A DNA stretch of 64,000 nt from Calcarisporiella thermophila CBS 279.70 (lineage: Eukaryota > Fungi > Calcarisporiellomycota): contig NW_027192199.1 of the NCBI RefSeq assembly GCF_041956535.1, positions 696,068 to 760,067 on the forward strand, read 5' to 3'. The notes under the pieces are model-generated. The model did no database searches, had not been told where the DNA came from, and was given only the letters and a program-made list of their open reading frames with translations. A program made the position numbers and the translations under genes. This document shows, piece by piece, positions 1-64,000 of this stretch; position 1 is the first letter of the stretch, and the number at the start of each line of letters is the position of its first letter.

Positions 1-610
1 CACAGCAGAATATTGCTTCCACTTAATTTGGTTGCCCAGTTAAGCGTTTGACAAGAGTATTCTTACGCTCACTACTGATTTTGGAACTCTTACCGAAAGA
101 CAAGAGGGCAAGCATATGGCACATGTATAGCTGCTTATAACAATACTAGCATTGGGATTGCCATAGCCATAATTTGGCTTTAAATTGACCATAGCTTCTC
201 TCTTCTCTTATATTGCCAACGCAACAATATATCATATTGGTTAAATCGGAATCTAGTATTGATGTATATTGATTTTGACTTGGATGCCATTATCTCATTG
301 GGATAAAGAAGTTGTAAAAATACAATTACTAACGAATTTAGTTGAAGAAGATCTAAGCTCCGTCTATGGATGCAAAAGTTCGAAGGCCATTAAAAATTAG
401 AACTTATACGTATATATAGTTTTTTATAAGGCCCGTCAAAATACCTTTCGAAGGGGGCTTTTCTTGAACAAAAACATGAATTTAGAAATTAGACATCAGT
501 TTTCGAATTAAATGCGGCGCAGTGCATTTCCAGCCCCTTTTTCTTGTTCAACGTGTATTTCCAGTGTCTCCATTCATCATTCTTAAGAACCGCATTATAA
601 CGAAGCGCAT

Positions 611-1702
611 ATGTCCGACATACCCTCCTCCCAAAAACTCGAAATAGCCTCGCGTTTTCTTTTGGAGAGTCCTCCAGGAGAAGTGAATGATGTGTTTAAT
701 GGTATCTTTTCTGTTCATCCGATCACTTGATCGCACTGTCTTCATAACCATTACACACATGGTTTATTTTTTGGAAGAGAGTCATCCTGATAAGAATACG
801 AGACTAAAATTTGTAATATTATTATTCAGATATACGCGTATTAGTGAACGATGACGATTTGCTTCAGGAGGGGATTGTGCCGGCGCTGGGAGAGCATAAC
901 ACGGACCAGCTTGTCACAGCACGCGTACCGGATCAGGAGTATGAGGTAGGATTCGTCCTCTGTTTTCACACCTAGGTATCCAAGCGGGATATGTTAATAC
1001 GGAAGAACTTGGTTATTTGAATCAGGTCATCATTACGAAGCATGGGCAGATTGAGGGGGATAGATTTATTGACCCTCGATCGAAGAAGAGCTTCCGGTTC
1101 GACCATTTGCGCCAGGTAGCATCTGAAGTAGAGGAGTGGACGCCCGAGGAATCTACTGAACCACTACGGTATCTTCAACTTTTATGGTATTGCATTCACG
1201 TTACTTAGCTGATTGCCATACTAGGGCTGCGGTTGAAGAGGCTGTGGACGCATATCTCTCCGACCACTATCCTAATGGAGTCTCTTCGGTTTTCGCGCGA
1301 GACGGGAATATCACGGTGGCTATCGTAGACAATAAATACAACCCCACCAACTATTGGAATGGGCGTTGGCGGTCAGTATGGACACTAAATGCTGGAGATT
1401 TGCGTGGATCGATGCATGTGAATGTCCACTACTATGAGGATGGAAACGTGCAACTCACCACGACCAACAGCAAGGAGGCCAACTTGAACTTGTCCTCGGA
1501 TCCAAAAACGGCAGCAAAAACGATTGTGACCGAGATCACTCGTCTTGAATCGGCATTCCAAGGCGCTCTCATTCGCTGCTATTCTGAACTGGCCGAGGAC
1601 ACATTCAAGTCCCTTCGGCGCACGTTACCCGTCACACGTAATAAACTTGATTGGCATAAGATCCTGAACTACAGGATTGGGGAAGAGATCGGGAAGCAAT
1701 GA
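611..1702 (+). CDS. CAP1: F-actin capping protein alpha subunit (4 exons)
   Basis: Spliced translation MSDIPSSQKLEIASRFLLESPPGEVNDVFND-IRVLV...NYWNGRWRSVW...VHYYEDGNVQL...FKSLRRTLPVTRNKLDW; GT-AG introns restore the frame. Confidence 0.95.
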
Positions 1703-2098
1703 GTTGTCTCACGTTTGTATTTTGCCTTTCTTATTTGTGTTTGCTTGTTTGAAATTTGGGCCTTCTTATGAACTCGGAAGCGGAATAATAATAAACGCAT
1801 CTTAACTATTTGTGGGTGAATGAATGAGTGCGTGAGTGAGTGTGTGCCCCCTATGTATATTTATAGCGTATAGAGTATATATATTTTTAAATGTACGAGA
1901 TTTAGGCAAATTAAGTATAAATGTGTGAGAAAGAAAGTAAATATAATAGAAGACGGTAAGGCGGCTATGACTCGAAAATACAAAACCCATCGACCATAGC
2001 ATGAAAAAACCCGGGTGGAGAATATAAACAACACATCAAACCATTCACACCCCGAATATCAGATCCCATACATACAGAGTTGGTGGCTCTCGACACCT

Positions 2099-3058
2099 TT
2101 ACACCGTGAGCCGGTCTTTACCGTGGGGGCCGCTCTTCTGTGCGTCCGAATGTGACTGGAACTCAAGGATGTTATTGGGTGGGATATTGAGGGTCTCCTT
2201 AAGCTGCCGGCTAAAAATCAAAAACAGAGGCCAGCCAGAAATGAAAAAGTGAGATATTGCTACGCAACCTGATCCCTCAGGTAGCGTTTACATACCCAAT
2301 TTTTTCCGTCACCTCTCGGTTGTTAGATGTCCGTGTCCACAGGGATATCCGATAGAAGATTTTGCGCACTGAAACAACCGCCCCGCAAATTTCATCGTCT
2401 GCATCGAAGGCCTCGCCAATACACGCCAGCACCTATATGGACCATCAGAGTCAGGAACTGAACCAAGATACTCGAAAAAACCAAATGGTATTTACAGTGT
2501 AAAGCCAGTAGTTGTTGATCTCTTCTCCAGTTCTGTTTCTTGGGAACTGAATGGACCATTTGCCTCCCTTTTCATTCGCAGCATCCTCCCACATAGGTTT
2601 GATGTCTTTCTTGAACAGGTGGTAATTCGAGCCGATTCCGATCTCGCTTGCTTTTGCAACATTGTTGTATACACTACAAGAATTCCGAGAGGTTAAATCA
2701 GAAATGTCGGCGAATGGAAAAGGAAACAATTATAGAGATAGGCAGAGAATACGCACCACCAAAAATCCTCCACTGTGCTGAAAGTGATCAACTCTCTCAG
2801 ATTTTGCGACCACGATGCGGTGCTTGCCTTCTTTCCAGGGTTGTCGAACCAGAGTGTCCACGAATTCTGTAGCCTATACATGAATACGAATCACATGGTT
2901 AACTCATGAAATCTGGCAACCCTTCGTCAGAGGCCGTGGGCAAAGGGGTTTATTTACTTGTGCTTAGCATTAAATCTCTTGGGATCATCAAACACCGTCA
3001 CATATTCATTGGTGTTAGCCGGAGGCTCGGTTACATTTAATGGCTCTTGGACAGACAT
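2099..3058 (-). CDS. TIF45: Eukaryotic translation initiation factor 4E
   Basis: LQNSWTLWFD, TVEDFW, YHLFKKDIKPMWEDAANEKGGKW and YWLY motifs with the conserved Trp residues; multi-exon. Confidence 0.93.
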
Positions 3059-3607
3059 TATGTAGTAGAAATGGATAAGAAAAGAGAGTAAACACGAGGG
3101 ATAATGGATCTAGTTGCTTCACGGAGTTTATCTAGATGAAGACCAATTTCGTTGGGAATTATCGAGAACCCTGAGATAGAACAAAAAAAACAAGTTGTGT
3201 ATGCGTACGAAGCTATCTCGGGAATCGAGATAAAAATAGCGGAACTCGGATAACCGATGGATAGCCCCATGGAGAAGCATGCTCAACGCCACACCTAGGC
3301 AAACACCTATACGCCTATAACGGGCCCTCTACACCGTTTTGAACCTTGTCGCTTTTTAATTCTTCTGCCCTCCATTAACGCCCGTTGTTCCCTCCATTGT
3401 GTTTTTCGGCATCCAAGGCAATTCCATAGCACTTAGTATAAAGCTATAATAGGTAAGTGTTTGCTCTTATCCGTAGTGCATATTCAGCGGTCGGTTTTCT
3501 GAAATGGACGCTCCCTTGGGTGAATATTATCACTCTACATAGAAACCTCCCCCGGACACTTTTTCTTTTTATCGCAACCCATTCTAGCAACAGTACATGC
3601 GCTTGTA

Positions 3608-6600
3608 ATGGCAGAAACCTCTACGAATATCCCAGACTCCACCACGCCTGTTTATCAGTTTGATCCCGATGCATCTCCCGATGAAAAAGCGCGTCAAATA
3701 GACCAGGAGAAGCCTAAAGAGGTTCCGGACCGCGAAGCGCTTCGGAGGGCAGCCAAAGTCGATGTACAGAGCTCCCTTGACGGACAAACCGAAAAGCCGG
3801 CTTCGGGGGCTGAGTTGGATGGTAAGCATGATAACATGGCGCCATCGGATCTAGCTATGCCGGCGGCTTTTCCCACTGGGGGAAACAAGGAAATTCCGGA
3901 ATGGTTAGAGCGCCTGGACATACAACCGCCGAATAGCACCAGGGAGGCGCTGCAGGAGAATAAATCGCAAGACCTGGTGGAAGAGCTGTTAGGAGATGCC
4001 TATTACGGTCAAATATGGTTCAATATCGGGGCGATTATAGGAGCGATCATAGTCACCTATCTTTTGAGCATCCTTGGTGCGGGCGTGATGTTGTGCTTGA
4101 TTTTTGGCGCGTTGTTTGGTATGCAGATAAATAATTTTGCAGAGGTTTTCATCTATGCTCGAGTTTCTTATCGCTAACCACTACGAATGCACCCCTACCC
4201 AGCCATCTACTACTCAACGTCAATCAAATACACACGAATGAACGTGCGTGAAGCGATTGCTCGCGATCTGGCAAAACAGCGTCTTGACACGGATGACGAG
4301 TCTGCGGGATGGATTAATAATTTCCTGGAGCGATTTTGGGTCGTGTTTGAACCGGAGCTGTGCGCGCAAGTTGTCGCCCAGGTGGATGCGGTGCTCGCCA
4401 ACATGAAGCCAGCATTCATTGAAGAACTGCGTATCACCACCTTTACACTGGGGAACAAAGCCCCCCGCGTGGAAGCGGTGAAGACTTTCCAACGCACGGA
4501 TTCCGACATTGTCGCCATGGATTGGCTCGTTTGTTTTATTCCAAATGATTTGCAAGATATCCCTGCCACGGAAGCCGCAGAAAAAGTAAATCCCAAGATC
4601 ATCCTGACCGCCACCGTACCCCTTGGCAAATTCAAGCTCAATATCCCTGTGGTGATGCAAGATTTTGCCTTCCGTAGTAGAATGCGCATTAAGCTCAAGC
4701 TTATGAACGCATTCCCGCACATCAAGACGGTGGATGTCAGCTTTTTGACTCGGCCTGAGCTGGACTATGTGATGAAACCGTTTGGAGGCGAAAACAGTCT
4801 ATTTGATGTGAATTACGTACGTCTACAGTAATTTGGGAAGGTTTTTTTTTATTGTGCATGCTAACTTGATTGTTTGCTCCCCCCTCCCCTCCCCCTTTAA
4901 GATTCCCGGACTTTCTGCCTTTGTTGACAGCCAAGTGCATGAAATCCTTGGACCGCTGTTTTATGCGCCCAACGTCTATTCTCTGGATCTTGATGCAATA
5001 ATGAATCCCGATATGCCCATCGACAGCGCTCGTGGTGTGCTTCAGATTATGGTGCATAGTGCGAACGTCAAAAACAAGGAGTTGATTGGCAAGTCGGATC
5101 CGTACGTGAAGTTGTCATTGAGTGGGAAAGAACTGTCTCGAACCTCGGTCAAGGAAGACACGTGGGTTTTTGTCTTTCAACCTTTTGCGCTCGCGACTAA
5201 CCCTCTGAACCTCTTGCTTGTTTTGCAGATCGAATCCTCAGTGGAATGAGACCAAGTTCCTCCTGATCAATAACATCAATAGTGTGCTTTCCTTTGATAT
5301 CATGGATTGCAACTTCAAGATGAAAGACAAACTCATGGGCACTGCCAACTTTGATATGAAGGTGTTGGAGGAAGATCCCACCAAGGATGACCTGATGCTG
5401 GAGTTGAAGCATGGGAGCAAGCGTGTGGGCGAATTGAAGGTCGACATGATCTACCACCCGGTGTTCATCCCCAAGAAACTAGAGGACGGTTCGATGGAGG
5501 AGGCCCCCAAATCAAGTAAGTTCCCTTCATTGTGGGCATTGGTGTGCGGATCCCAATTGATCCATGAACCTTGTTAATTTTATCTAGAAATTGGGGTGCT
5601 TCGACTCACCATTCACCAGGCGGCTGAGCTAAAGGGGAAAGGCAAGCGTAATGCTTATGCGATCTTTAAACTCAATGGGGTGGAGCAGCATCGCACCAAA
5701 ATTTTCAAAAAATCGAATGCCCCGGTGTGGGAGCAATCGTTCGAGGTCTTCGTCGTGGATCACGCCCGGGCTAACCTGCAAATTGAAGTTATGGATAATG
5801 TGATGGGCCGCGATAATACGATCGGCAATGTCACCATCACGCTGAAGGAGCTGTTGGCGACTTTGGAAACAGGCCAAGACTGGTTCCCGCTCACCGGTGG
5901 CGACGGGAAATTGCGGCTAGGGGGCACATGGCGCCCAGTGCTGATGGATTCCATCATGGGCCTGGGCCACGGATTCGCAGGGCCGCCGATTGGGGTGGTG
6001 AAGATCAAGTGCATCGAGGCCCGGGACCTTAAGAATGTGGAGGCTGTCACGGGCGGCAAATCGGATCCCTATGTCCGCGTGCTGAGTGGCGTGCAGATGC
6101 GAGGCCGAACCGACTACATCCCCGACGATTTGAATCCGGTATGGAACGAATCTCTCTATGTACCCATCCACAGTGCTCGCGAAGACCTGCGCCTCGAGGC
6201 CATGGACTACCAGAAGTTGACCAAGCATCGTAGTCTTGGCGTGACCACACTTGAGGTGAAGGACTTGATTGAGTTTGAGGAAACGGCCGAGGGCACCCTT
6301 TACAAGGCCGGAAAAGTCATCGACACCTGGCTCAAACTGGGTAGCTTGGATCGCAAGTCGTTTAAGGGCGAGCTGCATATCGAGGCCTCATTTTACCCTA
6401 CAGCCGAAGTACCGGATGAGGAAGCCGCACAAGCAGAAGCCACGGCGACAACCACTGCGGCTGGGGAAGGAGAAAAGCGGTCGGAAGGGGAGGGAGAGGA
6501 AGAGAAGAAGGCGGACGAGGAGAAGAGGCCCGAGAATGGGGACAAATTGGCTCAGGGTGAAGCGGCAAATCCGAAGGACGGGCACATTGAACCCGCTTCG

Positions 6601-8455
6601 AATCAGCCAGATAACAAGTCGGAGGGAGACGAGGGGGAGAAGGTGAAGAAGCAGCGCATTGTGAAGAAGTCTGACATTCTTCAGCACCAAGCAGGAGTGG
6701 CCATTATCTCCATCCACGAAGTCAAGCTCCAGAGGCGGGCCCATGCCTATTGCGAGGTGTATGTGGATTCCAATTACTCACAGTGGAAGACGGCCAAGAT
6801 AAAAGGAGACACGCTTCATTTTGAAGAGAGTAAGTGGAGACACGGGTTGGCCCGTAGCTCTCGTATTTGACTCATTTATTCTCTTGACGCGTAGCCGCCG
6901 ATGCGTTTGTGAAAGAACTCGATTTTTCCGAAATCCGCATCATTGTGCGAAACCATAGCGGAGACGAAAAGGATAGCGCCGTTGCCACCTGGGAGGCGAA
7001 TGTGAAGCAACTAATACAACAAGCCAAAGTACGTAGGCTCTTGCTTTTTTTTTTCCTCCTTAACCCGAACATTGACCCGTTCTCATTTCCTCTTTCATTT
7101 CAGTCCGTTCAAACGGAAACCGGAGAATGGTTTAATTTCGAGGAAGGGCAGATACGACTCTCCCTGAAGTATATTCCGGTGTTAGATTTCGTGCTAGATC
7201 CAGCCGAGAGCATCGACAGTGAGTGACTGGGCTCTCACTTTCCCCGTGTATTTTGCTGCTTACACGTGGTCGTTTTGTTTGTATTTACTAGATCAAGGCC
7301 AGCTGCAGGTAACCCTTCTTAACTGCAGGAACCTCCCGGCTGCAGATCGGGGCGGTACGAGCGATCCATACGTCGTGTTTAGTCTTAACGGCGAGCGCCT
7401 CTACAAGTCCGATGTGGCGAAGAAGACGCTCAACCCCGACTATCAGAATTCAATATTTGTTGCCCCTGTGGTATGTTCACCCTTCTATTCGGTATCCGTT
7501 TGGGACGAGGTTATTTATTCTTTATCCATTTTGCCTTCCGATCTAGCCCTCCCGAATCGATGCCAAGTTTACCGCCGATGTGTTTGACCAGGATGTGGTC
7601 GGCAAAGATGATTTCCTGGGCTCGGCCGACATCGACCTTGCCTCTATCGAGCCGTTCACCGCCGCGACGTATGATTATGTGTTATTGGGTGAGTCGGGCG
7701 ACAAAGTGGGAACGATCAAGCTACGGCTGCTGTTCCAACCGGAGAGACTCGCTCCGAAACAGCGCCGCACGGGGACCTTCTCGTCCGCCACCCGGATTAT
7801 GACGAGTGCACCACGCAAGACCTTCTCGGGGGCGAAGCACGTGGTGAAAGGAGGAGCCGGGGCGGTCACGTCGGGCTTCGGGCTGTTCAAACACAAGACC
7901 AAGAACGGATCGATCTCGGAGGTCGTTCCCGACAACGGCGCCGCCCCCAACTCTACAACGCCTATGCCTAGCAGCATGTCAGTGCAGTCGATGGAGGGAG
8001 CGGTAAAGCCGGCCTCTGTGGTTAGTGCCACCGCATCGCTGGCGTCCAACGCGGCGGACGAGGACACGTTAACGGGGTCGCCAGGCGACCTCACCATCAC
8101 GGTTGTCGAGGCCAAGGATCTCATCGGCGCCGATAAGAATGGCCTCTCGGATCCTTATGTCAAATTGTACCTTGGCTCGCGTCAAATCCACAAGACAAAG
8201 CACCAGAAGAAGACGCTGGAGCCGCGGTGGAACGAGACGGTCCGGGTCCCGAACCTCGACGGCTCTCCTGCCAAGCTTCGCCTCCAAGTGAAGGACCACA
8301 ACACGTTCTCCCGAAGCGATGCGATCGGCACGGCCGACATCCGAGTCTGGGAGCACGTGCAGATGAGCCACCCCACCGCCGACGTGTGGGTGCCGCTGCG
8401 GAACGGGGGAAACGGTAAAGTGCACCTCAAGCTGGAGTTTAAGCCGGCGAATTGA
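3608..8455 (+). CDS. TCB: Tricalbin / extended synaptotagmin (TM, SMP domain, multiple C2 domains)
   Basis: N-terminal hydrophobic hairpin; SMP motif ESAGWINNFLERFWVVFEP; repeated C2 motifs (GKSDPYV, GTSDPYV, GLSDPYV...KKTLEPRWNE). Confidence 0.92.
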
Positions 8456-9757
8456 TCCGGCCAAGGAAGGTTATTCCTCGTCGTCATCTCACATCCCCTT
8501 ATTTTTTTCAGCCTTTTTTGTCTTATTGAATATGCTTCAATCCATGTATCTTATCACCTGCTATGTTTATTATTGGCCCCTTCCCCCCCCCCCCCGTGTC
8601 AATTCTTCTCAAATTATCTGTGAAATATGAAATACTGTTCAAGTGTGGGAGGGCGAGGGATCGCCCGCTCCCTCTTGTTCATTGGAAGAGATGCGGCTGA
8701 GTAAAATGAAGAATATCCTTTTGTTGGGGGAGGCGTGATCCGCCTCAACATTAAACTGGAAGCATTGGTTGGATTGTCGTGGGCAAGCCAATCAAAAGCA
8801 ACTCGGTTCTGTTGCTTTCCTCATATGCCAGCAAGATGACAATAGGATTCGGCCTACAGGCCGCAGCACAGCGGGCCAATGCAGGCCGCTCGTCATACCC
8901 TTGACACTCGCCTAATCGGGCGACGTTTGAGTTTGGCCTCCCTGCATTCGAAAGAGTTATCTAGAGCTGCATCCTCGTCGCACCGCGGCACAGCCCAGGT
9001 CTTCCGCGCTAGCTTCTTTTGAGCAGGCGGATCTCTCCACCCTCTGAACAGCGAGGGGGGTCGATGGCGAGGATCGGATGCAGCACGAGGAGCCCTATCG
9101 GCGATAGCAGGCAGAAGGGATCCCTTCGTCTATCTCGAGGCACAGCAGCTCTTCCCGCGTCTGGCCGCCGCGTCTCAAGGGGGAGAAAGCCGAAGGAGGA
9201 TTCCGGAGGGGTGCCATGCTGTGCTCTCCAAACAGAACCCCTCAGGCTATCAGATGGATGGATATGGAAATCCGCAATCCCTCATCCTCGTGACGTGAGA
9301 AACTGGAATCCCGACCCAGATAGAGAGGGCGTGATTCCTGGCTCCGTGCGAGAAAATGAGAGGGGCGGAGGGGATTGCATAGAAGCTTTGAGAGGTTTTG
9401 GACCTATTGGGCGGCAGAGCAAGAGAATATCTCGGGTGCGTGGTGTAACGTGAAACTCCGGGTGTGACGTCTGCATCTCTCCTTATCTCTCCCCATAATT
9501 TTTTTTGTTTGTTCCTCCCGCTTAACACGTCTCAAGCCTTCTTAAACCTGTAAATTCCCACCTGATCGATTCGTTACCACTGCTAATCGATAAACTGACA
9601 TGACACGTAGCACAGAAACCTTTATCTTCTCCCCCCTTGAGTCAAGTTCCGAGTTCTTCCTTCGAGAATATAAAACTTTCCCTTTGCTTTATTTTTTCCT
9701 CTTCCATTTCTTCCGTACCATGGGAACACTGCTCAAACCTTGCCATTCTTTGCATCC

Positions 9758-10945
9758 ATGAAAACCACAGCCTCATCTCCCCTTTCCCACTTCCATGCGG
9801 GCCAGAAACGGCCCTTCTCAAAGGCTCGATCCAGCTCTATACCCGCCACCACCAGTGCTGTTTTGGGCTATCTCCTCGATCTTGGCGTGCAAACAAGGCT
9901 GCGCCGCGCAGATATTCTCCTGGATAGGAATGTCACTACCGAGGCCAAGGGTGGGCGTGCAGTCGAATCGGTGATTTCCGGTGAGTTTATTTATCAGTCT
10001 GTAGCCAGCCACTCGCACGACTAACATCGTCATTTGTAATGGCAGCGATTTTGAGTTCTCGCCAGGCATCCCTTTGTAGGTTACCTCTGCGGACGCTTCA
10101 GCGGCTTTGTGTTTATCATCTGCTTGGCCAACTATTCCCCTCTTCCTCCGCCCCAACTCTCTCCCACCCCTGCACCTCCTCGCACCGCCTTGCCGACTCG
10201 ATACCCGTTCTCCTGCGATTGAGTGCTTCGCTGTTTCGGCAGCTGATTGAAGACGACTCTGTCGCCAATGATAAGGCGAAGCATCAGGTTCGACCCGAGG
10301 AATGGTATCGCCTGCTCTATGCTTTCATTCAACAAGCCGCATTGGAAGCCATCAGGAACGGGGAGGGAGTAAGCGGGGTTGCCGCCGTGTTTGCATATGG
10401 AGAGGTGGCACGCGAAGACGACGAAGAGGATGACGAAGAGGAAGAGGAGGAGGAGGAGGAGGAGGACAGCGATGACGAGGAAGGAGACGACTGGGAATGG
10501 GAGGGCATCGCACTGAAGAAGGCGGACCACCACCTACTCTTCTCCGACACGGAGCACATGCGCTTGTTCACCCAGCAGTTGAAGGAGCTTAAGCAGGAGG
10601 TATGTATTGAGATTGCTCTCTCGGCTTTTGTCTCCTCCTCCTGGACCCATTGACCAATGGCATCTCCAATAGCTTATCTCAGCGATGGAGGAAAATCAGC
10701 CCGAGCGCCTCATTTCCAAATATCCAATGCGCAATCTCCAGCTAGCCTTCCGCGACTACGTTACGCTTTTCCTAAGCATCCTGGAGCCTACCACGCCACT
10801 CTCCCTCGAGAGCCATCCGTTTGCGATAGCCTCCACCTCGTTCGCCGAATTCTCAAGCGAGCGGGCCATGCTGATGCCTGAGGTGGACTCCGATGATGAA
10901 GAGGAGGAGGGCCCATTGAAGGGGAAGAGGATAAGGAGGAGTTGA
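9758..10945 (+). CDS. Hypothetical protein with acidic tract (3 exons)
   Basis: Three ORFs are joined in frame by GT-AG introns (about 9981-10045 and 10600-10671); poly-E/D run; no recognised domain. Confidence 0.65.
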
Positions 10946-11748
10946 GCGAAGGAAAAAGAGGAAGAAAACAGATGACAATTGACTCTCATACTTGTGCATA
11001 TTTAATCTTCATATGTATCATGCTAATGCCTGTTTGTTTTTTTTTTGTGTATATTTCTGCCACTTTTCTATATTATACGCATTACTCTCGTTCAATAAAT
11101 CACTAGAGGATACGACCCAGTCATGCTGTCAGGGCGGGGGAGGGAGGGGGGACGTTCTCCCGTGTTGTGTGCATTGCTTTGCTGACACAGCCTGAGCATA
11201 ATAAAAAGAAGAAAGTTGACGAGCATTTATTTACTGGTGTACAAAAAAGGCAACCAAGAAGCGACCGCAGAGGGAAGAAAGATCGTCAGATGACTCTTCG
11301 GCTTATACGGAGTGGAAGTAGAAGGATAAATATTTATAAAGAGAACGCTAAGAAAACTATATGAATACTAATCCCTTAACAATAAAAGCCTATTAGTTCC
11401 GTTCGAAGAGGCTTTAGGAATGGCTCTTCGGACCATAAGGAAGCAATGGAGAGGAAACAAAAAGACAAAAATAAAAACAATACTATAGGCTGTTCAACAG
11501 CAACAGAGAGGAGCGGAAACGAGATGAAACGTGAAAAAACATAGCACAAAGGGGAGGGATGGCGGTGCGGGTGCGGGAAATCTACTAATAGCTGGTGTAG
11601 TCCACCTGCTCGTTTCAAGTCTCATGTCCTTGTTGAAGATGGGCTCCCTCCGTGGTTGAATTGGTTCGGCTGAATAAACATCTTTTCCTCGTCTGTCCCC
11701 TTTCTCTCCCCCTCGCCCTCTGAGTCCATATTCGGAGCTAGCGCTGGG

Positions 11749-12465
11749 TTAGGATCCCGAGGTTTCGTTCGCTGAGGCCGCCAGGATCTTGGACGTGAGG
11801 GCCTTGTGCGCCTGCACCAATTGCTCCTCCAGCTTCTTGACACGCTCCGCCCACTCCTTGTCACGGGCCTCCAGATTTCCTTTCTCGCTCTCAAGCACCG
11901 CGACCCGCAACACTAAGCTGGAGTTCTCCGTCTCCAGCTCCGTGACCCGCCGCTCGAGCGACTCCATCTTCAGCATCTTCTTCAAGCGCGAGCGCCGGGC
12001 CGCGTCGGTGTTCTTCTGTCGCTTCCGACGAAGCGCCTCCTGCACGGCCGGATCGTTGGGGTCGCGACGCGACGGCTTGCGGGCGCCGCCCCCTCCTCCC
12101 CCTCCCCCGGTGGGGGTGGTGTCCGTGGAGGATAAGGAGGAGGCCTGCGGTTGGTCCGTGTCGTTGGGCAGCAGCGAGGAGTTCTGCAGAGAGTTCACAT
12201 TGAGAGCAGCGAGGTCATCGAACAGAGGATGGGCCATCCATTCATCGGCGGCGGTCATTTCGGGGCTGAGAAGGTCGGCGGGGGAGAGCAGAGAGGAGGC
12301 GGCAAGCGAGGGGGTGAATTCGGGGGTGTTGATCGCCAGCAGCTCGACGAGCGAGGTGGGGGCGCTAGCCCCAGCGGCGGGCAGCGAGGGCATTTGGAAT
12401 GTGTAGGAGATGGGCTCGTCGTCTTTGAAGGAGGGAGAGGTGGGAGAAAGCTCGCATGGTGGCAT
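11749..12465 (-). CDS. Gcn4/Cpc1-like bZIP transcription factor (true start 12465 or 12393)
   Basis: Basic region RRKRQKNTDAARRSRLKK followed by a leucine zipper; W-x-x-x-x-LF acidic activation-like motif (DEWMAHPLFDDL). Confidence 0.85.
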   Translation of the reverse strand: MPPCELSPTSPSFKDDEPISYTFQMPSLPAAGASAPTSLVELLAINTPEFTPSLAASSLLSPADLLSPEMTAADEWMAHPLFDDLAALNVNSLQNSSLLPNDTDQPQASSLSSTDTTPTGGGGGGGGARKPSRRDPNDPAVQEALRRKRQKNTDAARRSRLKKMLKMESLERRVTELETENSSLVLRVAVLESEKGNLEARDKEWAERVKKLEEQLVQAHKALTSKILAASANETSGS

Positions 12466-14343
12466 TGTGCGTGGTTAGCAATGGGGGGAGAGGCTGGATG
12501 TGGAGAGAACACAGGGAAAAAGAGAAAAGGAAAATGGCGAAGAGAGCGGCGGAAATAGAGGAAAATAAGAGTGCTCACGCTTGGAAGATAAAAGGTGAAA
12601 ATTACATGTAATCCCAAAAAAATTCCTTTTTGGTGGCGACCGGAGCCCAAAAAAATAAAACAATGGAGTAAGAACAAATAATACGGAAATGGGATGGAAA
12701 TTGAGAGAATTATTAGCGCGGGAGAACGGCGGGCTCGGAGAACAGGGAGGATCTCAGCACGCAGAGGCCGCGAAGTCGAGAGAAGGAGAAGAGAAACAGA
12801 GGTGAGGAAGAGGAGGAAGAGACGCCGTTTTCAATGGGTTGCAGGTGGCCGTTGAGTTGGGAAAACTTTCTATTACGGCGGCCCGTTTCTCAAACGTCAT
12901 CCGGAGAGAATTAATAAGCAAGGTTTGGCCCCCCACAACTCGATCAACCTCGTCCGATTGAGCCGAGAGGAAGTCCGAATCTTTAATAAATAAACCACCA
13001 CTCTGCACCCCCCCGGCTCGCGTTATGCTAACAATAGAAATCGCACGTGCTCCCCCCCCTACTGTTTTGATCCGCGTAAAACAGCATAATCTTTTATCCC
13101 GAAAGCCACATTTTCTCACACCTTTCAGCTGCTCGGCAAAGGCAATAAGTGGTTTTATCCAGGGTTAAGCAGCGATGTCTAGACACACAATGGAGGGATA
13201 TCAATCGAGTTCCATTTCATGTTTCAAACTAGCTTCCTCATCCTGCAACTCTCGTATCCTTTTATTTTCCACGCTTCATTTTCCAAATGCTGATGGTGCA
13301 TTTGAAACCCGATCCTCGCCCCATTAAAAGCAATCAGTTACTCTGCCACTGTCACTCTCCATGAAACCCCCATATATTTTAGAAACTTTTCCCTACACCT
13401 TTTAAAGGTAACCCGGGCGCTTCCCCCTTGCCTCCTCGGCATGTCTCTAATAGTCTAGGTGAAACGCATCACTGAGCTGGGCGGGGATGAGCACCAATGA
13501 TCACCCCTCTCCTTCTCCATGACTTTACAAAAACTAATGCTGCAGGCCGCACTAGGCCTTCATTATTGACACAATCTTTAAGGGAGTGTCAACCTTTGTG
13601 AAGTTTTGAGTGGCCTTTTTTGGTTTTTTGAAAATATCGGCGAACTCCACTTCGATTTATATATAGGCCGAAGCTTTATCAATCAAATGGGGGGGGGGGG
13701 GGAGAGAGGAGAGGGATGCACAGTCATTATTTATGTGCGCAAAGGAGCTCTTGAGAATGAGCGAGGTTTCTTGTTTGGTTCTCGCGAGAGGCCAGTCTTT
13801 GCACTTTGTCTGACCTGACGGAAAAGAAGTGGTATCTGACTCATTCACTATACTGAGGTCGTAATCTAGATAAACAAATTCATCAAATCTTAGTCAGCCA
13901 TGACAAAAGAAGCTTAAAGAGGTATTAGAAATGGGAAGAGCACGTACGTTAAGCATGCGGAGCTTGTCTGCACAAAAAGGTAGATATTTCAAGCGCACAA
14001 TGGCTCTCGAATAACAGAGACCCATCTATACGCCTGCTAGTTGGCGTATTTTCGAAACATTCTTCCTATACCTATCTCTAGAGTGCATCATCCATCTGTA
14101 TGGCAGGGAAATGCTAGCGACACATTCTGAACCACTAGAGGTAAATGAGCCTGGCAAAGGCCACGTATTGTATTAAAAGTTGGCCAGTTGCTATTGTAAA
14201 AGGGGTTGCGCACTAAATTCCCCTTGGTTTGCCTATGCATTATCGAAGAGGGCTTCACAGTAACCAGCAAAAAACAGCGCTGAGATGTGTTGATAGCTAC
14301 CCGTTCTCCCCTTCCATCCCTCATACATCCAAAAAAGAACTCG

Positions 14344-14360
14344 CGCTCAAGGGTGGACTC

Positions 14361-14400
<40 letters not shown>

Positions 14401-14417
14401 AATTACGCCACTAGAGC
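14344..14417 (-). tRNA. tRNA-Asn(GTT)
   Basis: GCTCTAGTGGCGTAATTGGTTAGCGCGTTCGGCTGTTAACCGAAAGGTTGGTGGTTCGAGTCCACCCTTGAGCG folds as a cloverleaf; T-run terminator follows. Confidence 0.96.
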
Positions 14418-14503
14418 TACCGTTTTGTGTGACAGCTAAAATAATGGATTCAATATATACGTAAATATTTTCTTTATTTTTATTCATTTTGCTCGCAACG
14501 CCG

Positions 14504-14846
14504 GGGGGGAGGGTTAGTGTAGTGGACTATCCCTGGGATGCCGATGAGAACGGCGTGGGTTCGAATCCCACCTCCCCCACCAGCACTTACTCTTAGTTTG
14601 TGGCTGCTGTCCACTTGATCAGAAGCTGAGTCTTGATTATTGAAAAGATCGCCCTTACGATAAGTACAACGATTACATTGGTTTCACGTACATGCTATTC
14701 ACGACAACTACGATACACGCATATCGATTGAACGTCTATCGATCCAGGACCTATGTCTCGTTATGTTAAGTCCATTGACATAAACTTCATGTAATATATG
14801 GAAATTAAATAAAAGTTTCCATTGATTGATCAAAAAAAAAAAAAAA
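14504..14846 (+). mobile_element. tRNA-derived SINE, full length
   Basis: Perfect 16-bp TSD TTTGCTCGCAACGCCG (14488-14503 and 14847-14862); A box TAGTGTAGTGG 14515-14525; B box GGTTCGAATCC 14558-14568; AATAAA 14808-14813; A15 tail 14832-14846; no internal TTTT. Confidence 0.88.
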
Positions 14847-15366
14847 TTTGCTCGCAACGCCGTGAACGTCATCTTCGACGGTGCTGCCACCCTTCACTAG
14901 AAGTATCACACCGTTTAAAAAACCGTGTTCTGCAACCACAACTCGAATATGGGTGTCGTCAATGATAGCTCTGCTTACTGCTCCATATCAACGCTTTTAA
15001 ATTTCTCACCTATTCGCGCTTTAACCCTCCTTGCTCTATCATCAATGTTTAATGGATTTTACACCTTGGCATCAATGAACTTAGTTATTTTTTTTGAAAT
15101 TCTGCGATGGTTATAACACACAATACAATACATAGCCTTAGATATGTTACCTGACTAAAGGTTGATATTGACGTGCGGCTTCCCCACCTAAATAGTATTT
15201 TGTCCTTAGGAAATTGAATTGTTTTCATTAACGGGAGAGAGGTTAGGAAAAAGAGATAGTTCCGAGTATTTGGCCACAAAATGCTTTTACGCCTGCACAA
15301 TTCAGTAAAAAATTTAGTAAAAAAGCGTCGAGGATGGGGATATTATAATAATGACGTACATCAAGT

Positions 15367-16343
15367 TTAAGCAGAGAATTTCGATAGAATCTTATTTTCG
15401 CAAAGTGCTTGCTTGATTGCATATACTGTCTCTTCTGACACTCTATTACAGCTCAGATCAAGCTTCGTTAAAGTTGTATTCTCTCGAAGTGCTTGAGCAA
15501 TTGCTTTTCCTCCAGCAGCTGATATATGATTCCTTCCCAGCCAAAGCTCAGTCAGCGTCGTGTTCTCATGAAGTACCTGAGCTATTGCTGTTGCTCCTTC
15601 GTTCGATATTCTATTATCGTCCAAATTAAGCTGCGTCAAAGCTCCGTTTTCTCTAAGCACATGGGCAATTGTTTTTATTCCTTCGGCTGATATATCGTTA
15701 CCAGCCAGTCCAAGATACATCAAATTCGCGTTCGCCCGAAGTGCTCTGGCTATTGCTTTTGCCCCTTCAGCTGATATGCTATTAAAACTCAGTCCAAGCT
15801 GCACTAAATTTGTATTCTCTTGAAGTGCTTGGGCAATTGCCGTTATTCCTTCTTCTGATATACTATTAAATCTCAAATCAAGCTGCGTCAAACTTGTGTT
15901 TTTGTGAAATGCCTGAGTAATGCTTTTGCTCCTTCAGTTGATATGCTATTGCAACCCCGGCCAAGCTGCATCAAAATCCTATTCCCTTGAATTGCTTGGG
16001 CAATTGCTTTTCTTCATTCAGGTCAAACAGCGTCAATGTCATATTCTCCTGGAGTGCTTGAGCATTGATTTCCCTTCTTCAGCTGAAATCCTATTTTCGC
16101 TCAGATCAAGCTGCGTCAAAATAATATTCTCTCGAAGTAAATGCGCAATTAACTCTCCTAACGATTCAATATATGTCTTTCCTTAAATTTTTTTGGATTC
16201 ATTAATAACAGCTTTACCAATAGCTCAGCGCTCAGTACTTCATCAATATCTGAAACCGCGGGATCCATTTCTTCTCCACTAAATTGCGTTTTTATGGTGC
16301 TCTTGGAATATTTGTTGGGAAACTGAGGGCCTTCTCCCATCAT
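15367..16343 (-). pseudogene. Ribonuclease-inhibitor-type (NLRC3-like) LRR gene, 5' half disrupted
   Basis: About six 28-aa repeats (LTQLDLRFNSISEEGITAIAQALQENT) in 15367-15891; further repeats upstream are broken by frameshifts/stops (e.g. 1-nt loss near 15920, stop at 16158); intronless. Confidence 0.75.
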
Positions 16344-16839
16344 TATCTGAAAAATTTTTATATTGAAAAGGAGATAAAAAATGCGAAAGACACCCAGGTT
16401 TTTAAACGCAGTATCTACGACTTCAGAATTTCCATAATCTTGGTAATTTACTGAGCCTTATCTCCTAATTTACAAAAAGGGGAATGTTTGTCCATTTAAT
16501 ATGAGTTACATATATAGGTGAGTCATATAAAATCTTTATCGAGTCTGACTGGAGCTCGGTATGAACTGGGCTGTGGATGAATTTCTATTATAGCACAGAT
16601 TTTTACACTTTAAAACTAAAAAAATAAATTCAGTTTAAGTTTATTGAAATATTGGATAAAATAAATACCAGTGATATATTGGAACTTAAAGAGATTTATG
16701 CAACATACTCAGATGAAGGTAGCCGGTGTAATAATAAGAGAAATAATGCCTTGTAAGAAGCAGAAGCTTTTCCCTGTTGAATACCACCGAGCTCATTTAT
16801 ATTATCTACCGAGTAGAGAAATAGAAAGAAAAAAAATTA

Positions 16840-17430
16840 TTGGTACATTCCAATACCATCGCCGCTTTAACCGCTCATTCTTTCATCGCGCCCTGTTTCC
16901 ACCACCCGATCTCTTATCTTATTCGCACTCTCACAATTCGACTCCTATGACCCCCCTTGATATTAAATTTAGAACACTTGGAGAGAGACTTAGAGGAAGC
17001 TCGGGTGTTAACGAAGTGGAATGAGATCCTGATTTATTCGCCAGAGTACCGAGTCGAGTGTGATTTGTGTATATGCCCTACTGTTCGCGAAGATTCGGGA
17101 AAGTCTCCTAATATAAGGTTGCGAGCAGTAGCAGCTATTCTGGTATTGATACAGCTCTCTGTAAACTGCTACACTGCTGTAAGCTTTGAGCATTCGAAAA
17201 ACGTGCGACGAATTGTGTCTCTCAACTGGGTTATAATCCCAGACTAACTGCCCTCTGAACAGAGCACACTAGTGCCTCGATCCTGGCCAGAGGTTGTACC
17301 GACTACGCAGAATTGGGTAAAATGACCCAATAGCAACCAACTCTGGCGAAACGCAGCGCGCAACATTGCAACAACTTCGTTGAAACGTTGATCTATTTGT
17401 GCTTGGGTTCTGACGGACGTCTTTTCCACC
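16840..17430 (-). mobile_element. Degenerate L1/Tx1-like LINE ORF2 3' fragment with inverted 5' segment
   Basis: Minus strand reads TIRRTFFECSKLTAV*Q...ITLDSVLWRI (zf-RVT/C-terminal region); 17248-17430 reads LVPRSWPEV..NWVK on the plus strand, matching the LINE at 63.8 kb; left boundary approximate. Confidence 0.65.
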
Positions 17431-17446
17431 TGGAAGGATAAAAAGA

Positions 17447-17500
17447 TTTTTTTAGTAGGATCTTTATTAAAAAGTATCCTTTTTCGTTCTTAATAAAGTG
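17447..17500 (-). mobile_element. Very short non-LTR retroelement 3' end
   Basis: T7 run followed by a sequence resembling the 3' terminus of the LINE at 62764 (GGATACTTTTTAATAAAGATCCT vs GGATATTTTTCAATAAAGGTCCT). Confidence 0.5.
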
Positions 17501-17528
17501 ACTGGAGAAAGGAAAAATATCTCCCCAA

Positions 17529-17737
17529 TTTTTGTTTTTTTGGATCAATCAACTGGAACTTTTATTAGTTTGGGTGGAACTTGGATTTTGACAATTTATG
17601 TTAGCCCAGAGAGGGAGAGAAGAAAAGAAAGCAAAGAAACGCAAGGGGCTAAGAACATAGAGAAGGTGATAAACATGGAGTAAGGGAATAAAGGTTAGAT
17701 GTATATAGTGGTCGGGTATTTGGTGAGAGATATGAAG
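17529..17737 (-). mobile_element. 5'-truncated non-LTR retroelement 3' UTR
   Basis: Poly-T 17529-17541; AATAAA; terminus nearly identical to the SINE terminus; flanked by AAAAATATCTCCCCA / AAAAAAATCTCCCCA. Confidence 0.65.
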
Positions 17738-17752
17738 AAAAAAATCTCCCCA

Positions 17753-18380
17753 TTTTTTTTATCAATAATGAGTCTTTATTGTATGCAAAGACTCTAATGT
17801 ACAATAGTTACATTATTGAAAATAATTAAATGAAAGGGCGGCTAAGTATAGAGGCGGTATTGTGGTTGGGGTAAGTTGATGATAACGATTTTCAGCTCAG
17901 ATAGGTAGGTAAGTAGTAAAACTAAACTAGCTATGGATATCATATAGTGACTTTATAAGTGAGATGGAAGGTGGAAGAGGAGGAAAAGAAGGAGTGGAAG
18001 TAGGGGCTACTGTGTCAATCCAGTACTAGAACCGCTCTATTAGCTCCTACCTTAATCACGCCCAATTTGCACCACCTGCTTCGAAATTGTTCGATTTGTT
18101 GCTTTTTTCGGGCTCTAATTAGTTCGGCTCCTATAACCTCCTCTATATCCAGTTTGGCCCGGTTGACGATGGTTCCGGATGAGACTCGCATGTTTTCAAA
18201 ATGAAAGGCAATATGATCCCGATGGATTTGCCACAGTACCGAGTCGAAGATAATTTGCGCTGCGTGATTTGCTGTTCGCTAGGATTTAGATAGGTCTCCC
18301 AATATGAGGTTGCGAGAACTCGGTACCTGAGAATTCTGGAGGCCTATAATGGTGACGATACACCTCTCTGCCCACTGCAA
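17753..18380 (-). mobile_element. 5'-truncated L1/Tx1-like LINE fragment
   Basis: T8 run, AATAAA, 3' UTR, then degenerate ORF2 end (QWAERCI...RNLILGDL...QIIFDSVLWQIHRDH); similar to 17030-17170; 13/15 TSD at 17738-17752 and 18381-18395. Confidence 0.72.
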
Positions 18381-18713
18381 AAAAAAATCTCTTCAAAATC
18401 AAAAAAATTCATTTTTCTATTTTTTATTGTTTTTTCAATGGTACAAAAATGTTAGAATCTGCGTAGTACATGCGAGGATAGTTAAGATAATTACTGGTTT
18501 ATTAAACAAGAATACTATCTGGAACTTCGGATGTCTCCCTTTACTATAGCAGGAGTTCTGTTCAATATATACTAAAAGAATTACATTACAACGATTACTT
18601 AATAATGCTCCGATAATGCTCCGAAATAGCAGGGCTTGAGGGAATACGTGGCTTGGCTTGGTTGTTCTACTGCAGATATCTCGATACGATTCCGACAAAA
18701 AATGTCAATTCGG

Positions 18714-18730
18714 GCTCTAGTGGCGTAATT

Positions 18731-18770
<40 letters not shown>

Positions 18771-18787
18771 GAGTCCACCCTTGAGCG
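18714..18787 (+). tRNA. tRNA-Asn(GTT)
   Basis: Identical to the 14344-14417 copy in opposite orientation; downstream T-runs. Confidence 0.96.
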
Positions 18788-19327
18788 ATTTAATTTTTTT
18801 ATTTTTATTTTTTATCAATAATACTAAAATACTCCTTCAGATATTGCATATATTCAAATCCTCCCATGAAAGTAGAGATTTTTGTGCCATCCTAATATAT
18901 GTATATATGTGATTTTTTTGAAATGAATGGAAGGGTAGACTTTACGTTTAAATTAATCGTTTATACAGGAAATGACACCGGTTGCTCGCATATTTTGAGT
19001 TTTATCATAAGAATCATAATTAACTACTTTAATTTAACCGGTATGATATACATCGTGTTTTATTTGCTTTAATGATTATATTAGTTGTGAAATACATGGC
19101 AAGTTTTGCGGATTTTGGTATATCTTTAGATTTTGTAGTTAAAGTTTTTCCATAGCCTTCAGTGCCAAAATGACACTTATTTCACTTGACATATATCTTT
19201 TGTAATAATATATAGTAAAAAAAAAAAAAAGCGAAAGAAAAAGGAAAGGAACTCATTTTTGCAGCCAATATTGGGCTATTTTTTCCTGTGGTTTTGATGT
19301 AATAGGTTCAATCGATCTTGCTGTCAT

Positions 19328-20135
19328 NNNNNNNNNNNNNNNNNNNNNNNNNNNNNNNNNNNNNNNNNNNNNNNNNNNNNNNNNNNNNNNNNNNNNNNNN
19401 NNNNNNNNNNNNNNNNNNNNNNNNNNNNNNNNNNNNNNNNNNNNNNNNNNNNNNNNNNNNNNNNNNNNNNNNNNNNNNNNNNNNNNNNNNNNNNNNNNNN
19501 NNNNNNNNNNNNNNNNNNNNNNNNNNNNNNNNNNNNNNNNNNNNNNNNNNNNNNNNNNNNNNNNNNNNNNNNNNNNNNNNNNNNNNNNNNNNNNNNNNNN
19601 NNNNNNNNNNNNNNNNNNNNNNNNNNNNNNNNNNNNNNNNNNNNNNNNNNNNNNNNNNNNNNNNNNNNNNNNNNNNNNNNNNNNNNNNNNNNNNNNNNNN
19701 NNNNNNNNNNNNNNNNNNNNNNNNNNNNNNNNNNNNNNNNNNNNNNNNNNNNNNNNNNNNNNNNNNNNNNNNNNNNNNNNNNNNNNNNNNNNNNNNNNNN
19801 NNNNNNNNNNNNNNNNNNNNNNNNNNNNNNNNNNNNNNNNNNNNNNNNNNNNNNNNNNNNNNNNNNNNNNNNNNNNNNNNNNNNNNNNNNNNNNNNNNNN
19901 NNNNNNNNNNNNNNNNNNNNNNNNNNNNNNNNNNNNNNNNNNNNNNNNNNNNNNNNNNNNNNNNNNNNNNNNNNNNNNNNNNNNNNNNNNNNNNNNNNNN
20001 NNNNNNNNNNNNNNNNNNNNNNNNNNNNNNNNNNNNNNNNNNNNNNNNNNNNNNNNNNNNNNNNNNNNNNNNNNNNNNNNNNNNNNNNNNNNNNNNNNNN
20101 NNNNNNNNNNNNNNNNNNNNNNNNNNNNNNNNNNN
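19328..20135. other. Assembly gap (N run)
   Basis: Continuous Ns. Confidence 1.
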
Positions 20136-20153
20136 CAACAGTCAGTTCTCTCG

Positions 20154-20226
20154 GCCCAGCTAGCTCATCTGGGAGAGCGTTAGACTGAAGATCTAAAGGT
20201 ACCTGGTTCGATCCCGGGGTTGGGCA
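20154..20226 (+). tRNA. tRNA-Phe(GAA)
   Basis: GCCCAGCTAGCTCATCTGGGAGAGCGTTAGACTGAAGATCTAAAGGTACCTGGTTCGATCCCGGGGTTGGGCA folds as a cloverleaf. Confidence 0.93.
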
Positions 20227-20646
20227 TGTATATTTTCTTCGCTTTTTTGATAACTTGAACAATGAATGACAACCTTTGGTAGATAGATGCGGATATGGTT
20301 CAATAATAATTGGTTTGCGGAATAATTATAATTTTTTTTAAGTAAAATCAACAGAAAGTAGGAAAAAATTGGTACATCTCCACGTTTCCAAAAAAAAAAA
20401 GCCAGCCTCAATAATAAAAAATAAAAATAAAATATATAGCCCTGTTGAATCAAATTGAAAAAAAAAAGAAAAAAAAGTTAAGGGGGAGAAAAAGAAAAAG
20501 AAAAGAGAAGTGTGAGATAAAGAAAAGAAGTTCCTAGAAGAATTTTAATCATGTCAAAATCTTGAATATAATAGACAGGAAAATAATAAAAAGAATCTAA
20601 ATAAAATTTTGGAAATGTTAAGGTTTCGCTAAATAATCAATGCTTT

Positions 20647-21980
20647 TTAGTTTTGAGAAGGTCTGTCCACACCGCGACCCCGACCGCGGCCTCGATCTCC
20701 ACCCCTTCCTCGTCCGCTAAACGAATTGCCTCGGCCCCCTTCCCGGAATCCGCGTCTATCTTGTCCACGACCCCGGAAATCGCCAGAGCGGCGTTTGTCC
20801 TCGCCCTCTTCGTACCGGCGTCCGCGGTTCTGCCGTTGACCCTGCACAGTCTTGAATCCCTCATCTTCCGATGATGGTTGCTGCTGCTGCTGCTGCTGCT
20901 GCGGTTGCTGTTGGCGTGGCTGTGACTGCTGCTGCTGTGGTTGCGTGGGTTTTTGATCTTGGGCTGGCTGCTTCTGTTGTTGCTGTGAGGGCTGGGGTTT
21001 TTGTTGGGCTTGCTTGGCATCAGGGGGAGGTGCAGTTGTTCCCCGTGCCGTAGCCATGTTGTTACCCCACTGATTCACATTGCGGGCCGCAAGATTTGCC
21101 CATGTCTTAGGTGCAGGAGGAGCAGCAGGCTGCGTAGGTTGAGCAGGCTGGGCTGGTTTGACTTCCGCCACCGGAGCCTGAGCAGGGGCCTTTTGTTCTT
21201 CTGTCCCCTTCTCCTCCTGTTTGGACTCTTCCGCTTCCTTTTTCGGCTCGATCTCCTTCTCTTCCTCTTTCTTCTGCTCCGCCTCCTTCTCTTCCACCTC
21301 CTTCTCGTCATTTTTGGCGGGCGTTTCAACTACGGCGGTTGCAGGTTCGACTTCTTCCTTCTCGCGCTCGCCCTCAACTTTCTCCCACTCCTCGTCTCCT
21401 TCAATCACTTCCTCCTCCTCCTCTTCCTCCTCCTCTGCATCCTTCAAGTAGCGGAAGATATCGTTCAGCACATAATATCCATTCGGCTGCTCCGCAAGGA
21501 AGAAAGTCTGAGCGAATTTTTTATAAACCTCCCCGTCGTTCGACATCGTTCCAAGAACCTGAATAACAATACCGCCATTCGTCGAAGGCTGGCAATCGAC
21601 ATTGGAAACCCGTACCTTGCAGTTATTGAAGGATAGATCCTTGATTTTTGTTTGAATTTCCTATCAAAATAGAATCAGCCGTAGTGGTAGTGATTAGTGA
21701 TTTCCCCCTTGAGAGTGCATCATCTGCCACCTACTTGCTGTCCGTGGCATTGCTTCACCGACTCTCCCTCAATTCCTCGGATCATACTCGATTTCTTCGA
21801 GTAGAAGCAGTGGAGCCTCTCGGGCTCGCGATTGAGGAATGTGTAGTACTCGTGCACAAACATCCATCCAACCTCGAAGGGGAGGATTTTATCCTGAGTT
21901 TGGCCAGAGGAGGCACCATTGGGCGTGGACACGGCAGTAGCTGGGCCATTTACGTTTGCAGTTGCGGTTGTGGATGTCAT
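20647..21980 (-). CDS. G3BP/Nxt3/Bre5-like NTF2-domain protein
   Basis: NTF2 motifs VGWMFVHEYYTFLN...LHCFY and KFAQTFFLAEQPNGYYVLNDIFRYL; acidic region; PKTWANLAA; poly-Q; RGG tail; one intron. Confidence 0.88.
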
Positions 21981-22824
21981 TTTTATAAATTATTCCTTAA
22001 ATTTAAAAAAGAAAGAATATATATAGGTAAAAAAAGCAATGTTTGTCCTAAAAAATAATATAGGATGAAATCCAAGATCAGTACATCAATCGGTGCCAAC
22101 GACTAGAATGCGAAATCAGAGTAATGACGATTTACCTTTTGGATGACAGAGTAGGGAAAATACAATACCGCCAAAAGATGGCGCCTGGTAATCAATGGGG
22201 GGGGGGGGGGGGAAGGAATGATGTTTTTACATCCGTAGATCAAGTTGGGCTTCTGATATATATTTTTTCAATTACAAACAAACATCATACGTCATCAATT
22301 CGAAGTGTCTGGTTCATCTTAAAGAGCACCTTTATCAGCTAGAATATACACTGTATTTTATTCAACGCTTCAACCGGGAAAATAAAAACAATAAAAAATA
22401 AATTTGCATTAGAAGACAAGAGATAATGATTTAAAAGAGCGAACATAGACAGGATAAAACAGATGCTATCTCTTTGAGAAGTTATAGTATAGACAAAAAC
22501 AATTGAAAAAATGAGTGGAGAAGAGTCCTGACTAAATAAAGCGGTAAAGAAATTGCCCAAGACTAATATCGATGCAAGTGGGCGCAAGTATTGACACGAG
22601 AGAAATGCTTTTAAAATTACAGGAATAAAAGGAGTGAAGGTGAAAAGGAACGGAAGGAGAAGTGAGTTATGTATCAATGAAAGTGGATGTGTGTATGAGT
22701 GCGAATGCGATTGTGTATGTAGGTGGATGCGGAGTATGCAATGGTGTGTGTGTACGTGCGCGTGGAGAAAAACGAGAAAAAAAAAAGTTGGAATGGGCAA
22801 AGCCAAGAGATGGAGCCGCGTCAA

Positions 22825-24787
22825 TTATTCGACATAAACCACGAGTTTCGTTGCATCCTCCTGCAGCGCAAACTTCAGGTCTTCATCACCCTCCAACGGG
22901 ACAAGCAGCCCATTATCAGGGTGCCGCCACCACATTGCGCTCGTGGCCGCAAGATGCCCAATGCTCTCTTCTAGCTTCTCCTCTAGGCCATTATAGGTCA
23001 CATCTAGAAGCCTGACGACATAGATGTCCTCTTCATGCATGATTTTGACTTTGACGGCTTCTCCCATCTTGCGTTCCCGTCGGCTTGTTCGGTCGTTTGG
23101 TTTAACCTGCGTCATCCTCTTATCTTCGACAGAATCTTCAAATAGTGCTCTAGCTCTCTCCCGGTTCGTCCTCACATCTCTATCATCTTCCCTCTCCCTC
23201 TCAGCTTCTTTTTCTCTCTCCCTCTCCCTCACCCTCTCCCTTTCTCTTTCTCTCCTAGCCTTTTCCCGCTCTCTTTCTTTCCTTTCCCTTGCCCGTTCCC
23301 GTGCCCTTTCATTCCAATCATTTTCCCGCTCTGATCTCTCTCTCCGTTCCATTTCCTTTCCTCGTCGTTCCCCCGATCCTCTTCGACCTTCTTCGCTTCC
23401 GCGTCGCTTCTCTTCACTTCCCCTTCGCTCCTCCTCATACCCACTATCATGGGAGGATCGCATCAGAATTCCCCCGACTTCAATGTCGGTGTCCCGCACC
23501 CCGAAGAGCATCTCCATCACCGGATGCTCGAGGATATTCCGCGGCAATTCACACAGCTCTTTCAAGTATGAGTTCAAATCGGCTAGTCTCTCCATGGCAA
23601 CCTCTTCGGATGCATCATCGTCCGGACCAATAAGGTATGGAAGGGTCCGAGGCTGGTCGTGTTGGCCGGCTTCGCGCGGAAATTGGGCCAGCAGGGCTAG
23701 ATGGAAGCGGTAAAAATCTGCGTAGGAACGGTAGAAAAATTGGTGGCGGTTGCTGGTAAGCACCGTATGCACAAGGTACACGTAGTGGTTCTCTGAAAAC
23801 AAGTAGGATTCGACACCAGCGGTACAAATTTTGCGAGTGCTGTGTCTTGATTCTGCTTCATTTAGTTTGGGCGGAGGGGGCGGGGGAGGCGCGGGCACCG
23901 ACATGGGCGAGTAGGCTGAGGACGCGGTGTTGTAGGGAAGAATAGCGCCCCTCAGGGCCTCAGGTATCTGCGCAAGGGGAATGCTTTTCTCTTCGTATCC
24001 TCTCGCCATCTTTTTCCACTCCTCTACCGCAGGCAATCCTGCCTTGCGTCCGTCGATGGATCGCCCTGTGTTGGGGTCACGGACGTTGACAAAGCTGCAA
24101 GGAATCAAGCCTGGCCCTCCCAGCCGACTGATGGGCTTTGCAACAAACCACTCATAGTTGCAGTGTGCCATCACAACAATATACTCTCCCTTGAAGGCAT
24201 CCAGTTCATCTTCTCGCTCTGCTTGAAAATCGAATAGCTACACGGCAACAACACAAAGAATGAGTCAGCTTCAAAACCATGGAGCAAAGATCATTAATAC
24301 TCACCACCACACCATATAGTGTATTATACATGCCATTCTGGTGGTTGGGGTGAATGGCTTTCTTCTTTTTCCCTATAATTATGACAAGCCAGTCAGAAGT
24401 TAGCACACACAGGTCACAGTTGTTCCATTTCCGAATTCAAAGCAACCAACCGTTTCTACGATTCTGCTCTTCAAGCCCACACCACACTAGGTCGCTCCGA
24501 TTAATGGAGTCGCTCTTCTCAAGCACCTGGAAATGATCCCGTGGAACCATGCCGCCGACTCGTGCGGCCGGATTCCAGACTTCGTACCAGTGCCGTGACT
24601 CGCCCACCACATGAAAGAATTCGCCTGCTTCGAAAGAAATTTCCCCCAGGCGCCGGGCGTTTCGGGAGAAGAGCGCCTTAATGACGCGTTGAGGCTGGGG
24701 AGGGAGTGGGGAGGTGGAGGGAATGACCGGAAAGGGTGCCGAGATAGTCGATTTATCTATTGAACCGTGCCGATCTCTTGATGGCAT
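22825..24787 (-). CDS. Bem1/Scd2-like polarity scaffold (SH3-SH3-PX-PB1)
   Basis: LYGVVLFDFQAEREDEL...EWFVAKPISRLGGPGLIP; PX motif YRSYADFYRFHLALLAQFPREAG; C-terminal PB1 VKVKI...DEDLKFAL; RE-rich linker. Confidence 0.9.
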
Positions 24788-25485
24788 GGCGGAAGATGCA
24801 GTTCAATGAATGAATGTATGAATGAGTGAGCAGGAGAAGGAAAGTGAGTGAACGAAGCAGCAATATGAAACAGGAGAGAAAAATGGGAACGGGGCAAGGG
24901 GAAGAGGGCTTGGTCAGGTTCACCGGCGAGCTTTTGGGAATGATTTGACCAAGAGCGCTTGTTTTGCTGCATTGTAGGCACAAAAAATTAAGCCGATCTG
25001 AACGAGACCCGTGTTCGATTTAATAACCGAATGGGTCCATGGGTGAGAGGTTGGCCACCACACAAGGGCGATGACGTTGCAGTCAGGGAATCCGAATTTG
25101 CTTGATCGTCAGTGCGTTAGGGTTCGGAGTGCACAATTCTGCGGGTGTGGAGAGGGCTGTGATTGGAATAAGGCGACATAATTTCCTTATATTGTGGTGA
25201 CGGTATCATTGTTTAATTAAAACCAAGAAGAAAAGGGCAAGAGTACAGGAGCCAAGGCATATACCTGTGAAGGGAGAAACGAACTAACAAGATGCACAAA
25301 TTAAATAATGGTTTCGAAATCTTTTTTGTTTGGCTAATATCTAATAAATAGGTGAAAAAAATAGAAAATAGCGGCAGGGAAAAGCGCAAAAGCAAATAGA
25401 TATTGAATTTGTCTGGGAAAAGCGTAAAAGCATTTGGTATGTCATTAACAAGAAGAAAAAGCCCGCTGAAACCATGGTCCCAACT

Positions 25486-27484
25486 CTAGTAGTATGGGGG
25501 CGTCTTGCCCATCCTCCGCCTGTATATCATCTCGCGAATCTTGTGGCGCATGCGATAGAGGAAGAAACCAGCACACCCAAAGACCACCAACAGCACCAGA
25601 ACCACAATGAGGGCAATGGCCCAGGTTGGCAGGCCACGTCGGGTCGGCCGCGGTCCGAGGGTGACGCTTGCGTAGTAGGGAGGATTGGGGTTTGTCAGCG
25701 CTTGGTAGGCCAGGACTCCTTGGTATGCCTAAGCGAAAGAAGGATGGAAAATCAATTTAGCTTCAATGAGGCTTGGCAGCGGGAAAAGGAGGAGACGGTT
25801 TCAGGATAGTTACCGCGTTGTAGTCACAGGCGACCTCGCTTTGCCTATCGTTTTCACGGTCATCGTCATACCACCCGTCCTCGCCTGGCCCCCCTACAAG
25901 CGCCCCTAGCAGCAGGTTTTTATTGGGGGCGGAGCTTCGAATGCGGCCGATGTCCCCAGCAAAACTGCCAGCATGGTGGGGGTTCAGTGGGCTGTTTGGG
26001 TGGATTCCAACGACATATGGTGTGTTCATGGGGTTTTTGCCCATCACGTAATCCAGCTGTTATATAATAAAAGGAGACGTCGGGAGGGAGGAGTGAGTTT
26101 CCACGCACAACTCAAAAAGAGGCCTATGCCATGGCTTACCTGAGTCTGAACGAATGGGTAATATGTTTCGTTCTTATCCTTGTTCACTTGACTGGCATAG
26201 GTCAACATCAAAAAGGCGGTGTTCATCGGAGGCTGCAGCGAGTTCGACCCGGAGCTGTCACCACACCACATCAGCCCATCTCGCAAGGAGCACTTCTTGT
26301 CCGAGAACTTCACCTTGGCGTCGAGGTACTTTTCCGCCTCAAGCTTGTATTTGGCGGTAGCCGGGTCCACCCGGGCCCCTAGTACATACACGCCTCCCGT
26401 TTTATCGTCCCAATCCATGGGGTTGTTCTTGCCAGCCAGTTTTGCAGAAAATCGATCGAAATAGTCGGAGGCCTTCTGCTTGTAGGCTGTATCGTTCGTG
26501 GCACGGTAGAGCCAAAGAGCACCCCAGACAAGGTCGTCCTCGAATTGGCTCGACCCATAGGCTTCTTGAGAATCTTTCGTGGGCAGAGAATTGTGGTAAA
26601 GCGCATACGGAGCAGTTTCAGCAAATTCAAAGAGCTCAATGGCGTGGTTTAGCAAGCTTTTGGAGTAATCCGCATCGGTATTCTGGAACACTATTGACGA
26701 GGCCGCGAAAGCGGCGGCGGCAGAAGCAGCGGCATCTGTTCCGGGCTTGTCAGCGGTGATCTTATAAATCGGACGAGGCTGTGGGATGTTGGTGTCATCG
26801 CCAAAGTAGTCGTGGTCACGTTTAAGGTCGCCCACCTGGACGTAGAGCTCGCTCTTAGTGGGGTGGGCCTTCTGCATCCAATCCATACCCCATCTAAGCA
26901 TGTCGAGCACTGCGTTGTACTGGTTAGCGACTCTGTAGCCCTGTTCGAATTCAATCGCTCCCCATGATACAATGGTGAGTGTGTAGGAGAGAGGGAACGT
27001 GAATTTAAGGTCTTTATGGAGCATGGAACAGGAAAACATATTAGTAATGAATGAGGACTGGGAAATCTAATCAGAAATCCTTACAATCACCAGCGTCATA
27101 ATATCCGCCTGTTAAATCGGCACCTTCTCTCTTTCCATCATCGAGTGCGGAATCATGTCGCCTAAAGAGATCGATGATGTCAGAGCATGTTTCAATATGG
27201 ACAATATGACAAATGAACATTTACCATGGAACAGGGAAATTGGGGGGAAGCTTCCCACTCCGCTGAGCCATATAAAAGTAGAGCGAAGAATTCAACAACT
27301 TGGCATACTCAGGATTAGGGATTCTAGCAGACGGGCCCTGGTTTTGTGGAGCATTAGGAGCTTGGGATGGCGATGGTACGGAGGAGGAGCTTGGCTCCTG
27401 AGGGGTATCGGATTCGTCCTGCCCGTACGAGACGGACACGAAGAATGTTAGCAGCAGTGCGAGCAATAACCGCCTCAAGCGCAT
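25486..27484 (-). CDS. Glycoside hydrolase family 9 endoglucanase with signal peptide and C-terminal TM helix
   Basis: FYMAQRSGKLP, DLTGGYYDAGD, PHHAGS, LLGALVGGP and SEVACDYNA motifs; C-terminal WAIALIVVLVLLVVFGCAGFFLYRMR. Confidence 0.92.
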
Positions 27485-29186
27485 GATTGTGCAGGCGGAT
27501 CGAGGGTGCTTGGGGAGGGCTTCAAGGAAAAGGGAAGATAAGTACCGGCTGTCTCGAGGAAATATCTCAAAATACAATCCCGGGCTCGGAGTTGTGTCTA
27601 TTTTAAACCTTAAGTTACCAATAATTGGACCCACGGAAGCCAAGAGAAAGGCTGGGCGAATGGAACGTGCTCGATATATGGAACTTGTACCATATACAGT
27701 TCTTTTACTCATCACCGGAAAAAAAGAGCAGGGCGGCCCTTGGAGAGCCCATTCGCTCCGCCGCATGCTCCTCAAAGCCTCATCTGCAGGTAATGCTTGC
27801 TCCTCGTATCAGGCTCAGTGACAGCTTGGGGGATGGGTGAGGGCCGCCTCCAATCCTATGCTTGGATACAAACCCTCCAGCCTCCTTTGTGTGGCGTACC
27901 CAAATTTCAACCTAAAACACAACCTCTTGGTATTTTAAGATTTTAATTAAAAATTTAAGCCTCTATAAGAATTAGCGCTATCTCTACCCAATTCATCGTG
28001 ATAGAATAGAGGGGCGTAGAATCGAGCAAGGCGTGTTCTTCTTGTTCATTTTCGACCAAATGGACGCCGTGCTTGAACTTTTGCGGCTACCTTTGGATGG
28101 ATCAATAACTCGTGCTTTACTGACCCTCAAAAATCCTTTTTCAGCCGTGCATCGAACGGCGCGATCGCGAGGCAATGTGGAGGGGGGGGGGGCTTTCAGC
28201 CCATATTTTTTTTTGCTGCTTGGGGGCTTGGTCCCCTTCGCAATCTAGGAAGGAGCCCAAGGGTTTAGATTTTTGCCCATTCCTTGGCCGAGCTCGTTGG
28301 CGCTACAAGGACTAAGGTTAGGGTTGAATGAATCGCCGTGTCCAAGATTTTTCTTGGAAAGACCTGGATTCGATGTCGATATTCTCGGGATTGTTGGTGA
28401 GGTTTTTTTCAACTACTGCACCCATGAGGATATCGTTGCTGTGGTCAGAAATAAAGGATTTCCTGGTTAGCAAAAAGATGCCTCAAATTCAGAGAAAGCC
28501 GGTGTTTAAGAAACAAGCAATTCACATCGTGACTTTAATGACAGTTATGCAGAATTTAATGTGCATGATGAAAACTCTCCGCAATACTAACGGGTGGCAA
28601 AGGCTTTTGCCACCCGTTTTCAATACTTGTATTCGTCATCATCCTTGAATAAATCGGGCAGAGCATTCATTAATTCATCTCATCTATTGAGTTGATAAGT
28701 TCCCATTTCCATCCCAGCTCGAGCTCAGGGACAGGTAGCTACGGGGTAAAGAAGAATGCGCTCCCATTTGGATGTAGAGGAGAGATGTCATCGGAGAGCA
28801 ATGTAAATGTTAAATCGATTACACATCGTTCTCCTTGGTGACGTGAAATTAAAACTGTATCAGGTGAAGCCGATGACATCCCTGTTCGCTCTTGTCGTAT
28901 TATGGGATAAATTCCTAGACCCATACCGAGGACGGGGAATGCCACGTCTCTTGAGAACATCCTCATGTTTGCTCCATGCCTCACTTGAATTTATATTATA
29001 AAATTTCAAAGGCGATAACTTTGGTTAGTAGATTGTTGCACCTATCAATAAAAATCTCTAATGACATTACAATCACGATCATATATTTGCAAACAGAGTC
29101 TTGTTGAAATGGAGATGTCTATTAAAGCTAGATATTGAACACTAAAAAAAAAAAGTGCAATGCCAATTAACTTTCCAAGCCTAAAT

Positions 29187-30638
29187 TTAGTCCTCTTCTG
29201 ACATCAGTTCAGCCAGTTCTCGTTCCTCTTCTTCGGTTAGACCGGTCTGGGATACCTCTTGTTCTTTCCTCTTTTCTCTTTGTTTTTGTGCCTCTTCTTC
29301 ATTTTCCAGATATTTCTTCCGCCGCTCTTGCATCTCCCGGGCTAATATGCATCAATTGCAATGCGAAGTCAATACCACTCGTGATTTACTTGAGAATGCG
29401 ACTACACTTACTTGTGATGGACCATTTTCTTACTGTACCATCCAAAGAGCCCGTATAGAGAAAAGTTCCAAAGATTTGCATGCAGGATACCTCATCGAAA
29501 TGGCCCTCTAACACGGTTACTAAGGCACCCGACTGGTAAAAAAGCCATGGGGAAAGATTGGTAACTGGTAAAAGAATAACGATGAATGAAGCGAGAGCTT
29601 ACCCCTATGTCCCACACTCTAACATCACCATCGCTGCACCCCGTAAACACATAGGGCCCGGAAGTGACAACACATCGCGTATAATCTGGATGCTCGAGAG
29701 TCGTATCAGGCTTCTCTGTCTATTCAGATTGGCATCAATTAAAGCATACACGGAAATTGGCATGCTGGCCAGCCTCCCTCAGGAAATACAGCACCTCCAC
29801 TCACCTCTAAATCCCACCGTAGCACCCTTTTATCTGCAGATGCACTCCACAAATCCTCCCCCTCCAGGTGTACCCAGTAAACACTTGTGTCGTGGCCTTG
29901 TAGCACACTGCGCTCTTCTCCCGTTGCTGCATCCCAGCGGCGAATGTGTCTATCACTGGAGGCTGAAAAGAGCTGGCCGTCAGGATCCACGGCCATGCTC
30001 TCGATGCTTCGCGTATGACCCTTCAGTACACGTTCACACCGGTAGGTGGAGAGATTCCAGCAGCGAATGGTCGCGTCAGAAGAGCCACTGAAGAGGCCAA
30101 GTGTAGGGATGACGAGCAGAGATTTTACAAAATCAGCGTGTCCCTGGAGAATAGAGATGCATTCTTGTGTCTATGGGTGGAGAGTGAATACCAGCGCAAT
30201 TATATACAATAATCAATAGCTCGTACCTCTGCATTCCACACTCGGATTGTCTTATCCCACGAACCAGTAAATAGATAGGTTATATTGCCGCTTGTAAAGA
30301 GTGCCACACTTGTCACAGGGCCATTATGGCCTTTGTATATCTTTTGAGTTTTTCCTGTCTAAAATTACCAATTTTGATGATATAAAGCTACCTATTTTTT
30401 TGACAAATAGCCAATTCCATTTTTAAAACATTACCTCCAACTCGATTCTTTTGGCAACTGAACCACTCTCTGCAATGTAGGCTGCTCCAGGAACTACAAA
30501 CATGGAGAGAACTTTGGTCGACATGCGGAATACAGCATCGCCTTTGTCATAATTAATTTTCGCGGCCCTTGCAGCGCGAACTTCTATATCACGGTCAGAA
30601 GCAAAAAAGCTGTCCGCTTTGGAGGAGATGTTGACCAT
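29187..30638 (-). CDS. WD40-repeat protein
   Basis: Repeats GHNGPVTSV...GSWDKTIRVW and GHDTSVY...SADKRVLRWD; acidic end EEERELAELMSEED; multi-exon. Confidence 0.85.
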
Positions 30639-30816
30639 GATGTAGATGCTATAGTTTGAAAAATTTACACAACTTTAGTCTATAGAAGTATATAAGTATA
30701 TAAGAAATATAAGTTCTATAGTTTTTTTTTTCAACCCGAAACTGTCACAAGCCACACAAAGGATTTTCATCCTCCCTCGAGGGACAAAGGGAACAAAGCT
30801 AGAATCTTAGATTATA

Positions 30817-31719
30817 ATGCCTCCATCACGGGGATTTTTGTCCCGTTGTTTATATCTTCTGTTCGCTGTTATCAGCTGTATCTTCTTAGCTCTTGCGGCC
30901 CCGCTTCCTGCCCCGCTTGAAGCTGAGCAAGATGGTGGCCAAGTGTATATTAGCTTGCCCGGCATTCTGCGAAATCCTGCTGTTGCGCTCATCGGCGAAC
31001 ACTGCTACACGACACTCGTAGAGCAACTCCATCTCCTCGATTCTGCCTGTCTGCGTCATTCCTTGTCCAAAGGGCTTGGTATGGGCATTGTCGTTGGAAG
31101 TGCCATCGTCAAGGTGCCTCAGCTTCTTACCATCCTGAGACATGCGTCCGCCAGAGGAGTTTCATTCGCTTCATGCGTGCTTGAAACCCTGGCTTACGGA
31201 ATCACGCTGTTTTACAATGTTCGGATGGGCTATCCTTTCAGCACGTACGGAGAAGTTCTGTTTTTGACGATGCAGAACGCAGCCATAGCGATGATGATCT
31301 TATGGTTTGAGGAGTTGAAGCCCCGCCGGTCCAATGCAAGGATGAAGCTGGCCGCAACCTTTGTGGGGATGTTTGTGGTTGCGCAGATTCTTTCCTGGAT
31401 TTCCTCCGGTGTGCTGACGGTGCTTCAAGCCACGAGCATTCCGATCACGCTGGCATCCAAAGTGCCCCAGATTTGGGCGAACTGGAAGAATGCCGGCACG
31501 GGGCGGCTCTCTGCCCTAACCGTCTTCGCCTTTTTTGCTGGCACCAGTGCGCGTGTGTTTACCACTCTGACGGAGCTGGATGATCCACTGGTGCTCTTTG
31601 GCAACGCAAGCGCTGCAGCGCTCAATGGCGTGCTCGTGTTGCAAGTGATCTACTACAACTGGCGATGGGAGGATGTGAGCCAGCTCTTAACCAAGCGGCT
31701 CGACGAAAAGGCGGATTAG
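30817..31719 (+). CDS. MPDU1: PQ-loop protein, mannose-P-dolichol utilization defect 1-like
   Basis: SKGLGMGIVVGSAIVKVPQL; GYPFSTYGE; second loop SKVPQIWANW...GRLSA...ARVFTT. Confidence 0.9.
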   Translation: MPPSRGFLSRCLYLLFAVISCIFLALAAPLPAPLEAEQDGGQVYISLPGILRNPAVALIGEHCYTTLVEQLHLLDSACLRHSLSKGLGMGIVVGSAIVKVPQLLTILRHASARGVSFASCVLETLAYGITLFYNVRMGYPFSTYGEVLFLTMQNAAIAMMILWFEELKPRRSNARMKLAATFVGMFVVAQILSWISSGVLTVLQATSIPITLASKVPQIWANWKNAGTGRLSALTVFAFFAGTSARVFTTLTELDDPLVLFGNASAAALNGVLVLQVIYYNWRWEDVSQLLTKRLDEKAD

Positions 31720-32137
31720 CATTGGAAATGGGTTCTTTTTTATACCCCTCTAGTACCTATGGATAGGATGATGATGGACGGGATTTCTCTATTTGTATGC
31801 TTTCATGTATATATATCTCTAGAAACTCTATTTATTTTTAATTTAGACGGCAGGATATCAATAGTCAATAAATAAAAACGCCTTTTTTTATTATTGCTAA
31901 AGAGTAAGAGTGCAAATAAAAAGCATAGGATAGAAAATTACGACTAATCAATATTGGGAAAAAAAAGAGAAGAAAAGGATGCAAAAAGAGAGTAAAAAGA
32001 CAATTCAGGTTTTATATTTACAAAAATACTCCATTTATCACAAAAGTTCTGGATCGTAAAAGACAAAGAGTATATGTATATATAAATATATATATCCTCC
32101 TGGTTCGCACCGACTTGGGGGGAGGGGGGGCTACCAA

Positions 32138-33133
32138 CTATCCCAAGACGGACGAGTGTCGACGTTTCCCCGTTAGACTTCCGTTGAGGGGCGAAGACCC
32201 GCACGCCTCCTCTTGCTTCCAGTGCCGCTTAAGCGCATCCGATCTCATAAAGCCCTTCTGACAAGCTCCGCAGACAAACGGACGGTCGCCCGTGTGCAAT
32301 CTCATGTGGCGGTGAAGGTCGTGCTTGCGCGAGAAAGTCCTCTGGCAGGTGGTGCAGTCAAAGGGTTGCCTTGTAAGATGGGAGCGCAGGTGGGCCCGGA
32401 GGTTGTGTGCTCGTTGAAATGTTCGCTCACAGCCGGGATGTGGGCAAGGGTGTAGCGTGGTCGGGGCAGAGAAACGTCGGGCGTATCGGGCAGGGGCGGC
32501 AGAGGCCTTGACATGGCTTGGGATGGCAGAGGGATAGGAGAGGGAGGGTGGGGGAGGAGGCGGGGTGTTAGACGGCGTGGAGAGGTTGGGTGTGACAGGC
32601 GCAGTGGTTGGGATAAGGTGAGAGGAGCTTGGGAGGAGGGAAGCTTCCGGCACGGTGGCAAGCGGGAAGAACTCCCAGCCAGAGGGAACGGGTAACTGTT
32701 GGCATTTGTGCAGCTCCGTGGGGGGCGCGGGGGCGTGAGCAGGGGCTGGGGCAGGAGCGGTGGGAGCGACTTGCGCTTCCTCTAAGGCGGGCATGAAATT
32801 GGCCAGCATGAACATCATCTCCGGGGACGTGCTTGTGGGTAACACAAGATTGTCGAAGCTGGGAGAAGGGGGGAAAAGCAAGGGCTGGGTGGGAGGAGTC
32901 AACAGTTCGAACCCGTCGAACTTCGGCTGCTCCTCGTCCACCTTCTTGTTTCCCATTGTGGCTGCGGCTGCGGCCGCTGCGGCCGCGGCGGTCCTATTAT
33001 CGTGAATCATTCCGATGTCGGTCCATGCCGGGCTCGGGAACTCAAATGTGGATAGATTCTCTTGGTCGACTAGAGAGGGGGGTGCAAATAACGGCGGAGG
33101 CATAGAGTCCTGTTCCATAGCTAGCGGGTGCAT
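32138..33133 (-). CDS. C2H2 zinc-finger transcription factor (Crz1-like finger array)
   Basis: Three fingers: CPHPGCERTFQRAHNLRAHLRSH, CTTCQRTFSRKHDLHRHMRLH, CGACQKGFMRSDALKRHW; Pro/Ser-rich N-terminus. Confidence 0.88.
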   Translation of the reverse strand: MHPLAMEQDSMPPPLFAPPSLVDQENLSTFEFPSPAWTDIGMIHDNRTAAAAAAAAAATMGNKKVDEEQPKFDGFELLTPPTQPLLFPPSPSFDNLVLPTSTSPEMMFMLANFMPALEEAQVAPTAPAPAPAHAPAPPTELHKCQQLPVPSGWEFFPLATVPEASLLPSSSHLIPTTAPVTPNLSTPSNTPPPPPPSLSYPSAIPSHVKASAAPARYARRFSAPTTLHPCPHPGCERTFQRAHNLRAHLRSHLTRQPFDCTTCQRTFSRKHDLHRHMRLHTGDRPFVCGACQKGFMRSDALKRHWKQEEACGSSPLNGSLTGKRRHSSVLG

Positions 33134-36100
33134 AGAGATTTCCAAGCGGTAGATATAATGTAACAAATAGAGTATAGGTTGGAGAGTGGAGGATGGAGGT
33201 GAGGGGGGAGGGGGATGCAAGTTCAGGCTATAAAAGAAGACATAAAATGGCTAAAGAGAAATTCTGCTGTCCCGGGGGCTGGATCGATTCGTGGGGAACT
33301 TTGCTAATAAAAAGCCTCTCGTTTTCTTTCGAAAGGGATCCCCCTTTAAATTTAAGGAAACGAAAATTAAAGTGGGTAGCAAGGGGAAAAAAAAAAGAAA
33401 AACTGAGGAAAAAAAAAGGTTTCGCAGACTTAACAGCAGCTGACTTTTTATATCAAGACTTTCAGGTGAACATGTCAAAATCGAACTTATGATTAATATC
33501 GAAAAACGAGGGAACCGCCGAATTGTCTCGAACTTTTTTTTTCCCATATGGAACCCAATTAAATTTGCACGCAAAACTGCAATCCGTTTTTTTTTTATCG
33601 CGCGGTTATTTTCTTTTTCAAGGTTTGACAGCAATATTAATGCGCTATAGGCTAAAATTACTAATTATGAGGCAGTGCAAATAAATAAGAAAAATACTCT
33701 AACATTACCTCATAAGCACCAATATAATACAACGGAATGTCCTCCCCCACCACTCTATACAATACATCACAAAACAAAGCAATAGTACAATACGGAAAGG
33801 CCGGGTTGAGAGAGGTCGATAAAGGCGGTGAAAATTCTTTATGGGGGGACAGGCATTAGTATTGGTTAACCTCTTTTTGCTGACCATGTTAACCCCCTAT
33901 TTGTTCCTTGTCAAAGCGCTCATTTACTTTCCCACAGATAGTATTCTATTTTTTCCTTTTTTCCAACCCCGTTTCCCCACTATTCAAAGCCAACGTCAGT
34001 AGAAAGAGGAGGGGATGATCGATGGTTCAATATTGCACTAGGTTGAGCTGACTTTCTTGGTGAATTTTTTTTTTTTTCGTTTTTTTAGAAGCAAGTTCAA
34101 TAGAAGTTTCGAAACTGGATGCTGACCTATGATCAGAAACATAGTTATTAATCATTGATTGCCGGAATGGATGAGCATTTTCTGAGCCTTTTACGCAATC
34201 CTTAACTTATTCTACTCTCCCTTTCGGGCAATTATGGCCTCTAATTTTTGTGGATCATAACGGGTCCTCAGCTCAGACCCAGCTTTGCTTATCTATATTG
34301 TAAAAAAATTGAAAATCTCGTGCACTGACTGTCTTTTTTTTCCTCTCGTGTAAAAATCGAAATAAAAGAGGAAAAAAAAAGTGCAACAGTTTGACATCCC
34401 GCAATTGAATAGCCGCCTTCACCGTTCTAATTGTTATTTTGCTCGGTTTCAAACTTGCGATGACCTCTCTTGCGATGGAAGGGGATTCTTCAGAGAGAGG
34501 GAGGGTGAAAGGTTTCATAGGACGTGGGCCTGCATCGGATTGGGAAGAGAAACTGTCAGTGGCAAATGGGTATGAGGCCGCTGACTGATTATGCGCTCAT
34601 TAATAATGCCGTGCCCTAAACTGGGGGAGAGTTGAGCCCCCCGTTTTCCTCATTCTCACTGTTTTATCCGAACTTTGTCTCGCCCCCTTATTAATTGAAA
34701 CCGTTCATCCTCAGCTGATACAATCTCCGAGGCTGCTGAGTGCATTCGATTTTGTTTGTTTCACACTGTCATAGGTAGCGCAAGCAAAACTTTGTAGAGA
34801 GGAGGGGCAGACAGCTGGCGACCAGCCTGGCTCCCTCCGTCTCAGGACACGCGAATGCTTAGAATAGTATGCACTTGCTGACTTTTCGGTGGGGAGAGGA
34901 AGGAGGGTTCCCGATGCACTTATGGCAATGAAACCACCATCTCTAGCTTAAGGGGACCGGTCGACCACCGAATTCGGTGCCGATGGCCAAATCAAACATT
35001 TGGCTTGAAGTCAAGAGAAACAAAACAGCTCCAGGATCCTAATTAAATTAAATTCTCTTTTCTATCCAAACTCCATCCCAAACTCTCCTTTTGCATTCCT
35101 TAAGTCGGGGAATCATAGGGCCCATTGTCCTCTAGAGGACGAACCTTTTTTTGAAATTTTTATGCTTGTTCGTCATTCCTTTGCTTTAATTTTAGTCTGT
35201 GGCACGAGCACGTTAAGTTAGCGAGAGGAGTTCCCTCGGCCCACTTCTCCGAAGTTTTGTTAAGTATGCTCTGTGACGCGGCTTTTCGGATGTACCCAGC
35301 CCTTCCCCAAACACTCGAGGTCGCGCTATCCTCAGATGACCTTGGTGGGGTAAAGGCGAGATGACCCGCTTTATTGAGTAATCGCGCGTCCTATGGTCAG
35401 ATTAGAGTTTGCATTCCGCGTCGCACTTTCTCTACATAAGATGTGCTTTATCAGCATCATTTCGGCACCTCATAGGGGGAGAGGGGAAACGAGGCGAGGA
35501 GGGAGGGGCTAGAAACTCTAATGGTAAGCAGAGCGAGGATTCGTGCCTCCGTAAATTAGTGAGACCTTCGCTCTGTTGAAGAAGACGAGAAGATTCAATA
35601 GGCCTAACCATGCTGGAAAGGATGCAAGTTGCACGTAGACTTTCTTAATTGACACACACAGCAACTCTCGGTACCTTCGGATGTAGCACCAGGCTGTCTA
35701 GCTTTAGTGGATGGAACAAGAGAAATAGTGTGAAAATAAAGGCAGAGGATAAATTAAAACAATATGATAGCCTGGCTTCGAGTGAAGGAGAGACGGGACG
35801 TTCATTTGCTCTTCCAAAAATCCCCTCACCGAAGGTCTTACTTGGAAGGGATTTTTCCGTGTTGAATAATCAATCCTATTTATGAAAATGACCAATGGAT
35901 GGTCATAGTCTGGTCCCCACGCCCTCTTTTCTATCCACGGTCATTCCTTTCTTACGAAAGAATTACTACTATCTTTGGAAGAGGGGAAGGGATGTAGGGG
36001 ATAAGGATTAAGTAATGAATTTGAAGCCCAGTCTATGGAGTGGGTTTGAGCCGCAAGTCTGAATTAGAATCTAGTATTTTTTTTTCATATAGAGCAAGGC

Positions 36101-36325
36101 GAACAAACCAACCAATTTCGGTGCATTTGGATGATAAGGATCGTTGACATTTGGTTTCTGAATTAAGAAGGGAGCAAAGTTGTTTCAGAAATATTTCATA
36201 CCAGGGGAAGAAGTAGAGTATTAGGTTTGATGGGATTAAATATCAACCAAATGCCTTAGAGGATCGCCACAGGCGGCGTCTTCCGCCTTATAATGATCTC
36301 AACCACTTGCTTGTTAACACAAGCA

Positions 36326-36358
36326 ATATATATATATATATATATATACATACATACA
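36326..36358. repeat. (TA)n/(TACA)n microsatellite
   Basis: ATATATATATATATATATATATACATACATAC about 40 bp upstream of the kinase ATG. Confidence 0.85.
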
Positions 36359-36395
36359 AGAGGGAAGAGCTTAGTCTTTTAAAAAGAGTATTTTG

Positions 36396-38299
36396 ATGGT
36401 GAGATTGACTTATATTCAACGCCTCCAATACTTCATCGGTGGACCCGATTTTATTTGCTTACTTTTCCAAATAGGCAAGCCCAAACACCTCCTCTGAAAG
36501 ATACACGATTCTCCAACGAGTCGGTTCTGGTTCGTTTGGAACCGTTTTCAAGGCCTTCGACACGAGAACACGACAAGTGGTGGCAGTCAAGATGATCGAT
36601 CTCGAGGAGTCAGAGGATGATATCGGTGAGATACAGCGTGAGATTGCAATGCTGTCGCAGTGCCGCTCACCGTACATTGTTGACTACTACGAGTCGTTTG
36701 TGAAACACCACCAGCTGTGGATAGTGATGGAGTTTATGGGAGGCGGCTCTTGTTTGGATCTAGTAGGTTGACGAAAATGTCTAGTCTGTCGGTTTTGTCT
36801 CCTTCTGGACCATTCATTCCCTCTTCTATTTTCGATTCTATTTTAAGCTGGGACAAGGAGCCTTTTGCGAGGCCCAAATAGCGGTTATCTTACGCTCGAT
36901 TCTCCTGGGCCTCGATTATCTCCACTCACAGGGAAAATTGCATCGTGATGTGAAAGCAGCCAATGTGCTGTTATCCACTGATGGGAGAGTGAAGTTGGGT
37001 AAGCGGATTGTACTTTCATTGAATCTACACCTCTTTTTTATTTTTAACTCTCTTGGTTGTGATGATTGTTTTTTTTTAAACTCTGATTCATATTTTTTTT
37101 TTTCTGGCTGTTATGAGACAGCCGATTTCAGCGTTGCATCGCAACTATCGAGTCAGAAGAGTCGCCGGAGTACTATGGTCGGCACACCGGTAAGACTGCT
37201 CCCTTTTTTCTGTTTCAATCCTCTATTTTCTATCTTGTTTCTCAACATGGACGATGGGAGTTAGCTCTGGATGGCGCCGGAGGTAATTTGCCGTTCAGGT
37301 TATAATTCATCCGCAGATATCTGGTCCTTGGGCATCATGGCGATTGAGCTGGCGCATGGCGTCCCACCTTTCTCAGGAAGCGACCATCACCCGCTCAAGG
37401 TCCTCCATGCAATTGTCCACTCTCCTCCCCCTACACTGGAGGGCAAGTTTTCGCGAGAATTCAAGGAATTTGTTGCACTTTGTCTCGCCAAAAAATCCAA
37501 AAAGGTAAGAGGCATCTACGCAAGGATTTGTAGGTGATGTATTTCTTATTTTTGTATTGACACACTTGGTGCAGCGGCCAACGGCAAGGCAGCTCCTTTC
37601 GCATCGGTTTATCACGCAGGCAAACAAGCCAGCCATTCTACAAGAGCTTATTGAACGAGCTTCTTTGCAGGGAATGGAAGCCAATTGGAAGGATAGTTTG
37701 TATGAGAGCAGTATCAAGTAATGCGCCTAGGCGTTATCATTTTAAGATGGTTTGAAATTTAAAACTGGAATTCTACTGCAATACAGTGGCTATTTCGACT
37801 CCACTTGGGATTTCACCGCTTCTGCAAAGCAATCGGCCTCTAATCCCAACAGCCCCAAGGTTCCAAAAATTCACAGACCAACTGCCAAGCTTGTCCTCGA
37901 GAGCTTTCCTTCATTGCCTGGCGGAAGTGTCTCATTGAAGATGAGTAAAATTAATTCTATCAGCTCAGGAAGTCTCTCTGAAGAGCTCGAACTAGCAGCA
38001 GGGGATGAGGAGGTCGAGACAGGCAAGCGGCTTGTGGAGGAGGTGCTGTTCCCAGTGATAAGCAAGGTGAGTTAGAGCCATCTCAAAGAACTCCTCCCTA
38101 TTCCAAAAGGAAGGGCTAAGATGAATCCATATGTAATTAGATGCAATGTGAAGAATGGACAGGCGGTTCATCCGATGGTTTTGTGCTGGTAAAGCGAGGG
38201 ATGCAAGTGCTCCATGAGTCGGATCCCAGAATAGTCTATCGGATGGCTTGTAGTATTGCCGAGAAAATGGGCGAGCAGGGCTTTGTCACGTTCGTGTGA
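36396..38299 (+). CDS. STE20/GCKIII (MST3/Sid1-like) Ser/Thr kinase
   Basis: [59 protein letters not shown]; the first coding exon appears to be the ATG alone. Confidence 0.9.
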
Positions 38300-38886
38300 C
38301 TGTGAATGACAGTCTGTGGGGATGCATATGAAAAAGATCAGTGTGAAACTCAAATTTCTGATGTCGCCAACACCGTTAATTAAAGGAAATGGCATCCCGG
38401 GCGAGAAACCTGGGGTCTGCCTTTATTTGTTAGCTTGTACTCTTGATTCTGGGCATTTTAGTTTTTGATAGTGGGATTTTGGGGGAGATTACGCTCAAAT
38501 GGTCTTATCGCTTCCCCCCCCCTTTGCATCCGGAAATCTCGCTTCGGGGTTGTCAAAGGACAATATCGCCGACCTGCAATAGAAAACTGGCTCTTTCTCA
38601 TCTGTCATCTATTGCAATTAATAGGATCCCTTCCGGATATTGTTTTCCTTCCAATTCCACTTATTATATTTAATAAGAGTTGAAAAAAACAGCAGCGTCA
38701 ACAAAGCTTCTCACACAGCCGGATGCGACTTTAGCAAATAATTAAAGTTTCTCTCTCCTCCTTTTTTCTTGCTATTCTTCTCTGTTCTTCTCGCCTTCAT
38801 TCAAACTTTTCTTATCTACTTTTTTTGCTGTTTTTCTGTCATTTCAGTAGTACGCCGGCTATAGAATCCACACCGACGCCATCAAC

Positions 38887-39970
38887 ATGTCGAACCAAAC
38901 ATTCTTTTTGTCCACCGATGCTCAGGACAGCGTGCAAGCGACCCTTTCACTTCCTAATGGCGTTCCGTTCCCTGAATGGTACACTTTCTTTATGGATTAC
39001 CGCACCCCAACCATCATAGCTGCACTCTATGCCACCGTGGTCCATTTTATCAATTCGCGCCTTCCTCCGCGGCAGACTGCCGCTAGACAGCCCTCCTCTC
39101 GCCCCTTCAAAGCCTTCGTTTTCGCTCACAACCTAGCCTTGTGCATATTCTCAATTATTGTTTGTCGAGGGATTAAACGGGGCCTTCAGGAGAGCTGGAG
39201 CCACTACGAGGGCCGCGTGCACGACTGGGTAGGATATGGATGCCGTAGCTCTTTTTTTTTTTTTCCTTTGTTTCTCTGCTCTTTCTCTATCTTACTGCTT
39301 TTCGTAACTGTTTGCCGCGGCGCTTATCTTACCTCCTCGATTTCCCCCATTTCTCTTAGTATTGTGACACGGACAAATTCCTGTTTGAGCGGGCCTACAA
39401 TTCCCTGGGCTATTGGGGATACCTGTTCTATCTTTCCAAATTCTACGAGATTATCGACACCGTGATTATCCTGCTCAAGGGCCGGCGCTCGTCAACTCTC
39501 CAAACGTACCATCACACCGGCGCAATCCTGTGCATGTGGGCAGCAATGAATTATATGGCCATTTCCGTGTGGGGCTTTGTTCGTGAGTCTTGACCTCTCC
39601 TTCCCACCCTTGACCTCACCCGACTAACTCCCCATGCTGCCTCTTCTCTTTCCCCTTCCCATCCTCTCCTCTCGCACTCACACCCCATCCAGAAATCAAT
39701 AGCTTCATCCACAGCGTCATGTACTTCTACTTTGCTCTCACGTCCATCGGCCTCTATCCCCCCGGAAAGAAGTACATCACCACCATGCAGATCACCCAGT
39801 TCCTTGTTGGCATTGGAATCGCCCTCAGCTCTGTGCTCATTCCCAAATGCGTGACCGCCCCAGGCTCGCGCTTTGCAGTGTGGCTGAACATCGCTTATCT
39901 CATTCCACTGACCTATCTATTCTTCGACTTTGCAATAAGAAGCTACGGCCGAAAGGCGAAGAGGCAATGA
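38887..39970 (+). CDS. GNS1/SUR4 fatty-acid elongase
   Basis: FVFAHNLAL, FYLSKFYEIIDT, LQTYHH, NSFIHSVMYFYF, ITTMQITQF; basic C-terminus. Confidence 0.92.
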
Positions 39971-40793
39971 GAGCGGGCAGCGAGCAGGGTTGTGCCACGG
40001 AGCGGGGAGACAACGACAATCTTCCACCCACGGAAACAGGTCGAATGTTTTCCATTCCTCCTACTCCATTCTATTGTTTATTCTTGTTTTATTAATATAA
40101 ATATTCACACTCTACTCTTCATTTTATCCTCTCCTAAACCAAACTCGCTTTAACCTGATATAGAGGAGAAAACATCTTCACCGAAAGGGGATTCAGGATT
40201 TCCCAGAATCTCAAAGGTGAATGGTCCATTGGGTACTAGTGATTGATAAAGAGCTCGGCTTGAATTGGAAAAGTTAAGGGCCCTCGAAGTTAGCGTTGGC
40301 TCACTGTAGACGAGGCGATTGGGGAAAAAAGTTGGATTTGGTTTTCCTTTCCACTTTAGTCTCTTCATCACAAAAGGTAAAACAATTTCAAGGAATAGTC
40401 TATTGATACAACTGGGTTCACAATGGATGAGTTGCAAAAAATAAGCATTATGGTATTAAATGAGAAATAAGAGCATGCCAAAAGAAAAAAAAAAGATATG
40501 TGGAAAATAAGGACCAAGAAGAGTAAAGTACTTTTAATTAGAAAAAAAAAAAGAGGTAACAAAACGAGTAAGAGGCAAAGCAATAGAAAAGCAAAAGATG
40601 CACAATGAATAGAAAAACTATAAGCACACAATAAACAAAACATTCGAAATCCAATGGTATCTAGAGTACCCTCCCATAACTTGGCGCAGACATAGTGAAA
40701 TGCGGTGTAGGCCAGAGCACGTAAAAGGGCGTAGGATGACGAAGAAAGCATCGCCTATTATTAACAGCGACAGCAATGAATTGTTCGCTTCCA

Positions 40794-42822
40794 TTACCTT
40801 CGACTGCTACTGGAATTTCGAGAGGACGCATCGTTTGAACTGGCCTCATCCGGATTGGTGACATACAGCCGTTGCCGCGGGACGAAAAAGCTTTGCACCC
40901 CAACATCGTAGTCCCGGATGGTCATCTCCAGAGTGTCTTCTATGCTTGTGTTCTCATTCTCAAGCGTGTCGGGTTCTGGCGGAGCAACAGAAGGCGGAGG
41001 AGCCGGAGGGGACAAGGCGATTCGCTTCACCGGTCTCCTCGGAATGGCAAGCACCGGAGCTGCTAATCTTGGCGGTTGCGGCGGGACTGCCTGTGTCTGT
41101 GGAGGCGGTGTAACAAAAGACACGGTGCGTCGTGGTGGATCTATAGGGGGTTGGTAAATGTGAAAGGAGGACATGGTATTGTACTGGTGGGCCTTTATAT
41201 CGGTCATGGAAGGGGCAGTCCGCCATTTCCATCTACGACGGGCCCAGTAGCCCACGGCGCCGAGCGCAGCCACGCCCGCGAGCGTACCAATGACAGAGCC
41301 GGCAATGGTGCCCACCGAGGGAGAGGGGAGGATCGAGGATGGCAAAGGAGAGGATTGGGAGGAGGACGAGGAGATGGAAGAAGAAGAAGAAGGGGAGGAT
41401 AGCGGTGAGGAGGGTGGGGAGGCGGGAGGATGACTCTGCAAATCCGGTTGATTTGGGTTGACAAGGAGATCGGGAACGTATTGTTGCGACCATGCCCAGG
41501 TCAAAGTGTCGAGAACATAGAGAGAATTATCGCCCTTTTCGCCCTCCATATACCCTGCCACAAACAACTTCAATATGGCACGAAACCAAGATAAAAAGCA
41601 ATATAGGCCAGAGATTTACCAAAAGCACAGAGCATTCGTGTCCCAGCAATGTTGCATGTGTGCGTGTACCTTCCCGGCGGTATGTTGCCCTGGGGAGTCG
41701 GAAAACTCCATCGCATCGGAAGCTTAGTGGTATCCAAGACGGCAATATCATTGTAGTACTCTGCGAATTTTTGGTCGGTGCCTCCAAAGACAATGATTTT
41801 TCCATCTGAGGCTAGTAGTCGAATAAGAAAGAATAGGTCAGCCAAATGTTTCTTCGCCATGATAGAAAGATGGATAGACACTTACTCGCTACCGCAGTGT
41901 GATCTCTCCTTGGTTTTGGTGTTGCTCCCGAGGAGGTCTATGTGGTAAAAAGCAAGGTGAGCCGAATTTTTTGAGATCATTCCACTCCATCGACTGCGCT
42001 AAAGGCCCTACCATCAGAGTCCAGCTTCCGGTGTTGGTATCAAACACATATATCACCGACATATCCACCATGTGAGTACCATCGTATCCCCCTAGCACAT
42101 ACATCTTACCATCTTGCGTCAAGGTCGCCGTATGGTGACTGCGCGGGGTAGGTACATCTCCGTTTACCACCGCGGTTGACCACGAGCTGTCTACAGGTTG
42201 GAGAACAAGCACTTCATTGCCCGCCAGAGAGGTAGTATTCGTCCGGACCATTCCTCCAAAGATAAACACTCGCCCTTCGCGGGACACGGCAGTCTGCTCG
42301 AAATGGCGAGAAGGCTGGGGGGTAGTGGGGGTAGAGTGCGACCAGCGTTGAGTATCGAGGTCAAAAGAATAGAGCAAATCAGGGATATCCGAGGACCCGT
42401 CGATATCCCCCCCAAAGACGCAGAGGGACCGCGACAGGGCCACCATGCTATGAAAGGCTAGTTTCGGGCCAGTTGTGTCTGTGACATCTTCCCAAGGTGG
42501 ATCGGATGTGGAAAATGGGGATTCCAGGTTAATGACGAGCAGGCTGTTGGTATTGTGTGTTTCATTATTCTCCACGATCTTCCCCCCGAATATATATAAT
42601 CTAGTTGAGGTTGAGCCAGAGGAAAGAGGATACGTTAGATATCAGCATGTCTTAATTATTGCTTTGCAAAAAAAAAGTATATAAAGGCGTCATTTACTTG
42701 TTGTCGCTTATGGCCGATGAATGCCCCCAACGACTTATGGGCATCAGAGCGACAATGAATGGCAAGCAGCTCCACCACGATACTATCACCCCGAATGAGA
42801 CAAATTTTGAACAGCAATGCAT
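40794..42822 (-). CDS. Kelch-repeat type I membrane protein
   Basis: Signal-like N-terminus; Kelch repeats (RSHHTATL...YVLGGY, VFIFGG); Ser-rich stalk; TM IAGSVIGTLAGVAALGAVGYW-RRR. Confidence 0.85.
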
Positions 42823-43291
42823 GTTCAAACGCTCACAAACGAAAAACAGCTACCGATGCACAATGTCACGTTAGGAAGACAAATCAAAATGAAGATAGTG
42901 TCGTTGATATCAAAAGTAGGTCCATAGGGAAAAATTTCAATCATGCCTCGAATTGAAACGCACGGTTAATCTTTGAAGTTAGCACAAATTGGGAAAAAAA
43001 TTCATATTGAAGGGTGACGTAACAGTCCTATTTATTATTTGACAGGGTTTATTAAGTGACAACAAAATATTTTGAAATTAGATATCAGCGAGAGAGGGAA
43101 AAAGGGATTTAAACAATCGGAAATGTCTACACAACGGCCAAAAGGCTGAGATGAGTCGGTCAGGGGAAGGTTAGAAAAGGTGAAAAAAATAAAGCGAAAA
43201 AAAAGTCTATCATCAAAAGAGGGTGGTATATATATATTGGTCGAGAGAGAGGTAGAGATGGTGAAATGAAAGAATAGATAAACAAAAATGT

Positions 43292-44426
43292 CTAAGCAGA
43301 CTCCTTGGATAGAGCATTATAGAAAGCGTCTGCAATCAAACTATGTACATAGGCTAATGGCAGAGTAAAGATCTAAGTAAACATACATCTCTTAGGGAAA
43401 AAGGGATAAAACGAGACTTACTTGTTGGATGAACATAGTCCCAGAATAAATATTTTTCTGGCTCTGCGCATTTACCGAAATCGTTCACACACGCACTTGT
43501 CACATTGGTCAGCCCGAACTCCTGCGGAGAATAATGAAACTGCTCAAACAGCGAGTGAGCGTCAAACACTTGCACATTAGCATCCGGGTGTTGCAGAACA
43601 AACTCCCGCATTGCCTGCTCAAGCAGTGAATTGTATCTAATGATGCATTCTCCAAATAGTTCCAATATAACCGGGTTCCCTTTGACGCGATCGAAACCCA
43701 ACGGGGTAGCCTCTATAGGGGGAACGTTAGGGATGAAGAAGTGGCGCGCACCATGATCATAGAGACCCGTCTGAAGCGTCCAACAAACAAATCAGCGTAA
43801 GAAGGTCAGTGGGAGGAGTGAGGTTAACAAGCAGTCCACATACCATAATCCCTCTCAGAGCCATAATGGTATCGTTATACTTGCTTGGAGCGGCTCCCGA
43901 AAAAAACAGATCATAGTTATCATTGACTCCGATCCAAATAGCAAAAAGACTCCTCTCATTGTACGTAACCGCGTCTGCAGCATGATTGACGGTCAATGCT
44001 TTATAGAAAATTTGAGCTTGGTCCTTGACACAAGGTGCAGAGCGGAGCACAATTTGCTACAGAGCACTTTCCATCAGCATTAAAAGAGCGCAATAACTTC
44101 TTAGGGCTGAGGCTTACATTATCTACAGTTGCCCCGAGGATGGCAAAATTGCTGAGGTTTGCTTGTAACTTCTTGGAGAGATAGTCATTCCACACTGGCC
44201 CATTAGAGGTTCCTATAATCTGGAAGGCGGTTCCAAGAGACCATCAAGCAACTTACTTTTTGATATCCAGCCAGGGATTACTTACTTTGAGCTTGGGATC
44301 ACGCGGATGGCCATTGTCACTATACGAGTCACCGAACACAACTAAATCCGTAAAAGATGGTGCTGCGATGACCGAGAGGATGGAGGAAAAAAGAGCTAGT
44401 GCAAGAAAAAGTGCAGTGTAGACCAT
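43292..44426 (-). CDS. Secreted GDSL/SGNH lipase-esterase (CE16-like)
   Basis: Signal peptide; VVFGDSYSDNG, SNGPVW, IWIGVND, YLFWDYVHPT. Confidence 0.9.
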
Positions 44427-45256
44427 TGCACTCTTTCTAGGGTGGATGCGGTTCGGCTGAAGTGGAGATGGGAGGAGGGACAAGATGATGGGAGGAAGGG
44501 GAGGGGCGAAGAGGGGGGGGGAGGGGGGATAATATATTAATGGCCCTTTAAGGAGATCCCATTTATGCTCTCTATTTATGGTCGAGAGTGCATGTTTGTG
44601 TAATGTTCGGATAATTTCCCTTGGCTTAATTAGTTTGAGCCTCAGCCAAAGCAACAAGCAATATTCTAAAGGGAAAACTATGTGTTAGCTCCTTCGGCCC
44701 TCACACAGCGACAGCATCCTTTGAAGACGTGCGTCGAGCGATCGATACCGATGGCCGGCCCTGGGCCAGCATCGCAGGCAAGCCGAATAGCCGGTGGCAC
44801 AAGGATTCTCCGTCGCCCTGGAGAAACCGAGAGGTGTATCGATGACGTCTCTTGGTACGCTCAGACGAGAGATTGCACCACCAAACCGCGCAATAGGAGT
44901 CCGAAGCCATTTCGGCGAAAATTCTAAGCCTAAAAGAATCCTGGGCAAACATCGAGATTGGTCAAGCCGAACTCGCGGAATCAGGAGGGAGGAGCTTTCT
45001 CACTCCTCGTCGAATCAGCCACCGGAAAAAGGAAAATGGTGCCTCGTCTCGTTCTTATGCGGGCTTAGGTTAGGTTAGTCACCCGGCCCCCTAGATCCAC
45101 TGTGTGGCTTAGGGATTTAGAGTTTTTTCGCAGAGAAACCAGTTTTGACCACTGCATTGACCATCCAATATGGTTTCTCCCTTTGCTCCTCTTTGCTTGA
45201 ATTCCAAAAGTGCATGTTCCAATTTCCATAACCAAAGTCGTCTCCCTTAATGACCC

Positions 45257-47889
45257 ATGACACAATTGATGCGTAGCCGCTCCCACATAACCTCCCGAAA
45301 TGTCGAGCTCGTTCTTTCCACCGACAATCTCTCTGGAAATTTGCCACCACTACGCTCCCCACTATTCTCCCTCTTCCAGACCTGCCGTGCATTACTAGAG
45401 CTTCTTCGCCGAGTGCCCAGCTTTGAGCCATTTATTGCCGCTGCGCCAATGTCTCCCGACCCCGTACAGACTCTTTGGCATATCTGCCGCGAGGGGCATC
45501 CCCTCATTCATCTGCTCAACACATGGCGCCCGCATCACGCTATGGACATTTCTGCACATCTTACCACCCGGCGGGAAAAAAACCAAAAAATATGTGTGTA
45601 CTATTTTCTGAGGGCACTGCGAGACTCCGCAGCTATACCAGAGGAGGAGCTCTTTAGGATTTCGGACGTCTTCTCGGACGACACTAGTGGATTTGTGAAG
45701 GTAAAAAATGCAATGATATGCGAACTCTCTTGGCCGAATGGTAACTGCAACTCTATTTCGACACATTGCGATATCTATTTAGGTAACAAGGGTAATATCA
45801 TCGCTTCTAAACTTAATGGAAGCTGATGGGCTGCTGCTAAAAAATGAAGCCGATGCCGTCTCAGTGAACAGCTCACAGCTGCACTGCGATACCCGGTCAA
45901 TGGCCATTGCCGAGTTTGTGGAAACGGAGCGGAAGTATGTCAACGACATGGAGTTCCTACAAGTAAACTTGATAGTCCCTCTCCGCCTAAAATCTCTTCC
46001 TCCTAGTTATTCACCCTGCCTCCATTCATTAGAATTATATGAATCTGCTCCAAGAAAATAGAATCGTCTCGGCGGACACAATACATAGCATCTTTGGAAA
46101 TCTGAACAAGCTGCTGGACTTTCAGCGTCGTTTTCTGGTCGCTTTGGAGACCAATGCAGAGCTTCCCACTCTTGAGCAGCGTTTCGGGCAAATCTTCATT
46201 CAACATAAAGACAACTTCCAAATATACGCGCCATTCTGCACCAATATCGGCGACGCGTGCGAAATCGTCCAAAAAGAGCTCGAAGCGCTCGGTAAGCTCT
46301 CCGGGGTGCTGGAGCCGAGGCAGATGTTGCCCGCTCTCCTAGTCCGGCCCGTGCAACGACTTGCACTTTATTCGATCATAATGGAGAATTTGGTCAAAAA
46401 CACCGATCGAGATCATCCTTTTTACGAGGAGCAGATCGAGGGACTTGGGGTTATTCGTCAAGTACTCGATGACATCAACGCAGAGAAGCGCCGCCTCGAA
46501 AACGCCGAACACTTGCGTCAGCTCCAAGAAAATAAAGTTTTCGCCTATACCACTAGAAATATGGGCGAGCTTCTCTTAACCGATACCTTTTGTATTCGAC
46601 TTGATGGGAGCATGAATAGAATGATGAGGCTCTGCTTATTTCGCCCTGGGGTCGTATTCATAAAAGAAAGTAAGGAGAGGGCAGGTTCGAAAGGGAAGAG
46701 AAGTGGGAAAGAATCGTTAGGCGCCACCCTTGCAAGACGGTGGACAAGCATAAGGCTAAAGGGAATTGTGGAAATAGGGGCCATTGAAAGCCTTTGCTGT
46801 AAAGGAGAATCAGGTGATTAAGCTTATTATTATCCTAACTTATCGCTGAGATGTCTTAAGGTTACGGTTGATTTAGGTGCTTATGAAATTCACGTATCCT
46901 ACAACAGCGGGCGCGACGCGTTTATTCTATGTAATATTATGAACGAGGAAAAGCTGCTTCTTTGGAAAAACACGATCTCCAAGCTAATAGAGGAGAGGAA
47001 AAAAGAGCAGTCTTCGCACAAGTCCGTCTCCATACAGGAGCTTATGTCCTCGCCCATAAACCCGCATTGCGGAGATGAGGATACCCAATCATTCATCAGT
47101 CGAGACGACGGGGAAGGGTGTGGGGAGGAAGAGGACGATCTATTTTTCGATGAAGAGGACAGGAACAGGGGGTCGGATGCGAAGCACGAATATCCCAACC
47201 TCTCCATGCCCCGACTTCCTCTACGGGACACGTATGCTTCCTCATCACGTATGTCTCGTATCCATCGTAGATCCTCGGAATCAGCATACCCATTGCATGT
47301 AGACTCCATGCATTCTATTTCACCCTCCTTAACCTCCACTGGTTCACCCGCCAACGGCACGAAGTCTGGATTCCTTACTGTGCTACGGGCGCGCTCCAAA
47401 AGCAGCCCTATTCCACAGCATCTTCCACGAATGACTCCTGCGTTATCTGAGCTTCAATTGGCCTTATCAGCCACTCCCCTGATCTCGACATGGAAAACCG
47501 GCTCCACGCACAGCATTCCAGCATCGGAATTCACAATTGCCCAGTCCTCTCCATCGACTTGGCACACTCGAATTCGCATCCGTCTTAACTATGGTGCTGA
47601 TGTTTATCAGCTCACTGTCCCTTTCGATGTATCCCTCTCGGATCTTCTTAATCGTCTTCGCACCAAAATTTATTTATGTGCCGAATTGCCCTTGGAGGAA
47701 GATAGGAAGCTTGTAGTTAGATATCGTGGCGAGAAAGGAGAGCTAATTAACTTAACAACAGATGAAGACGTAAAGAACGCGATTGACATGCATATCATGG
47801 AACCGAATGGAAGCACTGGCAAGCGCCGATCAACCGAGGAGGGGATACCGGCCGTGGTCCCCCTGGTATTGTTTGCAAGTTTGGAGTAG
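45257..47889 (+). CDS. Cdc24/Scd1-like Rho GEF (CH-DH-PH-PB1)
   Basis: CH motif DPVQTLW..CREGHPL..LLN...FRISDVFSDDTSGFVKV; DH motifs EFVETERKYVNDME and LLVRPVQRLALY; C-terminal PB1. Confidence 0.88.
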
Positions 47890-48155
47890 TATTCTTTCAT
47901 ATCATGGTGACTCGCACTTCCTTTTGTTTTTGGCACTTTTTTATTTAAATCGTGTTGCATGAATTATACCTTCGAACAAGCGTGTGTATCCCTATTGTCA
48001 TTCTGTAGATATCACTACTTCAATATGACTTCTCATTCATTATTCTAATTTTCTCAAAGCTTCGAAAAAAGAAAATGCAGTCACACCGAGTGGCAAAAGC
48101 AATATATCTAACATCCACTTTTGTTTTTCGCTCCTCTACAGTTTGGGTAAACATC

Positions 48156-51100
48156 ATGCCGTTGCTAGTCCGCAGTTTTCTCTATTTACGCCGGAATGCT
48201 ATCCCCATTTTACATCACGCCAAAAATTTGCGAGCTCCGTACTCGCGTTTCACTGTAGCACGTTTTTCGCGTCCTAGCACAGCATCCTTACCACTCTATC
48301 CATTGACTAGAGTCTCCCTTCCAACTTCAGTGAAACTCTTACGTAGCCAAGTGCGCCTGTACAATGGAAATGGAATGCCCGGAGGATTTCAGCTGAATCC
48401 TAGCCCTCCCAAGAAAGGCGAATCGCTGCAACAGTTTGGTATTGATCTGACCGATCTCGCATCGAAGGGAAAACTGGATCCAGTCATTGGGCGAGAGGAA
48501 GGTAAAAGAGCTGATATACAAGCTTTTGAATCCAATATCTAATGTTTACGAGTACATTCTTTTTACCATGCAGAAATTCGAAGAGCTATACAAGGTAATT
48601 TTACAAATTGTGCCTTGGAATAACCTAAAATATCTTGACACTTTTCGTTTTATCTATCTTTTACTCTTTAGTGTAAGAATCACATTTACTGCCTCTATGA
48701 GTGTCTCATATGATAATATGTTTATTGTGCATAAGATTATCGAGGAGAACGAAGAACAACCCAGTGCTTATTGGAGAAGCAGGGTATGGGCTTTAAAAAA
48801 ATACTTGTTAGTTAGGAATATGCTCGGCCAATTAATTCTTACCCAAAAGGGTTGGCAAAACTGCAATCATAGAAGGGCTGGCACAGCGAATTGTGAATGG
48901 GGAGGTGCCGGAGTCTATCAAGAATAAAAAAGTGATTTCCTTGGATCTTGGTGCACTCGTCGCTGGTGCCAAATTTCGGTAGGAATGTTGCCACAGCGTT
49001 GTCGCCCAACACTTTGTATATATGTCACGTCCTCATTATATTGTTTAGGGGGGAGTTTGAAGATAGACTTAAAGCGGTGCTGCGAGATGTCCAGGATGCC
49101 GAAGGAAGTGTTGTTTTGTTCATAGATGAGATTCACATGTTACTAGGTAACTAAATTACCTATAACCAAACTTTTGAGTTGACTAATTGTTGGTATAGGT
49201 CTTGGAAAGGCGGAGGGAGCCATGGATGCTGGTAACTTGCTTAAACCTGCATTAGCTCGAGGTCTACGTTGCTGTGGTGCCACCACAATTGATGAGTACA
49301 GAAAGGTAAATCGATTTTTATTTTACCAGGTCACCTCAGCGCTTCAATAACTTTTTTATATCTTAACAGTATATTGAAAAAGATCCAGCTTTGGCTCGGC
49401 GATTTCAATCGGTGCTAGTTAGCGAGCCTACGGTAATTTAGGGCACTGGTTAGTATGTCTTGTATAAACTGGCTTAACCTATAATTCTCTAGGTTGAGGA
49501 TACCATCTCAATTTTGAGAGGACTAAAAGAACGATATGAAGTCCATCATGGTGTGCAAATCGAAGACCGCGCTCTGGTGGTCGCAGCGCAGTATGCGCAT
49601 CGATATTTGGACCGTTTCCTTCCTGATAAAGTGTGTAAATGGTGTAGGATGAGTTCTCTCTTGAGAATTAATGTTCTCCGCTTTTTCGATGCCACCAGGC
49701 CATCGATCTTGTAGATGAAGCTTGCTCTAAGTTGCGCCTGCAACAAGAATCCAAACCGGAAGTGATCGAGAACTTGGATAGGGCTATTATCACTATGCAG
49801 ATTGAGCTGGAAAGTTTGAAAAAAGTGCTCTTTGTTTTCTTAAATAGTACCCTTTTCTTTGCGGATATTAACCTAATGTAATCAAGGAAACGGATCTTTT
49901 ATCAAGGGATCGGCGTGAAAAACTGTTGAAGGATTTGGAGGAAAAAAAGGCAGAGTGCGATCGTTTGACAAGTATCTGGCTTGAAGAAAGGTAGGAAAGT
50001 TTTGCCATTCCCATCTTACTGTATAGATTGCTTATAGCCTCTACTCCAATTTCTTCTAGAAAAAAGCTGGATGAGATTAAGCAAATCAAAACACAATTGG
50101 AACAAGCTAGAGTTGATTTAGAGAATGGTTAGGGACATTCTAACTTGTTCATTTTTTTTTTTCCGCTCCGAAGCATTGTCATTTTACTGACTCGGTTGTT
50201 TGAAAAATATTAGCGCAGCGACAAGGCAATTTTACCAGAGCTAGCGAACTTCGTTACGGGATAATTCCTTCACTTGAAAAGAAGCTTCCAAAAGAAAGGT
50301 TAATAGAATTTCTATAAAATATCCTTCATTATGTCTAATTCGGCTCGAATATAGTGGTGAGGAGGCAAGTGAGGGCCAGGAATCGCTTCTTCACGAACGT
50401 GTTACCTCCGATGATATCGCACGCGTCATTGCGGCTAAGACGGGCATTCCAGTGCAGAATCTACTTCGTGGGGAACGCGAAAAACTGCTCCACATGGAAG
50501 AGGCCCTTTCACAGCAGGTGATCGGCCAGGATGAGGCGATCCGTTCAGTATGCGACGCAGTTCGTCTTTCTCGTGCAGGGCTCACTGACAGTCGACGACC
50601 AATCGCATCTTTCATGTTTTTGGGCGGAACTGGGACAGGTATTCATGAGAGTTTTCAATTTTTTGGGCTTGGGATCAATTTCAATTCATCTTCATTAATA
50701 TTCACCCTACCGAAAGGAAAAACGGAATTGTCTAAGGCGATTGCACGCTTTTTATTTAACTCGGAATCAGCCATTATTCGAGTCGATATGTCCGAGTACA
50801 TGGAAAAGTTTAGCGTTAGCAGATTGATTGGTGCACCTCCAGGCTATGTGAGTGATAGCTTAAGCTATTCTTGGACCGATTTAGTACTAACTCGTTATCC
50901 TTATTCTTATTAGATAGGATTTGAAGAGGGTATACTCTACGAACAGAATCCTTTTGACGCTGTGTTGATCTTGATGGATTAATGATAAAATGAATATAAT
51001 TTTATAGGCGGCGAGCTTACCGAGGCGGTCCGTAGATCGCCATACTCCGTTATCTTGTTTGATGAATACGAAAAAGCACACAAAGATGGTATTTACCTAT

Positions 51101-51997
51101 TTTTTTTTTTTTTTCAAAAACCTCGTTTTGCTCCAATCCTATTTATGTTTCACTCTGATATAGTGAGCAATCTCCTTCTTCAAATCCTTGACGATGGCTT
51201 TTGCACTGACTCAAAGGGGCGTAAAGTGGATTTCAGAAACACTATCATAGTGCGTTAATTTTTTTTTTTTTTACTATTTCTAATCATAATCGCATAACTT
51301 TTCATTTGCAGATTATGACCTCTAACTTGGGTGCAGACCTATTGACGATGGAGACCGGTGAAATGATAAGTGAGCGAACCAAAAAAGCCGTATTCGATGT
51401 TGTTCGGCGAACTTTCCCGCCAGAATTTATCAACCGCATCGACGAAATGGTAACAAGCTTTTATTTTTTTTTTATTTAAAAAAAACTACAAGAGTTAGCG
51501 TACATGACGATTAATGTCTAAATAACCATGACCTCTTCTTATTTTATAGATCGTCTTCAATCGTCTCTCCCACCAGGTTTTGCGTCAAATAGTGGACGTA
51601 CGACTCAAAGAAGTTCAAGAGCGCGTTGCTGATCGTCGAATCACCATCGATTTGGATGAGGATGCCAGAGCCTGGTTGTCGGAAAAAGGCTACGATCCCA
51701 TCTATGGTTCGTATAATTTAATATCTTCTCTTCTGGTTATTTCTAACTTGCTTCATCCATTCTCACTGCGTATGCCACGTCTTGTTAGGTGCGCGTCCGC
51801 TCAATCGATTGATCCAGAAAAAGCTGCTCAATCCGCTTGCGCGTTTGTTGATTGATGGGGGTGTGCGTGCTGGTGAAATAGTGCAAGTCAGAACTAAGAA
51901 TGACGATTTAGTAGTCAAGCGCAACCATGAGCCTGGAGAGTATGGTGGTGACACAAAGCCTGCACCACTAGTGGAGGATAAAGAAGGGGATATATAG
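48156..51997 (+). CDS. HSP78: Mitochondrial ClpB disaggregase Hsp78 (about 21 exons)
   Basis: Arg/Ser-rich presequence and no Clp N-domain; [57 protein letters not shown]. Confidence 0.94.
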
Positions 51998-52194
51998 AGG
52001 AGGAATGAAAATACAGCCCAATTGATCATGGAGTGCTGCATGTTTTCTTTATTATTTCTGGGAAAAATACAAGATAGGAAAAATCGGCAGCTGATTGTAC
52101 CAATATTAATACAACTCTTTGCTTCTAATAATGACAAGTAGTCAAAAAAAAAAAAGTAAGGCCACAAAAAGTATCATACGGGGGTATCCACAAT

Positions 52195-53868
52195 TTAATC
52201 ACTGTCGCTCCATGTGTCCTTCTGAGCCTAACAAAAGAATGGGGTTAAAATTGGATGAGAAGGTCCAATTCAATGTAAGCGCTTGAATAGCAAACCTCTT
52301 GGATCTTTTTCTCTCTTTCATCCTCGGGGAAGAAGGGTGCCCATACCAAAACCTCGTTGTCGGTTCCGCCAGTATAGAGCTCCAGTTTCCCCGGTCTCCA
52401 GGCGATGGAGGTCACACGACCGTATGACCCTCGTAAACGTTTCACAAGTCTACCATCATAAAGTTCAAAAACAAGAATCTGCCTATCATCCGACGGCTGA
52501 AACACAAGAGGACGACGGCATGCCTCGGGAGGTGAGATACACGGAAGCAGTACATGAGGGTATTTGTTTCGGATGTGTGGACCATAGTTGACGAGGGTAT
52601 TACGAGCCCCGCTAGAAAGATCCCACAGACGCAGCTTCTCGTCTAGACCAAGCGAAAGGAGGTGATAGCCGTCAGGAGTAAACGCTAGCCCATTCACAAT
52701 TCCATTGTGGGCAGTGTTTGTGGGAGAGAGGGGTTCTTGACCTGAGAAAAGCAGAACCCACGTAGAGTGGATCAATATACGCGTATTGAGAATAGACATA
52801 CAATATAAACTATGTAAGGTTGGATTAAGCACCTGTATTGTGTTGATCCAGGGATATTAGGCAGGGGGAGGCGCGGCGAATATCCCAGAATCTTATTGTG
52901 CGGTCGCTAGCTCCGGATGCTAATAAATATTCATCTGTGGGAGACCAACGCACAGTCATTACCGTTCCATGATGACCTATGTTTACGATGATAAGTATAA
53001 AACAATTACAGCAAGTAAAAAGTGAAAACTTACCTGGGAGTGTATGAGTAAAGGCACCTGTTCGTAAATCACACAGTCTAATTCTGGGATCAGAGGTCGC
53101 GCCTTTCAAAATAGCGGTAGAGCAATAAATACATGTCAGCTACCATGTAGTCGACTCAAAAAAGTTCTATAGCTGGACGATGCTTACTTGCTACCAGGCA
53201 GTGCTCAGCTATCGGCGAAATTGCGTGAGAGTAGACTTTGGCTTCTAGATCAAATATACACGCTTCCTAAATTAAAAGCTTTCAAGTTTCAAGTGGGATC
53301 GTCTGATGGGTAGAAAATATACACGACAACACCTTCATTAGATTAGTATCCCATATTTTTATTGTATGATCAAAGGAGGATGTGATAAATAATCCTGTGT
53401 CGAATGGGTACCATGACACTCCAGACACACCATAACGATGACCATAATTTCTAATAACAAGTAATTTAGAGTCAATCTAGTGCGCCAAATGTAGAACCTA
53501 GACAAGATCAATTCTTTGCTTACCTAGGGATTTTAGATATTGCAGATATACGTATACGATTCTGATTCAGCGGTTCTTCTAGATCGTATAAGCAAATAGA
53601 AGAATCAGCTCCTCCAGATAAAAGGCTAATAATTAGAAGAAGTGTGATCAATAACTCGTTTTCTCCTGGTGAATGTCAGAATAGAGCATTCATACTATCT
53701 TCCTTCGACATTTTCAATTTCTAAACAGCTAACCGTACCATGGTGTTCCCTCGCTACGTCTTTATTTGGACACAATTCAATAGCTAAAGTGCGCCTTGTT
53801 AACTCAGCATTCTTCAATATATTTGGATGATCGGTGCCTAGCTCTCTTGCCAGCAGAAAATGGTTCAT
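52195..53868 (-). CDS. ERCC8: CSA/ERCC8/Rad28 WD40 DNA excision repair protein
   Basis: EGRYLLSGGAD, WYPFDTGLFITSSFD, IRLCDLRTGAFTHTL, WDIRRA, AHNGIVNGL, NTLVNYG; ends DTWSDSD. Confidence 0.92.
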
Positions 53869-54029
53869 TCTCTGGCATTCTCTAAAAAGAGAAAACGAAA
53901 TTCTTTCAATTCAGTTCGAATTAAACGGTCACGATAACTCAGTTTAGTAAAATGCAAAATCTCAGCTCTACCAACCCTGTTTTTTTTGGGTTGAATTCGA
54001 ATCGATTTTACTGAGACCGTTTCTCCGTC

Positions 54030-57000
54030 ATGTCACAACCAGCAGAGAAGGAGGTGGCGAGAAGCTCAAGAAACAGAGCATCTCGGTCAAATACCAATCA
54101 CCGTAAGACTTTCTAGATTAGATGATCGATTAGAAGTTCTCCATCCACTAATTACTACTCTTTTGCAGGCACATCCATCATAATGAACAATAAAGCATTT
54201 GACCCTAGAAAATACGTTGCAGAAATGCATAAAGACACTTCATACAATGATCTCGTCGCCGAATTGGAGAGGATGCGGACATCCATCGATCAAAGAGCGG
54301 AAGCACTTAAATCTTTGGTACATTCTAATTTTGACCGCTTCGTGAATGCGAAAAACACGCTCGACAATGTGCACGAGGCGATGAAAAAAAAAGGGTTGAG
54401 GTCAGAAGAAGAATTCGCTACTAGAAATGCAAGCAGGGCGCTCGAAGGTATTCATTTCAATATTTTATTTGGTCCTCAATATGAACTCGAGAAACTAAAA
54501 CACTGTCTACACTTGTATTACTGAAGAGGCTTCTGTCCGAGCATCGCAAGTGTATGGCCCATTGTTGGAGCGGAGGGCTAAAGCTGAAAAGATCAGAGGG
54601 ACATTAAATGTCCTAGAGAAGTACAAATTTTTCTTCAGCTTACCAAGCACTTTACAAGGGCACACCAAGCAGGTTCGTAAACTATGAGTAATGCTATTTC
54701 TTTGAATCCTTAGTTGATTCTTCCCCTTGTCTCGTCTCAACTAGAGGAAATATGATGCCGTTGTTCGTGACTACAAGAAAGGGAAATTTCTCTACCAATC
54801 GTCAACAGAGAATGACGCAGAATCTGAAGTTGCCACTGCAGCAGGCGCCAAAGGCAATGTGGTTTTCACCGAACAAAATCGCAAAGTGTTCGAGAAAATT
54901 TGGTCGGAAGTCGACAGTATCATAGTCGATTTACGCGCGACTCTATTCAGACAGCTATCAGAGTTTTGGCGGCCAATGGATGACCAGGAGAAGACGATCA
55001 AGTAGCCTTCAATTGTTTTTGATTAGACGATTCAAGCTTGCTCACTCATATGTCACCTCACTTATAGTATCCTAGTTGAGTTAGATTCTCAGACAGATCC
55101 AGTGTGGTTTTATCTTGATAGCCAATACAAGTGGATTGTGGGATCGTTAAACGAGGCTTATGACGAAGAAATGGAAAAGATACAAGGTAATTATTTTTTA
55201 TACTTGGTTTCATTCCGGGAATCTAACAAATTATATTATACCGCATTCAGCCCTTCGCAACTCGATGTCAAGTCTACAAGATATAAACCGGTACCGTGCT
55301 CTCGCTCTTAAACGTGCTATACTCGCCTCCAATACTAAAAATTTTGAGGCTTCACTTTGTGAGTATTCTACAATAAGTTCGGCTATTTATGGCTTGGTGC
55401 TCATACAATAGTTACTGCTTCTATTTTTTTCAGCCAAAGAGCTTGATGTAGAAATATGGCAAGCAATGCTTAATCTCGTAAAAACGCTCTCAGATATGCT
55501 GTTGCGTAGCTTGCCCGATTTCTGGAAGCTCTGTAAATCGTTCATTGAGGGAAAATTTCAAAACAAGGTACTATGGTATAGCTTTTTTAACTAGTTAACT
55601 CGCAAATAAAATCAACCCTGGAAGCTTTGACCTCCTGTATAGACGTCAGCCACCTTGACCAGTACACGACGTAGACGCCAAGGCATGGATTTGCATAAAG
55701 TGGAGCAGTGTCAACAAATGGCCCGCGAAGTAGTGGATATCTATGCTTCTCTCATAACCAAACTCTTTGCAGAATCTCCTGAAAACATGCAGAACGCAAA
55801 CCCTACGCATAAGGCAAATCCGTCCGATACCGATCAAGCGGATGCGGATAGCATCCCTCCTCCTTCATTTCTACCACCGAATACCGCCTCAGTATCCACA
55901 TGCTATTTCCTTACTCGCATTATTGTAGAACTTGCAAGTTGTGTAAATGACATTAATTCAATTAACATGGCGGGCGAAGCCTTTTCTGGACTTTCGAAAT
56001 TGATGGGGGAGACTCGGAAACGGTTCGTTGATGCTATGTGTTACACCTGGAATCGAGGTAAAAAAAAGCCCTTGCATTATATTTCCGGTGCTATGCTCTC
56101 TTAATTTATTTTGCTCATCAGACGCAAAGACGTTCTATATGCTCGAAAATTGGACACTTGACCATGAGTACAAAGAAATTACCGCTTTTACCCGCTTATT
56201 TTTCCTCTTTCAAAAAAATTGCTCCCGAAATGCCTTCAAGATCGCGAGCCTACGAGAGGTTGGCGGAGGTGAGGACGATAAAGAGGTATGCCATTCGTGT
56301 CTGATGATTATATGGCACTGACTCATTACCTTAATTCTACCCAATATAGCAAAAACTTCAACTCTCACCTGTGTTTGTTGAGAAAATTCGTGGAGCATTC
56401 CTTGATTCTTTGTATGCCTATCTTGATGGACTTGTGCACCTTGCTTTCTCCGACTACGTGTCGATCGAGCCAGAAGACGACGAAATCATTGCTAAACGAG
56501 GCAAATTGGACGTGCATTCCATGGTGAGTGGTTGACTTCAAACTACCAACTGAATCAGCTAGCAACTATATTAACATTGGATCAGGACTGTCGGATCTTA
56601 ATTACAATCAGCAATCTAACGCATTTAAAATCTAACATTGTACCAAAACTCATCTCTATGTTTGAGGCTGCATATCAGTGCAAATTAACAGAGGAGACAA
56701 AGGCAAGCATTATTGATGCTCGTTTTTTGTTCTTTTTTACATAAACAATTTATATATTTATAGACCATAATGGGTGTGCTCAAACAACTTGACAACATTC
56801 TCTTTGAAGATTTTGTCAAGCGAAAGAATGAGGTAGTGAGCGAGATTGTCCGCAACGGCATCCTTAATGGAGGAATCGATTGGTATACTATTTCGAAGCC
56901 TACTGAAGTGCACTCATTTGTTTACGAGGCACTACTTTCTCTGGTGCTCGTACACGCGCAAGTAAACGATATCGCTCCTCCACTTGTCCACCGCTCCTTG

Positions 57001-57330
57001 TCAGCGATATTAGATACCCTAGTGCAGGACTGCCTTGATTGTTTCCAAAAAGTGCCGCGGTTTGGTATGGGTGGAATGCTTCAAGCAACGCTAGAGGTGG
57101 AATTTATGCATCAGACGCTCGGACAGTATGTGACGCCGAATGCCGCCAATACACTACAGCAGGTGTACACAGTAATTGAAAAGGCCTATGAACCACCTGC
57201 CGACAACGATGGGAGTAAAAATCGATCGAGCGCCATCTTACAGACCGAGTTAAGTTCGGTGAAAAAGGTGCTAACCGAGGCGAAAAAATCAACTGCCCTT
57301 CAGTACTCTTGCTTTAAAAAACGCACCTAA
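54030..57330 (+). CDS. SEC5: Exocyst complex component Sec5
   Basis: FDPRKYVAEMHKDTSY, LKSLVHSNFDRFVNAKNTLD, KFFFSLP, LLSLVLVHAQV, FGMGGMLQATLEVEF. Confidence 0.93.
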
Positions 57331-57621
57331 ATTTAAAATTTTTTCGACTTTATTTTTGGGTAATCACCAATTTGTATATTATATAGAAATCGTTAATTTT
57401 TTACGTCTTTTTTTCTCGCGTCTGTATAAAATATCTTCTGGTATCATATATAACGTTATTTTTCGATTACCAGTGTTGTCAAAGTAGGACGGTATTGTAA
57501 TGCATTTGTACAATGGGTAAAATAGTTCCTATGCACTCGGAAGGAATTCTATATTCCATACGCCTTGTATCTCTAGAAGTAAAGCTAAAGCATTAAGTGC
57601 AATTTATTATACAAAATATTT

Positions 57622-60600
57622 CTATGTGTCTAGCATGGTAACTTCGTCAATGTCCTGACTTTTCTCCTCCATCTCCTCATCCTCCTCATCTTCGCAGTTA
57701 TCTGTATCGAATACAAGAAACTTTCTCAAATCGGCAGCCAGTAAGCACGCTATTCTTCGACCTGTGCGGCCATTTGTCGCAAGCCGAATAGGAACAAAGT
57801 TTGCTTCCATGCAGCGGTATTTATTCCCAAGAGAATATAGACTTGCACCCGACGGCTACAATAGATGTAGTAGAGTAAATGGTAGCAGGTACTTATATTC
57901 TAAATGAAGACGGGTAATTACCATAATCCGATTAGCTGTTTCAATTATATTTGTGGGCTGGTCAGCTCCCTGGGTAAGGGGTGGCTGAACAATGGGCAAG
58001 TATTCAAGGTCTGGGTATGGGGTCATAATTAGTTGATATTGAGGGGTTCCTATGGAAATAACCAAAAAAAAAAGATATTAGATGTATACCCACTGCAATT
58101 ACCTCAAAGAGCTATGTACCATTCTCTGATTTATCGGCAGCTATTATAGCCAGTGACTCGTCATCATAAAACTCCAAATCAATGACACATGTACGCTTCC
58201 CTAATTTGTTCATATCAACTCGGGCTATTTCACTTCTCCATGTGATCTTGGTTGGACTCCAGTATCCCGACTGTTTATCTGGAGGGCAAGCAGGAGAGAG
58301 CGGTATACGCACAACCCATAAAACGGAACTCTCGGGCGGAATAAGTGCAAGATACTGCATTATGCCATGTTTTCTTGTTGTGCAAGTACGCATTCCCGTT
58401 AATAGTACATTTTCCAATGCCTTTTCTGCTGCATTCCACTTCCATTTCTTTTTTCCTGTCATCAAAGAAGAATTGAGGGGCAGCCGCCCTTGCCCTCCTG
58501 CATAAATCTCAGCAGGACTTGAAAGCTTTACACAGTTGAGCAGGATTAAAGACTGCCCGATTATTTGCGCAGGGATCTCGAATAGTTTGTTGCATAGTTT
58601 AGTCACAGCACTTGCGAGAGTATTAAGGGTTAATTTTTGTACGGGAAGAGAGAACGTGAAAGGAACCGACTGCCGATCAGTTCGATGGGGCATTGATTTT
58701 GAGAGCTCTGAGGTCATTTCGCCGTTGGCTGTTGGAAGGACGATTTCATCGTTATATTCCATTTCGCCCTCTTGGTTAACGAAAAATGACTCAAGAGCAT
58801 CGACAGTCAATGAATTCTTCAAATAATCAACAACTCTGACTATGTTGAATGCAACAGACTTTTCCGGGTTTACAGATGCGTCATCGGGTTGAAGAAGGTT
58901 TAGCACTGGAATTTGACAAATAAAGCAAAAGTGATTGTAGGAACTGGGAGAATCTATAACGAAATATAAACACATACCACTATGCAGCCACTGCATGAAT
59001 TCTTTGAAGTTGCGCCTTTCAACGTCGAGTACTTTAAAGAGCTCTTCCAATCGACCAACTAGTTTTCCTGTCAAGGATATACAATTGAAAACTGAAGATT
59101 CTTCCAATCCAATTACTCCAAACCGTCCGTGCCTGAATCAAAAGCAATAGTAGGATAAAAACAATCAAAAGCCTATTGAAAGCCTGACTATCTTTTACTT
59201 ACCATCTGCTATATCCACCTACATCTCCTAGTCGAATAAGCAATCTTTCACAAGCGGGTATCAGATGTTCTTGCACCATTTTGATCATATCAGAATAGTA
59301 AAGTTCGATTGATTTTTCCCAGCGTTTCAGCCCCTTAAAGATATTGGATTAATCAAATGAACTCAAAGGTGGCAAATTACTAAAACAATATACTCGTTCT
59401 GTCAATTCGCGTTGAAGGAAATGGTTAAGGCTTGAACTTGGAATACCCGTAGCCAACATACACATGAATTCGGCTATGGGTTTGGACTCTATCTCTAAAG
59501 TCGGGCAAAGGTGATTGGTATATATGAAAATGTCAGTAGGTAAGGTTTTCTTACCAGTATGATCTCGAATAACATCCTCAAATATCTCTAAGTGCCTCTC
59601 CGTTGTTCGTATTAATTGACGATGTGTTGACACGAGAGATTTTATGCCATCGGTGAGATAGTTAACCAAAAAATTTATACTTGTTGACATGAAGGGTAGA
59701 TTTCGAATTTCGGATTTGCGAAAGTGAAGTAGTACAGTATCGAAGGTCAGGAGAAAACACTTGCCTGGCATAGGAGGTAGATTCTCAAGAGAAGGAGTTA
59801 GGGGTTCGGAATTCTCAGTAGAGTCTGCATCGTTAGCATGCACAAGAAGACTTAAAATGGAAAGATCTGGAGTAACCGAGGCTTGTATAATTTTTGGATT
59901 CTGCTCGACGATATACCAGAATCCAATATAAATACTAAGAGGCATATATATATATTATTCTATTTATTAGCTCACCTTCAATCGGATTTTTGGATGTGTT
60001 GACAGAGAAACCACTCCAAGATTGAAAATCCCGAAAATACTGCAATATTAATATTTCATCATATAATTCCAAAACAATGGGTGAACTGTTTGGATACTAA
60101 CCTAAGGTGAAAGTTTCCATTCGCATCACCAGCAACAAGAAGATTCAATCTATCAGACGGCTGATGATGGTTCACAACAGGTGTAGCGGGCATTTCTTTA
60201 GGTCGAGCGGCAAAAGCACCAACGCTATTGGAGATTTATAAACAAACAAAAGTATTGGGATATAGTATTCAAAAGTATAATAATCCCAATATATTGAAAT
60301 ATAATAGAATTATCTGCTAACCTAACACTTGTATCGGGCATAGCGCTTAGTTGAGGAAGATACTGTAATATATCGTCTTGCTGAGGTGGCTATGAGTTAT
60401 AGACGTCCTTTAAGCTCAGCTATACTTATCAGTGTAAAATAAATCAACCTACCTTTACTACGTGTTGTTGGTCATCTTTCTTCTCTTCTGCCCAGTGTAA
60501 ACAAGTGATAGGCACTGATTTTTGCGTGGAGGAAGAGGGAGTCTGGATGAGTGGAATAGTGTAAATTACTTTGGCCGTGCTAACGTCATGCAATTTTATT

Positions 60601-60917
60601 TTTCCATCAGAATATCCAATGGCTATAACTTTGCCTGCGAATATGCAGATATCATATATATTTAACACCTACACTTAGTCTAGATTTTCTTATTTTGTAT
60701 ATTTACCGTCAGGTCGCCAAGCAACCGCTTGTACGGTCGCGTCAGCCAACGAAATGGACCATACTTTTTGCCATGATAGCCGATATAGAAAAATCTCTCC
60801 ACGAGCTGACACAGCAAGTAAAAGATCCATCGTTGGGCACCATGATATAAGAATTATGCGCTCTGCTACTTTCTTCTCAGTAAGAACGCGAAAATCTTGC
60901 CTCTCCTCATCTGTCAT
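57622..60917 (-). CDS. APC4: Anaphase-promoting complex subunit 4
   Basis: SWCPTMDLL...YRLSWQKVW...AWRPDGKVIAIGY; GLKRWEK; HLIPACERLL; DLEFYDDESL; NGRTGRRIAC. Confidence 0.9.
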
Positions 60918-61552
60918 TTGTGTTAAATCTAATTATGCATTCGTTATTTAGTTACAAAAATATATCTCATTATGGATAGCCGTGATAGTGACATCACGCG
61001 TTCAGGTGGCAAATTTTCAATTTAGCTTCCTAGTAAACATTCTCCTTAATTATTAGATAATTGTAACCCACAGAATGCAGACATCTTGATATCAAACAAT
61101 TGGCATATATTTGGCGATTAACGATTTCAATTATTCTTCTCTCTCTACGACTTTTAAATTCGCTAAGTGTTATACTAGATAATAGTATCTTCTGTATTGC
61201 ATAATGGTATTCCAAAAAAAATGTGTGATATTGCAATTAATATAAAAACTTTTGCACTTTAATTTGCTTCATCGTATTGTGACAATAAATTTATACCCAG
61301 CATATATCAGCAGCTAGTCTCATATAGTATTGTTTTTTCAATTATAATTCAATTGAATCGATTCTTCATATATACAAAATATCAAGCGATTTTCAACTGA
61401 TGTGAATAGTGAATTTTAAACTCTAAGCTAAACCTTTATGGATGCTAAAAGGATTTCTGAATTCGATATTAGTGGTTAAATCCTAATCTACACACATAAA
61501 ATATATGACTACTTTGTATATATTTCGTAGAAAATCATTTTCTTTAAATATT

Positions 61553-62464
61553 ATGTCTCGATTAACTACTAGAGAATTTCATTTTGGAAATGCTGGAAAC
61601 ATTACAATTCAAGTTCAAGAGGTAATATTTTATAATTCTACTATTTTTTTCCTCTTCATTAATTTTTATTCGAAAGATTTTAGATTCTGCCTATGGTTTC
61701 TACACCTGGGCATCTGCATACGTGCTTGCTTGGTATATCTATGATAAACAAGAAGAATTCTGCAATTCAACAATATTGGAGGTAAAACTGTCTATTGAAA
61801 ATTAAAAGAATTCATTGATTTTCAATTTAACTTGTTAATTAATAGCTAGGAGCTGGTACTGGCCTTCCTTCTCATCTTCTCACGCGATTGCCCAATCCAC
61901 CCCATCTAATTGTCACTGATATACCAGAAGTCCTTTCAAATATTCAGAGCAGCTTTTCCAATCTGGAAAATGTATGGGTACGATCTTTGCATTGGGGTAA
62001 CGTGGGGGATGTATTAGAAATTGTAAGAGAACTGCGAAAGCGAGAGCCTAAAAAAAATCTGGATTGGATTATCGGAGCAGATTTATTTTATGACAATAGA
62101 GGTAATGTATACATTGTCTTATAAACTGTCTTTTCACTAATAAACTTGCCTGTACAGATTTTGAGAATATAGTTACTACAGTTGCAATGATAATTAAATA
62201 TCATAGCCCAAAATGCCAGTTCCTTACTGCATACCAAGAGAGAAGGTTTTAATCATTGAATCTTTCTTTTACGACATAGCTATATTTATCATTTACATCT
62301 CTAGTTCAAAGCGTTCCATTCGACATCTACTTGATAAATGGGGGCTTGAAGCTGAACAATTACCTTTTCCAGCACGCCTTTTTAATACTGAAGATGAGCT
62401 ACCATTTGCTAGCCACTTGAGCAGCGTTTTTCTGTTCATTATTCGTGATAAGAGTATGTCATAG
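61553..62464 (+). CDS. Methyltransferase-16 family protein (METTL23-like)
   Basis: YGFYTWASAYVLA, ILELGAGTGLP, LHWG, IIGADLFYD, TAYQERSS. Confidence 0.85.
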
Positions 62465-62763
62465 CTTTTTGCTTTATTTCGTCATTATTCGGTATTTTCG
62501 ATTAGATTTTTACTGCACAAACTTTTTTATTCAATGATCCTATTGATGTTAATTCAATTTGTTATTTGTAAATAGTAAAACTTGGTTAAACATTGAAGTG
62601 GTTTACATGAGAATATTTAATAGTAAATTTATTATATATAAGATTTACGCTATTTTTCAAGGACAGTATTATACAAGAGAGGAAAAGAATAAAAACAACA
62701 AAAAAAGAAAAAAAAGGAAAAGTTGGAATGCGTGTGGTAGGGTTTTCGGCAAGGTCGTCTCGA

Positions 62764-64000
62764 TTTTTTTTTAACAAAGGACCTTTATTGAAAAATATCC
62801 TATCCTGTTAAAAAGGTAGGGTAGCTTCTACGTCAAAATCACCCAGGTAATGCTCCTGGCCTACCTTGCAGAATTTGGAGGATAGAAGGAAAAAGAAAGA
62901 AAGAAAGAAAAGGATTTAAGTGTAAGAGGAAGAGAGAAAAGGTGATGAGGAGAGAGCTAGGAAAGTATGGAAACAGCAATTAGCTTAATAAAGAAGGGGA
63001 TAGGAATAACTGTAAGAGGGAGGGATAAAAAGTTGTGTACAATGGTCTTAAGATAGGCTGCTTATGTACGTGAATTAACGAAAAGAAGTGAAGGATTGAA
63101 AAGGTAAAGGAAGAGGAAAGGAGAAAAAAGGAAAAAGAAAAAGAAAAAGTAGGGAAAAAAACGATAGAGGAAATGGTATTAATATACAGCAGTGAAGGGT
63201 TGGGTGCAGTTCTCAAGCCGGAGTTGGGGCTGGGATTTGATCTTCAGAGGTGTCCTGGATGAAAATCACAGAATCATCTATGATGTTCACCCAGTTTCCC
63301 CTTGACCATTTATCGATGAAGTCTCTTTTCCGATTCTGCTTCATTGCCATCCACCACTTGGACTTTATTCCTCGCTGTAGCTCGTTGTCAAATTGTTTGG
63401 TTATGGTTACCGGATTGGGTTGGACATCGTCCAGCACTAATTCAAGTCTCGAGCGGTATATTATCCACAGGGCTATGTCGTGGCTCAGAGCAACCACTTC
63501 GTTGAAGCCTTGACTTATTTGTTTGTCTTGTCCAAACAGTCTGTCTTCTCTCGTGGATTCGTGTGGCGGTATTCGGCAGTTTGTCTCATCAACTCTTTGC
63601 CAGAGTTGCGCGATAGCTGGGCAGTCTAGAAAGGTATAGGCAATTGTTTCAGGTATCCCTAGGGAACACCTTTTGCAAGTGTTAGGATCTCCAGTCCATT
63701 TCAATCCGCCAGCGTAGCGCACGGTGTTTTGGGAGGGTGGGTCGTTTGTGGACGGAAGTCCAGATTTTCTTCCAATCCTCGGGTGTAGATCCAGCCTCTG
63801 GCCAGGATTGAGACACCAGTATGTTCGGCTCTAGAGAGCCGTTGCGCCGGAAGTGACGTCCTTGTCGGGTGGAGTATTCTACGACAGGCCTGCCGGCCAG
63901 GTGGCAGTGATAAAGTGGGAAACGGGGGTGAGGGTGTTGTTGCGGTATATCAGTACACTCCGTGATCTTTGCAACCAAGCTCGGAGGTAAGTTGAGGTAG
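62764..64000 (-). mobile_element. L1/Tx1-like non-LTR retrotransposon, 3' part (continues beyond the window)
   Basis: zf-RVT region WKKIW...PKHRALRWR...CKRC..PETIAYTFLDC and ALWIIYRSR; frameshift near 63700; about 450-nt pyrimidine-rich 3' UTR with AATAAA and poly-A (T9 at 62764-62772). Confidence 0.85.

Follow-up and report, generated by a model that had tools for sequence, protein, structure and literature searches.

How is a conserved valine codon assembled when the two exons that flank it come out one base short on being joined? The question is posed by the gene for Hsp78, the mitochondrial ClpB-type disaggregase, which occupies 48156-51997 on the forward strand of the window analyzed here, a 64,000-nucleotide (64-kb) stretch of the Calcarisporiella thermophila genome. 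Its exon 2 (21 nt, 48574-48594) supplies with its final G the first base of the Val codon, and exon 4 (48 nt, 48736-48783) supplies with its initial A the third, this A being followed by a Leu codon and a conserved stretch that runs into Walker A. The original prediction, whose coordinates and sequences within 48574-48760 agreed with the DNA on re-reading, held that a direct join of exon 2 to position 48736 shifts the frame and that the missing second base comes from an exon consisting of nothing but the T at 48672. The direct join is indeed one base short, and the T very probably constitutes a genuine, constitutive one-nucleotide exon, with the Val codon split by two short U2-type introns (A and B) and its GTA drawn from three exons; the 811-aa reading frame, the splice signals, and a layout conserved in six other genomes all bear out this predicted assembly.

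The Hsp78 gene of Calcarisporiella thermophila

The exons of the gene were pieced together by coordinates from positions 48000-53000 of the window; the joined model was compared locally, and exon sequences or related stored sequences served as queries in database searches. With the T at 48672 included, the 21 exons yield an 811-aa open frame without a stop, and all 20 introns of the model so built are of the GT-AG type. The top NCBIfam match of the protein is TIGR03346 (ClpB; 1098 bits, profile positions 149-852 of 853), and by this profile it possesses the two AAA+ modules and the ClpB-type middle domain. Its score lies below the 1232 bits that NCBIfam sets as the equivalog cut-off for bacterial ClpB, since the protein lacks the ClpB N-domain (profile positions 1-148), an absence that is characteristic of the Hsp78 architecture. 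Compared with bacterial ClpB the model shows 59% identity, and with named fungal Hsp78 proteins 65-73%; its N-terminal ~80 residues are basic and show little conservation. From its sequence, we file the predicted protein under the eukaryotic mitochondrial Hsp78 subtype and not under bacterial ClpB.

When exon 14 was used as the query, this gene emerged as the only Hsp78-type copy in the genome, the other match being the Hsp104 gene. A search of the representative library with the same exon returned mostly bacterial ClpB fragments, and a metagenome scan with exon 1 returned bacterial ClpB only, via one conserved peptide. Hsp78 is very intron-dense (20 introns per 2.4 kb of coding sequence) and carries, in addition to the 21-nt exon 2, a 16-nt exon at 50914-50929. 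In contrast, its cytosolic paralogue Hsp104, for which there are solved structures (PDB 6d00 and 6azy), is encoded by one unbroken ORF (L002:679-3228, minus strand, on contig 6 of the genome, G000), with an open frame of 886 aa, 849 of which remain when counted from the first start codon. The neighboring genes were identified by eye from their translations: upstream lies the 316-aa terminal exon of a gene for a PB1-domain protein (46939-47889, plus strand), which stops 267 bp before the Hsp78 start, and downstream lie convergent ORF fragments (52245-53428, minus strand) that look to belong to a WD-repeat gene.

A single base between two complete introns

The 141-nt gap between exons 2 and 4 is divided by an AG (48670-48671), the T (48672), and a GTAAGA (48673-48678) into intervals of 77 and 63 nt, as had been predicted. 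Intron A (48595-48671, phase 1, 77 nt) runs from GTAATT to TTTAG, and intron B (48673-48735, phase 2, 63 nt) from GTAAGA to ATAAG. Each contains a branch-like motif, namely TTGAC at 33 nt before the end of A and CTCAT at 27 nt before the end of B; intron 5 likewise has this CTCAT variant as its sole candidate. A and B are thus two complete short introns, one base apart in the same Val codon, and both are typical in length for a gene whose remaining 18 introns measure 52-100 nt (mean 70.3, sd 11.2), against 141 nt for the gap left unsplit.

Splice sites were scored with a matrix trained on those 18 Hsp78 introns, the lowest acceptor of the training set reaching 3.3. The donor (9.9) and the acceptor (11.0, the AG at 48670/71) of intron A both stand at the top of the range of the gene. 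For the donor that follows the T the score is as low as 4.8, owing to the T at position -1 in a matrix trained on the donors of Hsp78 itself; its GTAAGA is the sole GTAAG donor among the 20 of the gene. The composite motif YYYAGTGTAAG, expected 0.12 times on both strands of the 64-kb window, occurs in it once, and that copy is the one in the Hsp78 gap. If the T is omitted, translation shifts frame and, 23 codons further along, runs into a stop at 48870-48872, so the T is needed for the 811-aa protein. Two other micro-exon readings of the gap were tried and rejected: an exon from 48672 to about 48702 encounters an immediate in-frame stop, and the other candidate would leave an intron of 9 nt.

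Conservation of the predicted one-base exon across fungi

Genomic Hsp78 loci of relatives were anchored by tblastn with the flanking peptides. In six further genomes of Mucoromycota the same layout recurs, namely codon base 1, an intron, AG-T-GTAAG, an intron, and codon base 3, with intron lengths, against 77 + 63 nt in C. thermophila, of 84 + 72 nt in Rhizophagus irregularis (L087), 66 + 56 nt in Phycomyces blakesleeanus (L088), 64 + 73 nt in Umbelopsis vinacea (L089), 96 + 69 nt in Paraglomus brasilianum (L093), 86 + 74 nt in Gigaspora rosea (L094), and 52 + 66 nt in Lichtheimia corymbifera (L096, with the T at 1451). The original prediction had named conservation of this motif and of both introns among related Hsp78 genes as a check, and both are found in all six. 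Outside AG-T-GTAAG the intron sequences of these relatives are unalignable and unconserved.

Other fungi retain one of the two introns or neither. Linnemannia elongata (L091) has the phase-1 intron alone at the Val codon (105 nt), and Rhizopus stolonifer (L090; 48 nt) and the chytrid Spizellomyces (L092; 66 nt) have the phase-2 intron alone. The Val codon is free of introns in the fungal contigs L083, a Logan contig whose ORF encodes an Hsp78 68% identical to our model, and L084; a word search with exon 1 gave three weak matches, two of which led to fungal contigs without an intron at this codon. Since the phase-1 and the phase-2 intron each occur alone in some species, each is independently attested, and at the loci compared the one-base exon is present wherever both occur. 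It would thus have arisen because two separately attested introns adjoin. We regard this comparative evidence as decisive for the predicted exon; the last ancestor shared by Mucoromycotina and Glomeromycotina would already have had the arrangement. The missing intron B of Mortierellomycotina and the missing intron A of Rhizopus and Spizellomyces may reflect either loss or the ancestral state. Spizellomyces has, in addition, another intron two codons from where Calcarisporiella has its intron 1 (within L092:756-934).

A spliced Hsp78 contig from Lichtheimia

A 3315-nt Logan contig (L095, from SRR6965957) contains an unbroken 801-aa ORF whose product shares 95.8% identity with L. corymbifera Hsp78. 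It aligns with the L. corymbifera gene (L096) in 24 colinear blocks, and as none of the 23 genomic gaps between these is retained, the contig derives from spliced RNA. The two blocks that flank the gap in question pair contig positions 283-328 with genomic positions 1353-1398, and 330-377 with 1518-1565. The sole unaligned base between them, 329, is a T; it forms the middle of a GTG codon, and no shift of either junction accounts for it. At the DNA level, identity between this contig and the L. corymbifera genome is 88%; the contig thus represents a congener, whose own gene structure is unseen and may lack intron A as in Rhizopus. A word search with a Rhizophagus fragment for transcript fragments of the same species found none closer than about 80%. 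For C. thermophila itself, we infer the splicing of the T from the gene and its relatives.

The same L. corymbifera gene has a second double-length gap of 141 nt (L096:2310-2450), which coincides with 13 bases of the contig (L095:765-777) left unaligned by blastn; this gap probably hides a 13-nt micro-exon.

Deposited models and alternative readings of the gap

A query derived from L083 returned 120 fungal Hsp78 proteins, among them P0212, the deposited C. thermophila protein (VTP21DRAFT_11670), which has all 811 residues of our model plus 11 extra just after the Val. A single 107-nt intron at 48595-48701, ending on a weak in-frame AG at 48700-48701 and leaving 48702-48735 to be read as coding, reproduces this entry exactly. 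The original prediction was right that the stretch 48730-48750 holds no AG in the appropriate phase; the in-frame AG at 48700/01, on which the deposited annotation relies, had been overlooked. This intron is canonical GT-AG and keeps the frame; the resulting Hsp78 has 822 aa, its 11 additional residues standing just ahead of the Walker A strand. Of the alternatives it is the best placed. Nevertheless, its acceptor has no strict branch motif within 50 nt and scores -2.3, less than that of any of the 18 training introns, while the AG at 48670/71 reaches 11.0; the intron itself would exceed every other in the gene. The insert falls in a gap relative to the E. coli ClpB chains, a gap that matched lengths also give in other solved Hsp100 proteins, and it is found in no relative. 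Among the 96 fungal models in which both flanking motifs were matched, 79 have the standard spacing at this segment, and the inserts in others vary in length and sequence, as expected of intron read-through. As the deposited model also leaves the conserved AG-T-GTAAG unexplained, we consider it improbable.

The C. thermophila entry is one of many. Numerous Mucoromycotina and Glomeromycotina models are faulty exactly at the Val codon: some have Gly in place of Val, others carry unrelated inserts, 3 to 22 residues long, and there are also a deletion and a protein starting just past the codon. For R. irregularis alone, the codon has been resolved wrongly in three different ways, one of them a gene cut in two: several of its assemblies split Hsp78 exactly at the one-base exon (P0275-P0277 with P0274/P0162), as does the L. 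corymbifera annotation (L096:854-1455 and 1501-4920). In the Spizellomyces model P0257 (L092:756-934) the 66-nt phase-2 intron is read through as 22 extra residues. Counting the 120 fungal models and further members of their 90% clusters, roughly thirty public Hsp78 entries are wrong at this codon.

The Gly-for-Val models amount to a second reading of the gap, in which a non-canonical GT-AA (equivalently TA-AG) intron, with the join at 48595/48736 or 48594/48735, replaces Val by Gly. It too gives an open 811-aa frame, and Gly is carried by nine deposited orthologous models, including those of Rhizophagus, Syncephalastrum, Absidia, and the older one of Phycomyces. However, it would require non-canonical sites although every other intron of Hsp78 is GT-AG, and the position is Val or Ile in every normally modeled relative and in solved ClpB. 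In Phycomyces the older protein (P0180) has Gly, whereas the newer one (P0227) has Val, and at the P0180 locus of one Phycomyces assembly (L088) the T is the only route to Val. The Gly models would then be the product of an aligner forcing a one-base mismatch, and there is very little likelihood that the Gly reading is correct.

One-base assembly errors do happen, and an indel at 48594 or 48736, which the original prediction had named as a potential refutation, would turn the gap into one ordinary 141-nt intron. Such an intron would lie more than 6 sd above the Hsp78 mean, and neither junction has a homopolymer; the same one-base shortfall with an internal AG-T-GTAAG recurs in seven independently assembled genomes, and this shared layout rules out an assembly indel for all practical purposes. 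There is next to no chance that Hsp78 is instead a recently frameshifted pseudogene, as the stop at 48870-48872 after a direct join might suggest, since the more than 2 kb of coding sequence downstream remains intact over 17 further exons with canonical splice sites, the gene is the sole Hsp78-type copy in the genome, and its structure is kept in other species.

Proposed splicing of the one-base exon

Under the one-base-exon model, introns A and B, each with its own donor, branch-like motif, and acceptor, would presumably be recognized across the intron. Such intron definition, in a fungus with introns of 50-100 nt, would make exon-spanning recognition needless. As the acceptor of intron A and the donor of intron B overlap within about 10 nt, sequential removal appears most likely, and either order of removal would keep the signals of the other intron whole. 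Downstream of the T, the donor is invariably a strong GTAAG, which probably makes up for the missing U1/U5 contacts with the upstream exon. A message from which the T has been skipped would presumably be cleared by NMD; in the original prediction, such skipping would serve as an off switch. The inclusion of the T might also act as a regulated valve, in which an obligatory splice order controls inclusion and conditional skipping, in this thermophilic fungus for example upon temperature shifts, yields a frameshifted NMD message and tunes Hsp78 output; we view this as an unlikely, albeit conceivable, extension of the model.

Significance and comparison with known systems

One-base exons are a known kind of structure, with precedents in APC11, CYP621A, and Coprinopsis, and the Hsp78 example stands out by how deep in the phylogeny it reaches, by an origin that can still be traced, and by how widely the site is misannotated. 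It adds a deeply conserved case to the few documented one-nucleotide exons, lies in a housekeeping chaperone, and occurs alike in arbuscular mycorrhizal fungi, Mucorales, Umbelopsis, and Calcarisporiella. How it came about is directly visible, in that its two adjacent introns each still stand alone in other lineages, and the resulting natural series of genes with both introns, with A or B alone, and with none is suited to testing how the spliceosome handles an exon of nearly no length. Given how many models are wrong at the Val codon, the site can be used as a benchmark for microexon-aware annotation. Among the papers listed by a full-text literature search, none tied micro-exons to Calcarisporiella or Mucoromycota.

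Two classes of compound intron call for comparison. At the ratchet points of Drosophila and vertebrates, a zero-length exon that leaves no base behind subdivides very long introns, the first splice regenerating a donor. As there, an acceptor directly adjoins a strong GTAAG donor in Hsp78, and the interval would be removed in two successive reactions; unlike there, the introns are short and the mRNA must keep one base to close the frame. In fungal stwintrons, the introns are nested, one interrupting the donor, branch, or acceptor signal of the other. Introns A and B of Hsp78, unlike these, are adjacent, each with complete GT, branch-like, and AG signals.

The C. thermophila genome offers a second one-nucleotide exon in a CCDC25/JLP2-type gene (L098:1336-1503; about 526096-526263 on contig 20 of G000), where a Trp codon is assembled from TG, a 102-nt intron, AG-G-GTAAGT (with the exonic G at L098:1438), a 65-nt intron, and a conserved exon; Hsp78 is therefore not the only gene of this fungus with such an exon. 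The long-read annotation of Coprinopsis cinerea, in the passage available to us, lists thirteen 1-nt exons in 13 genes, the omission of which leads to premature stops (PMC12230235). With these cases, the description of one-base exons as very rare in the original prediction needs tempering. Coprinopsis is an intron-rich basidiomycete, and that passage provides a catalogue without an analysis of conservation or origin (PMC12230235).

The Arabidopsis gene APC11 has a constitutive one-base exon whose splicing was shown by reporter assays (PMC4674806). As in Hsp78, one base lies between two canonical introns and was at first misannotated; APC11 is, however, a plant gene studied with such assays, whereas the Hsp78 exon is predicted here from the comparison of sequences. 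Another one-nucleotide exon is documented in the Fusarium P450 genes CYP621A (PMC12940212), which are likewise fungal: the base flanked by AG and GT forms the middle of a codon that is conserved, the gap if left unsplit would have roughly double the length of a normal intron, and the structure is kept in orthologues and has been overlooked by annotation pipelines. CYP621A is, however, a rarely expressed accessory enzyme of a single genus (PMC12940212), whereas Hsp78 is a housekeeping mitochondrial chaperone in which the predicted exon spans Mucoromycotina and Glomeromycotina, and, unlike in CYP621A, each of its flanking introns is also found alone in other lineages.
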